A stretch of 64,000 bases of DNA from Guillardia theta CCMP2712 (lineage: Eukaryota; Protista; Cryptophyta). How positions within the stretch are numbered: position 1 is the first letter of the stretch; each line of letters begins with the position of its first letter. Below, in pieces: positions 1-64,000 of this stretch. Under the pieces are notes generated by a model, which made no database searches, was not told where the DNA came from, and saw only the letters and a program-made list of their open reading frames with translations. Position numbers and translations under genes: made by a program. Location of the stretch: NCBI RefSeq assembly GCF_000315625.1, contig NW_005434651.1, forward strand, positions 243,779 to 307,778. Direction: 5' to 3'.

Positions 1-1382
1 ATCGCCGTCTCCATCAGAGTAGGAAACTTGCTGGGGGAGGGCAAAGGACAGCAGGCGAGGACGGCAACGAGGGTAAGGACAATGATGATGATGATGATGA
101 GGAGGAGGAGGAGGAGGAGGATGAGGATGAGGAGAAGGAGGAGAAGAGAGGTAGGAGGAAGAGGAAGAGGAGGAAGGGGATCTGGAGGCCAGGAGGAGGC
201 CAGCTCAAGTCCAGCTGATGTTCAGCAATCGGCAGGTCACGCTTGTCATCACCATCTCCTTCATGGCAAGTCTCGCCATCACCTACCTCATTGTGAAGGA
301 CTACATCGGTTATCTCTTCAGCAAGGACGAGGAGGAAAGGCGCTCGGCGGCCCTGCGTCTTCGTTGACCGCCATGGCAGGTGGTGAGCAAGGCTGCCTCC
401 CTGGTCCCTATCCTCGCGCTCTTCCAGGTGACTTTGGAGCTCCTCCACCTTCGCCTCCTCCTCCTCCTCCTCGTCGTCCTCCTCCTCCTCCTCCTCCTCC
501 TCCTCCTCCTCCTCCTCCTCCTCCTCCTTTCTCCTGCCTCTCTATCTTCTCGTCTCCCTCCTCACCCTCCCTAACTCGTGCCCTCCTGTCCGGCAATCCT
601 GACTGAATGTTGTCAGGTGTTCGACGGCTGTCAGACGGCGATCGCCGGATCCTTCAGGCGCGTTGAGAGGAGGAGGAGGGAGGAGAGCGGGGAGGCGAAA
701 AGGAGGAGAGGGGCCGAGGAAGAAGTTGTGGCTGAGCTATCCGAGAGCAGGGGGATGGGAAGGCAGAAGCTCGTGGCCTGGCTTAACTTCCTCGGCTTTT
801 GGCTCATCGGCCAGTCTCTCGGCATCTCCCTCACTTTCTTCATTGGCAATCTTTCATCTCCAGCTGTCCTCCTGCTGACTTGCGGCTGCAGGAGGAGGGA
901 TCGGAGTTTACGGCCTGTGGTGGGGGCTGGCAGCTGGACTTGGCTGCACGAGCTGGTCGTTCCATTCTCATCCCCCCATCCTTCTCCCTTCTCCCCTCCC
1001 ACAAGCTTCTTCCCTCCCTCATCCATTCCCTCGCCTTCTGCTTCAGCTACCCCGCCCTCAACATCCTAACATCTCCCTCCCCTCCTACACGACCCTCCTC
1101 CCTGCCCGCCTTCTTCCTGAATCTCCTTTGCAGCATCGGAGGGTTTCTGCTCTCCCGCGTCGACTGGGAGGAGGAGGCGAGGGTCATCTCTGCTCGGTCG
1201 TTCTGCCTGCCGTCTGTTGCTCCACTCACACTCACAAACTTTCCAGCTCTGCGATGAAGGCCAACATGTCCTGTGAGGAGACTCACGGAGAGCTGAAGAA
1301 GCTGGAGGACGAGCTGGCCATTCAGCTGGAATTGGAGGGGAACAATTTCCCAGCTGAGACTCCGACAAAGTCGATCCCGTGA
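1..1382 (+). CDS. MATE family multidrug/toxin efflux transporter, 3' part (multi-exon, 5' end outside window)
   Basis: Spliced exons read IAVSIRVGNLLGEGKGQQARTATR / VTLVITISFMASLAITYLIVKDYIGYLFSKDEE / VVSKAASLVPILALFQ / VFDGCQTAIAGSFR / GMGRQKLVAWLNFLGFWLIG..GVYGLWWGLAAG..SRVDWEEEA, typical MATE C-lobe motifs. Stop at 1380-1382. Confidence 0.85.
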
Positions 1383-1445
1383 CTCCACTAGATGTAGCTT
1401 TCAAGTAACATGTTCATTTCCACTGACTCCTCACATTCCTTGCTC

Positions 1446-4400
1446 TTACTTGATCCTCGTGTCCTCTCCCAACTCTTCGATCTTCTCTTCCTGCATCGCC
1501 ACCCGTCACGATCCAGCATCTCATAGCAACGAGATAGTTCCGACCTCTTTCGCCGGCTCCTCCTTCTTTGGGGCGCTGGCAGGCTTCTCTGTTCCATCGG
1601 TCGTCAGAGATGGCACGGGCATCCAACGACAGGGCGACTACCTGTCGCTAGGGCCCCGGGCTTTGCAAACATCTTTCCGAACACTTTCTTGTCCTTCTGG
1701 TCCTATCATCATCGTCGTCAGCTGACAAGAGGTGCCTCTCCCTCCTTCACGTGCCTGAGCTTTCTGCTTTTGGTTCACAAGGAGCAGCTGCTGCTTCGCT
1801 GCTTTGTTCTCAGGGTCGACAGTCAAGGCCTGGAGGAACGTCAAGTGCAGGCCGCAGAAAACTGAAACGAGTGAAGCAGGTGAGCGGCGATGAGAAGGAA
1901 AGAGAGGACATGAGGACAGCTGCTAGTCCAAGACCTGCTTCAGGTCCTTGGTTGCGTCCTCGAGACGATTTTGAGTGCAGTAAGCCTTTCCTCTCCGGAA
2001 CAGAGCCTTCACGTTGGTCGGCTTGATGTCTAGCGACTTGGTACACTCCGCGATACACTCATCCAGTTTCCCCTGCGATCAAGAAGAAGTGCGGTGAGGC
2101 ACCAACGAAAGAAATGAAGAAGGAGATCAGAAAGGACGATACTGAGACAGTCAAGGGAACGACGAGATGGAGATGGACGACAAGAAGGATGATGAGATAG
2201 AGGAGGCGGGAGCTACTGCCATGAGAGATGCAGTAAGGCGTGCATGTGCTAGGGGAGCAGCAGGAGAGAGCCCTTATGTCTTACTTGCTTCTCAAGGACT
2301 GCAGCCTTGTTGGTGTGACACGTGCTCTTGAGATTCTTCACAGCTTCAGCTTCGTCTCCTTCACCTTGCTCATACTGAAATCGTCAAGAAGTTGGTGAGG
2401 AAAGTAAGGATTCGCGGGTGCAACAGAGGTCAGAGCAATGGGCATCGAAGACATACCTGAACAAGTTTGAACGCCTTGTCGTACTTATTCAGAGCCTTTT
2501 CCAGATCCTCGCTCTTGAAGAAGACTGGAATTGTCAAACATCAGTTGAGACCACGGGAGAGAACCAAGGCCGACAACCGTTTCCTTGTTCCTTCCTCTTC
2601 TCAGCTGCTGCCAGCTTGTCCTTGAGTTGAAGTTGATAGGTAGGAGTCACCTGACAAGTCAAAATTTCACCCTGCAGAATGCATCCTTCGGTTGGAACCA
2701 CCTCGTTCACATTCACGACATACTGAACAGTAGCATTGGCCGGGACCCCCATATCCTCGTTCCCTGCTTCTCCATACGCGTAGTTGGGCGAGAGGGTGAT
2801 GATGGCGTTTTGGCCCTTCTTGATCTTCTCCAACCCGCGTTCAAACCCTTCCGGCATCTCTCCATCTCCAACCTGACGATCACAACAACATCGTTCAGTC
2901 TAGGATGTTGCAGAGAATCTCAACGAACAGTGATGCACTTCTCTGCCGGCCCCAGGAAAACCTTTCCGTCTTCGAGGACCTACAGATGTTGCTCAGCGGT
3001 TGCAGCATGCCATGGCAACACGTTTTCTTTCACCTTGCCTTCCACATGCAATGTGACTTTGGACGCGTCGTCACAGAGTGGTCCATACGTGTCCAGCTGT
3101 ATCGCAGCCAAGTCAGGAGAGAGCATGACTCGTCATATGACAGCAAACTTGGCAGACAACAACAAGATTCAAGCTCAACTCACCTGTCCAAGGCACTTGA
3201 CAATGATTCCTCCGTCCTTGGCAACGTCTAAGAGGAATGGAATCACTCGGAGGTCTTAGATCTGTCATCAAACCATGGATAGCATTCCAGTCTTTCAATT
3301 CGACTTCGTAGATCACCTGGCAGTAAGATGAGTTTACACTCCACCGATCCGAACCCACACTCACGTCTGCATTAGGTGGAACTTTGCCTGGAACGCCATG
3401 CTCCCCAAAAGCGTAGTCTGATCGGCAAGTGATCAAAGCATTGCTTCCCTTCTTCATCTCCTACATTTGGCGATGTAAGTTGGAGACAAAGATATGAGCG
3501 CGGCATGGATGAAAACCTATAAATATACCTTGCAGATAGCCCTCTCAACTCCAGGGGGCAGGGGTGAGCTTGGCGATCCGAGTTTGATCATCTCGAAATC
3601 ATTGCTGACAGTGAAAGGCTGTCCTTCATAGCGTCCCTCGTACTTGACGATGACCTGCAACACCGACATGCTGTCAGAAAAGCAGGTAGCACGGCCTATT
3701 GTATCGCTCGAATGGAACTAGCTCACCTCATCGTGACGGTCAGGATGTCGCCATCCAGTTCCTGACCCCAACGCGTCAGAGATGGACAAGGATGTCATGG
3801 GAGCAGAAGAGACGATCATCAGGAGACAACGGAACATCTACGCAGAGCGAGGTGTATCAGCATTGGGAAACATACCTTTCTTGTCGAGGGGTTTCAAGTA
3901 CACTCCTCCATCGTTGGTGATTTCACGCTGGGAGGCAAAGGTTCAAACAGTTCAAGCAAATACCAGACGTTGCCATCAGAGGCGAAGCAATCTTCACGAG
4001 GTACTGACAACATCACAGGGCACACGAGGTGTTGTTACCTCGTTCCATCGCAAGAGCTCGACTTCGAAGATCAAGGTTGCGTTCCCTGACTTGCATCAGG
4101 ACACATTCCACGTAGACAAGTTGTTAAATTACCTGGGATCTTGTCGCCACTACCTTCAGCACCATAACCGTAGTCGCTTCTGATAGTGAACACAGCCTTC
4201 TCGCCTCTCTTCATGGTAGCAACACCTATGGACGATGTCATCTTCGCAGCCCCCTCCTACTGCACCGTTTCCACCTTTGTCCCACCCTTTGATGACTTTT
4301 CCTTGGCCGAGCTTGAAAGTGAAGGGTGTGTTTCTGTCCCTGGAAGAATCGAACTTGGATCCGTCCGATTGCAGAGTTCCCTCATAGTGAACGCAAACAT

Positions 4401-4759
4401 CGTCATTGTTCTGTGGGAGTTCGTCGCCAGAGCCTTCCACAAGGATCTCTTTCAAGACGCCTCCATCGCCGGTCAGATCAACCACTTCTCCTCCTCCTCG
4501 AAGTCTCATGTGCATTCCGATGTCGAATTGACTGCTGCATTGTTGGGTTCGCATGGAGCACTTGGTACTCGAGGTAACCTGCAGTGATCCTGGTTAATTC
4601 GAAATGCACCAGATTCAAGAGGGAGGGGCCATGAATGACCTGAGGCTGTACTGCGATACCAAGATGGTGGGCTACAGGCGATGACTGATGGAAGAAGCAG
4701 GTCACTGCCTGCATCATCGACACCATCGCCATGATCGCAGCTGCTTGTCGAGCCGCCAT
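1446..4759 (-). CDS. Multi-domain FKBP-type peptidyl-prolyl isomerase with C-terminal TPR repeats (ROF1/FKBP62-like), with bipartite-like presequence
   Basis: FKBP domain [38 protein letters not shown]; two further FKBP-like domains ([18 protein letters not shown]; [29 protein letters not shown]); TPR region [13 protein letters not shown]...[16 protein letters not shown]-terminus [23 protein letters not shown]. Confidence 0.9.
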
Positions 4760-5943
4760 TGCAAAGCGCATGAGGAAGGGGGGTCTCTACGGTCTGGGGG
4801 GTACAAGTTGTATTTGGGTGGGTAGTCTCGTTGATGGGGTAGTAATTCAATCATCACTCAACTAGTAGAAGTGAAAACAATCCGTTACCTTGAGTAATAA
4901 TTTATTTAGGAATCCTAGTGGAATCGCAATTAGAGAGGGGTAGGGTGCACAAGGGGTAGGGTGGAGGGAGAGGGAGAGGAGGACGGGACGCAGCATGCCT
5001 GGTAAAGGGTACGGTACATGATGGGTGGGTCAGAATATGGAAATTTGAGGGTAGGGGTGTGACAACCTGTTCATAGATGCAGGTAGGGTAGTCGATAAAC
5101 CGGTGATATTTCCACATGACCCCTACCAAATACATGAAAGTTGTATGAAAAATAGGGGTTATCAGTACCCTCAGTATGATCAGTATTGTTGGTTATGGGT
5201 ATTCATCGGATTACATTGAAAGCTTCTTTTGAAGGGGGTGGTTGTTATAGTCAAGTGCAAGTTGGATTGTGAGGAGTTGGGGTATACCACTTAGCTATCA
5301 CAGTTTTACTTAGAGCTTCACAAGTAAAAGTTGCCTCATGGCCCAGATTGTATTTTCTTCGACATTCAGTAATGACTATGAACCTCCAAATATTGACTAA
5401 AACACCTTAAGAAAGTTCGAGAAAGTCGGACTGTGGGGATGAGGGCTCAATGCCATGTCCTAGGCCTTGTCCTACCACCAGGTCCTATTGTCGTCCCCGT
5501 AGTATATGGAAATCAGTAGGTAGGGTTGGAATGGGAAAGGAGGGGTAGGGTGGTAGAAATTTTGGAGAGAGGGAATGCAAGGTGCGAGGAGAGGAGCAGG
5601 TACAAGGAGGAGGAAGGCAGAGAAATATTTGAGCATGATGTCATAGACTGCAGCGGTATCGTGATTGGAAGGGTCAGAGGAAGGCTGGAAGGTGAGGGAG
5701 CGGGATGTACATGATAAGAAAAAGGAAGGGAGCGAGATCAGGAAGGAAGTGCGGGAGTGAGAATAAGTTCGAGGAAACAAAAGATAAGAATATCCGAATC
5801 TTGCAGGTTGCTTGTGTTCGAGTGGCAGATAGTCGATGGTGAGGAAACAAGTTGTCTAGTACACCGGACATCAGTCTGTTTTTGTTCAACTTCCCACGTC
5901 CCTCGCTGATGCTGAATTGTTAGTTTTCAGGTTAACCTCGGAC

Positions 5944-6267
5944 ATGAACAGTAAGCTTTACCCGATGATGATGCGGGCGTCGAGAGCCTTGCGGCCCAGC
6001 GTCAGAACCCTGTCGAGCCAGCAGAGCTCTTCGCAGAGCACAACCGGAGCAAACAACCAGATTAGGTTGGAGAAGGATGTAGTGGAGGACCTTCTTCAAG
6101 TGCTCGCCTGCCCCCTCACGAAGTCGAAGTTGACGTATAACGAGGAGACAAACGAGCTCATCTCAGAGGAGGCAGGGGTCGCGTACCCCATCGTGAATGG
6201 AATACCCAACATGATCCCACATGACGCAAGAATAATTGACCAGGGTAGCAGGGCAGATGGACCGTAA
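5944..6267 (+). CDS. PYURF: Trm112-like/UPF0434 mitochondrial protein (preY/PYURF-like)
   Basis: LLQVLACPLTKSKLTYNEETNELISEEAGVAYPIVNGIPNMIPHDAR motif, preceded by an Arg/Ser-rich mitochondrial-type presequence. Confidence 0.85.
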   Translation: MNSKLYPMMMRASRALRPSVRTLSSQQSSSQSTTGANNQIRLEKDVVEDLLQVLACPLTKSKLTYNEETNELISEEAGVAYPIVNGIPNMIPHDARIIDQGSRADGP

Positions 6268-6390
6268 AGAAGACAGTTTTGAATTCATTATATTGACACA
6301 GACTTTGTTCTGGAGTTATTACACATACATGCATTGCCTAGGAGAGCAGATGCGCGCTCTTGCTCTCACTACCGGCGCCGGCGATGCTCT

Positions 6391-9052
6391 TCATGTCCCC
6401 TGCACGTGAGTCAAGATGTGCATGTGCATGCCCGAAAGGTCTTGTGACATGCTGCGGGATGGAAGAGACACGAACCTTGAGCTGAGAGAAGCTGGAGTGA
6501 AACATTTCCTTGACAGAATCCAACCCTGGAAACGTTTCAGTGCAAGTAGTAGCCGAGGGAGGCAACGGGAAGGAAAAGAGCGAAACACCAAAGGGGGAGA
6601 GGGGAAGTTGCAGTAGGAGAGGAAGAGCAGCAGGGGCAGCGGGAGCTCACCACGTGTCGAGGCAGACTTGATCTTCTCGATCTGATCGGACTGAAAGACG
6701 CTGAAGTTTTGCAAGACCTTAGGCGAAGATGGAGAGGCGTCAGGAGCTGAAGGCGTCAGCTTCATGATATGCTGCATGGGATTGAGCTCTTTCCAACTGA
6801 ATTTGGCCCAGTCCTGTCGATCTTCGACTTTCTTCTGTCTCCCGCTCGCATCCTTCTTCTCCTTCACTTCTCGTCAGATGCCCTCGGGCCTCCACCCCTC
6901 TTCACCTCTTCCTTCGGGGGTTTCGGAGGCGAGAGCACAGGCACGTCTTTGCTCATTTCTGGCTTCTGCTTCTGCTCGGTTGACACGCTTTGATCGTTCT
7001 TGATGCGGAGACGAATGCCAAACTGCCGGCTAGGTGGAGGTCAGCCGGGCATTGGGTAAAGGAGGAACTTTCACGTCACCTCGCCAGGATCTTGTCGAGG
7101 CTGCCAGCCCCAAGATCGACATCACTGCACAAGTTCAACCTCACATTGTCCGCAAGCTTGGTCGAGATCTGCACGGTGAGAGGCAGGTCAGGCGAGTGGG
7201 GGTGCGGCCAGCCCAAACACCGACCGACGAGGTGGCATGCAGCTTGGAGAGGGGCCAGTCTGCTCATCGGATCACCCGCCAGTGCACTCGCAAGGGAAAG
7301 CGATTTGATTTCACCGTTTGAAACTCTTCCTTTCACCTCGAGCTCGTTCCCTGGAAAAGTGTATCCTCCTCCTACCGCCCAGCTCCTGCAAGAGCCCAAC
7401 AGGGACAAAACGGTCAGCTGACTAACTCAAGGGGAGCAAGCATCCTCACTTCTCTGAGGTATAGAGGGCGCCTACTTTGGCGTTTCCGAGGGTTTTCTCC
7501 ACTGCAAGAGTGTAAGGGACAGAGAAAGCGGATCTCAGCACGTTCCTGTCCATGTCCACACGTCCTTCAAGATGGGAACCTTGCAGCTATCTGCACACCC
7601 TTCCTTCAGGTCTGATCACGAGAGGTCGAGCGTAGACCTGCAACAGCCTTTGCGGGTCGGATTGACGAGAGCACCGAGGTGCAGAAGGTCATCGGGCCGT
7701 TGGAATCGCTGCTGTCCTCAGTATACTTCGTGCTCGACCCGGCGAACTCCTCCTCTTCGGGCAGCGGCTGCGAAAGAGCGCACGATGAAGGCAGGGGGAC
7801 GAAGAGAACACTCATGGAACCTCAGGGATCAGGATGTTGTCTACTGCATCCCATACTTTGTCCATGATGTGGTTGAGAGAACCGTCCGATGTGATCATCA
7901 ACCCGAGTCCATTGTACCTGGCCACGTCCATCATCGTCGTCGTTGTCGTCGTCGTCGTCATCATCATCATCATCATCATGAAGAACCATAACAACAATTT
8001 CATCGTCAATCGTCTTGTCCCATCCTCCGCATCATCATACGCACTTCACAGACGCCATGGAATTGCTCATGGTCAAGTTGGGGCTCCGGGAAAACTCTCC
8101 ATCGATCGAGGTGGAAAAGCCACATGTGAAATTCCCCTGGACAAAAGACATGGCAACATCCATCTGAGGCGAAACGTGGTCAGTTCTTCAGAATGACATC
8201 ATTCGATCGCAACCTTCTTGCTGAGGTAATCTTGCCATGGCTTTGCGCCATCGATCTGAGTGACATTCATCATCGCAGACGCTGCCATGTCCACATGCCC
8301 GTGAGGGAGAGGGACCTGCTTGCCATCAGTTGACCTGCCGGAGGGGAAGCGAGAGGATCGGAAGCAGAGCAGAGGAGGAGGGGAGGAGCTAGGGAGCGAA
8401 TTTTGCCCACCCTGGATTGCATCGACACACGATTGTAGATCGTGTTGTTGGTGCGAGAGTTGGGCACAGTCATTCCCTGGTTGAAAAGTCAAGACCGACG
8501 TCGAGACAAGTTAAGCGGTGCCTGTATTCCCAACTTGTTGTCTCCAGCTGACAAGACAGCCTCTGCATACAGACGATGTTGAGGATCCACGGTAGCAGAC
8601 AGGGAGAGGGGCCCGAACTGTCTCTTCGATCCTACAACGCCGATGATCTCATTGTAAGCCTGGGCGACAAACTCAGCCACACGTCCTCGCTCTTCCTATC
8701 ATTATGCACTCTGCACACCTTGCGGGTGAAGGTGCTTGTAATGCTCGTTCCAGCGGCCTGCATCCTCAAGTCTCCTCTGATGGATCCCATGTCGAACCCG
8801 TCTTGGAGGACGGCAGGCGTGACGTCCTTGAAAGTCTTTGCTCATCGACATGAACAATCAGGGAGTTCATTGTTCTCACCAGGGGACAGAAGTGCTTCTT
8901 GCTTTCATCCTTGAGATGTACTGTCCAAGGTGGGTGAGAAACAATAAGCGTGACAGCAGCTTCATCCTACCTGGCTGGCACGTGGCGTGGCTTGATGCCT
9001 GCCCAAGGAGGCATGCCAGGCAAACGAGGATCGCGAGCAAGTTCTTCCTCAT
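6391..9052 (-). CDS. Divergent VDAC/Porin_3-like beta-barrel protein with N-terminal signal peptide and C-terminal extension (multi-exon)
   Basis: Manually spliced exons give MRKNLLAILVCLACLLGQASS.., PLTFKDVTPAVLQDGFDMGSIRGDLRMQ.., ..NFTCGFSTSID..LTMSNSMASVKYNG.., ..WAVGGGYTF..EVKGRVSN..ISTKLADNVRLNLCSDVDLG..RQFGIRLRI, collinear with VDAC. The junction near 7510-7680 is uncertain. Confidence 0.6.
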
Positions 9053-10148
9053 TTCTTCTCTTGCCAGCAAAGCCCTTGAGAAATGCAACCTGAGGCCACA
9101 ACTCAGTGTTACAACACTGAAGCGCGATCTTTCTGACGGGGAGAACTATTTCCTTCCGCCTCCAGGCAATCACCCCCGTGCCCTTCGATATCACATAACC
9201 AAGTTCAAGCAAGTGCATCGAACAATCAACAGGTCACGATCCTTCTGTCTCACACTCTCTTATCTGCATCTGCACAGATTATCTTGATGGATGAACAAAC
9301 AATTTGCAATCTGCCTCTGATTGAGAAAGCAACATAGAATGGAAGGGCTAGGGCAGACTGAGTCCGGGCCCAGGTGGGGATCTGATGATGCATCAGGATC
9401 GGAAGGAGCAGGTCATGGCTGCAGGGGCAGGGCAGGGAGGTTGCATGAGATAGGCAAGCGAGGAGGAGGGAGGAGGGATGAGGGGGGGGGGGGGGGGGGA
9501 AGGAAGGGGGGCCGGGGCAGGGGATCCCAGATAAAAGAGAGGACCATTAGAGCAAACTGCATGGGGGGATCTTGGATTGGTGTTAGGGGGTAGGGGTCCC
9601 AAATCTGAGATGATGGAGGGGTACTTTAAAGGTTTTTTTCAAGGGTGGGGCTTTGAAAGTGTTCCTTGGGCCAGGGTTGTGGTGGTGGTGAAAACGGATC
9701 AGGGGACCGGGGTAGAGAACAGAGGAACTGTGTCATTCAGGAGGGTGGGGGTGGTACATCGAAGAGACGTATTTTCGATCTTGTCTGTTGCAACGGTCCG
9801 AGGGACATTCAACCCCCTCCCTGTCACCCCCACCCCCCAAAGAAATTACCACCCACCTATTGCTAATTCTACCCCCCCTAATTAGCAAGAAGAGGACTTA
9901 AAAACAAAAGAATACCTTCTGGTGTACGAACACCACCCCTCCAAATATCCCATCACCCATGCGACCTTCGGCTTCCACCCCTTATTGCGTAACTAAGTCC
10001 CCTCGTTCACCACCACCCCTACACGCTTCTCACCCCCACCACGCCTTTCACATGATTCTCACCCTACCTTTCCCACACACCACCCCTACCCCTTGCAGTG
10101 TAGTATGTAATCAGGCTACATTAACCGTCAAGCGCAGTTGACACATAA

Positions 10149-10221
10149 GCCCGGTTAGCTCAGTCGGCAGAGCGCAAGGCTCTTAACCTTGTGGTCGTGG
10201 GTTCGAGCCCCACATCGGGCG
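10149..10221 (+). tRNA. tRNA-Lys (CTT)
   Basis: GCCCGGTTAGCTCAGTCGGCAGAGCGCAAGGCTCTTAACCTTGTGGTCGTGGGTTCGAGCCCCACATCGGGCG forms a 73-nt cloverleaf with CTT anticodon, GTTCGA T-loop and a downstream T-run terminator. Confidence 0.97.
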
Positions 10222-11572
10222 AAGCTCCGACTGAACTTTTTGGTCACTGAGTCTCCCTTTTAACTAGTAAAGTTAGATTTCCGCCGCCGAGTCTTGCCCA
10301 CCCGCCGGGTGACTGACAGTGGCATCATGATGCGGCCCTCCCGGACCGGCGGTGACGGTGGGGGGCACTGCGGCTCAGTCTTTTTTTGCCACCCTGCTCT
10401 AACTTGTGCGCCTGACTCTTGAAGTTCCGAGGTGCCCGGCGGCCATCATGACTGCCTCTCCTGGCTCAGTAGTACCGTGTCTGTAAACTTGACGGTTGAA
10501 ACGGTTCGGCGACGCGCCGCCGGGCCCCGCACGGCGCGGCCCGGCTCGGACGTCACCGTCCGACGAGTCACAGTACGGTACACTGCCTTCGGATCCCATC
10601 TTCAACCGAACGGTTCGGCGGTTTCACTTGTCCGAGTGTCAACGGTCAGTAACGGGCCTTCGACGCCCGGCAGCAATTTCCGGTACCGTCGCACCCGGTC
10701 ACCAGTGACCGACCGTAGTACGTCACTGCGGCGAGTCAGGCTCCGACTGAGGCTGCCGAACTTCGGAACTTATCGGAACCGGTGGCCCAGTGCATGACTT
10801 TGCCAACGGTCAGTTGTTCGAGGCACTGAGGCGGCCCCGTTCAGTCTCAGTACGGTCACGGTCACTGACCGTCGACACTGAGTGGCCGGTGTCACTCGGA
10901 CTCGCTGAGTAAATGCGCGCAATCTGTTACTTAGTCACCGTGGCCGGGCAGTACGGTAGTAGAGGCCCCAGTGGCCAAACATGATCGGATGATCGCCGGT
11001 CAAACTGCCTTCCGAGATATTCGACCTGCAAGAGAGCACACTGGCATGCCGTCTCTACTCCACTGATCAGTGACCGAGATATACTATGAGCCTACTTGGG
11101 ATTCAAGGCCGCGCCCGCTGCAGCGCCGGTACCGGGCCCGGTATCATAGTATGAAAAATCCGGGCCAGGATTCTTGATTAGCGGTTATTATGACCGGTAC
11201 TTTTGACTGCCCTTATACAGGTACTTGCCCTCGCACAGAAGCACCCTTTTACGGTAGTACCCCCCGGTGATTATCATTCGGATTGATAGGGGGTGGGGTA
11301 TTTGACTCGGAAAGGCTTATGATGGCATGGGCCGCCCGGTACTGTAACTGAACCGTTGAACCTGAGCCTGAGTGATCGCTGAGTGATACGTGTTCCGAAG
11401 TTCCTTGGAAGAGAAACTTCCGGAAGTTCAGATGCCCCCGTAATCGTCAGACCAAAAAAGACTGAGCAGTGACGGTGGCCGGGGGCCCACCGCACTGTCA
11501 CTGACCCGGCGGAATCTAACTTTAAAAAACTTGAAAGGGAGACTCAGTGACAAAAAAGTTCAGTCGGAGCTT

Positions 11573-11645
11573 CGCCCGATGTGGGGCTCGAACCCACGAC
11601 CACAAGGTTAAGAGCCTTGCGCTCTGCCGACTGAGCTAACCGGGC
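11573..11645 (-). tRNA. tRNA-Lys (CTT), identical inverted copy
   Basis: Exact reverse complement of 10149-10221, with a T-run terminator on the minus strand. Confidence 0.97.
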
Positions 11646-12052
11646 TTATGTGTCAACTGCGCTTGACGGTTAATGTAGCCTGATTACATACTACACTGCA
11701 AGGGGTAGGGGTGGTTTGTGGGAAAGGTAGGGTGAGAATTATGTGAAAGGCGTGGTGGGGGTGAGAAGCGTGTAGGGGTGGTGGTGAACGAGGGTGAACT
11801 TTGTTTAGGAAATGAGGAGGGGTGGGGTAAAGGGGAACTCTACAGCAATGGGGGTAGTAGATCAGGTCTCAGACAAGGTGGGGTGAAACAATGAAGTTTG
11901 GGGGGTGGGGGGGTGGTCCTCTAAGGAAACCTCAAAATGCTCTCGATCTCCTTCTAACAACCTCCTCCTCTCCACACACGACTCCCTCCATGTTGAAACT
12001 GACCAGATTCCCAAGGGATGGTGGGCCAGGACGTTTGAGCTCGATATGGGTC

Positions 12053-13039
12053 CTACTGCTGTAATATTTGTAGATCAGACAGATAAATCGAAGGTCCAGA
12101 CGTTCCCGAATCTGCTCCCCTTCCCCCAAAGAATGTCCGCATGTCCAGCAGATTCAGCTGATACAGGGGATCGGCCCTCGCCGGTAAACTAAAGACATCC
12201 CGTGAACAATGCACATGATTGACAAAAGCATCGATGGTGATGCGCATGAACTCCTTTCGAACACTTCCTTCTTCATCCTTACACGACTGAATGCCAAGAC
12301 GTATTGAAAGCCTCGTCCAGACATCCCTGACGATGCTGACTGACAGCAGTCTAGTGCTCTGCACCGAGACTTCTTTATCGCCTGTCCGCAGAGGTTTGTG
12401 GAAACACTTGAGAACAAAGTTTGAGTTGCTGGTCCACCTCCAAAAGCTCCCCAGAATCTCCTCGCCCAGGGAAAAGCCAGGCAGTCGGCCTCCCTTCTCC
12501 CCGCACTGAAACCCTGCGGGAAACAGGACCTGGTACTGAAGGACGAAGTCATGTGGGAGGAGGGGGAGGCGGAAGAAACTATTGAGGCCGCCTGAGCTTG
12601 TGCTGCTGCCCCGGGTCATGCGCGGGGCAAGAGAGACCTTGAGTGCCATGGCCGACTCAGTCCCCAGGCTGTCATGGACCCCCTGAACAAGCGTGACGTT
12701 GCCAGCGTCAACTTTGACATCCGAGTCCCAGCTGGCAAACAGCTGGTGCAAGGTTGGGGTGTCGTCGAGCGACGGAAAGCCTTGCCAGATCACTTTCCCG
12801 GTCCTTCTCAACTCGTCCATCCCTTGACCTTCCACCTCACTTGCAGTCTCAGAGCCCCTGCTGCTCATCTTCGAGCGATCCGCCAGCCCGTAGGAAGCGG
12901 CGAAGAAAAACTCCTCCTCCTCTGTCATCTCGACTCTTCGCTTGCTAGTGCTGGGCGTGTGAGGCATCGAGAGGAAGAACCCGCCAGTGAAAACCGACCA
13001 GCGCAGAGCCTCGCGGGAGAGTCGCCTGTGGTCAATATT

Positions 13040-13085
<46 letters not shown>

Positions 13086-15363
13086 TCTCACCTGAAAGCC
13101 GAGACCTTATCAGCGTACGGATGTCGAAATCGCGTGTCATAGAGCGGAGGGTTCAGCGCTTGCATGACTCGGGTGGAGACTACGACGTAGGGCTCGAAGC
13201 CGTCCTCGTACTCGATGTCATAGGAGGAGAGGTGGTCTGGGTGGAACAGCTGCACCCACTTTTCAAAGTCAGTCGCTCCATGGCCTTCCCTGTAATGGTC
13301 CAAATGGAAGCCGCGGATTTTGCTGGCATGCATTAGAGCCGCCATCTCTCCCCTCGCTGCTCTCAGAATGCTGCTGACGTCAGACACCCTAGAGGCCTCG
13401 AACGTTGGGACCACCAAGACAGTCAGCTCGTCCTTTTGGGAGCTCGAAAGGAACTTGTCTAGCCTCCTTGCAAGGCTATGGGAAGGGAGCAGGTCCGCGT
13501 CCACCAGCAGACTCCACTTCGTCTCCACCACCGCCAGCCCAACCTGCGCGTTCCAACTCAGTCACCATGGGGACATTCTTCCTGCTAACCGATCGCACGA
13601 GGTTGGACGGATAGCGGCCCCGCGTCAGTGCAGAGAGCGAATTGCGGTCCATTGCCAGAGTGACAATCCGCAGCTGCCCCTGACATCCTACGAGGCTCAA
13701 GGATACCAGCCATCTCGCACAGCAGGCAAGAAAGCGTCCTATGAAACCGTCGGGAACGAGGATGGACAGGACGGCGTTGTCGTTCCAGTGCCTGAGCTGT
13801 CGGATCGCACCGACAAGGTGGGAGAGTGAGCAGTGGGAGACAGCTGTGATAGCCCTGCTGCTCAACTTGCCGTAGGTTGTCAGCTGCTGGGAGTGATGCT
13901 GGACAAGCTCGTACTGGTGTGTAAAGAAGAAAATGTTCCGAAGTACCCTCCCAGTGCTCCGATGGAGAATGTCAAAGAAAGGAGTTGCTGTGCGAGTCAG
14001 TTTCCTTGTCATCATGGCGTGTAGGGAAGCTCTCGAGTGCTGGTACACCTTGAAAGAAGCCGTCAGGGCTGCGATGATACTTTCTCCTCTTCACCTTTTG
14101 GTCTCGCCAGAGCCCAAGTGGTCCAGGTAAACCTTGACCGCAATACTTGTCGAATTGAGGGCAATAGCAACAAGTGCGAGAGAAAGGATCGTTCCTAACG
14201 ATTTCCGCCAACTTCATGTCGAGATGTTTGATTTGCTCCAGCCTTGAGTTATTCTCCCTGTCGTAGAACTCCTGAGCATCCCTCGACAACTCATGCTCTT
14301 GGTGCACGACGTACGCTTTGAAGCAGACCTGCGCACCTTCAATCAGGAAACGGCAGCGAAGGCTCGCGAGCCAAACACCCGGAAATGAAACCCTTGCACC
14401 GCCATCCGTCGAATGTGCGACACTTTGTTCCTACATCATCATCATCATCTCTTGCTCAACAACAATCACCGTCATCTCACCTCCCGTAGCCCTCGTACCT
14501 CTCATCGTACGCGGGAACCATCCACCTGCTGCAGTACTCAGCGGAGGGAGCGAGGAAGAGAAGGAAGCTCTGCCTCGAGACTATCACGTAGGGCTCAAAT
14601 CCTTCCTCGTACTCTATCATGTATCCTGCCTTCCATGTCAGTGTGTACTTCAACGTTCGCTCACATTCCCGCCATTCTCCAATCTACCTTCGATCGACTC
14701 GCACGCTGTCCATAGCTCCCTCACTCGTTCTGCCGCGTGTCCTGTGGGAAACTTTTCTGTCTGGAATCCTATCACCCGAGTTTTCTCAAGATCCTCCTCG
14801 TGCAGAAGCTTCTTTGCCATCTCATAGTCTCCTAGCACATCCTCAAGACTGATCGCCTCGCCTCCCCCCTTCTTCAGCTCCAGCGCAGGTACCACGATGG
14901 CGTTTCGCTCGACACAGCACCACCTCCACAGCAGCATCAAGATGTCTTCTTGCTGCAGCAGGGCAGAGAAGGTGACCGAAGGCAGCTGGTCCACGTCGCA
15001 CAGGAACACAAGGTCGGTGCCGGCATGCGCGAGAGCGATGTTGCGCATGGCGTTGATGGGATACCGTTCGAAGTGAAGCTCGTCCTCCCAGACTGCAACG
15101 ATCTGAGTGATGTCATGGCTACTCTGCTGCAGCTCCTGCACGCCCTCGTGGAACTCAGAGGACTGCGAGCTCGGAACCAGGACAGCAGCTACACAAGGGC
15201 CTGCCCACCGGGGCCGCAAGACCAGGAGGGAGGAGAACTTGTTCCAGCTGAGCTGGGTGACTAGAGTCACTCCCTTCCTCTGCTCTTCCTCTTCACTCTC
15301 CTCCTCCTCCCCCGCCTCCTTCTCCTCCTTCCTCCGCCCTTTCTCCTTTCCGGATCCAACCAT
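12053..15363 (-). CDS. Fusion protein: two GT49 (LARGE/B4GAT1-like) glycosyltransferase domains plus a C-terminal PL14-like domain (multi-exon; 5' end uncertain)
   Basis: GT49-1: VTLVTQLS..YPINAMRNIA..LVFLCDVDQLP..IVVPALE..IEYEEGFEPYVIV. GT49-2: SLLVDADLLP..LVVPTFE..GHGATDFEKW..IEYEDGFEPYVVV..YDTRF. PL14-like: LQYQVLFPAGFQCGEKGGRLPG..TFFGG..IYLSDLQI. GT-AG intron 14049-14094 joins the two GT halves in frame. Confidence 0.8.
13041..13086. repeat. (CAG)n/(CTG)n microsatellite within an intron
   Basis: About 15 tandem CAG units just downstream (minus strand) of the donor after DKVSAFR. Confidence 0.9.
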
Positions 15364-15987
15364 TGCCCACGGTCTATCAAGTACCCACCCCAGAATCTAA
15401 AACAGGTAGGAATAACGAGGTAGGGTGGTGAGATGCGAATCGATAATGGCGAAGAGGGCGGAGGACGGGGACGGGGAGGAGGGGGAGGGGGAGGCTGCAA
15501 GGGAGCGAGGAAGCTAGGAAGAGCTGGTTAACAAGTGGCATACCCATCATGTTGGTTGATGTTGTGCGAGGAAAGTCTGCTGAAAGTGCTTCATCGCTCA
15601 GAGGCCTCTAGCAACACGTTCGAGGCAGGAGAAGTGAATGTCGAGCTGGTCGAACCCTCTGATGTCTGATGCCCTCCTTGCCGTCTCCGCGTCCTCATTC
15701 TCTTTGTGAGAACCTCTAGAACATAAAGAGCAGCTGAGGAGCAGCTGAGGAGGGTAGGTGCAGTCGAGGGCTCGGCCTGGAGATTTTGGAGGCCGCACGT
15801 GCGGTCCAGCAAAGGAGGAGAATCTGATGTGATACAAATGAGACTGTGGTGACGTGCTAACGATACTCTTCCTATTCCCCTCCCTCCTCTCTTCTCATCT
15901 GCCTCCCTCCTCTCTCCCCTATCCCTCCCTCCCTCCCTTCCCCCGCTCCCCCTTTCCCTTCCCTTTCCCGTTTCTCCATGCAGGGCC

Positions 15988-17313
15988 ATGGCGGAGATCG
16001 GACACCATGCGGAGTTCGGGGCGTCTCACTCCTCCTACTACACCAAAGCAGAGGCAAAGGAGCACTACCCTAGCCTCGACGAAGTGCTCGGGAAGAAGAT
16101 CGAGGACGAGGACGTAAGGGAGCTGACCAAGGAGCTGCTGGAGGCTTCCTCGAGAGTAGGAGACGCTCTCCGTGTGAACCTGGCGACTGTCGCTGCATCG
16201 CAGAACTCTGTGTTTGGCGATGTCCAGCTGGCGCTAGATGTCATAGCGGACAACATTCTGTGGGAGGCAGCCAAGGCATGCAAGCTGATCAAGGAGGCGG
16301 CGTCTGAGGAGGAGCCGAAGCTCGTGGAGACCAACCCCAACGGCAGGTTCACCGTCTGCTGGGACCCACTCGACGGCTCCTCCATCGTCGACAATAACTG
16401 GGCGGTAGGGACGATCATCGGTAAGCGAGCAGAGCTTGCTGGGGTTGCGCCAGTAACGTCAGCGGATCAGGCGTGTGGGACAAGACGACAGGAATGCTGG
16501 GAGCGACGGGAAGGGATCAGATCACGGCGATGGTGGTCATGTACGGGCCGCGAACGACGGCTCTGATAGCGTGCGACGACGGAGTATACGAGTTTACTTG
16601 TATCACTGAAGATAGGTGGATAGCGTCAAAGGAGAAGATCAGGATCAACAAGGTTCGACGTTGATGTTGTTGGTGGTGATTGCGACCGTGATGGTGATGG
16701 TGATAACAACGAACATCAACATGAACATGAGGGGAGCAGGTGAAGAGAAGGATGTCCAGGAGTAGGAGGAGGGAAAGAAAAGTGGTCGAGATGATATGGA
16801 CCATAGTGATGAAAGCCTTCAAGACAGCAACAGCAGCAAGGTTTTGTCTCTTTTCCCTCTGTTCTGACTCTCTTGCTTCAGGAGTCCAAGATCTTTTCAC
16901 CAGCCAACCTCCGAGCCTGCGCCGATCTTGAAGGATATGAAAAGCTCGTCAGTTACTGGATGCACAACAGATACACTCTTAGGTACACTGGTGGACTCGT
17001 GCCCGACGTCTACCAGCAGTTCACCAAGGAGATGGGAATTTTCACCAACCCGAGCACGCCCAAGTCCCCAGCAAAGCTCCGACTCGCCTTTGAGGTGGCT
17101 CCGTACGCCTTCCTTGTGGAGAAGGCGGGAGGTTGCTCCTCCGACGGCGTCACCGGCAACTCCCTGCTGGACTCCAAGATCGAGGCCGTTGATCAGGTTA
17201 GGAGACTTGACGCTAACCGGCACTGAGCGCCATGGCAGAGGACGGCAGCGTGCTTCGGATCAGAGGTGGAGGTGAAGAGATTCAACGAGATGGTATTGGG
17301 CAAGACAAGGTGA
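15988..17313 (+). CDS. SBP: Sedoheptulose-1,7-bisphosphatase (FBPase class I family), multi-exon
   Basis: FGDVQLALDVIADN, ASEEEP, WDPLDGSSIVDNNWAVGTIIG, YGPRTT, FSPANLRA, YTLRYTGGLVPDV, KLRLAFEVAP and RTAACFGSEVEVKRF motifs. Confidence 0.9.
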
Positions 17314-17509
17314 ACACCCGAATGAGATCGGGTCCGGTAGAGGACTTGTTGGACTTGTCGACGTTTGGAGTGCGGGCGTGTAAGCCTTGTGGAGTGAGAG
17401 AATTTTAAAAACTCATAGGCGTGTATATGCAAGGCGAAAACAAAGAAAAACTAAATGCACAACGAATCAAAGAATACAAAAAACGTGGAGGCTGCCGAGC
17501 CGAGCGTTA

Positions 17510-19434
17510 TCAACTAGCCTTCTCCCCGAAGCCGCACCATTGTACCTGCAGGCTGTACTGCTTCGCCTTTTCTACATCCATGTTCCCTGACACCGAGCTG
17601 AGCATCAGCTTGGTCGTGAAGCCCTTGACTGACGGGTCGTACACGGAGGTTACCCCTCCCATCTCGAAGAGCTTGCCTGTGCCCCTGAGGCTCGTAAGGT
17701 AGACGGGGGCCGGGCTGGCTTTGAAGTTGCACGATGACGTGTCGACGTACTCGTAGACGAGGTTGGTCGAGTCCGACTTCCACTGGCCCTCCGATATCCC
17801 GCAGCAGGCCCTCGCCGCGTTGCTCGCTACCGAGCTCCCCGACACCAGTCGTACTCCCGTGCAAGGGTACTCGGCCGCCGTGATCTCCTTGCGGTTGATG
17901 AGCATGTCTCCGGTCGGGAACACGGACCCGATCCCGCACCATCCCAGCTGCCAGTTGTTCGCTCGGGCATTTGCCTTGGTGACGGTGTCAAGGTACGAGC
18001 TCAGGCCCCCGATCATGGAGCGGAACGAGTTCTTAGGAAGGTCGGATCCCGGGTAGATGGAGGCGGTGCCGACCGTGTCCTGCACGGCGCCCATGCCGCT
18101 CAGCGTACTGAAGTACTGTGGGCTCCCTCCGAACTGACAAGCCTTCGTGTTGATGTTGACTTGGATGCTTCTCCCTGCGTTGTCGTTGGACCAGTCATTG
18201 GGGGAGGTCAGCCCGCAGCAAAGCCCGACTTCCTGAGGCCCAGTGGACTCGCCCACGCCGCACCACTGCACCTTGACCTGGTTGGAGTTGACCTCCCACG
18301 CCTGTCGGGTCTTCGCCGGCGCCATCACGTACATACGAAAGCTGTCCTTCTTCGAGTCGTGGATGCTGCCCACCCCGGCAAACCCGCCGATCAAGCTGTT
18401 GCCAAACACGCTGGTGAAGTACATCACATCGTCATTGAGGAACTTGCACCGGTCTGTGTTGACGTCGATGAGCGTGCCGTATGTCTTGAAGTCTTCCCAT
18501 GCCACATTAGATGTGCCGCAGCACACGTGTTTCTTCGATTCCTCTCGGATCCCGGGACACATGTTAGCGCTGATCACGTCGGTGTCCTTGCCTGCGGGAC
18601 CCTGGGCACCCCTGGCTCCGATGTCACCCGGGGCTCCTGCATTACCGGGAGGACCAGGGGGTCCTCGTGCACCAGGGGGGCCCTTGGGTCCAGGAAGGCC
18701 TCGAGTACCAGGGGTGCCAGGATCTCCCGGAGGTCCTCTGGGAGATTGCCCTCTGGGTCCCGGGTTTCCTCGTTGACCTGGAAGACCAGCCATACCATTC
18801 TCTCCTGGATATCCTGGGGGTCCATTGTCTCCTTTCTGTCCTGGTTCGCCGACGAGACCTCGCGGGCCCGGAGGTCCCTGGATGCCGGGGACGCCGGTCC
18901 TGCCTCGATCTCCCTGGTCGCCAGGTAGCCCAGGGAGGCCCATGGGGCCCATGTCGCCAGGAACTCCTGGTTCTTGGTTAGTTCATATTATGAAAACGGG
19001 AATGTGGCTCACCGGAGTTTCCCGTCACACCATATCTTCCAACGGCTCCTGTCAGCCCTTGTGGGCCAGGCGCACCAGGTGGTCCTCGTATACCCCTTGG
19101 TCCCAACCTTCCAGGTTCACCCGGCAGAACAGTTGTGGAGATCGGTACTGGCTCGTCCAATTTCCTCATAAATGCTTTTTGCATCTTGGCCAACTTGATC
19201 AACCTCTTCTTGAGTTGCTGAACTGAGCATCATGTTATTCACTCTTAACACCAACGCAATGCCAGGATTACCTTTCGCCACCAAGCTTGAAGACATATCA
19301 TCATCGGTTTCGGCAAAGAAAGGAGAATAATCATCGATGCGATTAGAGTGCGTCATGTCAAGTGACTTTTCCACGCCATATATTGCCTGGGGATCAAATG
19401 ACTGATCCAGTACTGTAACAAAGCTATTAGCCAT
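17510..19434 (-). CDS. Collagen-like protein with three C-terminal Cys-containing H-type-lectin-like repeats, copy A (first exon not resolved)
   Basis: Gly-X-Y triplets followed by three CCG...WCG repeats. Introns 19223-19271 and 18967-19012 restore the frame. N-terminal part is homologous to copy B. Confidence 0.85.
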
Positions 19435-20067
19435 CTGAAAGAAAATAGACCAAGTAAACCAGGTGTTTGTTGTGATCCGTTAAGCTTGAATCTCCAAACC
19501 ACGAAAATTGCGAAGAGGACGGAAGCTGCATAAGATTATAAGCATGCCTTATTGAAATCCAAGATTGCTAATTGCGTTCCTTCGCGTCTCCTCCTTTCAT
19601 CTAAATAAACCGTCGCCTCTCTCGCGCTACTAATACTATCCCTTTTTTTTCTCTCTCCGCCCTCCCCTCCCCTCCCCTCTCCTCTTCGCAATCTCCTCTC
19701 CTCTCCTCTTCGCCCTCTCCTCTCCTCTCCGCTCCGCTCCCCTCCCCTCCCCTCCCCTCCCCTCCTCTCCCCTCCTCTCCCCTCCTCTCCTCTCCTATCT
19801 CTCACCTCCCAGCAGCGCGGCCCCATCCCGTCGCATCCACCGTCCCGTCATGGCGACGACTCTTCGTGTCATTCATAAGACCACCTACCCTATACCTTCC
19901 CCAATGCATTCTGAGTATATCAGGGGTACTGAAATTGATTGGGTGGGGTACTTCAGTCGATGTATACCCAACAGGGTGGGTACTTATGGTCAGAGGTGAG
20001 GTACCGAGGGAGTAGAGTCAATCTACGAGGAGGGGGTGGGGGTGGGGTGTTGCGAAGAGGCGTCGCG

Positions 20068-22139
20068 ATGGCAAGAACGCGATGGGAGGAGGGAGGGAGG
20101 GAGAGGATGATCATGGCAGGTGGCGCATTCCTGTTCTCGCTCCTCCTCATCTCCTCGTGGACGAGCATGAGAGCTCTGCCCAGAGGAGAAGAGGTTGCTC
20201 TCGAAGGTGCTCCTTGTGATGGCACTGGAATCGAAGATTGTCAGATAGTGAAAAAGTTTGACCCCAAGGCGATCTACTCCAGCGACGCCAACATTGACCT
20301 CGAACATCCTAACAGAATTGACTTCTATGGAGACATGTTCCAGAACTTCCCTAAGGGCGAAGACACCTTGCTCACGAAAGGTAAATATGACCTCCCACGC
20401 TTTGCGCCGGATGCTGATGTGACTTGCAGTGATGAAGCTGAAGAGAAAGCTGGCAAGCCTTGCAAGGAAGCAGAAGATGTTCATGGACAAGCTCGATCGT
20501 CCTCCTGCCGTTTCCGTCGAGGTCCTTCCTGGCGAGGTGATGCTTTGTTAAGTCTTGAGCACGGTCTAATCGAACCCATCAGCCCGGTAGAACAGGACCA
20601 AGAGGAGTAAGAGGAGTTGTGGGCCCGCCAGGGTACATGGGACTGACAGGACCGATGGGCCGTCCAGGCTTGCAGGGCAGACCAGGAGTTCCTGGCGACA
20701 TGGGCCCCATGGGCCTCCCTGGGCTACCTGGCGACCAGGGAGATCGAGGCAGGACCGGCGTCCCCGGCATCCAGGGACCTCCGGGCCCGCGAGGTCTCGT
20801 CGGCGAACCAGGACAGAAAGGAGACAATGGACCCCCAGGGTATCCGGGCGACAACGGTCCAGCTGGTCTTCCAGGTCAACGAGGAAACCCGGGCCTGCGC
20901 GGAGACTCTCCACGAGGACCTCCGGGAGATCCTGGCACCCCTGGTGCTCGAGGCCTTCCTGGACCCAAGGGCCCCCCTGGTGCACGAGGACCCCCTGGTC
21001 CTCCTGGAAACGTCGGGCCCCAGGGAGACATCGGAGCCCGGGGTGCCCAGGGTCCCGCAGGCAAGGACACCGACGTGATCAGCGCTAACATGTGTCCCGG
21101 GATCCGAGAGGAATCGAAGAAACACGTGTGCTGCGGCACATCTAATGTGGCATGGGAAGACTTCAAGACATACGGCACGCTCATCGACGTCAACACAGAC
21201 CGGTGCAAGTTCCTCAATGACGATGTGATGTACTTCACCAGCGTGTCTGGCAACAGCTTGATCGGCGGGTTTGCCGGGGTGGGCAGCATCCACGACTCGA
21301 AGAAGGACAGCTTTCGTATGTACGTGATGGCGCCGGCGAAGACCCGACAGGCGTGGGAGGTCAACTCCAACCAGGTCAAGGTGCAGTGGTGCGGCGTGGG
21401 CGAGTCCACTGGGCCTCAGGAAGTCGGGCTTTGCTGCGGGCTGACCTCCCCCAATGACTGGTCCAACGACAACGCAGGGAGAAGCATCCAAGTCAACATC
21501 AACACGAAGGCTTGTCAGTTCGGAGGGAGCCCACAGTACTTCAGTACGCTGAGCGGCATGGGCGCCGTGCAGGACACGGTCGGCACCGCCTCCATCTACC
21601 CGGGATCCGACCTTCCTAAGAACTCGTTCCGCTCCATGATCGGGGGCCTGAGCTCGTACCTTGACACCGTCTCCAAGGCGAATGCCCGAGTGAACAAGTG
21701 GCAGCTGGGATGGTGCGGGATCGGGTCCGTGTTCCCGACCGGAGACATGCTCATCAACCGCAAGGAGATCACGGCGGCCGAGTACCCTTGCACGGGAGTA
21801 CGACTGGTGTCGGGGAGCTCGGTAGCGAGCAATGCGGCGAGGGCCTGCTGCGGGATATCGGAGGGCCAGTGGAAGTCGGACTCGACCAACCTCGTCTACG
21901 AGTACGTCGACACGTCATCGTGCAACTTCAAAGCCAGCCCGGCCCCCGTCTACCTTACGAGCCTCAGGGGCACAGGCAAGCTCTTCGAGATGGGAGGGGT
22001 AACCTCCGTGTACGACCCGTCAGTCAAGGGCTTCACGACCAAGCTGATGCTCAGCTCGGTGTCAGGAAACATGGATGTAGACAAGGCGAAGCAGTACAGC
22101 CTGCAGGTACAATGGTGCGGCTTCGGGGAGAAGGCCTAA
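20068..22139 (+). CDS. Collagen-like protein with signal/anchor, coiled coil and three H-type-lectin-like repeats, copy B
   Basis: Hydrophobic segment [15 protein letters not shown], heptad-like [22 protein letters not shown], ~54 Gly-X-Y triplets and three CCG...WCG repeats. Introns 20381-20429 and 20537-20582. Confidence 0.88.
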
Positions 22140-22208
22140 TCGCATCTTGTTGTTTTCGCACTAATCTTGAAATACCACAAACGTGACAATTGACTCTCCT
22201 TACCTCCC

Positions 22209-24585
22209 TTACCCATCAGTCCTGCTCTGTATTGACGCAATTCGTGCCCATACTGCTTGACCGAACTGTTGTCCATTGAATGGAACAAGGCTGTACAGGA
22301 GGGGTGCTAGTCAGACTGGGGAAAGCAAGGAGAGGTTACGTACTCGCGCGGCATGTGGTTCCGAGCATAAACAGAGAAGGCGTCTACCAGCAAGACGCAC
22401 TTGTTCCGGAAGTGAAAACGATGCAGTCCCCTGCTCTCATCGCAACCATCACTGCAATGCGCCTCGCATGGGGTGGGAGGGAAAGGGGGCGGGTCCGCAC
22501 TGACCTGTGGATCCCTCGCCTGGGCTCATGCCAAAGGCCGAAGAAGTTTGATATCGGTTTCCTGCCGCCCGATCAGCGAGAGAGCGCGTGGGGTCAGAGT
22601 ACCAGGGGGTGGACGAAGTGATGTGACCTTGAGAGTTGAGGGTGTGATTCGACAGACCGCCTTCATAGTACACCACCTGAAGCAGCAGCATCAGCCTCTC
22701 TCACTCTCAGATAGCCAGGGAGTATCTGACCCAGGGCTGGGAGCAAGATTGATACTCGGTTATGAGATCGAGCTCCTTGAGATTCCGGACGACATGAGAC
22801 GCAGCGAGCATGTTGCCCAGCATCTCCTCGTAGTTGCCCAGCAAGAGGCTCTCCGGCGAGACCTCCGACCCATTCACTAACATCACAATATCAATGCGTG
22901 CGATACCATCTGGATGTGATCCGGCAGGTCGTTCAGCTTCAGTCGGCTGCAAACTTCGACGTTAGCTAGTGTCCTTGATCAAGACTCGAGCCAAATTCCT
23001 CGCAAGGACGGAATGGCAACCTGTCATATCGGCGATAGTGCATGGCATCCATGTTGGCTCCGCGTTCACCAATGTGAAAATCCCGCGGAACCTGATGTAC
23101 CTTTAGACCGCGGAGGAGGAGGAGGAGGAGGAGGAGGAGGAGGATCGTATGTAACCTCTGGAAACAGACATTCTCTGCCCTTCCTCTGTTCATCTTCACG
23201 CAGCCAATGATCCCAGTGAGTCTCTGATGACCAACATCATCCATCCGAGCGTACTGGCAAAGAAACTTACCCGGCCAGTGTGGAAGCCATTCATGCGTCA
23301 CGATCTCCCGCAGGGCCAGCCAGCCCAGCCCGATGAACCATTCAGTCCGATAGACTTGACTGGAGTCCAGGGCAAGCGTCTCGAAGCCATTGTCGTTGTA
23401 GGCTGAGACGCAGTAGACGGTGGCGTCTTTTTTCATCACTACAATAAGGTCATGCTGAGGACAACTGTTTTCCTTCTCTTTCACTTTCCTGGTGCATACA
23501 GAAGGAAGAATTCCAGGAAATCAGGGGCGAAGACCATGTCTTCCTCTACGACAATGCAGAACCTACGCAAGGAGGGATGTAGAGGTTCAGGGTTGAAGGT
23601 TATCTGGATTCGCAAGACAAGTCACTCACTGCACTGACTCGTCGGCAAAGACATCACTCAGAACGAACTTGTAATGGTCTGCAATGTAGGCGGCAGATTC
23701 TTTCAGCTCTGCAAGAGAAGAATTCACGACCGACGAAAGCAAGACCTCTCGGAACCTTTTCTGACATGATGCTTTATCGCGACGCCCATGGAGGTGGCAG
23801 CCTGCAGCTCGGTCGTCAACCCATCCATGAAAAACCTTGGTCCTTACCTGAGAAGTCGATGCTTCGAAGCCATCTTGATAGACCGTGATGCTCGAGCGTT
23901 TGACACCTCGCACAGACAGCAACGACGTCAGGCACCTACCACTCAGGTCAAGAGCTCCAAGAAAGCTATCCCCTCACGGCCTAACCTTCGCAAATACATC
24001 TCTCTGTTGTAGGCCACTACAGCTATAGGGAGATCTTTGAGGAGCTGCTGTCCACGAGGGTTGGACACAAACAGAGTAGCTGTCATCGCTCTAGTTGCGT
24101 TCCCTGGCGCTTCTGACATACGAATCTGACTTATTGCATGATGAGCTGAGTCGGTAGCAAGGTATTCATGAGCGCTCCTATCTTCCCTTCCTCCTGTCAG
24201 CCTTTCCTCTTGATCCAGCGCTGGTTGATCAGCCACGACGTTAAAGTTGCTTCCACTTCCCCCTCCTCCCCCCCCCTCCTTCTATCTTTCCCAATCTTGC
24301 TGATCCTCCAACCCGATTCAGAGTTGAGCCACCAACCAGGGCGTTATCGGTATTTACATCTCCTCCTCCTCGTAGCCCTTCCGGCCACCGGCTACCTTCC
24401 ATCTCCTTCGTCATCCTGCGAAGGATCCCCTGCATTCTCGCAGTCTCCGAGAGCGATCGGAGTGCTCTGGCGTCCAGGGACGATGATCGATGCAGCATGC
24501 TCGAGGAAAGGTGTGCAAACATCGCCATGTTCCACCAGCTCAGCCCGGCCACTGCAGCCAGCGCTACCATCGCCGACCTGGTCAT
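22209..24585 (-). CDS. GT13 family beta-1,2-N-acetylglucosaminyltransferase (POMGnT1/GnT-I-like), type II membrane protein, multi-exon
   Basis: PIAVVAYNREMYLRR, ITVYQDG, IADHYKFVL, VEEDMVFAPDFLEFF, VYCVSAYNDNG, YRTEWFIGLGW, HWDHWLR, RECLFPEV..FHIGERGANM; N-terminal anchor MVALAAVAGLSWW. Confidence 0.88.
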
Positions 24586-24975
24586 CCATAGCCACCAAGC
24601 CGAAACTTAGAAACTTTGATGTTCAAACTTTGAATGTCCAAACCTTATTCTTTGCTTTCACAAACTTTGGAAGTGTTGGTTAATGAATCTGAACCCGCCC
24701 CGCCACCACCATGCCATCTCCCGACCAGCCAACCTCCTACCTGATCCCGTCCCCGTCTCCGTCTCCCATTATCGTCATGATCCTCCTCCTCCCATATCAT
24801 CTTCATGCTCCTCTTGCTTCCTCGTGATCTCAATGCTCGTTTTCTTTCCCATCTGATTCAATAGTTTCACAATAGTTGAGTTGATATGTCTTCGTCAACA
24901 TTTTGTTTCTTTATTGCATTTGAATCATATTCATCATGGCACGAAGGTTGCTGATATGCGTAGTTGCGCTCAGGG

Positions 24976-25609
24976 ATGAGTTCAGATGCAGCCGAATTGA
25001 TCTCCAAGCAGGAGGAGGAGATCGCAAGGTATTGAAAGATGAATACTTCATCAGCGATTTTATTCTTTGTCAGGCTCAAGTCTGAACTTCAAAAGTCCAT
25101 GAAGGAACGACAGAACCTGGCAACTTACCTGTGATTGATGTTCGTTTCCCTGAATCGTTCTGATCATGAATCGATGATAGACAACAACTCGAACAAGCAT
25201 CTCAAGCAAGTCACGACGAACTCAAGATGTGAGAGCTGTTCAAAGCTCGAAGGATCAGAAACGATTGACATCCTGATTGTGAATCGCTAGGATGAAGGAG
25301 GCTTATGTCCAACAGGAAGAAAGCTTCCAACAGAAATGGAATGCAGAGCATGAAAGGTTGTAATGGCTGAGAGGGGTTGTTCACATGAAAATTGATATGT
25401 TGCAAAGATTTCAAGACCTAGTGGCAGATATCCAAAGAAAGTATTCTGAAGAAAGAAAACCATGGTTAGTCTGCTCCGAAGAAGCCGTAAGTCTATTTTA
25501 TTCATTCATTTCACAGGATAACGAATTCAACAGAAGAAATCTCCACCCTCTACCAACAGACGAAGGAGTTTTCATCCACGTTGAGGGAGAACCCTTCAAA
25601 GCTGGATGA
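24976..25609 (+). CDS. Small coiled-coil hypothetical protein (multi-exon)
   Basis: Exons bounded by plausible splice sites read MSSDAAELISKQEEEIAR/LKSELQKSMKERQNL..MKEAYVQQEESFQQKWNAEHER/FQDLVADIQRKYSEERKPW..GEPFKAG*. No family recognised. Confidence 0.45.
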
Positions 25610-27180
25610 ATGAATGACTTCATTGTAACGCACAGAAGGCGCTATTCTATTCATGTAGGTGTTATCCTCCCTTTTAAATATTAAAACTTTGGTCCATTCT
25701 TTCAGTGGCCCTTCCAAGGAGTCTGAGCCTATGGAAGAGTTCAAGCTTCAGATCACTCCGGGACTGACATAAGGTCTCAAGTGAACATAGTTTCACTCCT
25801 GCTCGCCTACAACCACGTCATTGGCCAAGTTGACATCACTGTCTGGGCATACCTTCTCAGAGAGCATAGAGCCTCCAAGTGAACCCCCTAGGCTGTAATC
25901 ATCCATGCTTCAAAGGTCGTGAACCGACGTCGCATGTTCAACGAAAAGAACCTGAGAGAAGTTGTCCATGCTGGGAGATTGACGGATTGTCTGGGAATGC
26001 TTTCGATGGGGGTTTCAAATAATTCTTTTTCTGCAGCTATCAAAGACGTTTAGCATTGTAAAACGCAGCAGAATGAAAAATTTACCCAGGCATTCTGGCA
26101 AAATCTCAGAGACAACACGAATGCACTTGCTTGAAGTCTGGATGGCTTCCTGTAACCTTGCACGTTCACGAGCAAATCGCTCTTTGTACTCCTCAAGGAC
26201 ATTCTAGCCGGGTTGTCAAATAAGAAAAGTGTTCCACAGACATTTTACCTGAAAGCGACGATTCTCTGCTTGCAATATGTCCCTGATCTGGGCGTCTCTT
26301 TTGGACATGTAGAGCCTGAACAATTATATGCACAAAACGCAGAAATCAAACCCAGCCAAAGACAAAGCCATCGAAAACCTGAACTCTTGCAGCTGTTGCT
26401 GATTGCGGTGAATCGCGCCTTCTTGCATCTTGCAACAGTTTAGTAAGAACCAAATTGGCTCACTCCAACCGAAATTGAAATCTTGAGTCTCTCCTCCTCA
26501 TGCCGGCTATTCTTCAGCTCATGCTTCAAAGATTTAGATCCCAAGACAATCGCGCGATTGTCCTTACCTGCAGCTCAAGTATTTCATTTTCGCGAAGGAA
26601 CTTCGCATCTATGTCCATGCTTGTCTTATCTAAAGGAAAAAATCAGTTTTGTTGTGTACCAGGAGAGCAAGAGTCACGCGCCATAGGCATTGGCCGCCTG
26701 TCCGCCCACCGAAGAGTTCAAATAATTCGACATCTGATACCTTGAGAAACAAAAGAAGCTGTTATGCCTCGTTTAGAAGTGAAACCAAGGTCAAACGATA
26801 ATCAAGATGTCTCAAAAGGTCTAGAACCCAGACAGGTAGGACATCACACGGAGCAATCTATGAACATTCTCACATGTTTTGCTTGGCGTGAACGAGACAC
26901 TCACAGAGAGGCAAGAAACAACATCAATCTGATTTGCGAGAGGAATAACAATATACAATATTCTGGACATATCTACGATGATGAGTGGAGGGAGAGCAGC
27001 AGTGTGGGCAGGGCACACTATGGCAGCGGCAGCGGGCAGCTGGGGCAACGCAGAGGAACGAGTGGGAGGGGTACGGCAGCTGAATGAGTAAACTTCAAAG
27101 GAACTGCAGGAGGAACTTGTGAGAAGGACGAGCAGTGGCACTGCAAAGGAAAGAGGAGCTACAACAGCAGCAGCAGCCAC
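25550..27180 (-). CDS. Hypothetical protein (multi-exon, boundaries uncertain)
   Basis: Short coding-like segments (e.g. NVLEEYKERFARERARLQEAIQTSSKCIRVVSEILPE) separated by GT-AG-bounded gaps. No homology recognised. Confidence 0.3.
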
Positions 27181-27329
27181 CAGGCGCGAGAGCTTCGAAG
27201 CTTATCGGTCCTGGCAAGGAACATGAGAAGCGAGGCAACGATGATGCTGCCAGACTCCTAGTCACCCGGTGCCGGGGGTACTGGGGAGGGGTAGTGTACA
27301 CCAGGGATCGGAGGCACTTGAAGAGTGGG

Positions 27330-28220
27330 GTAGGGCCGTGCCTTCAACTTCTGAACCGTCTCTAGTGAGGCTGGGCCGTACTTTACCGTAACTTAGTAAC
27401 GGGCCGGGGCACGGCGCCGGGGGCAGGCTCCCGGGCGGCCCGGGCCGGGCACTGACGCCGCTGCCCTGGCGGCCGGGTCAAAGCCTTGACCGTGAGGTGC
27501 CCTGAGGCAGTGCCGCCGCGCCGCTCGCGGCTGGTTATGGAAACGGTGACCCGGCATTAGTCAAAGTCTGATCAGAATCAGAAACTGAACTCCGAAGGTA
27601 TAATCAGGAGTCCGGGCCAACGCATAGTCACCAACTTGAACAGCCTGTTAATACTTCAAACTTCAGGCTTGCCAAAGTTCCGATTCAATGCACGGTGTAG
27701 CGAAGCGTGTCACTGAGGAGGCGGGGACTCCGGAAACGATGCCATCAGTAGCGCCCGCCGACTGAAGTTAGTCACGGCGGCCCGCCGCCCGTTTGAATTG
27801 CTGAGTAAACTGGGGGCCTGATTTTAGGGACTCAGACTCGCCGCCGTTCCCAGCGGCGGGGGCCGGGCCGGCCCGGGCCGGGCGCGGCGGCGGCGGCGAC
27901 GGGAGTCACGACCAGTGTGACTCACTCTCAGGCTGGCAGTCACGGTGGCCCCCGGGCCGGGCCGCCCTGCCGGGCCCACCGCCGTGAGTCCCGGCCCTGA
28001 GATCAGTGATCTCGGGCCCCCGGGGGGTCCCGCCGTCCCGTCCCGCCGCGTGACGGTCAAAGCCTTGCCTTGAACTTAGATCTTCAACCGATGCGGCACT
28101 GCCAGCCGCAACCCGCGAGCTCCCCGGCGCGGCCCCTTCCGTCGGAGGCTCACGGAGTCACTGGTCCCCGGGCCCGGCTGCGAAGCCTACGGTACTACCG
28201 TAAGTGATCATCCGATCCTG
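27330..28220. other. GC-rich, palindrome-rich non-coding island
   Basis: Dense CCGGGCC, GTCAC/GTGAC, ACTGAG/CTCAGT and AAGTT/AACTT words, no credible ORF; same texture at 10290-11505, 54720-55000 and 57190-58050. Confidence 0.65.
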
Positions 28221-28635
28221 TTTTACTCAACTCGCATGCCATTGTCCTCGTACTGACTTTTGAGTAAAAAGACGAGGCGGCCGCAAAAACTCGCTCTCTG
28301 TACCCGGTTCTGTTGGACCCCTACCTGATCATTTACAAACCTTTTGCGGTCTCTTACACCCGTGCGAAGTCTGCTACTACCCACCCTTTGAATGGAATAA
28401 AAGTACCTTGCGAGGAGCATCTCCAACAGAGATGATCTTCATGGTGTCGATTAAGGGGTGGGTAGTCAAAGCAGTAGGGGTGTTCAAGTGATACTCCATG
28501 AGGAGGGGTCTGTTACCCAGCAACTCACAGTATTTCAATGGGTAGGGCACCACAAGGAAGGGAGAATCTTTTGAACAAGGTAGGGGTGATGAAAACTAGA
28601 GGGTAGGGGTCAACGAAGATAAAATAATATAAGTA

Positions 28636-28732
28636 ACCAGCAGCTGATGGGAGGGTAGGGGTCAGTTACCAGCAGATGCTGATGGGAGGGTAGGGGTCAG
28701 TTACCAGCAGATGCTGATGGGAGGGTAGGGGT
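28636..28732 (+). repeat. 35-bp tandem repeat, about 3 copies (ACCAGCAGATGCTGATGGGAGGGTAGGGGTCAGTT)
   Basis: Units start at 28636, 28668 and 28703; the first unit lacks 3 nt. Confidence 0.9.
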
Positions 28733-29004
28733 TAATCACCAGCAACTGTTCACTTTGCCGAGTAGGGGTACTTTCAAGTAAATTGAAAGGTACTAGGTGG
28801 AAGCCAACATGGATTGCGAGGAACAGGGGGTAGGGTAGCCCTCCCGAGCTGGTGAAGGGAAAGAAGGAAATGCTCGATCCATCAGAAGCGAAGGCAAGAG
28901 AAAAGAACGGAGGATAGTGGTGTTGAGAGAAATTCATATCAGACATCAACATACGTGCGATACAATATTGCAGTTGAGAGTTGCTGAAGAGCAAGAAATA
29001 AATC

Positions 29005-32000
29005 ATGAATGCTTCTGTCAAGAATTCATGTGGATTTCAGGAGTACCATACTTCTCAAAAAACATTGAGAAAACGAGCTTCAATAATACGATCAGACCAA
29101 AAAACTATGATATTATTGATCAGCATGTACATATTAACGGCATCCTGCACGAACATAACAAATCAGACAAACGTAAATTGTACACAAAAGTCAGACAATT
29201 CTTCCATAGCTATTGCAACCCAACATATGTTGACAGAACAAAAGGAAGAAAACTTAAACCTGAATCAGATCGCATGTGAAACAAATAACTTTGGTCTATC
29301 CTGCCAACAAACCTGTTCCCCCGAGGTGAACTGTACTGGACATGGACGGTGCAGCGGGTGGGACGGGGAGTGCATATGCCTTGAGGGGTGGGGCGGGGCG
29401 CGGTGCGGAGAGGCGACGGGAGCGGGAAGCGGAGGGTGCGACGGGGAGCACGGGGGGCCGGGCTGCCTAGCGTGCAGGGCGGGAGAGTACGGGCAGGGGT
29501 GCAACGAGTCGTGCAGCGCGAACGCGACGTGCTCGGGGCACGGGCGGTGCGGCGGGTGGGACGGGGAGTGCATATGCCTTGAGGGGTGGGGCGGGGCGCG
29601 GTGCGGAGAGGCGACGGGAGCGGGAAGCGGAGGGTGCGACGGGGAGCACGGGGGGCCGGGCTGCCTAGCGTGCAGGGCGGGAGAGTACGGGCAGGGGTGC
29701 AACGAGTCGTGCAGCGCGAACGCGACGTGCTCGGGGCACGGGCGGTGCGGCGGGTGGGACGGGGAGTGCATATGCCTTGAGGGTTGGTTTGGAATGTTTT
29801 GTTCTGTGCCCTTGTTCAATTTGTCTTCTCCTTTTTGGATGTTGCTGTGACAGGTACCACAATGGATTTTTCAAGCACGCCTATATATGGTTCATCCATG
29901 TCATCTTCTAATGGTTCCAATTTTATGGATTTGTTTGGCACAACGAATCATTCATTTATTCTATCAAACGCATCTTTCCCAGGACTGGAATCAACTGCCA
30001 CGTGGATCTCACAGATAGTAAGTTCGACGACGAACTTAGACACGACGACTGGGGCAGGCGAGGGAGGAGCGTCGTCCACGACCCAGGCGAGTACGCCAGC
30101 GCCAAGCACGCCGTCTTGGCAGACAAGTGTTGACGGCTATCTTGTCGGAAATACTTCAAGCGCAGGCATCGAGACATCAGCGACGTGGGAGTCATCGACT
30201 AGCACGCCAGTGCCGAGCTCGACAGAGCTATCCAACGTGTCATCAACGTCGACGACGACTGCGATAGACAGCAAGCTGTACACGACGACGGGGGCAGGCG
30301 AGGGAGGAGCGTCGTCTACGACCCAGGCGAGTACGCCAGCGCCAAGCACGCCGTCTTGGCAGACAAGTGTTGACGGCTATCTTGTCGGAAATACTTCAAG
30401 CGCAGGCATCGAGACATCAGCGACGTGGGAGTCATCGACTAGCACGCCAGTGCCGAGCTCGACAGAGTCGTACAACGTGTCATCAACGTCGACGACGACT
30501 GCGATAGACAGCAAGCTGTACACGACGACGGGGGCAGGCGAGGGAGGAGCGTCGTCCACGACCCAGGCGAGTACGCCAGCGCCAAGCACGCCGTCTTGGC
30601 AGACAAGTGTTGACGGCTATCTTGTCGGAAATACTTCAAGTGTAGGCATCGAGACATCAGCGACGTGGGAGTCGTCGACTAGCACGCCAGTGCCGAGCTC
30701 GACAGAGCTATCCAACGTGTCATCAACGTCGACGACGACTGCGATAGACAGCAAGCTGTACACGACGACGGGGGCAGGCGAGGGAGGAGCGTCGTCCACG
30801 ACCCAGGCGAGTACGCCAGCGCCAAGCACGCCGTCTTGGCAGACAAGTGTTGACGGCTATCTTGTCGGAAATACTTCAAGCGCAGGCATCGAGACATCAG
30901 CGACGTGGGAGTCATCGACTAGCACGCCAGTGCCGAGCTCGACAGAGTCGTACAACGTGTCATCAACGTCGACGACGACTGCGATAGACAGCAAGCTGTA
31001 CACGACGACAGGAACGTCGTCTACGACCCAGGCGAGTACGCCAGCGCCAAGCACGGCAGTGCCGAGCTCGACAGAGCTATCCAACGTGTCATCAACGTCG
31101 ACGACGACTGCGATAGACAGCAAGCTGTACACGACGACAGGAACGTCGTCTACGACCCAGGCGAGTACGCCAGCGCCAAGCATGCCTTCTTGGCAGACAA
31201 GTGTTGACGGCTATCTTGTCGGAAATACTTCAAGCGCAGGCATCGAGACATCAGCGACGTGGGAGTCGTCGACTAGCACGCCAGTGCCGAGCTCGACAGA
31301 GCTATCCAACGTGTCATCAACGTCGACGACGACTGCGATAGACAGCAAGCTGTACACGACGACAGGAACGTCGTCTACGACCCAGGCGAGTACGCCAGCG
31401 CCAAGCACGGCAGTGCCGAGCTCGACAGAGTCGTTCAACGTGTCATCAACGTCGACGACGACTGCGATAGACAGCAAGCTGTACACGACGACAGGAGCGT
31501 CGTCTACGACCCAGGCGAGTACGCCAGCGCCGAGCTCGACAGAGCCGATCTCGACAGAGCTATCCAACGTGTCATCAACGTCGACGACGACTGCGATAGA
31601 CAGCAAGCTGTACACGACGACGGGGGCAGGCGAGGGAGGAGCGTCGTCTACGACCCAGGCGAGTACGCCAGCGCCAAGCACGCCGTCTTGGCAGACAAGT
31701 GTTGACGGCTATCTTGTCGGAAATACTTCAAGCGCAGGCATCGAGACATCAGCGACGTGGGAGTCGTCGACTAGCACGCCAGTGCCGAGCTCGACAGAGC
31801 TATCCAACGTGTCATCAACGTCGACGACGACTGCGATAGACAGCAAGCTGTACACGACGACAGGAGCGTCGTCTACGACCCAGGCGAGTACGCCAGCGCC
31901 AAGCTCGACAGAGTCGTTCAACGTGTCATCAACGTCGTCAAATGTGACGAGTGCTATGCAGTTTTTGCTTGAAACAACTCCATCAGGTTCTTCATTCTTC

Positions 32001-35000
32001 AATTGGACTCAGTTCCTTAGTACAGCTAAACAAGACAACGATTACTTTAGTTCCCTCAAACTGCTTGAGCTTCCGCACGACGAATTGTTTAGGCTTACTG
32101 TCCTACAGCCTCAATTCATCAAAGGACTGGAGGCATTTGGTGTTTCATGGAAAGTTTCCATCAGTTTTGGTGGTGGGTCACTTCAGATGTTCCGAAATTT
32201 TCCTGTATTGGACAGCAACGGCCTCCTGACTGTAGACACGATTGCATTCCTGAATGGAGACTCTAAATGGATTGTCCAGATCTCGGCTGATCAGCATAAT
32301 TACACCACGACGCTATTTGAATTGGATATCCACGTCGTTCCAGTCAATGATGCCCCTGCATTTGATATGCCATCCTCGGTCTCCATACTTGAGGACTCTG
32401 GTCTTACTCAAATCTCACACTTTGCCACCAATATCAGTGCTGGACCTCTCAATGAGCAGTGGCAGCAGGTATATTTCGTGATGTCTCCTTGGAAGTTCAG
32501 TGATGCTTCACACTTCAAACTTGTGCCAATGTTGTTTTCTAACGGTACTCTGCAATTATGGCCAGCCGATGATTACTCTGGTGACACAATATGGAATGTT
32601 TCGTTGATGGACAATGGTGGAACTGACAATGGTGGACAAAACATTTCACTTCCCCGGTTGTTGACTGTACTCGTTCTTTCGGTGAATGACATGCCTTACT
32701 TTAGCATTCAACCCGTCCTAGTCATTCCATCTAACTCCAATTACATGACAATGGCACGTGTGGTGTTCAATATCAGCTCCGGAGCACTCAACGAGGCGGA
32801 TCAGACGCTGAGCTTCGACCTTGTGTCTGCTTCAAGGTGGGATAACCTTTCTCTGACGCTGACTCCCAATGGAACCCTCATTCTACAGAACTTCAAGGGT
32901 CTTGATGCCAAGGTGGTTGTGTTGGTGACCTTGACTGACGATGGTCTGATGGCTGCAAACGACTCTCTGACATCACAACCGCGAAACTTGACGATTTACT
33001 TCGTGGCATCACCGCCGCCACCGTCTACCTTGATGTCATACAAGAAAGACTTCGCCATTGTCGAAGTGGTGTGGACTCATGGATGGATTGAAGACAGCTA
33101 TAGTGGAATTTCGAACCAATTCAATTTTTCTTTTGTTGTCACCATTGTAGAGTGTAAAACAGATGCTTGTGTGCCTTCAGAGCTTTCCGTCAGTCCTAGG
33201 GATTGCTCGAACGGATCTTGTATTATAGATTTAAGGCTGACAAGCTGGAAGAGCTTTTACAGCGTTTCAGTTCAAGCAAAGAACCTCGTTGGATCCAGTT
33301 CTCCGCAGTCAGTCAAGTTTGCGGGCACTTTTGCGATTGATGTATCTTTACCTTTCATTAGCTCTCTTCAGTTCAACTTCAGCTCAACAGCATCCGAATC
33401 AATTCTTCTTGTGCACCTTCTTCCCCCTGAAAGCAACAACAGCGGATCACAGCACATCACTGAATATGAATTCGAACTTTGCCGTGCAATTGCAGACGTG
33501 AATGAGTCAGATTGCGTCTCCTTCACTGAAATCAATCCACACAGTGAGACTCAAACCTCGGACTACACCTTCACTTTCCTTATCTCGTGGTTGAACTATA
33601 GAGAGTCTGAATTCTTCGTGAAAAATTCATCTCGTAAAATTTTGCTCATCAGAGGGCAGAACGTGTCCATCAGAGCAAGGGCGATTTACAGGTGTGTAAT
33701 ACTTGTCTTTTCCTTGCATGAATGTTGTTTTTTCACTTTTACTTAGAATCTTGTTTTGATTTTGTTTGGCAGCATTATCATAGGGCCATGGTCATTTCCA
33801 TACAACTTTCGAGTTGCGGGGAAGCCCAATTCTACCATTGGATTGTCAACGAGAGAGACTGATGCCGTTCATGTCCTATTGACATGGAGTCTTCCTGCTG
33901 ACACTGGGTATGGAGATGAGGCAATGCCGCTGACCTGTTTTCAGATCACAGCAGCTACTTGTGCAGACATGAGCGAGCGATGTGTGGTGTGGAGAAAGTG
34001 TCTGGATCTGCAGTTTCTTTTGACCGCTGATGGTCAATTCCAGTACTCCTTTACAAATACTTCGTTGAAGAACCCAGGAACTTACTTCTTCATGGTGTGC
34101 CCAGTAAATGAGCTCGGCCCTGCGGTTGATTGCGAGACGTCGAAGTCGGACTTTAACATCCTGCCAGTTATCTTTTCACCGTCATCTGTCCCAGTCTACT
34201 TCATTCTGCGTAATTCAACCACAAGGACTTTTGATGTGTGGTCAGGAGATCAGGTGACAAAGGACTTGAGTTTGATACTGACAAGCTTGCCACTCCAACT
34301 GTCTTGGGAGGAATTGGCTATCTCTCTTGTCATCCCCAACCTGACAATCTCACTTAATGCCACGGACTGGGCATTTGACCTGAGATCTGCTTTTTTCACC
34401 ATCCACCTTAGTCGAATCCTTGGCAGTCAAGTTTTGTTCTCAGCATTCGCAAACTCGGTGAAGGGAAACTTGCAAGTATCTATTAAGCAGAATCCATGGA
34501 AAAGAGTGGCTTTACCCATTGAGATCAATACAGGGTACCCCCAGATCGTCTTTGAAAGCATCAGTCCGTCTTCGGGAGAGATGGCGGGAGGTTATTTTGT
34601 GAATATCCAGTTGAGGGATTTTCTGGGGCCAAGGACCAGGTATTCTGCTGGACTGTACAATCTGTACACCGCAAGCATCTCAACAATCCAAGTTTTCTTT
34701 CGATCGGATGGTGTGTATAGGCAATCTCAATACTTCACTCTCACTAAACAGACCGCGGGAACTTCCAACTCTTATGATTTGTTCGTACTCTCCATTTTTG
34801 TGCCTGTGGCTGCTAAAGAGGGAGTTGCCGACATCGTGATGTACATATCAGGAAACCTTGCTGTCGCAAGTGACATTTCTTTCCTGTTCGTTGGCATGAG
34901 CATAGTATCTGTCTCACCAAACTCCGGCATGATTAACCCTGGATCTGCCGGTCAGTCAATAAGCATGGTCATCAACGGTGCCACAAGTGCAATCTCTCTC

Positions 35001-38000
35001 AACATTTCCCTCGCAGGTGTAAACTGTAAAGTCAACGGCTGGGTGATCCTTGGAACAAAGGTCTCTATTGACGTCCTTCTCCCTGAATTGCCCACGTCAA
35101 AAGCTGGAGACTTGGAGTTAGTGGTCAAATACCCAGGAGGAAAGCTAAATAGTACCTGGAACTACATTCTTCCTCCTTCACCTTACATCGTGTACTCCTC
35201 CTTTGCCATCGATGGTGTCTCGAAGTTTTGGCTACAAACCGGAAAGTCTCACGTGATTTCGTTCCAAATCAAGAACCTCAGACCGAAGTATGGGTGGTCC
35301 TTTGACAATCTCCAACTCATTGTAGAGAGGGAGTACAATTGCACGTTTCAGAACGTTGGGGATTCGGTCCTTGTGAATTTCGCGATCGAAGCTTTGCAGG
35401 CAGGCGACAGGATCCCTTTGAGTGTAGTTGTGTTCTATCAGTCAGAAAGGGTTGGGGAGGTAACGACCTCAGACTTTCCATCCGGTCAAAGCAAAGTCCT
35501 ACTAGAATTCCGACAAGGATTCACCCCTGCCGTCGTAGACTACTTGCCGAGTGAAGGTCCTTCTCGAGGAGGAACTTTCGTCGTCATGGGAATCACAAAG
35601 ATTGGAGCGTTCACTTCGCAAGGATATCAGATTCTTCCGGAAGTCAGGGTTGGCTCTGATTCTGTTCCCGTCACGAGTTTCTGGTTGATCCCTCTTCAAA
35701 GCTGGATCAATCAAGACAGCACCTACAACCAGATCATGGTCTCATCTAATGTTTGGAACAACATGACCAACACGACTCGGACCCTGTTTTCGAAGTACAA
35801 GAACGTTATCACGACCTCGGAACAATACGTCCAGAATGAACTCATGACGGATGCTTCTGTCATGAAAGATTATATGATAATGGTCCTCAAGACACCACAA
35901 CTGAACGTGACCAAACAAACGCGCGCTTTGATTACAATATCTTTTGGAAACAATTTCAATTTTAGCATCTCTGCAAACTTCACATACGTGCCTGACAACT
36001 TGAATGACCCGATCAAGGTCAACAGCATATCCACAGACTCAAACTCGCTCAGTTGCAGTTTGGAAGGAGGATGTACTGTACGAGCAAGCTTGTCGAACTT
36101 TCCTATCGTTTACACTGTGAGGTTACGATCTATCTCTTGCTTGCTTATTAACGAGAACTCAGGTGAAAGACTTGGTCGTGCAGATGGACGTCCGAATTTG
36201 GCCCCTGTTGATCCTGTCGGATTCTTCGGAAACTCAGATTGAGTTTCAGGTACGGATCATCATTTAGATTTTAATCGTAATGCTACATGCACAGGTCCCA
36301 CAAGCATCCAAAGAAGGAGTCACTTCGATCATTATCAGATCATCTTTCTCTTCTCAGAACGCTGTGGCGATCCCTTTCACTTACATCGATACGAACAAGC
36401 CCGAGATCTCCTATACAAGCCCAACATGGAGTTACTCTGATGGCGGGCAGATGGTCACAATTTTCCTGAGCAAACTTCCGTCGTCTATCCCTCAAAACGA
36501 GTTCTACGTGAACGTGCAGGGCAGCTTGAATAGCGTCTTGTTGAACTACAGCAGCTTTACTGTTGGATCAGTTGGCTCGATCGTAGGGAAAATCACCTTT
36601 ATATTACCAGCATGTCAACCTGGACCAGTCAGCGTTTCTGTAAAGGCGGCTCAGAAGGTTTCGAATTCTTTAGTTCTGCAATGCCAAGCAATCCCGACGA
36701 CTCCGCCTCTTGTCGACTCATTCAAACGAGAAAATCAATGTACGAAGCAAGAAATCGTCCAAGTAAAACTCAAGAATTTTAGGGTTGTGAGTGGTCCAAG
36801 CGAAGTTGCGTTATCGTTTGCTCAGAACACTAACGTCAGTGCCAGCACAATCCCAAATTTCATGGTCATGTCAGACTTGTCGAATACTTTCATGCAGTTT
36901 CCATATGACGCTACACAATATAGTTCAGGAAACGTGAAGGTCTGGGCAACTAGACAGCCGAACTTCATGATCGCTTTGAGCACACCATGCGTTGTACAAC
37001 AAGCAATCACGCTGAGCTACGTCATTCCTTCCTGGGTTTATTCGGCTCGATCCACCAAGATGATGGCGGCCATCAATGATTATGGTATCTACACCAACAT
37101 CACACAGATCAAAGTGTTGTCCACCCTAAACGCAACCACATCTTCAGTGGTTTTCAACCGAGTCATCTCTGGTGGGGAGAATCTTTTGATGGTGAATTTC
37201 ATCCTCATCGCAAATTTGGCTCAAGAGCACAATCTGACAGTGATTGGTTGCAACCTCGGGGTTTGTAACAAGAAGATTCTAGAGTTTCAAGTTTCAGTGC
37301 GGACAGACTTGAACCCAGTAGTGAGCAATTTTAATCCTCAATCGTGCAGATTTTATGGAGGAACTGAAATGGCCATCGAAGTCGACAACTTGGATCAGAA
37401 CATCACCTCCGTCCTTGTTGACTTTGGGAAGAATGTTTCGGCAAAATCGATTCAAGTCCTTGACAAGAGCACAAAGAAGAGTTTAGTGAAAGTTGATATT
37501 CCTTCAACTAATTATCCCAAAACAATTCTACTGTCTCTTTTCATCTTGTCACCTATCAAGCAGTGGAAGATAGCTTTCCCGACTCAGTTTGAGTACGCTG
37601 TTGCACCATTGCCCGCGATCCTCAAATTGTTCCCGACAGAAGCATATGTGGAAACTTCTTCAAACATCAGGGTGCTTATTCAGAATTTTCCTCCTGTCTC
37701 TTCGCCCTCGGACTTCGTCATACAATTTCTGATGAATGACGGCACAATGTTGAGTACTGCGGTGCAGCGATTGGAACTGAAGGCTCAAGCCACTTCTGAC
37801 CTGCCAAACGTGCAAATAGACTTCCAGTCGCCAAATCAGAATCAAGCACAAACAGGTTTGGCAAACATGAAGGTGAAACATGCTCTCTATTCAAACAGGC
37901 AAGTGCATCGTTATTGACCAGTTTATGTTTTTGACTTGAGTGCCACAGTTTTGTCTCTTCTCCGTTCAGCTTTGTGGCTTTGTCTGAACCCAAGATTGTT

Positions 38001-41000
38001 AAGATTGAGTTGTTGGATTCTTCACCTGTATTGTCGTCAAGAGCCATGGGAGGGTTGAACGTCCCCATGTCAAAAGCAAGCCAGGTACATCAATCATCAA
38101 CCAGATTGCTGTTTGTTTACTTGTTGATTCCTAGATACGAATCGTCGCAGAGAACGTGGTCGCATCCGCTCAGTACTCCGCAAAGGTGCGTTTGGACTGC
38201 AAAAGAGTAATTGAAATTGACGTCTTGGCAGGTTTTTTTGCAGGATAGTCTTGTTACGATTGTACATTCTTCCGTAGACCAAATTGCAAATTCTGGAGCT
38301 TTCATCATCATTGTGCCGCCAAGTGACTCGGCATCATCGGTGTTGGGGTTTGTCTCTACGACAGGCTTGCCAACTAGTCAGTCATGTTCGACTTCATGTT
38401 GTTCGAGGCAGAGCTGCTTGCAGGAATGCGGCTCTGGATTCGTCTGCTTCTCACTTTCTTACTACGACGATATCCAGCCGACAGTCGAGATTTTGACCGA
38501 TGCTCAGGGTCCAGATGTTGGCGGTGACTTCGTAGACGTCATTGTATATCGCTATCCTACAATTGGCAGCGCAAATGATGTTTCGGTGACTTTCACTGAC
38601 AGCTCCGGGCAAATCTTTGCTTTCGGCACCGTCTTCCTGTTGTACTCCAACGATCAAGAGACGAAGTTGTCGATCAAGACCCCAGCAGTGAATCTGAATG
38701 GGCTCGCTTCCAACGTCTTTGACGTCTCCATCTTGGGACCGGTTGACCTCACCCTTCAATACACTTACGTCGCTACTTCACCCTTGGTCGTGTCAGGATC
38801 TGTACTTCCATCCCAAGGAAAGTCTAGCGGAGGAGTAGAAGTGTATCTTCAGATCATGTACTTCCCGTTTCCATCTCAGGTTTCAGTCAGTTTTGCAGGA
38901 AACCTCCTCGACGACACAGCTGTGACAGTGGATGCTTCATCCACGCCTGTCAAGACTGTGCTCAGCTTCGTCACTCCACAGACACAGCCGGGAAGTGTTC
39001 TAGTCACAGTGTTTCCTAGCACATGCCCTCTGCCGTGCGTGGATGCCGTGACATTTGACTTCAATCAAATCAGCGAAGCGCAAGTAGCTCTCGTTCCCCC
39101 GGTGCCTGTCTCATGCCCGAACAAAAACTCGTTGGTTCCTCCAATCATCTTGGGCAACTTTCCAAGCGGATATGATGTAGCGAGCATGACTGTGACTGTG
39201 ATCGATGGAGGCGGCACGAGGTTTCCTTCATCAGTTTCTTCAACGCAGCGGATTGATGCAGCAAGCGTTCAGATCTCTGTGACCTTGCCTCAGAATTTGA
39301 TGCCTGGACAACACACGGTCGAGCTGCAGTTTCAACCTGTTTCTGCAGTCATCTTGACCTTTACCATTGACATTTACGACCCGGTGAGATGTCTAGAGCT
39401 CCCAGGCTCTTCTTCCTCTGACTTTGTTTTCGCAGACTTCTGTCCGCTTGCTCGGCATCGATCCAGTTGCATTGCCGACCTCCTTCTTCCTATGGGGAAG
39501 AGCTGTCGCAGTCGATGTCTTGGTTTCGGTGCTGTGCGCCAACTGCCCTCAGGGGCTGAAGACTACTGACGTAACGGCCATGTATGACGGCAATATGGTC
39601 AGCCTGCTTTCGATCCGAGATGTCTCCTCGTGTTCTCCGTCTGCTATCGACTGCAATCGAACTTCCTTCCAAGTCCAGCTCAGCTCTGGTCTCACCGCAG
39701 GGTCAAAGTCCCTCATCATCACTAGCAACCTGGCCAAGTTCCAGTTGACCACGGCGATCTCGTCGCAAGAGTCCTGCAATTGGGACTCGTACTGCAACTC
39801 GTTCGCGTTGACCAGCGACGCTCTCTCTCTGCTAGATAGACCGATATCGGGTGAGCTTGTTCCTGCCCTGACCTTGTGCTCTTACTCACAGACTTGAGTA
39901 GGTCAGACATGTAGCTTGCAATTCTGCATCGCGTCGCATGACATTCCGGACTTGAGCATACTCTCCGCCTCGCCGTCTTCAGGACCAGAAGCTGGAGGAA
40001 CCTCTGTGAAGATTCAGCTGCAGTCCCTCAACGCGATGGATACATCAGACATCTTCGTGACATGCAACAATCAATTCATCAGCGTAGACAGGCTGGACTA
40101 CAGCAACAAGGTCATCTACATATCGACACCGTCATATGACGGCAGCAAGAGGTCAGTAGTGATCACGGTCAAGTCAACAGGAGGAGCTGTAAGGTCTGCA
40201 TCCTTTACCTTCACTTATGTCGGGAGTGGACCGCTGACGGTGCTGTCTGTGTCTGCTCGTGAGGTAGCACGTTCCATGGATCTCGATGTCCTCGTCTCGT
40301 TGAAGAACTTCCCCAAGCTTGACTTTCCCTTCAACAAGTCGAGGGTTTCGTTCGTCTTGCAGGACTTCGACGTGAGAATCATCGCGAGCTCGATCGTCAG
40401 CTCCACTTCTGATGGCACTGTGGCAGCCCTGAAAGTGTCTCCCATTCAAAACGGTCAATGGCCGATGGGATACTTGCAAGTGAGGGTGTTTGAGACTTCA
40501 AGTGCTGGTCAGAACGAAGCAACTTTCAAAGTTCTGGTTATCGATGATCCTACCCCAACCGTCAGCTCCATCTCTCCTGAAGAGATAGATTGCTCAGTCT
40601 CAAATAATTTCGTTCTTGGTATCAAAAATCTCCCTCCGCTTGTGCGATCGACGGACCTCATTGTGTATGTGGATCAATACCCGATGACGGTCAATCTGTT
40701 CCAGTCGCAAGGCCTCGTTGCAACCGTGAAATTGGGTCTCAGCGCAATCCCGTCCTGTAAGATTGGAAACAACATCCTGAGCATACGTTCCCTTACCGAC
40801 AGTCGAATCAACATCAACACAACTGTTGCGTTCAAGGCGAACACATCTTCCAAGCTTCTTCTGTATCAGCCAACATCTTTCTACCTGGGGCAAAGTCGAG
40901 ATGTGGAGATCTATCTCGACAACTTTCCCTCGGCTGCATGTGTTGACTGCGTGCAAGAAGCTTACCAGTCCTTGTTTGTCTGTGACGGGAAAAACGGAAC

Positions 41001-44000
41001 GTTGAAAAGCGTGAGGGTGTCTCAAGGAAAGACTATCATTGTTGCCACTCTTCCCTTGTTCAAGTTTCCTGGGACAATCAGCTGTTCGCTCTCCTCATCA
41101 ACGGTAGGCTGATGAAAACTCTCTCCATGGTTTTTCTTGCCTTTGACTTTTCTTTGCAGAATTCGGTTGCCTTCCAGGTCAGCTTGGTCCCGCCCAGCGT
41201 TACCATCTCCCCTATCGATGGACCTCAGAGTGGAGGGTCGCAGATCACCGTCGTTGCCGTTGGGTTTGACGCAACACTTCCAGAGCAGCTTGCCATTACA
41301 GTGGGGGGCTCAACAGCTAATATTGTGAGCGTACAGCCCACGTTCTACCAGCAGGTGTTTCCTGCTGTTAGAGTTGTTGCTGTTGCTCCTACTGCCCCCA
41401 ACGTCGGAGTAGTCAGTTGCTCCATCTCCTCTATCTCCGCACTTTCTCAGCAGTCCTTCACTTTCCAGTACTTTCAGCTTCCTTCCATTGATTGGGTTCG
41501 TCCTAACGTGGCTACTGTGAACGGCAAAACCAAATCAGCCGATGGCCGGAGTGCAAGGTTCAAACTTTCAAACTTTCCACCTCTGAATGGACCCGAAGAC
41601 CTGGTGGTTCTGTTTGACGGCATGGAGTGTATCAGCACCTCCTGCTACGTTGCGGACATTCAAAGCGCGTCGGATCACTACATAGTTACCGTGCGAGTGC
41701 CGCCGAGGTCAAGCGGAGACAAGGTTGTGTCTTTCGCCTTCCGAAACTCCTTGCAATCCTCAGCCATCCGATCTAACAGAGTTGCAACCACAACATTCCA
41801 GTACGTCAAACCATCACCAGCCATTTCATCCATACTTTGGTGTGCTGTCTGTAACACTGGCGACGCTTGCATGCTGTATCGTCGATGCGGCGACTCTTCC
41901 TCCCCTCTCGTGTCAGAAGCAGACTCGAACGGGAAGGGCGTCGTCACGTTTGTGGTTGACAATCAAGAGTTTGCCTCGGGGGCGTCAGCGTCGGCTTCTT
42001 TGAACAACGTGGCGTACCTGCAGTTTCAACGGGTCGCTTTCGCCGCATCGGATGGCTCGCGTTTGGAGCTCGAGTTCAAGATGCCCAAGTTGAGCATGTC
42101 AGGACAGCTTTCGGGTGAACTGACGTTGAACAATCTCGGCTTGACCGTCAACATTCCGTTCCAAATCAAGCTCTTCAACAGTCAGATCTTGATCTCCTGC
42201 TACGAGGACGTCTACTCCATTTGTGCTGGCAGTTACACAGGCCCAGGGCCCGTCAAGGTCCGATTGACAAACTTCCCGTATTCCCAAGGAGGACTCAGTT
42301 TCGTCGATTCGATCGTCGTCACTTTCGGCTACGTGCAGGTATGCACGTTGTGGCTGACCACATAGACTCTGACAGGCGTCTTGCAGGCAACTTCACTCCG
42401 CCTCTTGAGCTTCAACATGACAGACGCAGTGTTGGAGGTTCAACCCCCGACATGCTCCAACTGCCCCTTTTCCAACGGAAGGAGCTCGGTGGACCTGTCA
42501 GTTGCTCTCCGAGCTGATTCTTCGACCAAAGCCACGACGACCTACAGCTACTGGAAGGCGCCAGAGGTCACAAGCGCCTCGTTCGATTCCAAGGGGATAT
42601 CGATATCCGTCTTATTCGATCAGGTCTGTGCTGAGTTGGAATGACTGAAGAGTGTTGACGCATCTCCGCAGGCTGTGAGGGTGGTAGACGCCAGTGGCAG
42701 CAGCTCTTGCCCTCTGCTCGACGAGACCATGAGATCTCTTGGAGGCAGCGCTCAATGCTCGTGGACGACTTCAAGTCAGCTGCAGATCAGTCTCGACAGC
42801 ACAGCTTCTGTTGTCCCAGGCTCGGTCTTGAGGTTTCAGGACGGAGCTCTCGCGCCGATTTACGAATTCGAATCCAACAGGCTCTTGTCCTCGACTGTGA
42901 AGGCTCCAGCATTTCCAGTTGCGCTCTCCGTCTCCCTCAAAGGTCCTTCCACCGTCGACGCCTGCTCACCTTTGCAGCTGCAAGCCGAGGCTTCAAGTCA
43001 GCGGCCTGTGCTCTTCAGCTGGGACTGCAGCAACGACGATGCGCTCAAGTCTGCCATCTCGGGAGTTACGAGCAGTAACCTGACGTTCACGGCCGGAACT
43101 CCAGAGCTGCAAGTGTTCGACAAGACCTACGTATTGTCGGTAACCGCCACTGACTTCTTGGGAACCGTTTCAAAACCCGTCACGCTGAGGGTATTGAAGC
43201 GACGAGCTCCGTCTCCCGTCATCTCTTTCTCACCGCCCTACATCTCCACCACTCAGAATGCAGATGTCAAGGTCTTGGCTGAGATTCAGTTCTCCTCCTG
43301 CCCGGTAGAGCAGTCTGGCTTTCAATTTGCGTGGGGTCAGACGGCAGGGCCGTCAGTTGATCCCCAATACTTCAACTCATCTCTGCCCCAGCTCTACATC
43401 CCTGCTGGAGTGCTTAAAGCCGGCAGCTCTTACGTCTTCGAGTTCACAGCGAGCATGACGGTAGATGCCTCTAGAACTGCCAAGGGCTCCATCACTGTCG
43501 ACGTTCGCAACCAGCAGCTCGTCGCTCTCATCTCGGGAGGCTCGCACATCCAGTCGTCATCCCTTCGCAACTTGGTCTTGGACGCGTCGTCGTCACGAGA
43601 TCCTGATCAGAGCTCTACAGCAGCTTCTGGCCTCGTCTTCTCCTGGACTTGCTCGGTTTGGGATGGTTTCTCCGCGCAAGGCTGCAGAGATTCGAACAAC
43701 AACGTGCTCAGCCTCCCCTCGTCCTCCATCGTCACCATCGCGCCTGGCACGTTGCCGGTGCTGGCGGGCATGGAGTACATCTTCAACGTCACAGTGAGCC
43801 TGCCCAACCGCATCCCCACGTCCTTCTCGATGCCAGTCACCCTCTACGAGGAGCCCATCCCCACCGCCAGCATCGACTTCCAGGGAGGCACCAGAGGAGC
43901 CGATGGCTCTCTTTATGTCGCCAGCGTGGGACGAAAGCTCTTCTCGGGCGCCTGCGACCCGGCATCCTCCTCCTACCAGTGGGCCATGATGGCGGATTCA

Positions 44001-47000
44001 GTCAGCGTGCCCATAGGCAACGACACGTCCAACTTCCCGATGGGAGCTCAGGGACCGACGTTCATCGTTGCCTCCGACTACTTCCTTCCCGCAGTCTCTT
44101 ACAGCCTCTCGCTCACTTGCTCGGCCAACGGCTTCGTGGGCCGCGCGTTCCTGTCCATGTCGGTCCTGCAGCCTCCGTATGGTGGGGCCTGTGAGGTGTG
44201 CGTGTATGATGACGCGGCAGGAGCTTGTCAGGCGGGCTCAGCAGGAACCGTCTCCTTCTCTCCATTTGAAACCGTCAGGTTCTACTGCAGCGGATGGGCG
44301 AGCAGCAACGAACCTCTGCAGTATCGCTTCGGGGTTTCTTACAACGAGGGGACAGAAACCGACTGGCAGGCTTACTCCACCGCCTCCTACAACGACATCC
44401 CATGCATCAAGGCGGGAACGATGTTGCTGCTGGTGCAGCTGAAAGACGCCCTGGGCTCCGAGAACAGCATGGTAAGAGCGCCAGGCAGGATAGGATCCGT
44501 CACCAGCTGGAAGAGAGTCCGTGTGTCGAATGGAAGGGAAAGAGGAAGAAGGTTGTTGTCCAACCAGACGGGCCTGGACTGGACGAAGCTGGGAGGCATG
44601 ATCACCTCAGCCATTCGACGAGGCCAGTGGGACGAGAGCTCACTGCTCATCGGAGCTGGTTCGGAACAAGCCTCGTTGGAGTTGGACTCAGGGATCCTTG
44701 ACTACAGCTCGTGGCTCAAGTCCACGGAGACTCTGATCTCCAGCCTAGTCAGCGCAGCCAACATTGCCTTCTTTGACCCTGCGACTGCTTGCCAAGCTTT
44801 GAACATCGGAAAGAACCTTCTGAAACAAATCCCTTCCCTATCTTCGGAAGACATCACCAAAGTTACCTCACTAGTCAAGACGATGATCGACTCCAAGACC
44901 CTGTTCTCAGTCAAAACCCAGTTCGTCTGCGGTGAATCAGCTCTGTCGCTCTACTCGTCGCTCTTTCAGATCTTACAGGCGCAGGCTGCCAATCAGACGT
45001 GGGTGGCCGCGTCGGTCATGAATAGCTTTGAGCAAGCGATGTACAAGCTCATGAAGTTGCAGTCAGCCTCGTTGTGGCCCGGAGAATCTCCCATCACCAT
45101 CTCCACCAACACCTCCCAGTACAAGATCACCAGGATGTACGCCAAGAACGTCGACAAATTCGCTTCCACCGTCGGCCTTACAGGGGAGTTCGCGTTTCCC
45201 GATAACCTCCAGCAGAGCCTCCAGCTAGGAGACAACGTGGTCATTGATGTGCATAGCGACGTGATGAGCAATGCTGTAGACATGGAGCCCTGGCGGCCGG
45301 TGTCGCCGCTGGTTTCTCTTTCCCTCTCCCTCTCGCAGGACCTGGTCCCCTTGAAGGTCAGGAACCTGAGTGCTCCCATCCTCTTCGACCTCCCCGTCCT
45401 CACGGCGAGCGATAGCTACCTCTGCGTATACTGGAACGGCAGCGGGTACTCAGGGATCGGCTGTCGGGTGGAGCGAGTCAACGTTGGGACGGTGACTTGC
45501 GCTTGCAACCACCTGACCTCCTTCACGCTGCTGCCGCCTGTCGAGCTTCAACCCTTGTCCCCTCTCTCCTCCGTGCCGACCCCGACCTTCACTGTCACTC
45601 AGGAGTCCAACGGCGACTCCCAGTACGTCGGTTACGTCGCCGTTAGGATCCGCTGCAATGCATCGCAAGCCTACATCAACTGGACAGTTGACTCGGTAAC
45701 TCCAACGTGTCTCGTGCAGACATCACTCAACTCCACCTGGTCGTCGGCGCTCCCAACGCAGCTTGCTGACGTCACCGTGTACATCACGACCAACACGACT
45801 CTCAAGGCAGTCGCCTGCATCGATGGGCATGCCAGCGAGTTTGCCGAGCAGTCCTTCCACGTTCTCCCAACCACGGAGCTGCTGCTGCGCCTGAGCTTCT
45901 CTGGCGTCTCGACCACTCAGCTCACAGATGCTGTGCTGAACCAGCTCAAAATTTTGATAGCGAAAGACCTTGGAATGCCCTCCTCGTTGTTGACCTTGAA
46001 GGACATGGCGACGGCATGGGTTCGAGCTCTGCACAACTACAAGCGAAGTCTGCACGCTGTCGTCGTCTTGGAGTGGGCAGTGATTCCTCTTTCTCCTCAG
46101 TTCGCGGTTTCCTTCCAGCAGCTGGTGGAGGGTGTGGGAGCCTCTGGCTTCAGCTCCATCTTTCAGCAGGTCGGCATCCAGGTCTCCGTGGTCAAGTTGG
46201 AAGTCGGGAAGCAAGGGAACATGACAGAGGTGCAGCTTTCTCCTGTCAGCACTACTCCGATAGCAGGAGCAGGAGCAGGAGCAGGGGGAGCAGGAGCAGG
46301 GGGAGCAGGAGCAGCAGGAGCAGGAGCAGGAGGAGCAGCATCGACACCGCCAGGGGTGGACAAGACAGCAGTGCCGTCGGGGAGCAGCTCGTCTTCGAAT
46401 GAGAGCACCATGTGGATCGTGATCTACACGTGCAGCGCTGTGACCCTCTTCGCCGTGCTCTTGGCCTTGAAGAGGTACAGGAGGTACGTGCGAGACAAGA
46501 ACAAGTCCAAAGTCGCCCCAACTGAGGACTCCTCGACCCCTGCCGATGCTCCTTCCGAGACTCAAAGGGACGAGGACACGACGGCAGCGATGGAGGAGGA
46601 TGAAGACATGCCCGAGATCCTCGTGACTCGAGCTGGTAGCTCTGGTTTCACGGCGAACGTGCTGGTGCAGCAGCTGTCGGAGGAGGGAGGAGGGGAGGGA
46701 GGAAGAGGAGAAGAGCAGGAGGGAGCAGCAGCTTCACACCATGGAGTGGTTGACGCGAGCGGCAGACAGAGGAGGAAGTCAAAGATAGCAGGGCGGTACA
46801 AGACGAACATCAGGAAGATCTTAGAGGTGAGTTGCGTCAACGCACTTGCGAGATGTCAGCTGACTGATGCTCTTGCAGGAGATCAAAGACGGCAACAAGG
46901 TAGAGCCTGAAGAAGCAGCTGGGGGTGAGGTGGACTTGCTGTCCAGCTACTCTCTCCCTCAGGTGGACGAGGAGGTTGCAGACAAACAGACGCAGGAGGC

Positions 47001-47109
47001 GGAGGAGAAGCTGACGCCTATCGCTTCTGCTTGGACCGAAATCGCAGAGAGCAACAAAGATGATGACGCGACGAATGCCGTTGTGCCCTTCGAGAGGGAC
47101 AGAGCTTAG
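29005..47109 (+). CDS. Giant single-pass cell-surface protein (~5,500-6,000 aa): EGF repeats, Ser/Thr mucin repeats, cadherin-like and FN3-like domains, multiple IPT/TIG domains, REJ, GPS, TM helix, acidic tail
   Basis: Consecutive long + ORFs joined by short introns. EGF CSGHGRCGGWDGECICLEGWGGARC; cadherin-like VVPVNDAPAF..ILEDSG; IPT SPSSGPEAGGTSVKI; REJ-like LVLDASSSRDPD..LVFSWTC; GPS CVYWNGSGYSGIGC..VTCACNHLTSFTLL; TM MWIVIYTCSAVTLFAVLLAL-KRYRR. Confidence 0.85.
29343..29783 (+). repeat. 198-bp coding tandem repeat (EGF-like units, ~2.2 copies)
   Basis: The 66-aa unit is repeated identically; ORF-track starts at 29388 and 29586 differ by 198. Confidence 0.92.
30040..31937 (+). repeat. 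240-bp (80-aa) mucin-like coding tandem repeat with internally deleted variants
   Basis: TTTGAGEGGASSTTQASTPAPSTPSWQTSVDGYLVGNTSSAGIETSATWESSTSTPVPSSTELSNVSSTSTTTAIDSKLY repeated about 6 times in full plus several half-units. Confidence 0.95.
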
Positions 47110-47126
47110 GTCAAACCCTCGACTAC

Positions 47127-47164
47127 ATTAGATTAGATTAGATCAGATTAGATTAGATTAGATT
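47127..47164 (+). repeat. (GATTA)n pentanucleotide microsatellite just 3' of the giant gene
   Basis: attagattagattagatcagattagattagattagatt. Confidence 0.85.
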
Positions 47165-47382
47165 GGAGTTCAATTTAGAGCTGAAGCCAATTTTTACTTT
47201 GTACAGTATGAAAGAATTCTCTTATACATGAGGGAGTGACCAGTTTACACAAGGAAAGGAGGGAGGAGAGGATAGGGAGAAGAAAAGCAGGGAAGGAGAC
47301 GGGGGGAAGGGGGAGGGGTGAGGGGGTGGAAGGGAAGGACGGGAGAAAGAGGGATTGCTCTACTCTCCTAACTTTCTGCCAT

Positions 47383-49369
47383 TCAATCCTCCTCGAGCTT
47401 CACCGCTTGGATCGAAGTTTTCTGCCAGTCTCGTCAGCATCAAGTCATCGGACATCTCAAGCTGTTGTGACCTGAAGCAGGGCTGTTTGCCTCAGCCCCG
47501 CAAACTGCACGCGAACTCTCTTGCCGTTCCCGACGACAGCGACGATGAGCCCGACGAGGTTGCGGTAGCGCGAAGACTTGGAGGTCACTCGAACGAGCAT
47601 CCCCTCCTTCACCTCTTCCTCCTCCCTAACAGCTCCTCCCTCCTCGCCAGCGGAGGGCTTCGGCGCCTGCTGCTGGTGCTCTTTTCTCTCTACCCCGTCG
47701 GTCACTTCAAGCCCTCGAGTCTCCACACCTTCATCTCCCAACTCCTCTTCCTGAATCTCAAATATTTTCCCCGTACGCAAGTCCACCTCCTCCACGACCT
47801 GGATGAAATTAGTTCCAGGAGGGCGAAGCGAAGAAAGCGTAGTACGAGGAGGAGGAGGAGGAGGAGGAGGAGGAGGAGGAGGAGGAGGAGGTTGCAAGGG
47901 AAAGAGGGGCCAAGATTGGCAAGGATCTGGAGGGGCGTCACCTCAAATCCGTCGCTCCATGTCGTTCGTATTCCGATAGTCTTCTCATTAGCAAACACAA
48001 CCCTCATGTCGTAGGAAGTTTCAAGCTCTTGAGCCTCGCCTTCGCGCCCCGCCAGCAAACTTGCCGACAACACCACAACATCCGTTGCTTTCACGTCTTC
48101 GTGGACCTCAACTGCTCTTGGCACATCAAGTTTCACATCCGCCCCCTTTGATTTCACTGCCTCTCCTGGTTGCTTCACCTGCTCCTTGGTTGTCTGCAAG
48201 CTCATCTCGGGGCTTGCTTCCCCTAGCTTCATCGCCTTGTGCTCCTCCACGAGCTCAGACTCCTTCCCCCTGCTCTGTTTCAGCCCCTTTTCAGACAGAA
48301 GAGGCACCGACAGCTCCATCCCCTTGAAGGCCTTGGCGAAGGGATCAGCCTCCTCCTCCTCCTCCTCTTGGTCGGGCGTGTCCATCCCGATCTCCCTGCG
48401 AAACTCATGCAGGAGCTGAGCTTGCGAACTCTCTCCGTTCAGCCTGCTGAGGTAGTCATCCAGCATCTGATGCGCGTCCAGCTTCAACCCAGGGAACACG
48501 CGGTTGAGCAGATAGCCCTTGGTCCTCGTCAGCGGGTCATCCCCGGGTATCCACACGCTCCCCTGGTCGTACTTGAGCTCGAACATGCCCGTCTCGAGCC
48601 GGTTGCCCTCCTCGCCCTCCTCGGCGATGTCGCCATCTGCCTCCAGCATGGCGCGAGCTGCATCGTCTGACCCCGAAGGCGGCATCTCGTCCTTCACTCT
48701 TACATCCTCAAACTCCTCAACTTGTTGCCCGTTCATGGGCTTCCACTCCTGGACCTCAGGGCGGTTGTCCTGATCGCGAGTTTCCGGCACATCATGCATG
48801 GCCTTGTCCTCGCTCTCATCCTCTTCTGTCCAGCGGAAGTTCTCCACCGCGTTCGCCTCCGAGAGCCACTTGAACTCCTTCGACATCGACTTTGCCATGC
48901 GGTCCCCGAGTGATTCTGGACGGGTCAACGAGGACGGAGCGGCTGCATCCTGATTGAAGGAATACGCTGCTTGATTGTCCCTCCTCTTTGCTATGATTCC
49001 TGCAAGAGCCTCCCTTGCTCGCTCCAACTCGTTCATCCCTCCATCCCGCCGCTGGCTGCCAGACGCTGAAAGTGACCGCACGCCCTCTTGGCAGGATCTC
49101 ATCCTGGAGCGAGGGGCCATGCTGGGAGAGCAAGACTTGGGAATGCCACGAACCTTAAGCCCTGTCATGAAGCAGAGAAGAGGATGACTTTCAACTTCTG
49201 CTGCCTCTGCACCTTCTTTCGGCCCTTGAATTTCGCACCTCAAACGCCACCCGCTGCACGGACTATGTTGGCACATCCCTGACACTAGACAAGGAGACTG
49301 TTCAGCGTGGAAGGGGAAGAGGAGGAGGAGGAGGAGGAGGGTGTGAATAGAGGCTGTTGTATGCTGCAT
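47383..49369 (-). CDS. Hypothetical acidic protein with N-terminal signal peptide and C-terminal KOW-like motif
   Basis: Long ORF 47702-49423 contains MQHTTASIHTLLLLLLLFPFHA; after a (CCT)n intron it continues KEGMLVRVTSKSSRYRNLVGLIVAVVGNGKRVRVQF (KOW-like). Confidence 0.6.
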
Positions 49370-49934
49370 GCGTTGCCTTCCTCGTCCTCCTCGTCCTCCT
49401 TCCCGTCCTTGCCTGCCTGCCATTGTCGCAATACCGTCCCAAAAATCGCCAACCCTCCTCCTATAAATTTCAATATTCTGCTTCAGATGTCAATATATTT
49501 CCTATAAATATTACACGATTATCCTTCATTTATTGTCCACACGCTGTAAATTTCTACGAAGCACGCTCTCGTGCTGCAGTAGAATATTGCAGATCTATTG
49601 AAGAAACCACCCCCACCTACTCAAATCCTTAATTGTACCCCAACCCGCCCGCAGCCCCATTTCGAAGCTCCTCTGAGATACATCCACCAACCACCTCTAG
49701 CAGTACCCACCTTTGTCCAATCACTACCCCATATTTTTATATCCAGTAAGACCATCAAGCACGGGTGATTGACTACCCCCACCTATGATAGCCTCTAAAG
49801 AAATATGTATCATTGGTTATGAGCCACTTCAGCACTTTTAAAAAAAGATCCTCAGGAACTTTTACACGAAAAAAAAAGGAGGGAGCACGATCACCTCTCT
49901 TAGAGCCGAGCTGTTTGAGGAAACATGGATGGAT

Positions 49935-50053
49935 GGAGGAGGAGGAGGAGGAGGAGGAGGAGGAGGAGGAGGAGGAGGAGGAGGAGGTTGATGATTTTGA
50001 TGATGATTTTGATGATGATTTTGATGATGATTTTGAGATGTTGATGTTGATGT

Positions 50054-50128
<75 letters not shown>

Positions 50129-50180
50129 TGATGATGACGATGACGATGAGGAGCAGGAGGAGGTGGTGGTGGAGGAGGAT
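49935..50180. repeat. Compound trinucleotide microsatellite (GAG/GAT/GAC)
   Basis: Long intergenic runs of gag, gat and gac. Confidence 0.9.
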
Positions 50181-50555
50181 GTGGTGGAATAAGGTAGAGG
50201 GGATAAGGATAAGGTAGGGTTAGGGTAACAGAGGAGAATTCGAGAGAGGAAAACAAGGGAGAAAGAAGGATTCTTGATGACGAATGACGGGGAGGCAAGA
50301 GAAGAATAGGAGAGGAAGATTGTAGAGAATAAGGAGGACGAGGAGGACGAGGCTAGATAATGCCAGGAGTTGGTGGAGTGTTTTGGTGGAGCAGAGAGCA
50401 GGAAACGAGATAAGACATGAGTTGGTGGGAATAGAACAAGCGCATGCATCTGAATCATGCAGATGGTAACCAAACCATTTTTGAACGGAAAAAAATCGAC
50501 AAATTTAAGTGTTCGCTCCTAGGCTGACTGCCCTCATTCTCCAGCCACAAGTAGG

Positions 50556-51926
50556 ATGCGATCATCTTCCATCTATCTGCTCGCAGCCGCGTGTTCCCTT
50601 CTCCTGCAGTCCTGCGCGGCCCAGTGCAGTGAGGAGGAGGCCAGCTGCAAGACAGGGTCGAGGTACATCCTCAAAGATGGCAAGAAAGCTCTCGAGCTCG
50701 TGCAGGTGAGGGCGGCATGGAGGCGTCGAGCTGCTGACCCGCCTGTAGGTCATCGTGGTGCACCGACACGGGGATCGAACTCCCATCACCAAGAGCGCGG
50801 GCTCGTTTGTGCAGACAGAGGAGCTGAAGAGCATCTGGTCGTCGAAGATCAACGGGCATGAGTCCGTTCGTCGTTGGGGAGTGAGCAATCGGGACGACAC
50901 AGGGACATACATCACGCACAACATCTCCTCCTCCTCCTCCTGGCCCTTCGGTCAGCTCACCAAGCGAGGGGCCGCTCAGATGAGGAGAGTTGGGGCTGAG
51001 CTGAGGGAGAGGTACGTGGGAGACTTGAACTTCCTGCCTGTGGACTTGCCGGCTGATCACTCCGAGGAGAAGTTCTTCATATACGTGCGATCCACCCGAT
51101 ATCCGCGAACTGTCCAGAGCGTGCAGAACTTGCTGCTAGGGTTGTACCCCGAGGACACGCGGCTCGAGGAGTCAGGAGCAGCTGGAGTGATCACCATCGA
51201 GAGCCAGGAGAAAGCGTTGGACCACATGACGGGGCTGAGCGACAAGCGATGCCCGCGAGTCAGGTCGCTGCTGTCGCAGATCGACACGACAGTCAAGCCA
51301 CAAGAGAGTCACGTGAGGCTGCTCGACGAGCTCGCGGTGAGGATCAACCACACAGACAGTCAGCAGGACAAGATGGTCATCGACGTCTGGATCCACCTCG
51401 CGGACGTGTGCCACTGCCATCGCTCGCACGGCATGGACGTTCCCTTCGGACTGACGCCCAACGAGATCGACTCGCTCATGGACTACAACACGTGGATGTG
51501 GAGCACGAGAATGAACACGCCTGAGCTCAGCAAGCTCGCCATCGGCGGCTTCCTCCAGGACATCCTGCGAGAACTCAAGGCGACAGTGGCAGGAACCCCC
51601 CGGGCGAAACTGCTGGTGTTCTCCGGCCACGACTCCACGCTCTTCCCGCTGCTCAAGGCCCTCGACGCCTTCGACGAGAAGTGAGAGGGTGACGCGGAGG
51701 AGCGGGTGTTGATCTCTTGTGCAGGTGGCCCCCGTACGCCTCAAGAGTCCAGCTGGAGCTGCTCCGGGAGGTGGAGACAGGGACCTTCTATGTTCGCCTC
51801 CTCTACAACAACCAGCTCAGACATATGCTCGGCTCCTCCGACGAGTTTCTGCCCATCGAGCTGTTCTTCTCGAAGCTTGCGGGCATGGAGTCAGCTAACA
51901 TTCACGAGGAGTGTCACAGGCAGTGA
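50556..51926 (+). CDS. Secretory-pathway histidine acid phosphatase (branch 2; ACP6/lysosomal-type)
   Basis: Signal peptide MRSSSIYLLAAACSLLLQSCAA; catalytic HRHGDRTP; GQLTKRG; RSTRYPRTVQS; FSGHDSTL; WPPYAS..VRLLYN. Confidence 0.92.
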
Positions 51927-52053
51927 CATCATCTTCTTGCGATATCTTTATCTCTCAGAGAGGTTTATGCTGAAGTTATAGAGTGGTGGTGCCAGAAAGC
52001 CGTTGCCGCTACCTGTCATCAGAGTGTTGTCATGTTCGCCTTTCCCGCAGCTC

Positions 52054-52952
52054 CTAGGCGCAGCCTCCGCATGACTTCTTCTTCCCCGCAGACGAAGACT
52101 CCTCCTGCTTGGACACCTGCTCCCCTCGCCGTCAGCTCTACACCAGCGAGGGAGTGTGAACTTGCCTGAACAGTTCCCGTCGACTTGTTGGGTCCTGGAT
52201 GCTCCCCAAGTCTCTTCTTGATGTCTCTGGTGAGAGCAAAGAAAGCCTCGTCAACCATGCTCTTGTCCTTGGCCGAGGTCTCGTAGAAGGCCATGTTCAG
52301 TTGCTCTGCCGCCAGCCGTCAGCGCTGACGAGTGAGTGCAAGAAGAAACACGCTCACCAGCAAGCTTCCTTCCCTCCTCGGTGCTGACTTTTCGCTGCGC
52401 TCCAAGATCTGTCTTGTTTCCTACGAGTCGTCAGTGAGCTCGGGAGATCCCAGCGTCGCAAGCTCACCGATAAGGATCTTGTTGACGGGTTGGGAGGTAT
52501 GCTTCTCGATGTTCTTAAGCCATTCCTCGATGTTCTTGAAGGATTGCTCGTTCGTGATGTCATACACCAGAAGAATACCCATGGCATTTCGATAGTGAGC
52601 AGTAGTGATGGTTTTGAAGCGTTCCTGTCCTGCTGTGTCGAGAAGTTGGAGCTTAATCTTCTTCCCATCGAGCTCAATCGTGCGAAGCTTGAAGTCAATT
52701 CCGATCGTAGGGGTACAATTCATGTCTGCGGTTCCAGCAGGCAGTCAGGATCTCAGACGTCGAGGACAAACAAGACAAGTCACCAAACGAGTCGTCTGAG
52801 AAGCGCAGAAGGAGGGACGACTTGCCAACCCCTTCACATCCCATCACGTCGAGGGCGCAGCAAGACAAGAGTGACATACCGCTATCACCGATCAACATCA
52901 GCTTGATGAGATAATCATACGATCCCATGCTCTTTCCTCCAGCTCCAGCCAT
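52054..52952 (-). CDS. Rab GTPase, Rab8/Sec4-like (divergent), multi-exon
   Basis: [54 protein letters not shown]; C-terminus KKKSCGGCA*. Confidence 0.92.
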
Positions 52953-54719
52953 TTGAGCTAGGATATCTAGCGTTCGCGTCAGCACGGTTGACGAGCTCGC
53001 ACACGCTGGACCTGTTCGTGAAGCTAAGGCTGAGTTCTGTTCTTGTTCCTGGTGCGAGCGTCTGGTCTGTGACACAAGTCATCTTCATTGAAAAAACAAC
53101 CTTCCCAGACACGATTGTTGACCGCTGACTACATGCAACCGTTGAAAAACTACCCAACCACAGCTTGCCACTACTATCGTAGTATCTTGCACTGCAACAC
53201 TATACTGCCCAAGACCAATCTATGATGACATTCCTACTCTTGACCTCATATCAATCAGCACTACAATCTACCCTCAATTCCGAGTAAACAATGCAGGCAA
53301 GTGTAGCAAGCCTCAATCTTTCGGTAATTTCCGACAAAAATAGTGAAATCCGATATCTCTCGCTCGGCAGATGCCATCCATAAACATCTGAAAGACATCA
53401 TGCACATGTTGTCTTGTTATCGATCAATCACATCAGGCGCGATAGTCTTGCATGTCATTTCTAGTGCAAAATCCCATCCAAAATCTTCGAGAACGGGAAT
53501 ATACTCATTGCTTTCCAGGTAATTCAACGGACAGTTATCTCCCCACCTCCATATTCGCTCTAACATGCATCTTCACACGATGCTGATTGATTTCAACTCA
53601 TCGAGCAACCAACATCCCTTGAAATCACCTCAAGCTTCACTGTGTGTCTCAGAAACAATTTCTTGTTCCTGGCGCTCTCGTTCCCTGAGTTTGTTCATCA
53701 CACCTTCCCCCCTTGGCTTGTTCACTTTCTTTTCTCTTCTCGTCATCTTCCTACCTTCCAGCATGAAACTGATCATCTCCCCCCTCTTCCTCTCTCCCTC
53801 CTCTATTTCTTCTTCCTGCTCGTTCACAGCTCCCCATCTCCCCGGCTCCATAGCCGCCTTGCCTAGACCCTACTCACCCCTACCCCTCTACCCACTTCTC
53901 TACACCTACCCCACCGAGCCGTCATACCCCCACCCAGTGAGCTTGTCCATTACCACCCTACCACCAACGATCCTCAACCCCTTTGCAAGGAACATCCAGG
54001 AAACCATTTCAAATTGTTGAGAGCTTTTCAACTTTGACCCCCAACCACTCTAAAATACACCCTTTACTCCTCATACCCTTATGTTGAATTCGATGTTTTG
54101 ACCCTCCAAATTTGGACTACCCACCCCGACAGTAAGATTAATTCATCCTACCCTATGAAATCACCAATGAAACTACCCCACCCCTCTTCTTTCTGCTTAA
54201 CCCCACCAATGTCTTCACGACACCCACCCACCCATGCTGCCTCATCTCCATCATTCCCCTTACCCCCTTCTCCTCCCCTCAAAACCGGCTGGGTCAAAGG
54301 TACCCACCCCACAACATCAAATACCCCCTTGTATCCCCTGGAGCCATAATATTTAGAACCGGTAGTATGACTACCCCTACTTGGGAACTGAAGGCAGTCC
54401 ATCAGTTCTCCTCTCCTCTACGTCTCCTCTCGTGCCAACCAGGGGGTAGGGGATATAACCCCTACCAGTGACTACCCGTAAATTCTATATATCACCGGTT
54501 TGAAACACCTAAAAAATACCCTCTAGAGGTCAACGGGGTCAGAACCCCCACTGTCAGTTTTTCCATGAACAGGCAGCAAGGGGGTGGACAGTACCCCCTT
54601 ATGATCGAACAACCCAGGGGTAGCTCATCGGTCTAGGACCCGGGTACTTTCCCTAGAAGGCTTCTAACGAAGGCAGACGCACACGGGTGGGTCCTGATAC
54701 GAATCGATCTAGCGAAACC

Positions 54720-55000
54720 GCATACCGTCCATCGGACTCAGTACTGGGCAGTAGTGACTGAGGCCTCGGAGCGTGACGGCCCGGCCAAGCCGCCCGGGCC
54801 GCCGGTCAGTGGACCGCACTGGGTGGCCCGTGGGCCCGGCCGGGCTGTCACCGTACCCGCGGCGACTGACCGTCCGATCAGCGCGGCCCGGCCCCGCCCG
54901 GCCGTCCTTACCGTCACAGTGACACAGCCTGGCAACACTCAGACTAGTGGGCCTGTAGTAGAACGGTCAGAGAGTTTATTTAAGTTAGGTCGGTTAAATC
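54720..55000. other. GC-rich palindromic island
   Basis: Same word content as the other islands; preceded by a TACCCC-rich tract at 53870-54660. Confidence 0.55.
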
Positions 55001-55049
55001 TGTTTGGTGTCTATCGACGTGAGCACCTGCCAACGTGTCAAGACTGCAG

Positions 55050-56641
55050 TCAAACTAGGCTCGAGGAGATTGAAACCTGCACAGTCTCAAGTATGCTGCC
55101 ATCCAAGCTCACATCCCGCGCGTGGGCTCTGTTGGCGAACGGCCCATGGTGCATGTTCATCTCGATCTGGTTTCTGTGCTTGTGCTCTCCTCGTCCTTGC
55201 AAGATGTAGGAGCCGAATGCCAGGAGCAGGATCGATGAGATCCTGCCGGCCAGCCCGACGATGGTGTCTGGAAGCGGCTCGGAGAGCGCAAGGATGCCAA
55301 AGATCACTGGAGGGGAGCAACACGGGTGAGGGAACAGTCATCAGTGTACGACGAGGCGGAAGAGCAAGACAAACCTGCGACCAGCAACGCAATCAAGTTG
55401 CTGTATGTGACAACTGCCAGCGCTCTGCCATCCTTCAGGCCCCTCGTTTGAGCCACAAAACCCTGTGAGGTCGTCACCCGAACAACAGGAAGGAAGGAGA
55501 CTTACCGTCGACGTCAACAGAATGCTGAGGAAGATACCAAATGGAGCTGCAAAAGTTGAGCCGTTCTCCAGCGCGATCTTCATCCCCGTCCTGCAGAAGC
55601 ACTGGCTGTCAAACTTCCCACGGGCAGCACGACACCACGAGGGATTCACCTGGTAGAGCATGCCGAAGTACCGAAGCACACGCCAGCACAGATCGAAGAC
55701 GAGATGTCTTGAGGTATGAGCCTCTTTCTATGCAGGAGCTCACTGAACGCAGCCACGGAGAAGAAGAAGAGGAGGAGCAGGAAGGCGATGGAGAAATAAA
55801 ACTCCTCCGGCCCGTCTCTCTCCACCGAGGTCCAACTGATCCCAAGGGTCCCCACGATGCAGATCACACAACCGACCCAGTCCATGAACTGCATCCGGTC
55901 GGATGTCAAGTAGTGAGAAAATATGGCAACAAACGCCAGGCCGCTGCCCAGCACCGGCTGAACCACCGAGACATGCGCGAGGGAGAGGGCAACAAGGGTC
56001 ATCAGGGCCCCACTAACATCCAAGATGAATCCTGTCAGCCACCAAGGGTTCGCGAGGTAACTTCGCACTACGTTCCCCTTCATCTGCAGCAGAGGCAGAT
56101 CCTCCGTGCCTCGTTTTTGACACACCTTCCCGAGGTTCACCGACAGAGACGCAAGCAAGGCCACCAAGAACCCCAACCGCACTGAGCTGTCTGACTGCAC
56201 TGGCTCCTCCCGCCCCACGTGCGATGAGTTGCTCCGGGGGCTTCCCTGGGCTGCCTCCAGCCTATCGTTGTCGACAGCAACACTCCCTGCATGAAGAGTT
56301 CGTTTGAAAGCTCGCTCCTCTGCAACTATTCTACCTCCCATGTCATCATCTAGACTGTGTCGGTCATGCGCATTCTTGGACGAATGGTCACTTTCACGCT
56401 TGTGGTTGATGATGACGGAAGAGAGCAGTGGATTGGATTCAACAGGATGAGCCAGCATCGTCCGGGACGGGTGAGAGTTCGGCTCATGTCGACCTCCCTG
56501 ATGAGAAAGAGCAAGCCTCCTCGGGCTTAGTGGGGGTTGAAAGATCTGTGCTGCCGCAGGCGCCCACAACAGGAGAGTTGACAACAAGAAAACGATCTGA
56601 ATCGCATCGCTTCGCCTCAAACGCTTTGAAGAAACAGCCAT
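55050..56641 (-). CDS. NIPA/DMT-superfamily probable magnesium transporter with N-terminal extension
   Basis: LASLSVNLGKVCQKRGTEDLPLL..YLANPWWLTGFILDVSGALMTLVALSLAHVSVVQPVLGSGLAFVAIFSH..DWVG, plus further TM-coding exons. Confidence 0.85.
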
Positions 56642-56995
56642 GGCTCGTTGAGACACGATCAATGCTCTATCTATGCCGTGCAGCAGACCTTACCGCGTCT
56701 CACTCTGCCCCTGCAATCCCAGTCCATTCCCGCTAATTTCTGGCAGTGCTTTCCGTTCGCAGCAGCAGACTCAGCCACATTTCCTCCCTCCATCTCGATC
56801 GACCCTGTTTCAACGTCTTCTTTCCCAGTTTCCCTTCCCTCGCCTGTTTCCCTCTGCCTGCCAATGCCTGTGGTGCTACTGCTTGCTGTTGCCTTGCTCC
56901 TGCCCCTGCTCCTGCTCTCACTCTTGCTCCTGCTCTTTAGCAGGAACAGCAATCCTGCTCCCCCCACACCCTCATCTTCCTCTTCCTCTTCTCTT

Positions 56996-57051
<56 letters not shown>

Positions 57052-57189
57052 TCTCTTCTCTTCTCTTCTCTCCCTGTCTTCCTCTCCCTATTCCACCTGC
57101 CCAATTGCGTCAACTCAGTCACAGTACCCACCCATTCCTATGAATTGTCACTCAGATGTACCCCTCCTTCTAGCCAAAAATCATCCACT

Positions 57190-58050
57190 CGAGTCCGAAC
57201 CACTGACCGGTGAAATCGGGCCCGGCTCGTTTTACCGGCCGGGCCGCGGAGTTAAGTGACTAATAAGTCACTGTCAACTGGCAAGGCCGTTTAGCGGCAC
57301 CGTGCACCGGGCCCGGCCCTTCGGCGGCGCAACGGCGTTGAGCGCACTGAGCCCGGACTCCCGGGGCCCGGGCCCCGGCGGCGCCGGCGGCGAGGGCCGC
57401 CCATCATACTATGATAATGCATGCCATCCGGGACTCTGTGACGCATATGCTCAGCGGCACGTCCCGCCAAAGCCCTTGACTGAGGCCTCAGTTCGAGTCG
57501 GACGGTCTTCCGCCATCGGACTCGAGTCGCTCAGCTCGCGGCGAACTTGGCAACTCAGCAGTGGCGCGGCCTGAGTCACCGTCTCAGTTCAACGGCCGCT
57601 TCTACAATGCGGCGGCCCAGTGCACGCAGTGCAACTTGGGGAACTTCCCCATGACACAGTGACTGACGCCGGCAGCACGGGCCGGCCCGGATGGCCCCGG
57701 CGGCGAGTCTCGGCCTCGCACTGCGGCAAGACGCCGGTCACCGATCGCCTCAGGTGATCCGACTTGCAAACGCAGCCTGCGCACTGTGCCATCGGCGGTC
57801 CAGGTGACCGTCTTCAAGCCTGTTCGCTGGGCTATGACATGGCATCGCGGGTCACTGTACGGTCCGTCACGGCGTGCATTTCGAAGTTCCCGGTCCGGTA
57901 CCGTACTCAGTGTATGCGTCTCATTCCTTTGGCGGCGGTCGCCACAGCGACATCCGCGGCGGCGCCGATCCGACGGCGCGCCGCGGCTGGCATGGCGCGG
58001 GGGAATGAGTCCCGGTGCGCGCAGTTAAGTGAAGGTATCAGTTACAATCA
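57190..58050. other. GC-rich palindromic island
   Basis: CCGG/GGCC/GTCAC/ACTGAG-dense; contains hairpin AGTGACT-aata-AGTCACT; flanked by TACCC/GGGGTA tracts and, further out, CT- and GA-rich tracts. Confidence 0.6.
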
Positions 58051-58679
58051 GTCACTACAGCCCATCAAGTTAAAAAGAACACTACATTTGAAGGTTTCCT
58101 CTATCCGGGCCGAACCATTATTGCTTCGGGAACCGAGCCGGAGGGCCTCAGAGCGACCTCGTATGACTCTTCAAACCCACCCCACCCCTTGACTGACGGC
58201 TGACGGCTCTCAGGAGGCTGACGGAAACCAGTGAGGGATCGCCTTGAAAGGAGGGGTACTCGCGGCCCTTTTGGGGGTCGCACCCGGGTGGTCCGTCGCT
58301 TCTCGCACACCGTACGTGTCGGGGTCTTTCAGATGGGGAGTAGATGTAAGGGGGGTGGGGTGGTAGTATGGTGCGACAGCCTGTACCCTGTCACGTATTA
58401 CCACCACCCCTTCACGGAATTGGGGATCACCACCGGTGGTACTGCACCTCCTGGGAACTGATGAAAGGGGGCGGATCTGTCGGGGCGCTGACGCGAATAC
58501 GAGGCGAGGAGATCGTCGAGGGACGGGGGGGAGACGAAGTGGCGAAGACAAGGAGAGGGAGAGGGGGAGCTGAGGACAGGATAGAGAAAGGAAGGAAGAG
58601 GAAAGAGCACGAGATGAAAGCCAGGTAACACACATCATGTGGACAAAGATGAGGAAGAGAAAGCAGGGAGTTGGGACAA

Positions 58680-59921
58680 ATGCTTGCGGGAGAAATACAA
58701 AGCATGTACAGCACAGGTATGAAGAGTACTGCAGATGAAACGAAGAACAAACGTCAAATCAAGGATCATACAACACCTTCCAAGTGCAGGAGACAAATAC
58801 AGCAGCAGATTACAAGGAAGGCTCCACCCAATCCAAATAACCCCATGACGACAGTTGATGACGAGGCAAACACATTCTTCGAAAGTACTAGGCCATCCCT
58901 GCAAGAAGACTGCCCAGCCTTCCTCCAGCTCGCCGCCCTCCATCAAACCTTCCAGCAGCCCGACCTCGACCGCTGCGACTCCTTCGCCATCCGCAGATCC
59001 TCCCTCCTCGTCGGTGACCTCCTCGGCCAAGGCTCCTCCGGCGAGGTCAGGAGCGCCCTCTACAACGGTACCACCGTCGCCGTCAAGACTCTCTGCTCCC
59101 AGCTCGACGTCCGCTCCAACGAGGGCAAGGACCTGCTCAAGGAGATCGGCATGATGAGCCACGCGTTCCGGCACAAGAACGTGGTTGACTTCTACGGCAT
59201 CTACGAGCACGACGGGCTGCCGTGGCTGGTGATGGAGCTCATGCCCGGCGGGAGCCTCGAGCACTACTACGAGGCCAAGAAGCGCTCCCGACGCGACGGG
59301 CGCTGGCGGCCCAAGACGAGGAGGGCGGTGTCGTGGGTGGAGGACATCCTGAGCGCGCTGGCGTACCTGCACTCGCAGAAGCCGCCGGTGATCCACCGAG
59401 ACATCAAGCCGGCGAACATGCTGCTGACGGGGGACGGGAGGACGGTGAAGATCGGAGACTTCGGGCTCAGCCGCATGTGCCCGCACGAAGAAATGCCGCG
59501 AGAGATGAAGACGTGTCGGGTGGATGCCTGTAGGTTTGAATGCAGTAGCAGACTTGAGCTGACGGGGACGACGGGGACGTACCGGTACATGGCGCCGGAG
59601 ATCTTCCGGGGAGAGACTCGGTACACTGCGGCAGTGGACGTGTACTCGTTCTCGCTGGTGATGTGGTACATCTTCGCCGGCGAGCATCCCTTTGCCGAGA
59701 TGGATGGACACACGGTTGCGAGCATGGCGGCGAGACAATACATGCGTCCTGCTGTACCTAGCGATCGGGCGATGCCGAGGGAGTTACAGGAGATGATGAA
59801 GCGGGCATGGGCGGGGAGGGGGGAGGAACGGCCGGGGGCAGAGGAGCTACTGGAGGAGGTGGAGGCATGGAGTGGGAAGGTAGCAAGGTGTTTTGATTTT
59901 AGAATCGCTCTGTCATGGTAG
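58680..59921 (+). CDS. Tyrosine-kinase-like (TKL) Ser/Thr protein kinase, intronless, copy 1 (start codon uncertain)
   Basis: GQGSSGEV, VAVKTL, HRDIKPANML, KIGDFGLSR, TGTTGTYRYMAPE, VDVYSFS. Confidence 0.9.
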   Translation: MLAGEIQSMYSTGMKSTADETKNKRQIKDHTTPSKCRRQIQQQITRKAPPNPNNPMTTVDDEANTFFESTRPSLQEDCPAFLQLAALHQTFQQPDLDRCDSFAIRRSSLLVGDLLGQGSSGEVRSALYNGTTVAVKTLCSQLDVRSNEGKDLLKEIGMMSHAFRHKNVVDFYGIYEHDGLPWLVMELMPGGSLEHYYEAKKRSRRDGRWRPKTRRAVSWVEDILSALAYLHSQKPPVIHRDIKPANMLLTGDGRTVKIGDFGLSRMCPHEEMPREMKTCRVDACRFECSSRLELTGTTGTYRYMAPEIFRGETRYTAAVDVYSFSLVMWYIFAGEHPFAEMDGHTVASMAARQYMRPAVPSDRAMPRELQEMMKRAWAGRGEERPGAEELLEEVEAWSGKVARCFDFRIALSW

Positions 59922-60388
59922 AGGTGGTTCTCTCCTGAGATTCAAAGTTTTCGATCTGATTTATCAAAGTACTTTATTTCAGCCTTGGTGACCCCCTGCG
60001 GACAATTGCGGCAGCATCGTCCCAAGTTTCCCATCGACCGTCCTGTCGTGCCGCCCGTGCAGGCAAGGCGGAGCCTGGAGTTGGAACTTAACAAGAATGT
60101 TATCTTGGGTGGAGCGTTCCTTAAAGTTGTCCACATTAGTAGAGGGATCCACGTTCAGGATCACCCCAACTTCTGCTTGCTAGGAGTCCTTGCTTTCTCA
60201 AGCCGCTAGACATTATTGGGTAGGCGTGGGGTCAGTCGGCTGTACATGCGGGGTGGGGTCAGTCGGGCCGCTAAGGGGTTTTGTGTCTGCGTCCTCTTGG
60301 CAAAACTGCCCTCTTTCTCAAACGGGAGGACAGAACAAGGACGAGAGAGATCGAGAAAGCTTCAACACTTCTCACCCAACCTGGACAA

Positions 60389-60500
60389 GCAAGGACCTGC
60401 TCAAGGAGATCGGCATGATGAGCCACGCGTTCCGGCACAAGAACGTCGTTGACTTCTACGGCATCTACGAGCACGACGGGCTGCCGTGGCTGGTGATGGA
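60389..60500 (+). pseudogene. Internal fragment of the TKL kinase gene
   Basis: 112 nt near-identical to the KDLLKEIGMMSHAFRHKNVVDFYGIYEHDGLPWLVME-coding segment, with unrelated flanks. Confidence 0.85.
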
Positions 60501-60947
60501 ACTAACACTGATGCGGGGATAAGCCAGCAACGTAGCGATAGTGCACTTAGGTATGAGCAGATGCCCTATGAAGCTAGATTTGTTGATCAGATCGTACAAA
60601 TGTGCGGTACCGTACGTCTACGTCACTTAGTACACAATATCGATTCTACCACTGTATATAAATCACGCCAGGGTACCCGGCCACTCTCCTCGTATGGAGG
60701 CTCTTCAAACACGTCGACTTGCGGGACAAACTGGTTGGGGGTGGGAAGAAGGGGGGAAGGGGGAAGAGTGTAGAGGAGAGGGGTACTCTCGGAGTCAGAT
60801 ACGGCTGTGTCAAGGTGGTTTAACTTCAGATGGACCAGTCCTCTCTACCAGATTCACCCACCCTTGCAACCCCTCCTCCCTGTGGCAAGTTTAAAAGTGG
60901 ACGTCGCAAACGCTAGGGTACAACAATGCTGAGATAACTGATAAGGC

Positions 60948-62099
60948 TTGTCTCCGCAAACAACAGCATATGCCCCAGAACGAACACTTACATTAGACAA
61001 CTCAGTATCTGAAATCAAGCTTGTTTGCTGTCCCTCTCTGCAAGAAGACTGCCCAGCCTTCCTCCAGCTCGCTGCCCTCCATCAAACCTTCCAGCAGCCC
61101 GACCTAGACCGCTGCGACTCCTTCGCCATCCGCAGATCCTCCCTCCTCGTCGGTGACCTCCTCGGCCAAGGCTCCTCCGGCGAGGTCAGGAGCGCCCTCT
61201 ACAACGGTACCACCGTCGCCGTCAAGACTCTCTGCTCCCAGCTCGACGTCCGCTCCAACGAGGGCAAGGACCTGCTCAAGGAGATCGGCATGATGAGCCA
61301 CGCGTTCCGGCACAAGAACGTGGTTGATTTCTACGGCATCTACGAGCACGACGGGCTGCCGTGGCTGGTGATGGAGCTCATGCCCGGCGGGAGCCTCGAG
61401 CACTACTACGAGGCCAAGAAGCGCTCCCGACTCGACGGGCGCTGGCGGCCCAAGACGAGGAGGGCGGTGTCGTGGGTGGAGGACATCCTGAGCGCGCTGG
61501 CGTACCTGCACTCGCAGAAGCCGCCGGTGATCCACCGAGACATCAAGCCGGCGAACATGCTGCTGACGGGGGACGGGAGGACGGTGAAGATCGGAGACTT
61601 CGGGCTCAGCCGCATGTGCCCGCACGAAGAAATGCCGCGAGAGATGAAGACGTGTCGGGTGGATGCCTGTAGGTTTGAATGCAGTAGCAGACTTGAGCTG
61701 ACGGGTACGACGGGGACGTACCGGTACATGGCGCCGGAGATCTTCCGGGGAGAGACTCGGTACACTGCAGCAGTGGACGTGTACTCGTTCTCGCTGGTGA
61801 TGTGGTACATCTTCGCCGGCGAGCATCCCTTTGCCGAGATGGATGGACACACGGTTGTGAGCATGGCGGCGAGACAATACATTCGCCCGGGGCTGTCGAG
61901 CGTTGCAAGGATGCCGAGGGAGCTACAGGAGATGATGAAGCGGGCATGGGCGGGGAGGGGGGAGGAACGGCCGGGGGCAGAGGAGCTACTGGAGGAGGTG
62001 GAGGCATGGAGAGGAAAGAATGTGAGCTGTGTAAGCTATTTCGGATGGAATCGCAGTCGCGGAAAACGATACCCGGAAATTTGTTCTAAAAATTGTTAG
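60948..62099 (+). CDS. TKL protein kinase, copy 2 (no in-frame ATG upstream of the kinase domain; possibly 5'-truncated or spliced)
   Basis: Near-identical to copy 1 from SLQEDCPAF to EEVEAW; N- and C-termini differ. Confidence 0.75.
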   Translation: MSPQTTAYAPERTLTLDNSVSEIKLVCCPSLQEDCPAFLQLAALHQTFQQPDLDRCDSFAIRRSSLLVGDLLGQGSSGEVRSALYNGTTVAVKTLCSQLDVRSNEGKDLLKEIGMMSHAFRHKNVVDFYGIYEHDGLPWLVMELMPGGSLEHYYEAKKRSRLDGRWRPKTRRAVSWVEDILSALAYLHSQKPPVIHRDIKPANMLLTGDGRTVKIGDFGLSRMCPHEEMPREMKTCRVDACRFECSSRLELTGTTGTYRYMAPEIFRGETRYTAAVDVYSFSLVMWYIFAGEHPFAEMDGHTVVSMAARQYIRPGLSSVARMPRELQEMMKRAWAGRGEERPGAEELLEEVEAWRGKNVSCVSYFGWNRSRGKRYPEICSKNC

Positions 62100-62124
62100 C
62101 AGTAAAGTACAAGTCACTACCGAG

Positions 62125-64000
62125 TCACCATGACACGGTTGCCCGTTCATCAGCTAAGCTGGGCAGTCTCTCAGATGTTCCCTCCAAATGATAACTGAGT
62201 CCTGACTTGAACAACACGCGTTTGACAGTGATGAGGAGCTTCCATCTCGTTGCAGCTTTGTAAAAACATTTCACGAAACACGATGTGATTCTCAGCTTCA
62301 GATGCAGCACACAGAGAATCAAACTTTTGCATGCAAGCCCACATTGCCTCAACATGTCACAAGAATTGATCTTGCATCAAAATGACCACTCGTTGTCCTT
62401 GCTGTAATTTGTTGGAAACACGAGATCTGCGAAGAGCTTCCTTATTAACCTCAGTGAGCGATTGCTTCTGAAACATGCATGTCCGAATGATACTTTCCGT
62501 TTCTTTTGCAGCACCGTCATTGACCATCCAAAAACACTCAACAGGAATCGACACACTGTTACAAAAATCTTCAACTGTTTGTTCGGCAACAACGCTGACA
62601 ACATGAAACATCTCAGTGGTTTGCACTGGATGCTATGTCGCAAAATAAGCAGCAACGCGTTGCAAGGACGCCTTTCATTGCAACAAGGCTCCAAAATCCC
62701 TTCATGTCTCCTTTGAAATAAACTTCAAGGGGCAAAATTAGTTCTGGTTCATTCTCGTCAGAAGACGCCATTCGTGCACGCCCACCAATGCAATCAGGTC
62801 TTTCCATTCTCGGTAGCTTGGGTCTCTTGGATTAGTGCAGTACTGGAGGGAAGATACACATCCCAGAATTTCGCTGTTCAAAATGTTTTCACTCACATCA
62901 TAGCAATACTTGACATTTTCTACAGTATCATCCATGCATATCAAGGGGAAAGTTGCAAGCGAAAGCGGAGAATTCAAGTAGTCTTCTTGTTGCTGGATAA
63001 GTTTTTCAACGAACGAAATCACAACGGGATGAATTCAATTGAGCTGATGATCCAAGTCTTGTCCCGTCGAGAACGGCCGGCGGCTGCACGAGTCAGTGCA
63101 CCGCAATCCGATGATCGGACAAAGTATTAACAAAAGTCAGCTTGACAGGTCTACGGTACGGGCCCGGCGCCAGCTGCCAACACTTGACTGCAGCTCAAAC
63201 ACGGCATGCTTCATTGCAGGTTTGTGCCAGGCTTTCAATCTGTTGTCTTTATATTGAGGCAGGCAGTCAACGCGTTCTTTGAAACGATGCAGCACACTGC
63301 AACAGAGCAACCGCCATTGGGCCGGATAGACTTGTGAAAGTCTTTGCAGACAAGCTCAAGCCTTCACAGAAAGGCATCTAAGTAAGTGCAAGTGAAGAGC
63401 ACGAAGAAGCTATTGTTTTCTACAGACAACCCTGGTGAGCGACGACAATGCAAAGCACGCGAGTAACCTCTCGTATACTGGTTACACCTCGGAGTCCTTT
63501 AGATGCCTATTCTCCCTTTGCATGGTGTCATAGAAATTTCATCTTGTTGGTGTAGCATCTCAATACACTGCACTGCACCTTCCTGTGATCCAGTGGAGGT
63601 GCTTTTTAACGTCTGTTGCCGACGATAGCAACCCATGAAGCCCAGAGTTCGACAAGCATTCACACAAGACATGACGAAGTTACACGTACTTAATCCATGC
63701 ATGGTTAGCTGTTCTGCACACAAGATAAAATCTAGACTTTTTTTGTAGCATTCTTCGCGAAAAAAAACTCCTTTGCAGAGTTAAGAATTGCTCACAAAAC
63801 ACCGTTTGGAACAAGGAACATGAATTTATTTACATGTCAATATTGTACACTTTCATATTAGCAGTTCAATTTACATCACAATGTCATCTCCTCCCCTAGT
63901 GCGCTGACGATCACCGCCTTAGACTTGATCAGACGGATAGACCTCTCCAGGCACTCGAGCTGCTTCCTTCTCCACGACGACTGTTCGAGGCTCGAGATCC
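62125..64000 (-). CDS. Hypothetical multi-exon protein, probably extending beyond the window
   Basis: Series of coding-like minus-strand segments (e.g. LIQQQEDYLNSPLSLATFPLICMDDTVENVKYCY) separated by short gaps. No family recognised. Confidence 0.35.

What the first reader, a model, noticed from the sequence alone, without database searches (positions are those of the whole stretch)
6391..9052. VDAC-like beta-barrel behind an ER-type signal peptide
Seen: this gene is invisible in the ORF track, but joining short exons gives a hydrophobic leader (MRKNLLAILVCLACLLGQASS|HAT) followed by segments collinear with VDAC. N-terminal helix/beta1: PLTFKDV..VLQDGFDMGSIRGDL (cf. human VDAC1 PPTYADL..VFTKGYGFGLIKLDL). 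Middle: KLGIQGMTVPN (cf. KLTFDSSFSPN) and LTMSNSMASVKY (cf. VTQSNFAVGYK). End: VKGRVSN..STKLADNVRLNLCSDVD and last strand QFGIRLRI. Known: that strand fits the mitochondrial beta-signal (polar-x-G-x-x-hydrophobic-x-hydrophobic), and VDAC/Tom40/Mdm10 normally have no cleavable leader. There is also an acidic loop insertion and a C-terminal tail of about 120 aa. Inference: a porin rerouted into the secretory route, for example to a membrane of the four-membrane plastid (the +1 residue is non-aromatic) or to the cell surface or an extrusome.
Basis: partly seen in the sequence, partly recalled or inferred. Interest (0 to 1): 0.82.

Follow-up and report, generated by a model that had tools for sequence, protein, structure and literature searches.

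The report
Divergent leader-bearing VDAC-like porin gene
An apparently unannotated 18-exon gene of the cryptophyte alga Guillardia theta encodes a very divergent relative of the mitochondrial VDAC pore that seems to start with a secretion-type leader, which suggests a pore sent through the ER, possibly to the four-membrane plastid, rather than to mitochondria.

Summary
An intact minus-strand gene of 18 short exons runs from 9052 to 6391 (516 aa). It is single-copy. From residue 66 to the last residue it is 77% identical to a protein recorded for the sister alga Hanusia phi. That protein fixes 15 of the 17 exon junctions.

Pfam does not see Porin_3, but three other tests support a VDAC-type barrel:
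- Protein-language-model features: 29 of 30 nearest clusters are Porin_3.
- Profile comparison with cryptophyte VDAC-like porins is collinear over the whole barrel, at score 37 against at most 21.6 for shuffles.
- An HMM of those porins gives 19.8 bits against at most 7.7 for 1000 shuffles.

The last strand carries the mitochondrial beta-signal.

The nearest relatives are not ordinary VDACs. They are the cryptophyte porins that themselves carry a hydrophobic leader followed by LRLRGG. This scan noted that clade before on another contig of this genome (s1-434721). Exon 2 aligns with that post-leader segment, which supports the leader exons.

The leader junctions therefore remain inferred, and the destination membrane is unknown. 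The structure model was weak.

Verdict: a real, divergent, lineage-restricted Porin_3-like gene that probably carries a leader. It is a new variant of a known kind.

The parts
8971..9052 (-). Exon 1. ATG at 9052. Hydrophobic leader: basic n-region (MRK), a 12-13 residue hydrophobic core, then A-S-S before the likely cleavage point (residues 1-21). Ends in phase 1.
   Evidence: Read. Donor CAG|GTAGGA. Codon score 0.25 bits/codon, like the confirmed exons. Aligns with the leader of P0005. Not covered by the orthologue.
8880..8920 (-). Exon 2 (41 nt). Linker between leader and barrel, with two Cys and no in-frame ATG.
   Evidence: Acceptor GGACAG|, donor CTG|GTGAGA. Aligns with the LRLRGG-GPL segment of the leader-bearing porin P0010. 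Codon score 0.29. Not covered by the orthologue.
8719..8835 (-). Exon 3. VDAC-like N-terminal segment (TFKDV..VLQDGFD), first strand and start of the second. The frame is closed by a TGA two codons upstream of the acceptor.
   Evidence: hhalign places query 42-117 on VDAC profile 4-82. The orthologue covers it from the internal Met (residue 66).
8522..8659 (-). Exon 4 (46 aa), followed by a GC..AG intron (8521-8477).
   Evidence: 96% identical to P0001. Junction fixed by the orthologue.
8411..8476 (-). Exon 5
   Evidence: Identical to the orthologue.
8214..8315 (-). Exon 6
8045..8163 (-). Exon 7. The intron after it (8044-7918) holds a (GAT/GAC)n repeat that is not coding.
7821..7917 (-). Exon 8. 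Start of the roughly 70-aa insertion relative to VDAC.
   Evidence: The orthologue reads through VWDAVD..ILIPE.
7638..7767 (-). Exon 9. Acidic, poorly conserved loop (PLPEEEEF...).
   Evidence: About 70% identity here. pLDDT under 50 in the model.
7546..7590 (-). Its donor is GA, not GT (intron 7545-7502).
   Evidence: The orthologue has ..ILKDVWTWT|VEK.. contiguous.
7450..7501 (-). Exon 11
7315..7385 (-). Exon 12. Holds VKGRVSN, which matches VKGKINSDG of the VDAC-like porins.
7225..7259 (-).
   Evidence: The orthologue has NDWSLSKLHATSS.
7080..7168 (-). Exon 14. Penultimate strands.
6906..7029 (-). Exon 15. Last strand, with the beta-signal QFGIRLRI at 7025-7002, then the start of the tail.
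   Evidence: Motif as defined in PMC3045335.
6651..6834 (-). Exon 16. K/S/P-rich tail with the conserved DWAK.SWK.LNPM motif.
6476..6525 (-). Exon 17. Terminal amphipathic helix.
   Evidence: Helix with pLDDT 62-80 in the single-sequence model.
6391..6399 (-). Exon 18. Gly-Thr-stop.
   Evidence: The orthologue also ends in ..QLKGT.

Best explanation
The locus is an intact, expressed-type gene for a fast-evolving member of the eukaryotic porin (Porin_3, VDAC/Tom40) superfamily. It descends from, or is sister to, the cryptophyte-specific porins that carry an ER-type leader.

Protein layout (516 aa):
- Residues 1-21: signal-peptide-like leader.
- Residues 22-41: a 20-residue linker, in the place where its relatives have LRLRGG.
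- A VDAC-like N-terminal segment.
- A barrel ending in a mitochondrial-type beta-signal. It is stretched by a roughly 70-residue, partly acidic insertion.
- A 112-residue lysine/serine/proline-rich tail that ends in an amphipathic helix.

Inferred mechanism:
1. The leader takes the nascent chain into the ER lumen. In cryptophytes this lumen is continuous with the outermost plastid membrane.
2. The barrel is then inserted in a non-mitochondrial membrane and acts as a solute pore.
3. The tail serves as a docking or regulatory arm.

The most plausible target is a deeper membrane of the four-membrane plastid. The third membrane holds an Omp85 insertase that could read the beta-signal.

Shown: the gene, its exons from residue 66 on, and Porin_3 kinship. 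Inferred: leader splicing, leader cleavage, the route, the membrane and pore activity.
For: Gene and exons:
- 18 exons give an open 516-aa frame.
- It is single-copy, and its exons are collinear with P0001.
- It is 77% identical to the Hanusia phi protein over 443 residues.

Porin_3 kinship:
- ESM-Atlas features: 27 of 30 nearest clusters are Porin_3 at score 0.91. For the barrel part alone it is 29 of 30 at score 0.94, with 188-190 shared features.
- hhalign against cryptophyte VDAC-like porins: N-end on N-end (score 37) and C-end on C-end (28.8).
- 90 shuffles topped out at 21.6 and the reversed sequence scored 15.8.
- P0001 alone aligns 4-338 to profile 63-298 in one collinear piece.
- hmmsearch gives 19.8 bits against at most 7.7 for 1000 shuffles.
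- The beta-signal fits the published motif.

Leader:
- The exon 3 frame is closed upstream, and exon 2 has no ATG.
- The splice sites are consensus, with 44-50 nt introns like the rest of the gene.
- Codon scores are 0.25 and 0.29, against negative off-frames.
- Single leader-bearing porins score 26.8-46.4 for three of the four tried (P0023: 21.8). The alignments run through the linker, and for P0005 through the leader. A leaderless canonical VDAC scores at noise level, 15.1.
- Those relatives carry leaders in complete transcripts.
Against: - There is no Pfam Porin_3 hit for the orthologue, for single exons, or at this locus in the six-frame genome scan.
- There is no sequence hit to solved structures.
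- AlphaFold failed on the single sequence (pLDDT 38).
- With VDAC rows as the alignment, AlphaFold gave only pLDDT 59. TM-scores to VDAC/Tom40 were 0.34-0.45 among the first 15 matches, and that model is not independent.
- A leaderless start (ATG 8908 with donor at 8887) is mechanically possible.
- The linker is short and holds Asp and Glu, so it is a poor transit peptide. The LRLRGG motif of the relatives is absent.
- The beta-signal is of the mitochondrial kind and is an information-poor motif.
Confidence: 0.6

Rival explanations
1. It is a divergent mitochondrial outer-membrane barrel, an extra VDAC/Tom40-like paralogue. The leader exons do not belong to it. Translation would start at ATG 8908 (a 7-residue head spliced to exon 3) or at an internal Met of exon 3.
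For: - The beta-signal is of the mitochondrial type.
- The orthologue protein starts at the internal Met.
- An alternative start and donor exist.
- No Tom40 gene was located in this genome by the six-frame scans, so that role is formally open.
Against: - The alternative donor (TCT|GTCCCC) lies 8 nt before a consensus donor.
- Exon 2 in the leader frame aligns with the post-leader segment of related porins.
- Exons 1-2 have coding-like codon usage.
- The nearest relatives carry leaders, and a canonical VDAC scores at noise level.
- A cryptophyte Tom40 would be expected to hit Pfam Porin_3. This protein does not.
Confidence: 0.17
2. The protein is the same, leader included, but it stays in the general secretory pathway. 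It would end in the plasma membrane, the periplast or an ejectosome membrane, like the reported plasmalemmal VDAC-1 of mouse, and not in the plastid.
For: - The signal peptide is followed by only 20 residues that hold acidic residues and two Cys. That is unlike a transit peptide.
- There is a precedent for a VDAC with a short leader trafficking through the ER and Golgi (PMC2234005).
Against: - No beta-barrel insertase is known in ER, Golgi or plasma membrane.
- The conserved beta-signal implies an Omp85-type insertase, and outside mitochondria that points to the plastid's third membrane (PMC3045029).
- The mouse case itself is disputed.
Confidence: 0.15
3. It is not a membrane barrel at all. 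It would be a beta-rich secreted or lumenal protein whose likeness to VDAC is compositional.
For: No Pfam or PDB sequence hit. The structure models are poor.
Against: - The likeness is collinear from the N-terminal segment to the last strand.
- It is far above the shuffled and reversed controls.
- It is specific to one porin clade.
- The language-model neighbours are almost all Porin_3.
Confidence: 0.06

Closest known systems
Cryptophyte leader-bearing VDAC-like porins (G. theta GUITHDRAFT_166637 = P0005, on contig C210, and its orthologues P0006-P0012 and P0023)
   Same: - Hydrophobic N-terminal leader, a short linker, then a VDAC N-terminal segment.
- Collinear barrel.
- VKG(K/R)..SD motif.
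- Last strand R-x-F-G-I-x-L.
- Best profile and pairwise scores of anything tested.
   Different: - Those proteins are about 295 aa and pass Pfam Porin_3 (81 bits).
- They carry (L/M)RLRGG after the leader.
- The target is 516 aa and has no Pfam hit.
- It has VHLKDE in place of the motif, plus a roughly 70-aa insertion and a 112-aa tail.
- Apart from its Hanusia orthologue, identity to these porins is only about 17-26% over the aligned barrel.
Mitochondrial VDAC (Porin_3, PF01459; e.g. human VDAC1, mouse 3EMN)
   Same: - Order of elements: N-terminal segment, many amphipathic strands, beta-signal in the last strand.
- Language-model neighbours are Porin_3.
- VDAC and Tom40 are the top fold matches of the guided model.
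   Different: - VDACs have no leader or tail and are about 283 aa.
- The target has a probable signal peptide, an insertion and a tail.
- A canonical VDAC (P0025) gives no signal in a pairwise profile comparison.
Mouse plasmalemmal VDAC-1 (pl-VDAC-1; Buettner et al. 2000, as described in PMC2234005)
   Same: A VDAC that gains a short N-terminal leader from separate 5' exons and is routed into the ER-Golgi pathway.
   Different: There it is a splice variant of the ordinary VDAC-1 gene, with a 13-residue leader and an unchanged barrel. Here it is a separate, highly diverged gene.
Toc75 / plastid Omp85 of complex plastids (ptOmp85)
   Same: A beta-barrel of an organelle outer membrane that carries a cleavable N-terminal targeting extension. 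In complex plastids it is reached through the ER (PMC3045029).
   Different: It is an unrelated barrel family (Omp85, 16 strands with POTRA domains). No sequence likeness was found.

Membership tests
Porin_3 (PF01459, eukaryotic porin: VDAC/Tom40) | Match to the Pfam model above its gathering score (28.4 bits) | tested here: not met
   No family at E up to 10 for P0001 or for ten single exons. The locus is not among the six-frame genome hits. The joined G. theta protein has no reference and was not sent to the scan.
Porin_3 (PF01459, eukaryotic porin: VDAC/Tom40) | Significant, collinear profile similarity to bona fide members over the barrel | tested here: met
   hhalign scores 37 and 28.8, against a shuffle maximum of 21.6. 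One collinear alignment, 4-338 to 63-298. hmmsearch 19.8 bits against at most 7.7 for 1000 shuffles. The members used pass Pfam.
Porin_3 (PF01459, eukaryotic porin: VDAC/Tom40) | 19-stranded barrel with an N-terminal helix | tested here: inconclusive
   The single-sequence model failed (pLDDT 38). The model guided by VDAC rows has pLDDT 59 and about 18 strands in the N-truncated orthologue. VDAC and Tom40 are the top matches, but among the first 15 at TM 0.34-0.45 and rmsd about 10. The model is not independent of the alignment.
Porin_3 (PF01459, eukaryotic porin: VDAC/Tom40) | Beta-signal PoxGhyxHyxHy in the last strand | tested here: met
   QFGIRLRI at 7025-7002 is conserved in Hanusia and aligns with the RxFGISL of the porins. 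Motif definition from PMC3045335. The motif is information-poor.
Porin_3 (PF01459, eukaryotic porin: VDAC/Tom40) | Mitochondrial outer membrane location, no cleavable leader | not testable with these tools
   The sequence suggests the opposite, a leader, but neither splicing nor location could be tested.
Cryptophyte leader-bearing porin clade | N-terminal hydrophobic leader on the mature transcript | tested here: inconclusive
   Present in the gene model with consensus splice sites and coding-like codons, and aligned to the leader of P0005. No transcript evidence.
Cryptophyte leader-bearing porin clade | Ubiquitin-tail motif (L/M)RLRGG between leader and barrel | tested here: not met
   The aligned place reads VHLKDE, followed by a 5-residue insert.
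Bipartite targeting signal of complex-plastid proteins (signal peptide + transit peptide) | Signal peptide followed by a transit-peptide-like stretch. Aromatic +1 for stroma, non-aromatic for the periplastidal compartment. | tested here: inconclusive
   The signal-peptide shape was judged by eye only (basic n-region, hydrophobic core, A-x-S before the cut). No SignalP or ASAFind was available. The +1 residue would be His. Only 20 residues, with Asp and Glu, precede the barrel. The rule is as described in PMC3045029.

The most novel reading that the evidence does not exclude
Cryptophytes keep a small set of VDAC-derived barrels that are made with ER leaders and inserted in the inner-lying membranes of the complex plastid (periplastidal or third membrane). 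This fast-evolving member, with its long insertion and tail, would be a specialised pore or docking channel there. It would give a molecular handle on how solutes cross those membranes.
Probability: 0.3. Interest if true: 0.85.

Novelty: new variant of a known kind. Interest (0 to 1): 0.66.

Why it matters
Eukaryotic porins are regarded as mitochondrial proteins without cleavable leaders. Screens for new members even discard proteins predicted to enter the secretory pathway (PMC3045335).

How metabolites cross the second and third membranes of red-derived complex plastids is poorly understood. No paper in the searched library links VDAC-type barrels to cryptophyte plastids.

A second, strongly diverged leader-bearing porin gene in the same genome shows that the leader-plus-barrel design is a small gene family rather than a one-off. 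It offers two constructs for localisation experiments. It also shows that standard annotation misses such genes: Pfam gives no hit, and no protein of this locus turned up in the protein database.

Tried and rejected
- Pfam, exon by exon and on the orthologue: nothing.
- PDB sequence search: nothing.
- Word-index homologue search with the whole orthologue and with its region 236-345: only the orthologue itself. It sees only proteins of 246-784 aa, so shorter or longer kin are not excluded.
- Exhaustive representative search with exon 4 (46 aa): only the Hanusia protein is a real hit. That query is too short to reach distant kin.
- The look-up of encoding contigs for the orthologue: not on record, so its 5' mRNA sequence could not be read.
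- TIGR00989 (Tom40) scan of the genome: no match anywhere, controls included, so it is uninformative.
- Aligning the exons as separate rows with MAFFT produced a scrambled alignment (A1). I discarded it.
- My first hand model (506 aa) was wrong at three places and was replaced after comparison with the orthologue.
- A first shuffle script timed out and a second gave no answer. The third ran.
- The joined G. theta protein has no reference, so it was not sent to any search, fold or family tool. It was built from window.fa only inside local scripts.
Full report
**Setting**

The window is G000:C23:243779-307778 of an 87.1-Mb, 669-contig assembly. Its own VDAC-like protein is recorded as GUITHDRAFT_166637 of Guillardia theta CCMP2712. 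The genome is therefore that cryptophyte's nuclear genome.

**The gene**

The three minus-strand frames of 9300-6200 show many short open stretches bounded by GT and AG.

- My first hand model had 16 exons.
- An exhaustive search of 1.84 billion representatives with exon 4 (window 8522-8659, minus) returned one true hit, P0001. It is 448 aa and 96% identical. It is UniRef A0A6T7P7F5, an uncharacterised protein of Hanusia phi, the sister genus.
- Comparison with P0001 corrected the model to 18 exons and 516 aa. Exon 8 runs on to 7821. There is a 45-nt exon at 7590-7546 and a 35-nt exon at 7259-7225.
- The two proteins are 77% identical over 443 aligned residues, from residue 66 to the shared C-terminus ..QLKGT.
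- A six-frame search of the whole genome with P0001 finds only this locus, exon after exon in order.

The gene is therefore single-copy, intact and conserved in an expressed-type sequence of a relative.

No G. theta protein for it appeared in the 5.8-billion-protein index, although other G. theta proteins are there. It is probably unannotated, or annotated only as fragments.

Two introns fixed by the orthologue are non-canonical: GC..AG at 8521-8477 and GA..AG at 7545-7502.

**Is it a porin?**

Negative results:
- Pfam finds nothing in P0001 at E up to 10 or in single exons.
- The Porin_3 model and a profile of cryptophyte porins, run over the genome in six frames, ring only on contigs C210 and C10.
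- No solved structure matches by sequence.

Three other tests agree with each other.

1. Language-model features in the ESM Atlas.
   - 27 of 30 nearest clusters are Porin_3, at score 0.91 with 175 shared features.
   - With the tail removed, 29 of 30 are Porin_3, at score 0.94 with 188-190 shared features. They come from apicomplexans, ciliates and euglenozoans.
2. hhalign.
   - The two-sequence alignment (G. theta model plus P0001) was compared with the full-length (255 aa or more) cryptophyte Porin_3 proteins among the 22 fetched with the C210 gene.
   - Residues 42-117 fall on profile 4-82 (score 37). Residues 327-404 fall on 202-267 (score 28.8). So N-end lies on N-end and last strands on last strands.
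   - Forty-five full shuffles and 45 block shuffles gave top scores of about 15, with a maximum of 21.6. The reversed query scored 15.8.
   - The tool's own hhalign of P0001 against alignment A3 gives one collinear alignment, 4-338 to 63-298 of 300. It has 234 columns at 21% identity and E = 5.7e-4.
3. HMMER.
   - An HMM of the leader-bearing porins, run with all filters off, scores the joined model 19.8 bits and P0001 12.8 bits.
   - The best of 1000 shuffles scored 7.7.

The last strand reads QFGIRLRI. This fits PoxGhyxHyxHy, the beta-signal in the last strand of VDAC, Tom40, Sam50 and Mdm10 (PMC3045335). That paper warns that the motif is information-poor.

Structure prediction did not settle the fold.
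- The single sequence gave pLDDT 38.
- With 14 porins as alignment rows (A2), the model is strand-rich: about 18 strands in the N-truncated orthologue. pLDDT is 70-87 in the C-terminal third and under 50 in the insertion.
- The mean pLDDT is only 58.9.
- Its best PDB matches are VDAC and Tom40, but among the first 15 at TM 0.34-0.45 and rmsd about 10.
- That model leans on the VDAC rows, so it is not independent evidence.

I put Porin_3-superfamily kinship at about 0.85. Formal Pfam membership is not met.

**Which porins are closest?**

Alignment A2 shows that the cryptophyte proteins fetched with the C210 gene are not ordinary VDACs.
- Nine of them (P0005-P0012 and P0023) begin with a hydrophobic leader followed by (L/M)RLRGG, which is ubiquitin's C-terminal tail. 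The VDAC N-terminal segment follows.
- Several come from transcripts flagged complete.
- Leaderless canonical VDACs also exist: P0025, and the G. theta gene on C10.
- This scan had already noted the LRLRGG porin on another contig (s1-434721).

In single-sequence profile comparisons:
- The target scores 46.4 (probability 83%, E = 8.9e-6) against P0010.
- It scores 34.1 against P0005 and 26.8 against P0008.
- It scores 21.8 against P0023, the fourth leader-bearing porin tried.
- It scores 15.1, noise level, against the canonical P0025.

The alignment to P0010 runs through exon 2. The target's PVHLKDE....CPLTFKDV lies on PLRLRGG-GPLTWSKL. The alignment to P0005 starts at residue 1 of both proteins.

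The target therefore looks like a strongly diverged paralogue of the leader-bearing clade, one in which the ubiquitin-tail motif has decayed.

**The leader**

Exon 1 begins at ATG 9052. It encodes a basic start, a 12-13 residue hydrophobic core and A-S-S before the likely cut. I judged this by eye, as no predictor was available.

Support for exons 1 and 2:
- The exon 3 frame is closed by TGA two codons before its acceptor. Its first in-frame Met would delete the VDAC-like N-terminal segment.
- Exon 2 has no in-frame ATG.
- The introns between exons 1, 2 and 3 are 50 and 44 nt long with consensus sites, like the others in this gene.
- Codon-usage scores of exons 1 and 2 are 0.25 and 0.29 bits per codon. 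These match all but two of the orthologue-confirmed exons (0.22-0.41; exon 13 scores 0.09 and the 9-nt last exon, with its stop, -2.54), while their off-frames are negative.

Points against certainty:
- The Hanusia protein starts at the Met equal to residue 66, so it says nothing about exons 1-2.
- A leaderless alternative exists: ATG 8908 with a weak donor at 8887.

I put the leader at about 0.8.

**Destination and mechanism (inference)**

In cryptophytes a signal peptide delivers proteins to the ER lumen, which surrounds the plastid. Further passage needs a transit-peptide-like stretch, and an Omp85 insertase sits in the third membrane (PMC3045029).

- A barrel with a conserved beta-signal is most easily explained by insertion through such an Omp85.
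- However, the 20-residue linker, with Asp, Glu and two Cys, is a poor transit peptide.
- A stay in the secretory pathway is therefore a live rival. The mouse pl-VDAC-1 variant is a precedent for that route (PMC2234005).
- A mitochondrial location without the leader is the second rival.

The roughly 70-residue insertion (exons 8-10) is acidic and less conserved. The 112-residue tail has a conserved DWAK.SWK.LNPM motif and a terminal helix. Neither has a counterpart in known porins, and their roles are unknown.

**Literature**

No paper in the searched library combines Guillardia theta or cryptophytes with VDAC and signal peptides or the periplastid.

The joined protein was never sent to a search, family or fold tool. 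It was assembled from window.fa only inside local scripts.

Noticed in passing
L001 (G000:C210:62876-66622) and proteins P0005-P0012, P0023: The G. theta 'VDAC' on contig C210 and its cryptophyte orthologues carry a hydrophobic leader followed by (L/M)RLRGG, ubiquitin's C-terminal tail, before the VDAC N-terminal segment. P0005 passes Pfam Porin_3 at 81 bits, against 171 bits for a leaderless canonical VDAC.
   Followed up: partly
L002 (G000:C10:755216-758323): A multi-exon, leaderless canonical VDAC gene (starts MAPPKFKDLGKK, last strand HRFGITAL). G. theta thus has at least three Porin_3-type genes. No Tom40 was located by the six-frame scans.
   Followed up: partly
window 8477-8521 and 7502-7545 (minus strand): Two introns whose borders are fixed by the Hanusia protein lack GT. 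One is GC..AG and one is GA..AG. The exon before the GA intron is 45 nt, so skipping it would also keep the frame. This could be a real non-canonical splice, a sequence error or a strain difference.
   Followed up: no
window 7918-8044 (minus strand): A (GAT/GAC)n microsatellite inside intron 7 reads as a poly-Asp run in one frame. It is not coding according to the orthologue.
   Followed up: yes
window 5917-6267 (+): The convergent neighbour is a 116-aa ORF with a Trm112p-like domain (PF03966, 48 bits) and an N-terminal presequence-like stretch. Its 3' end lies about 125 nt from the porin gene's stop.
   Followed up: partly
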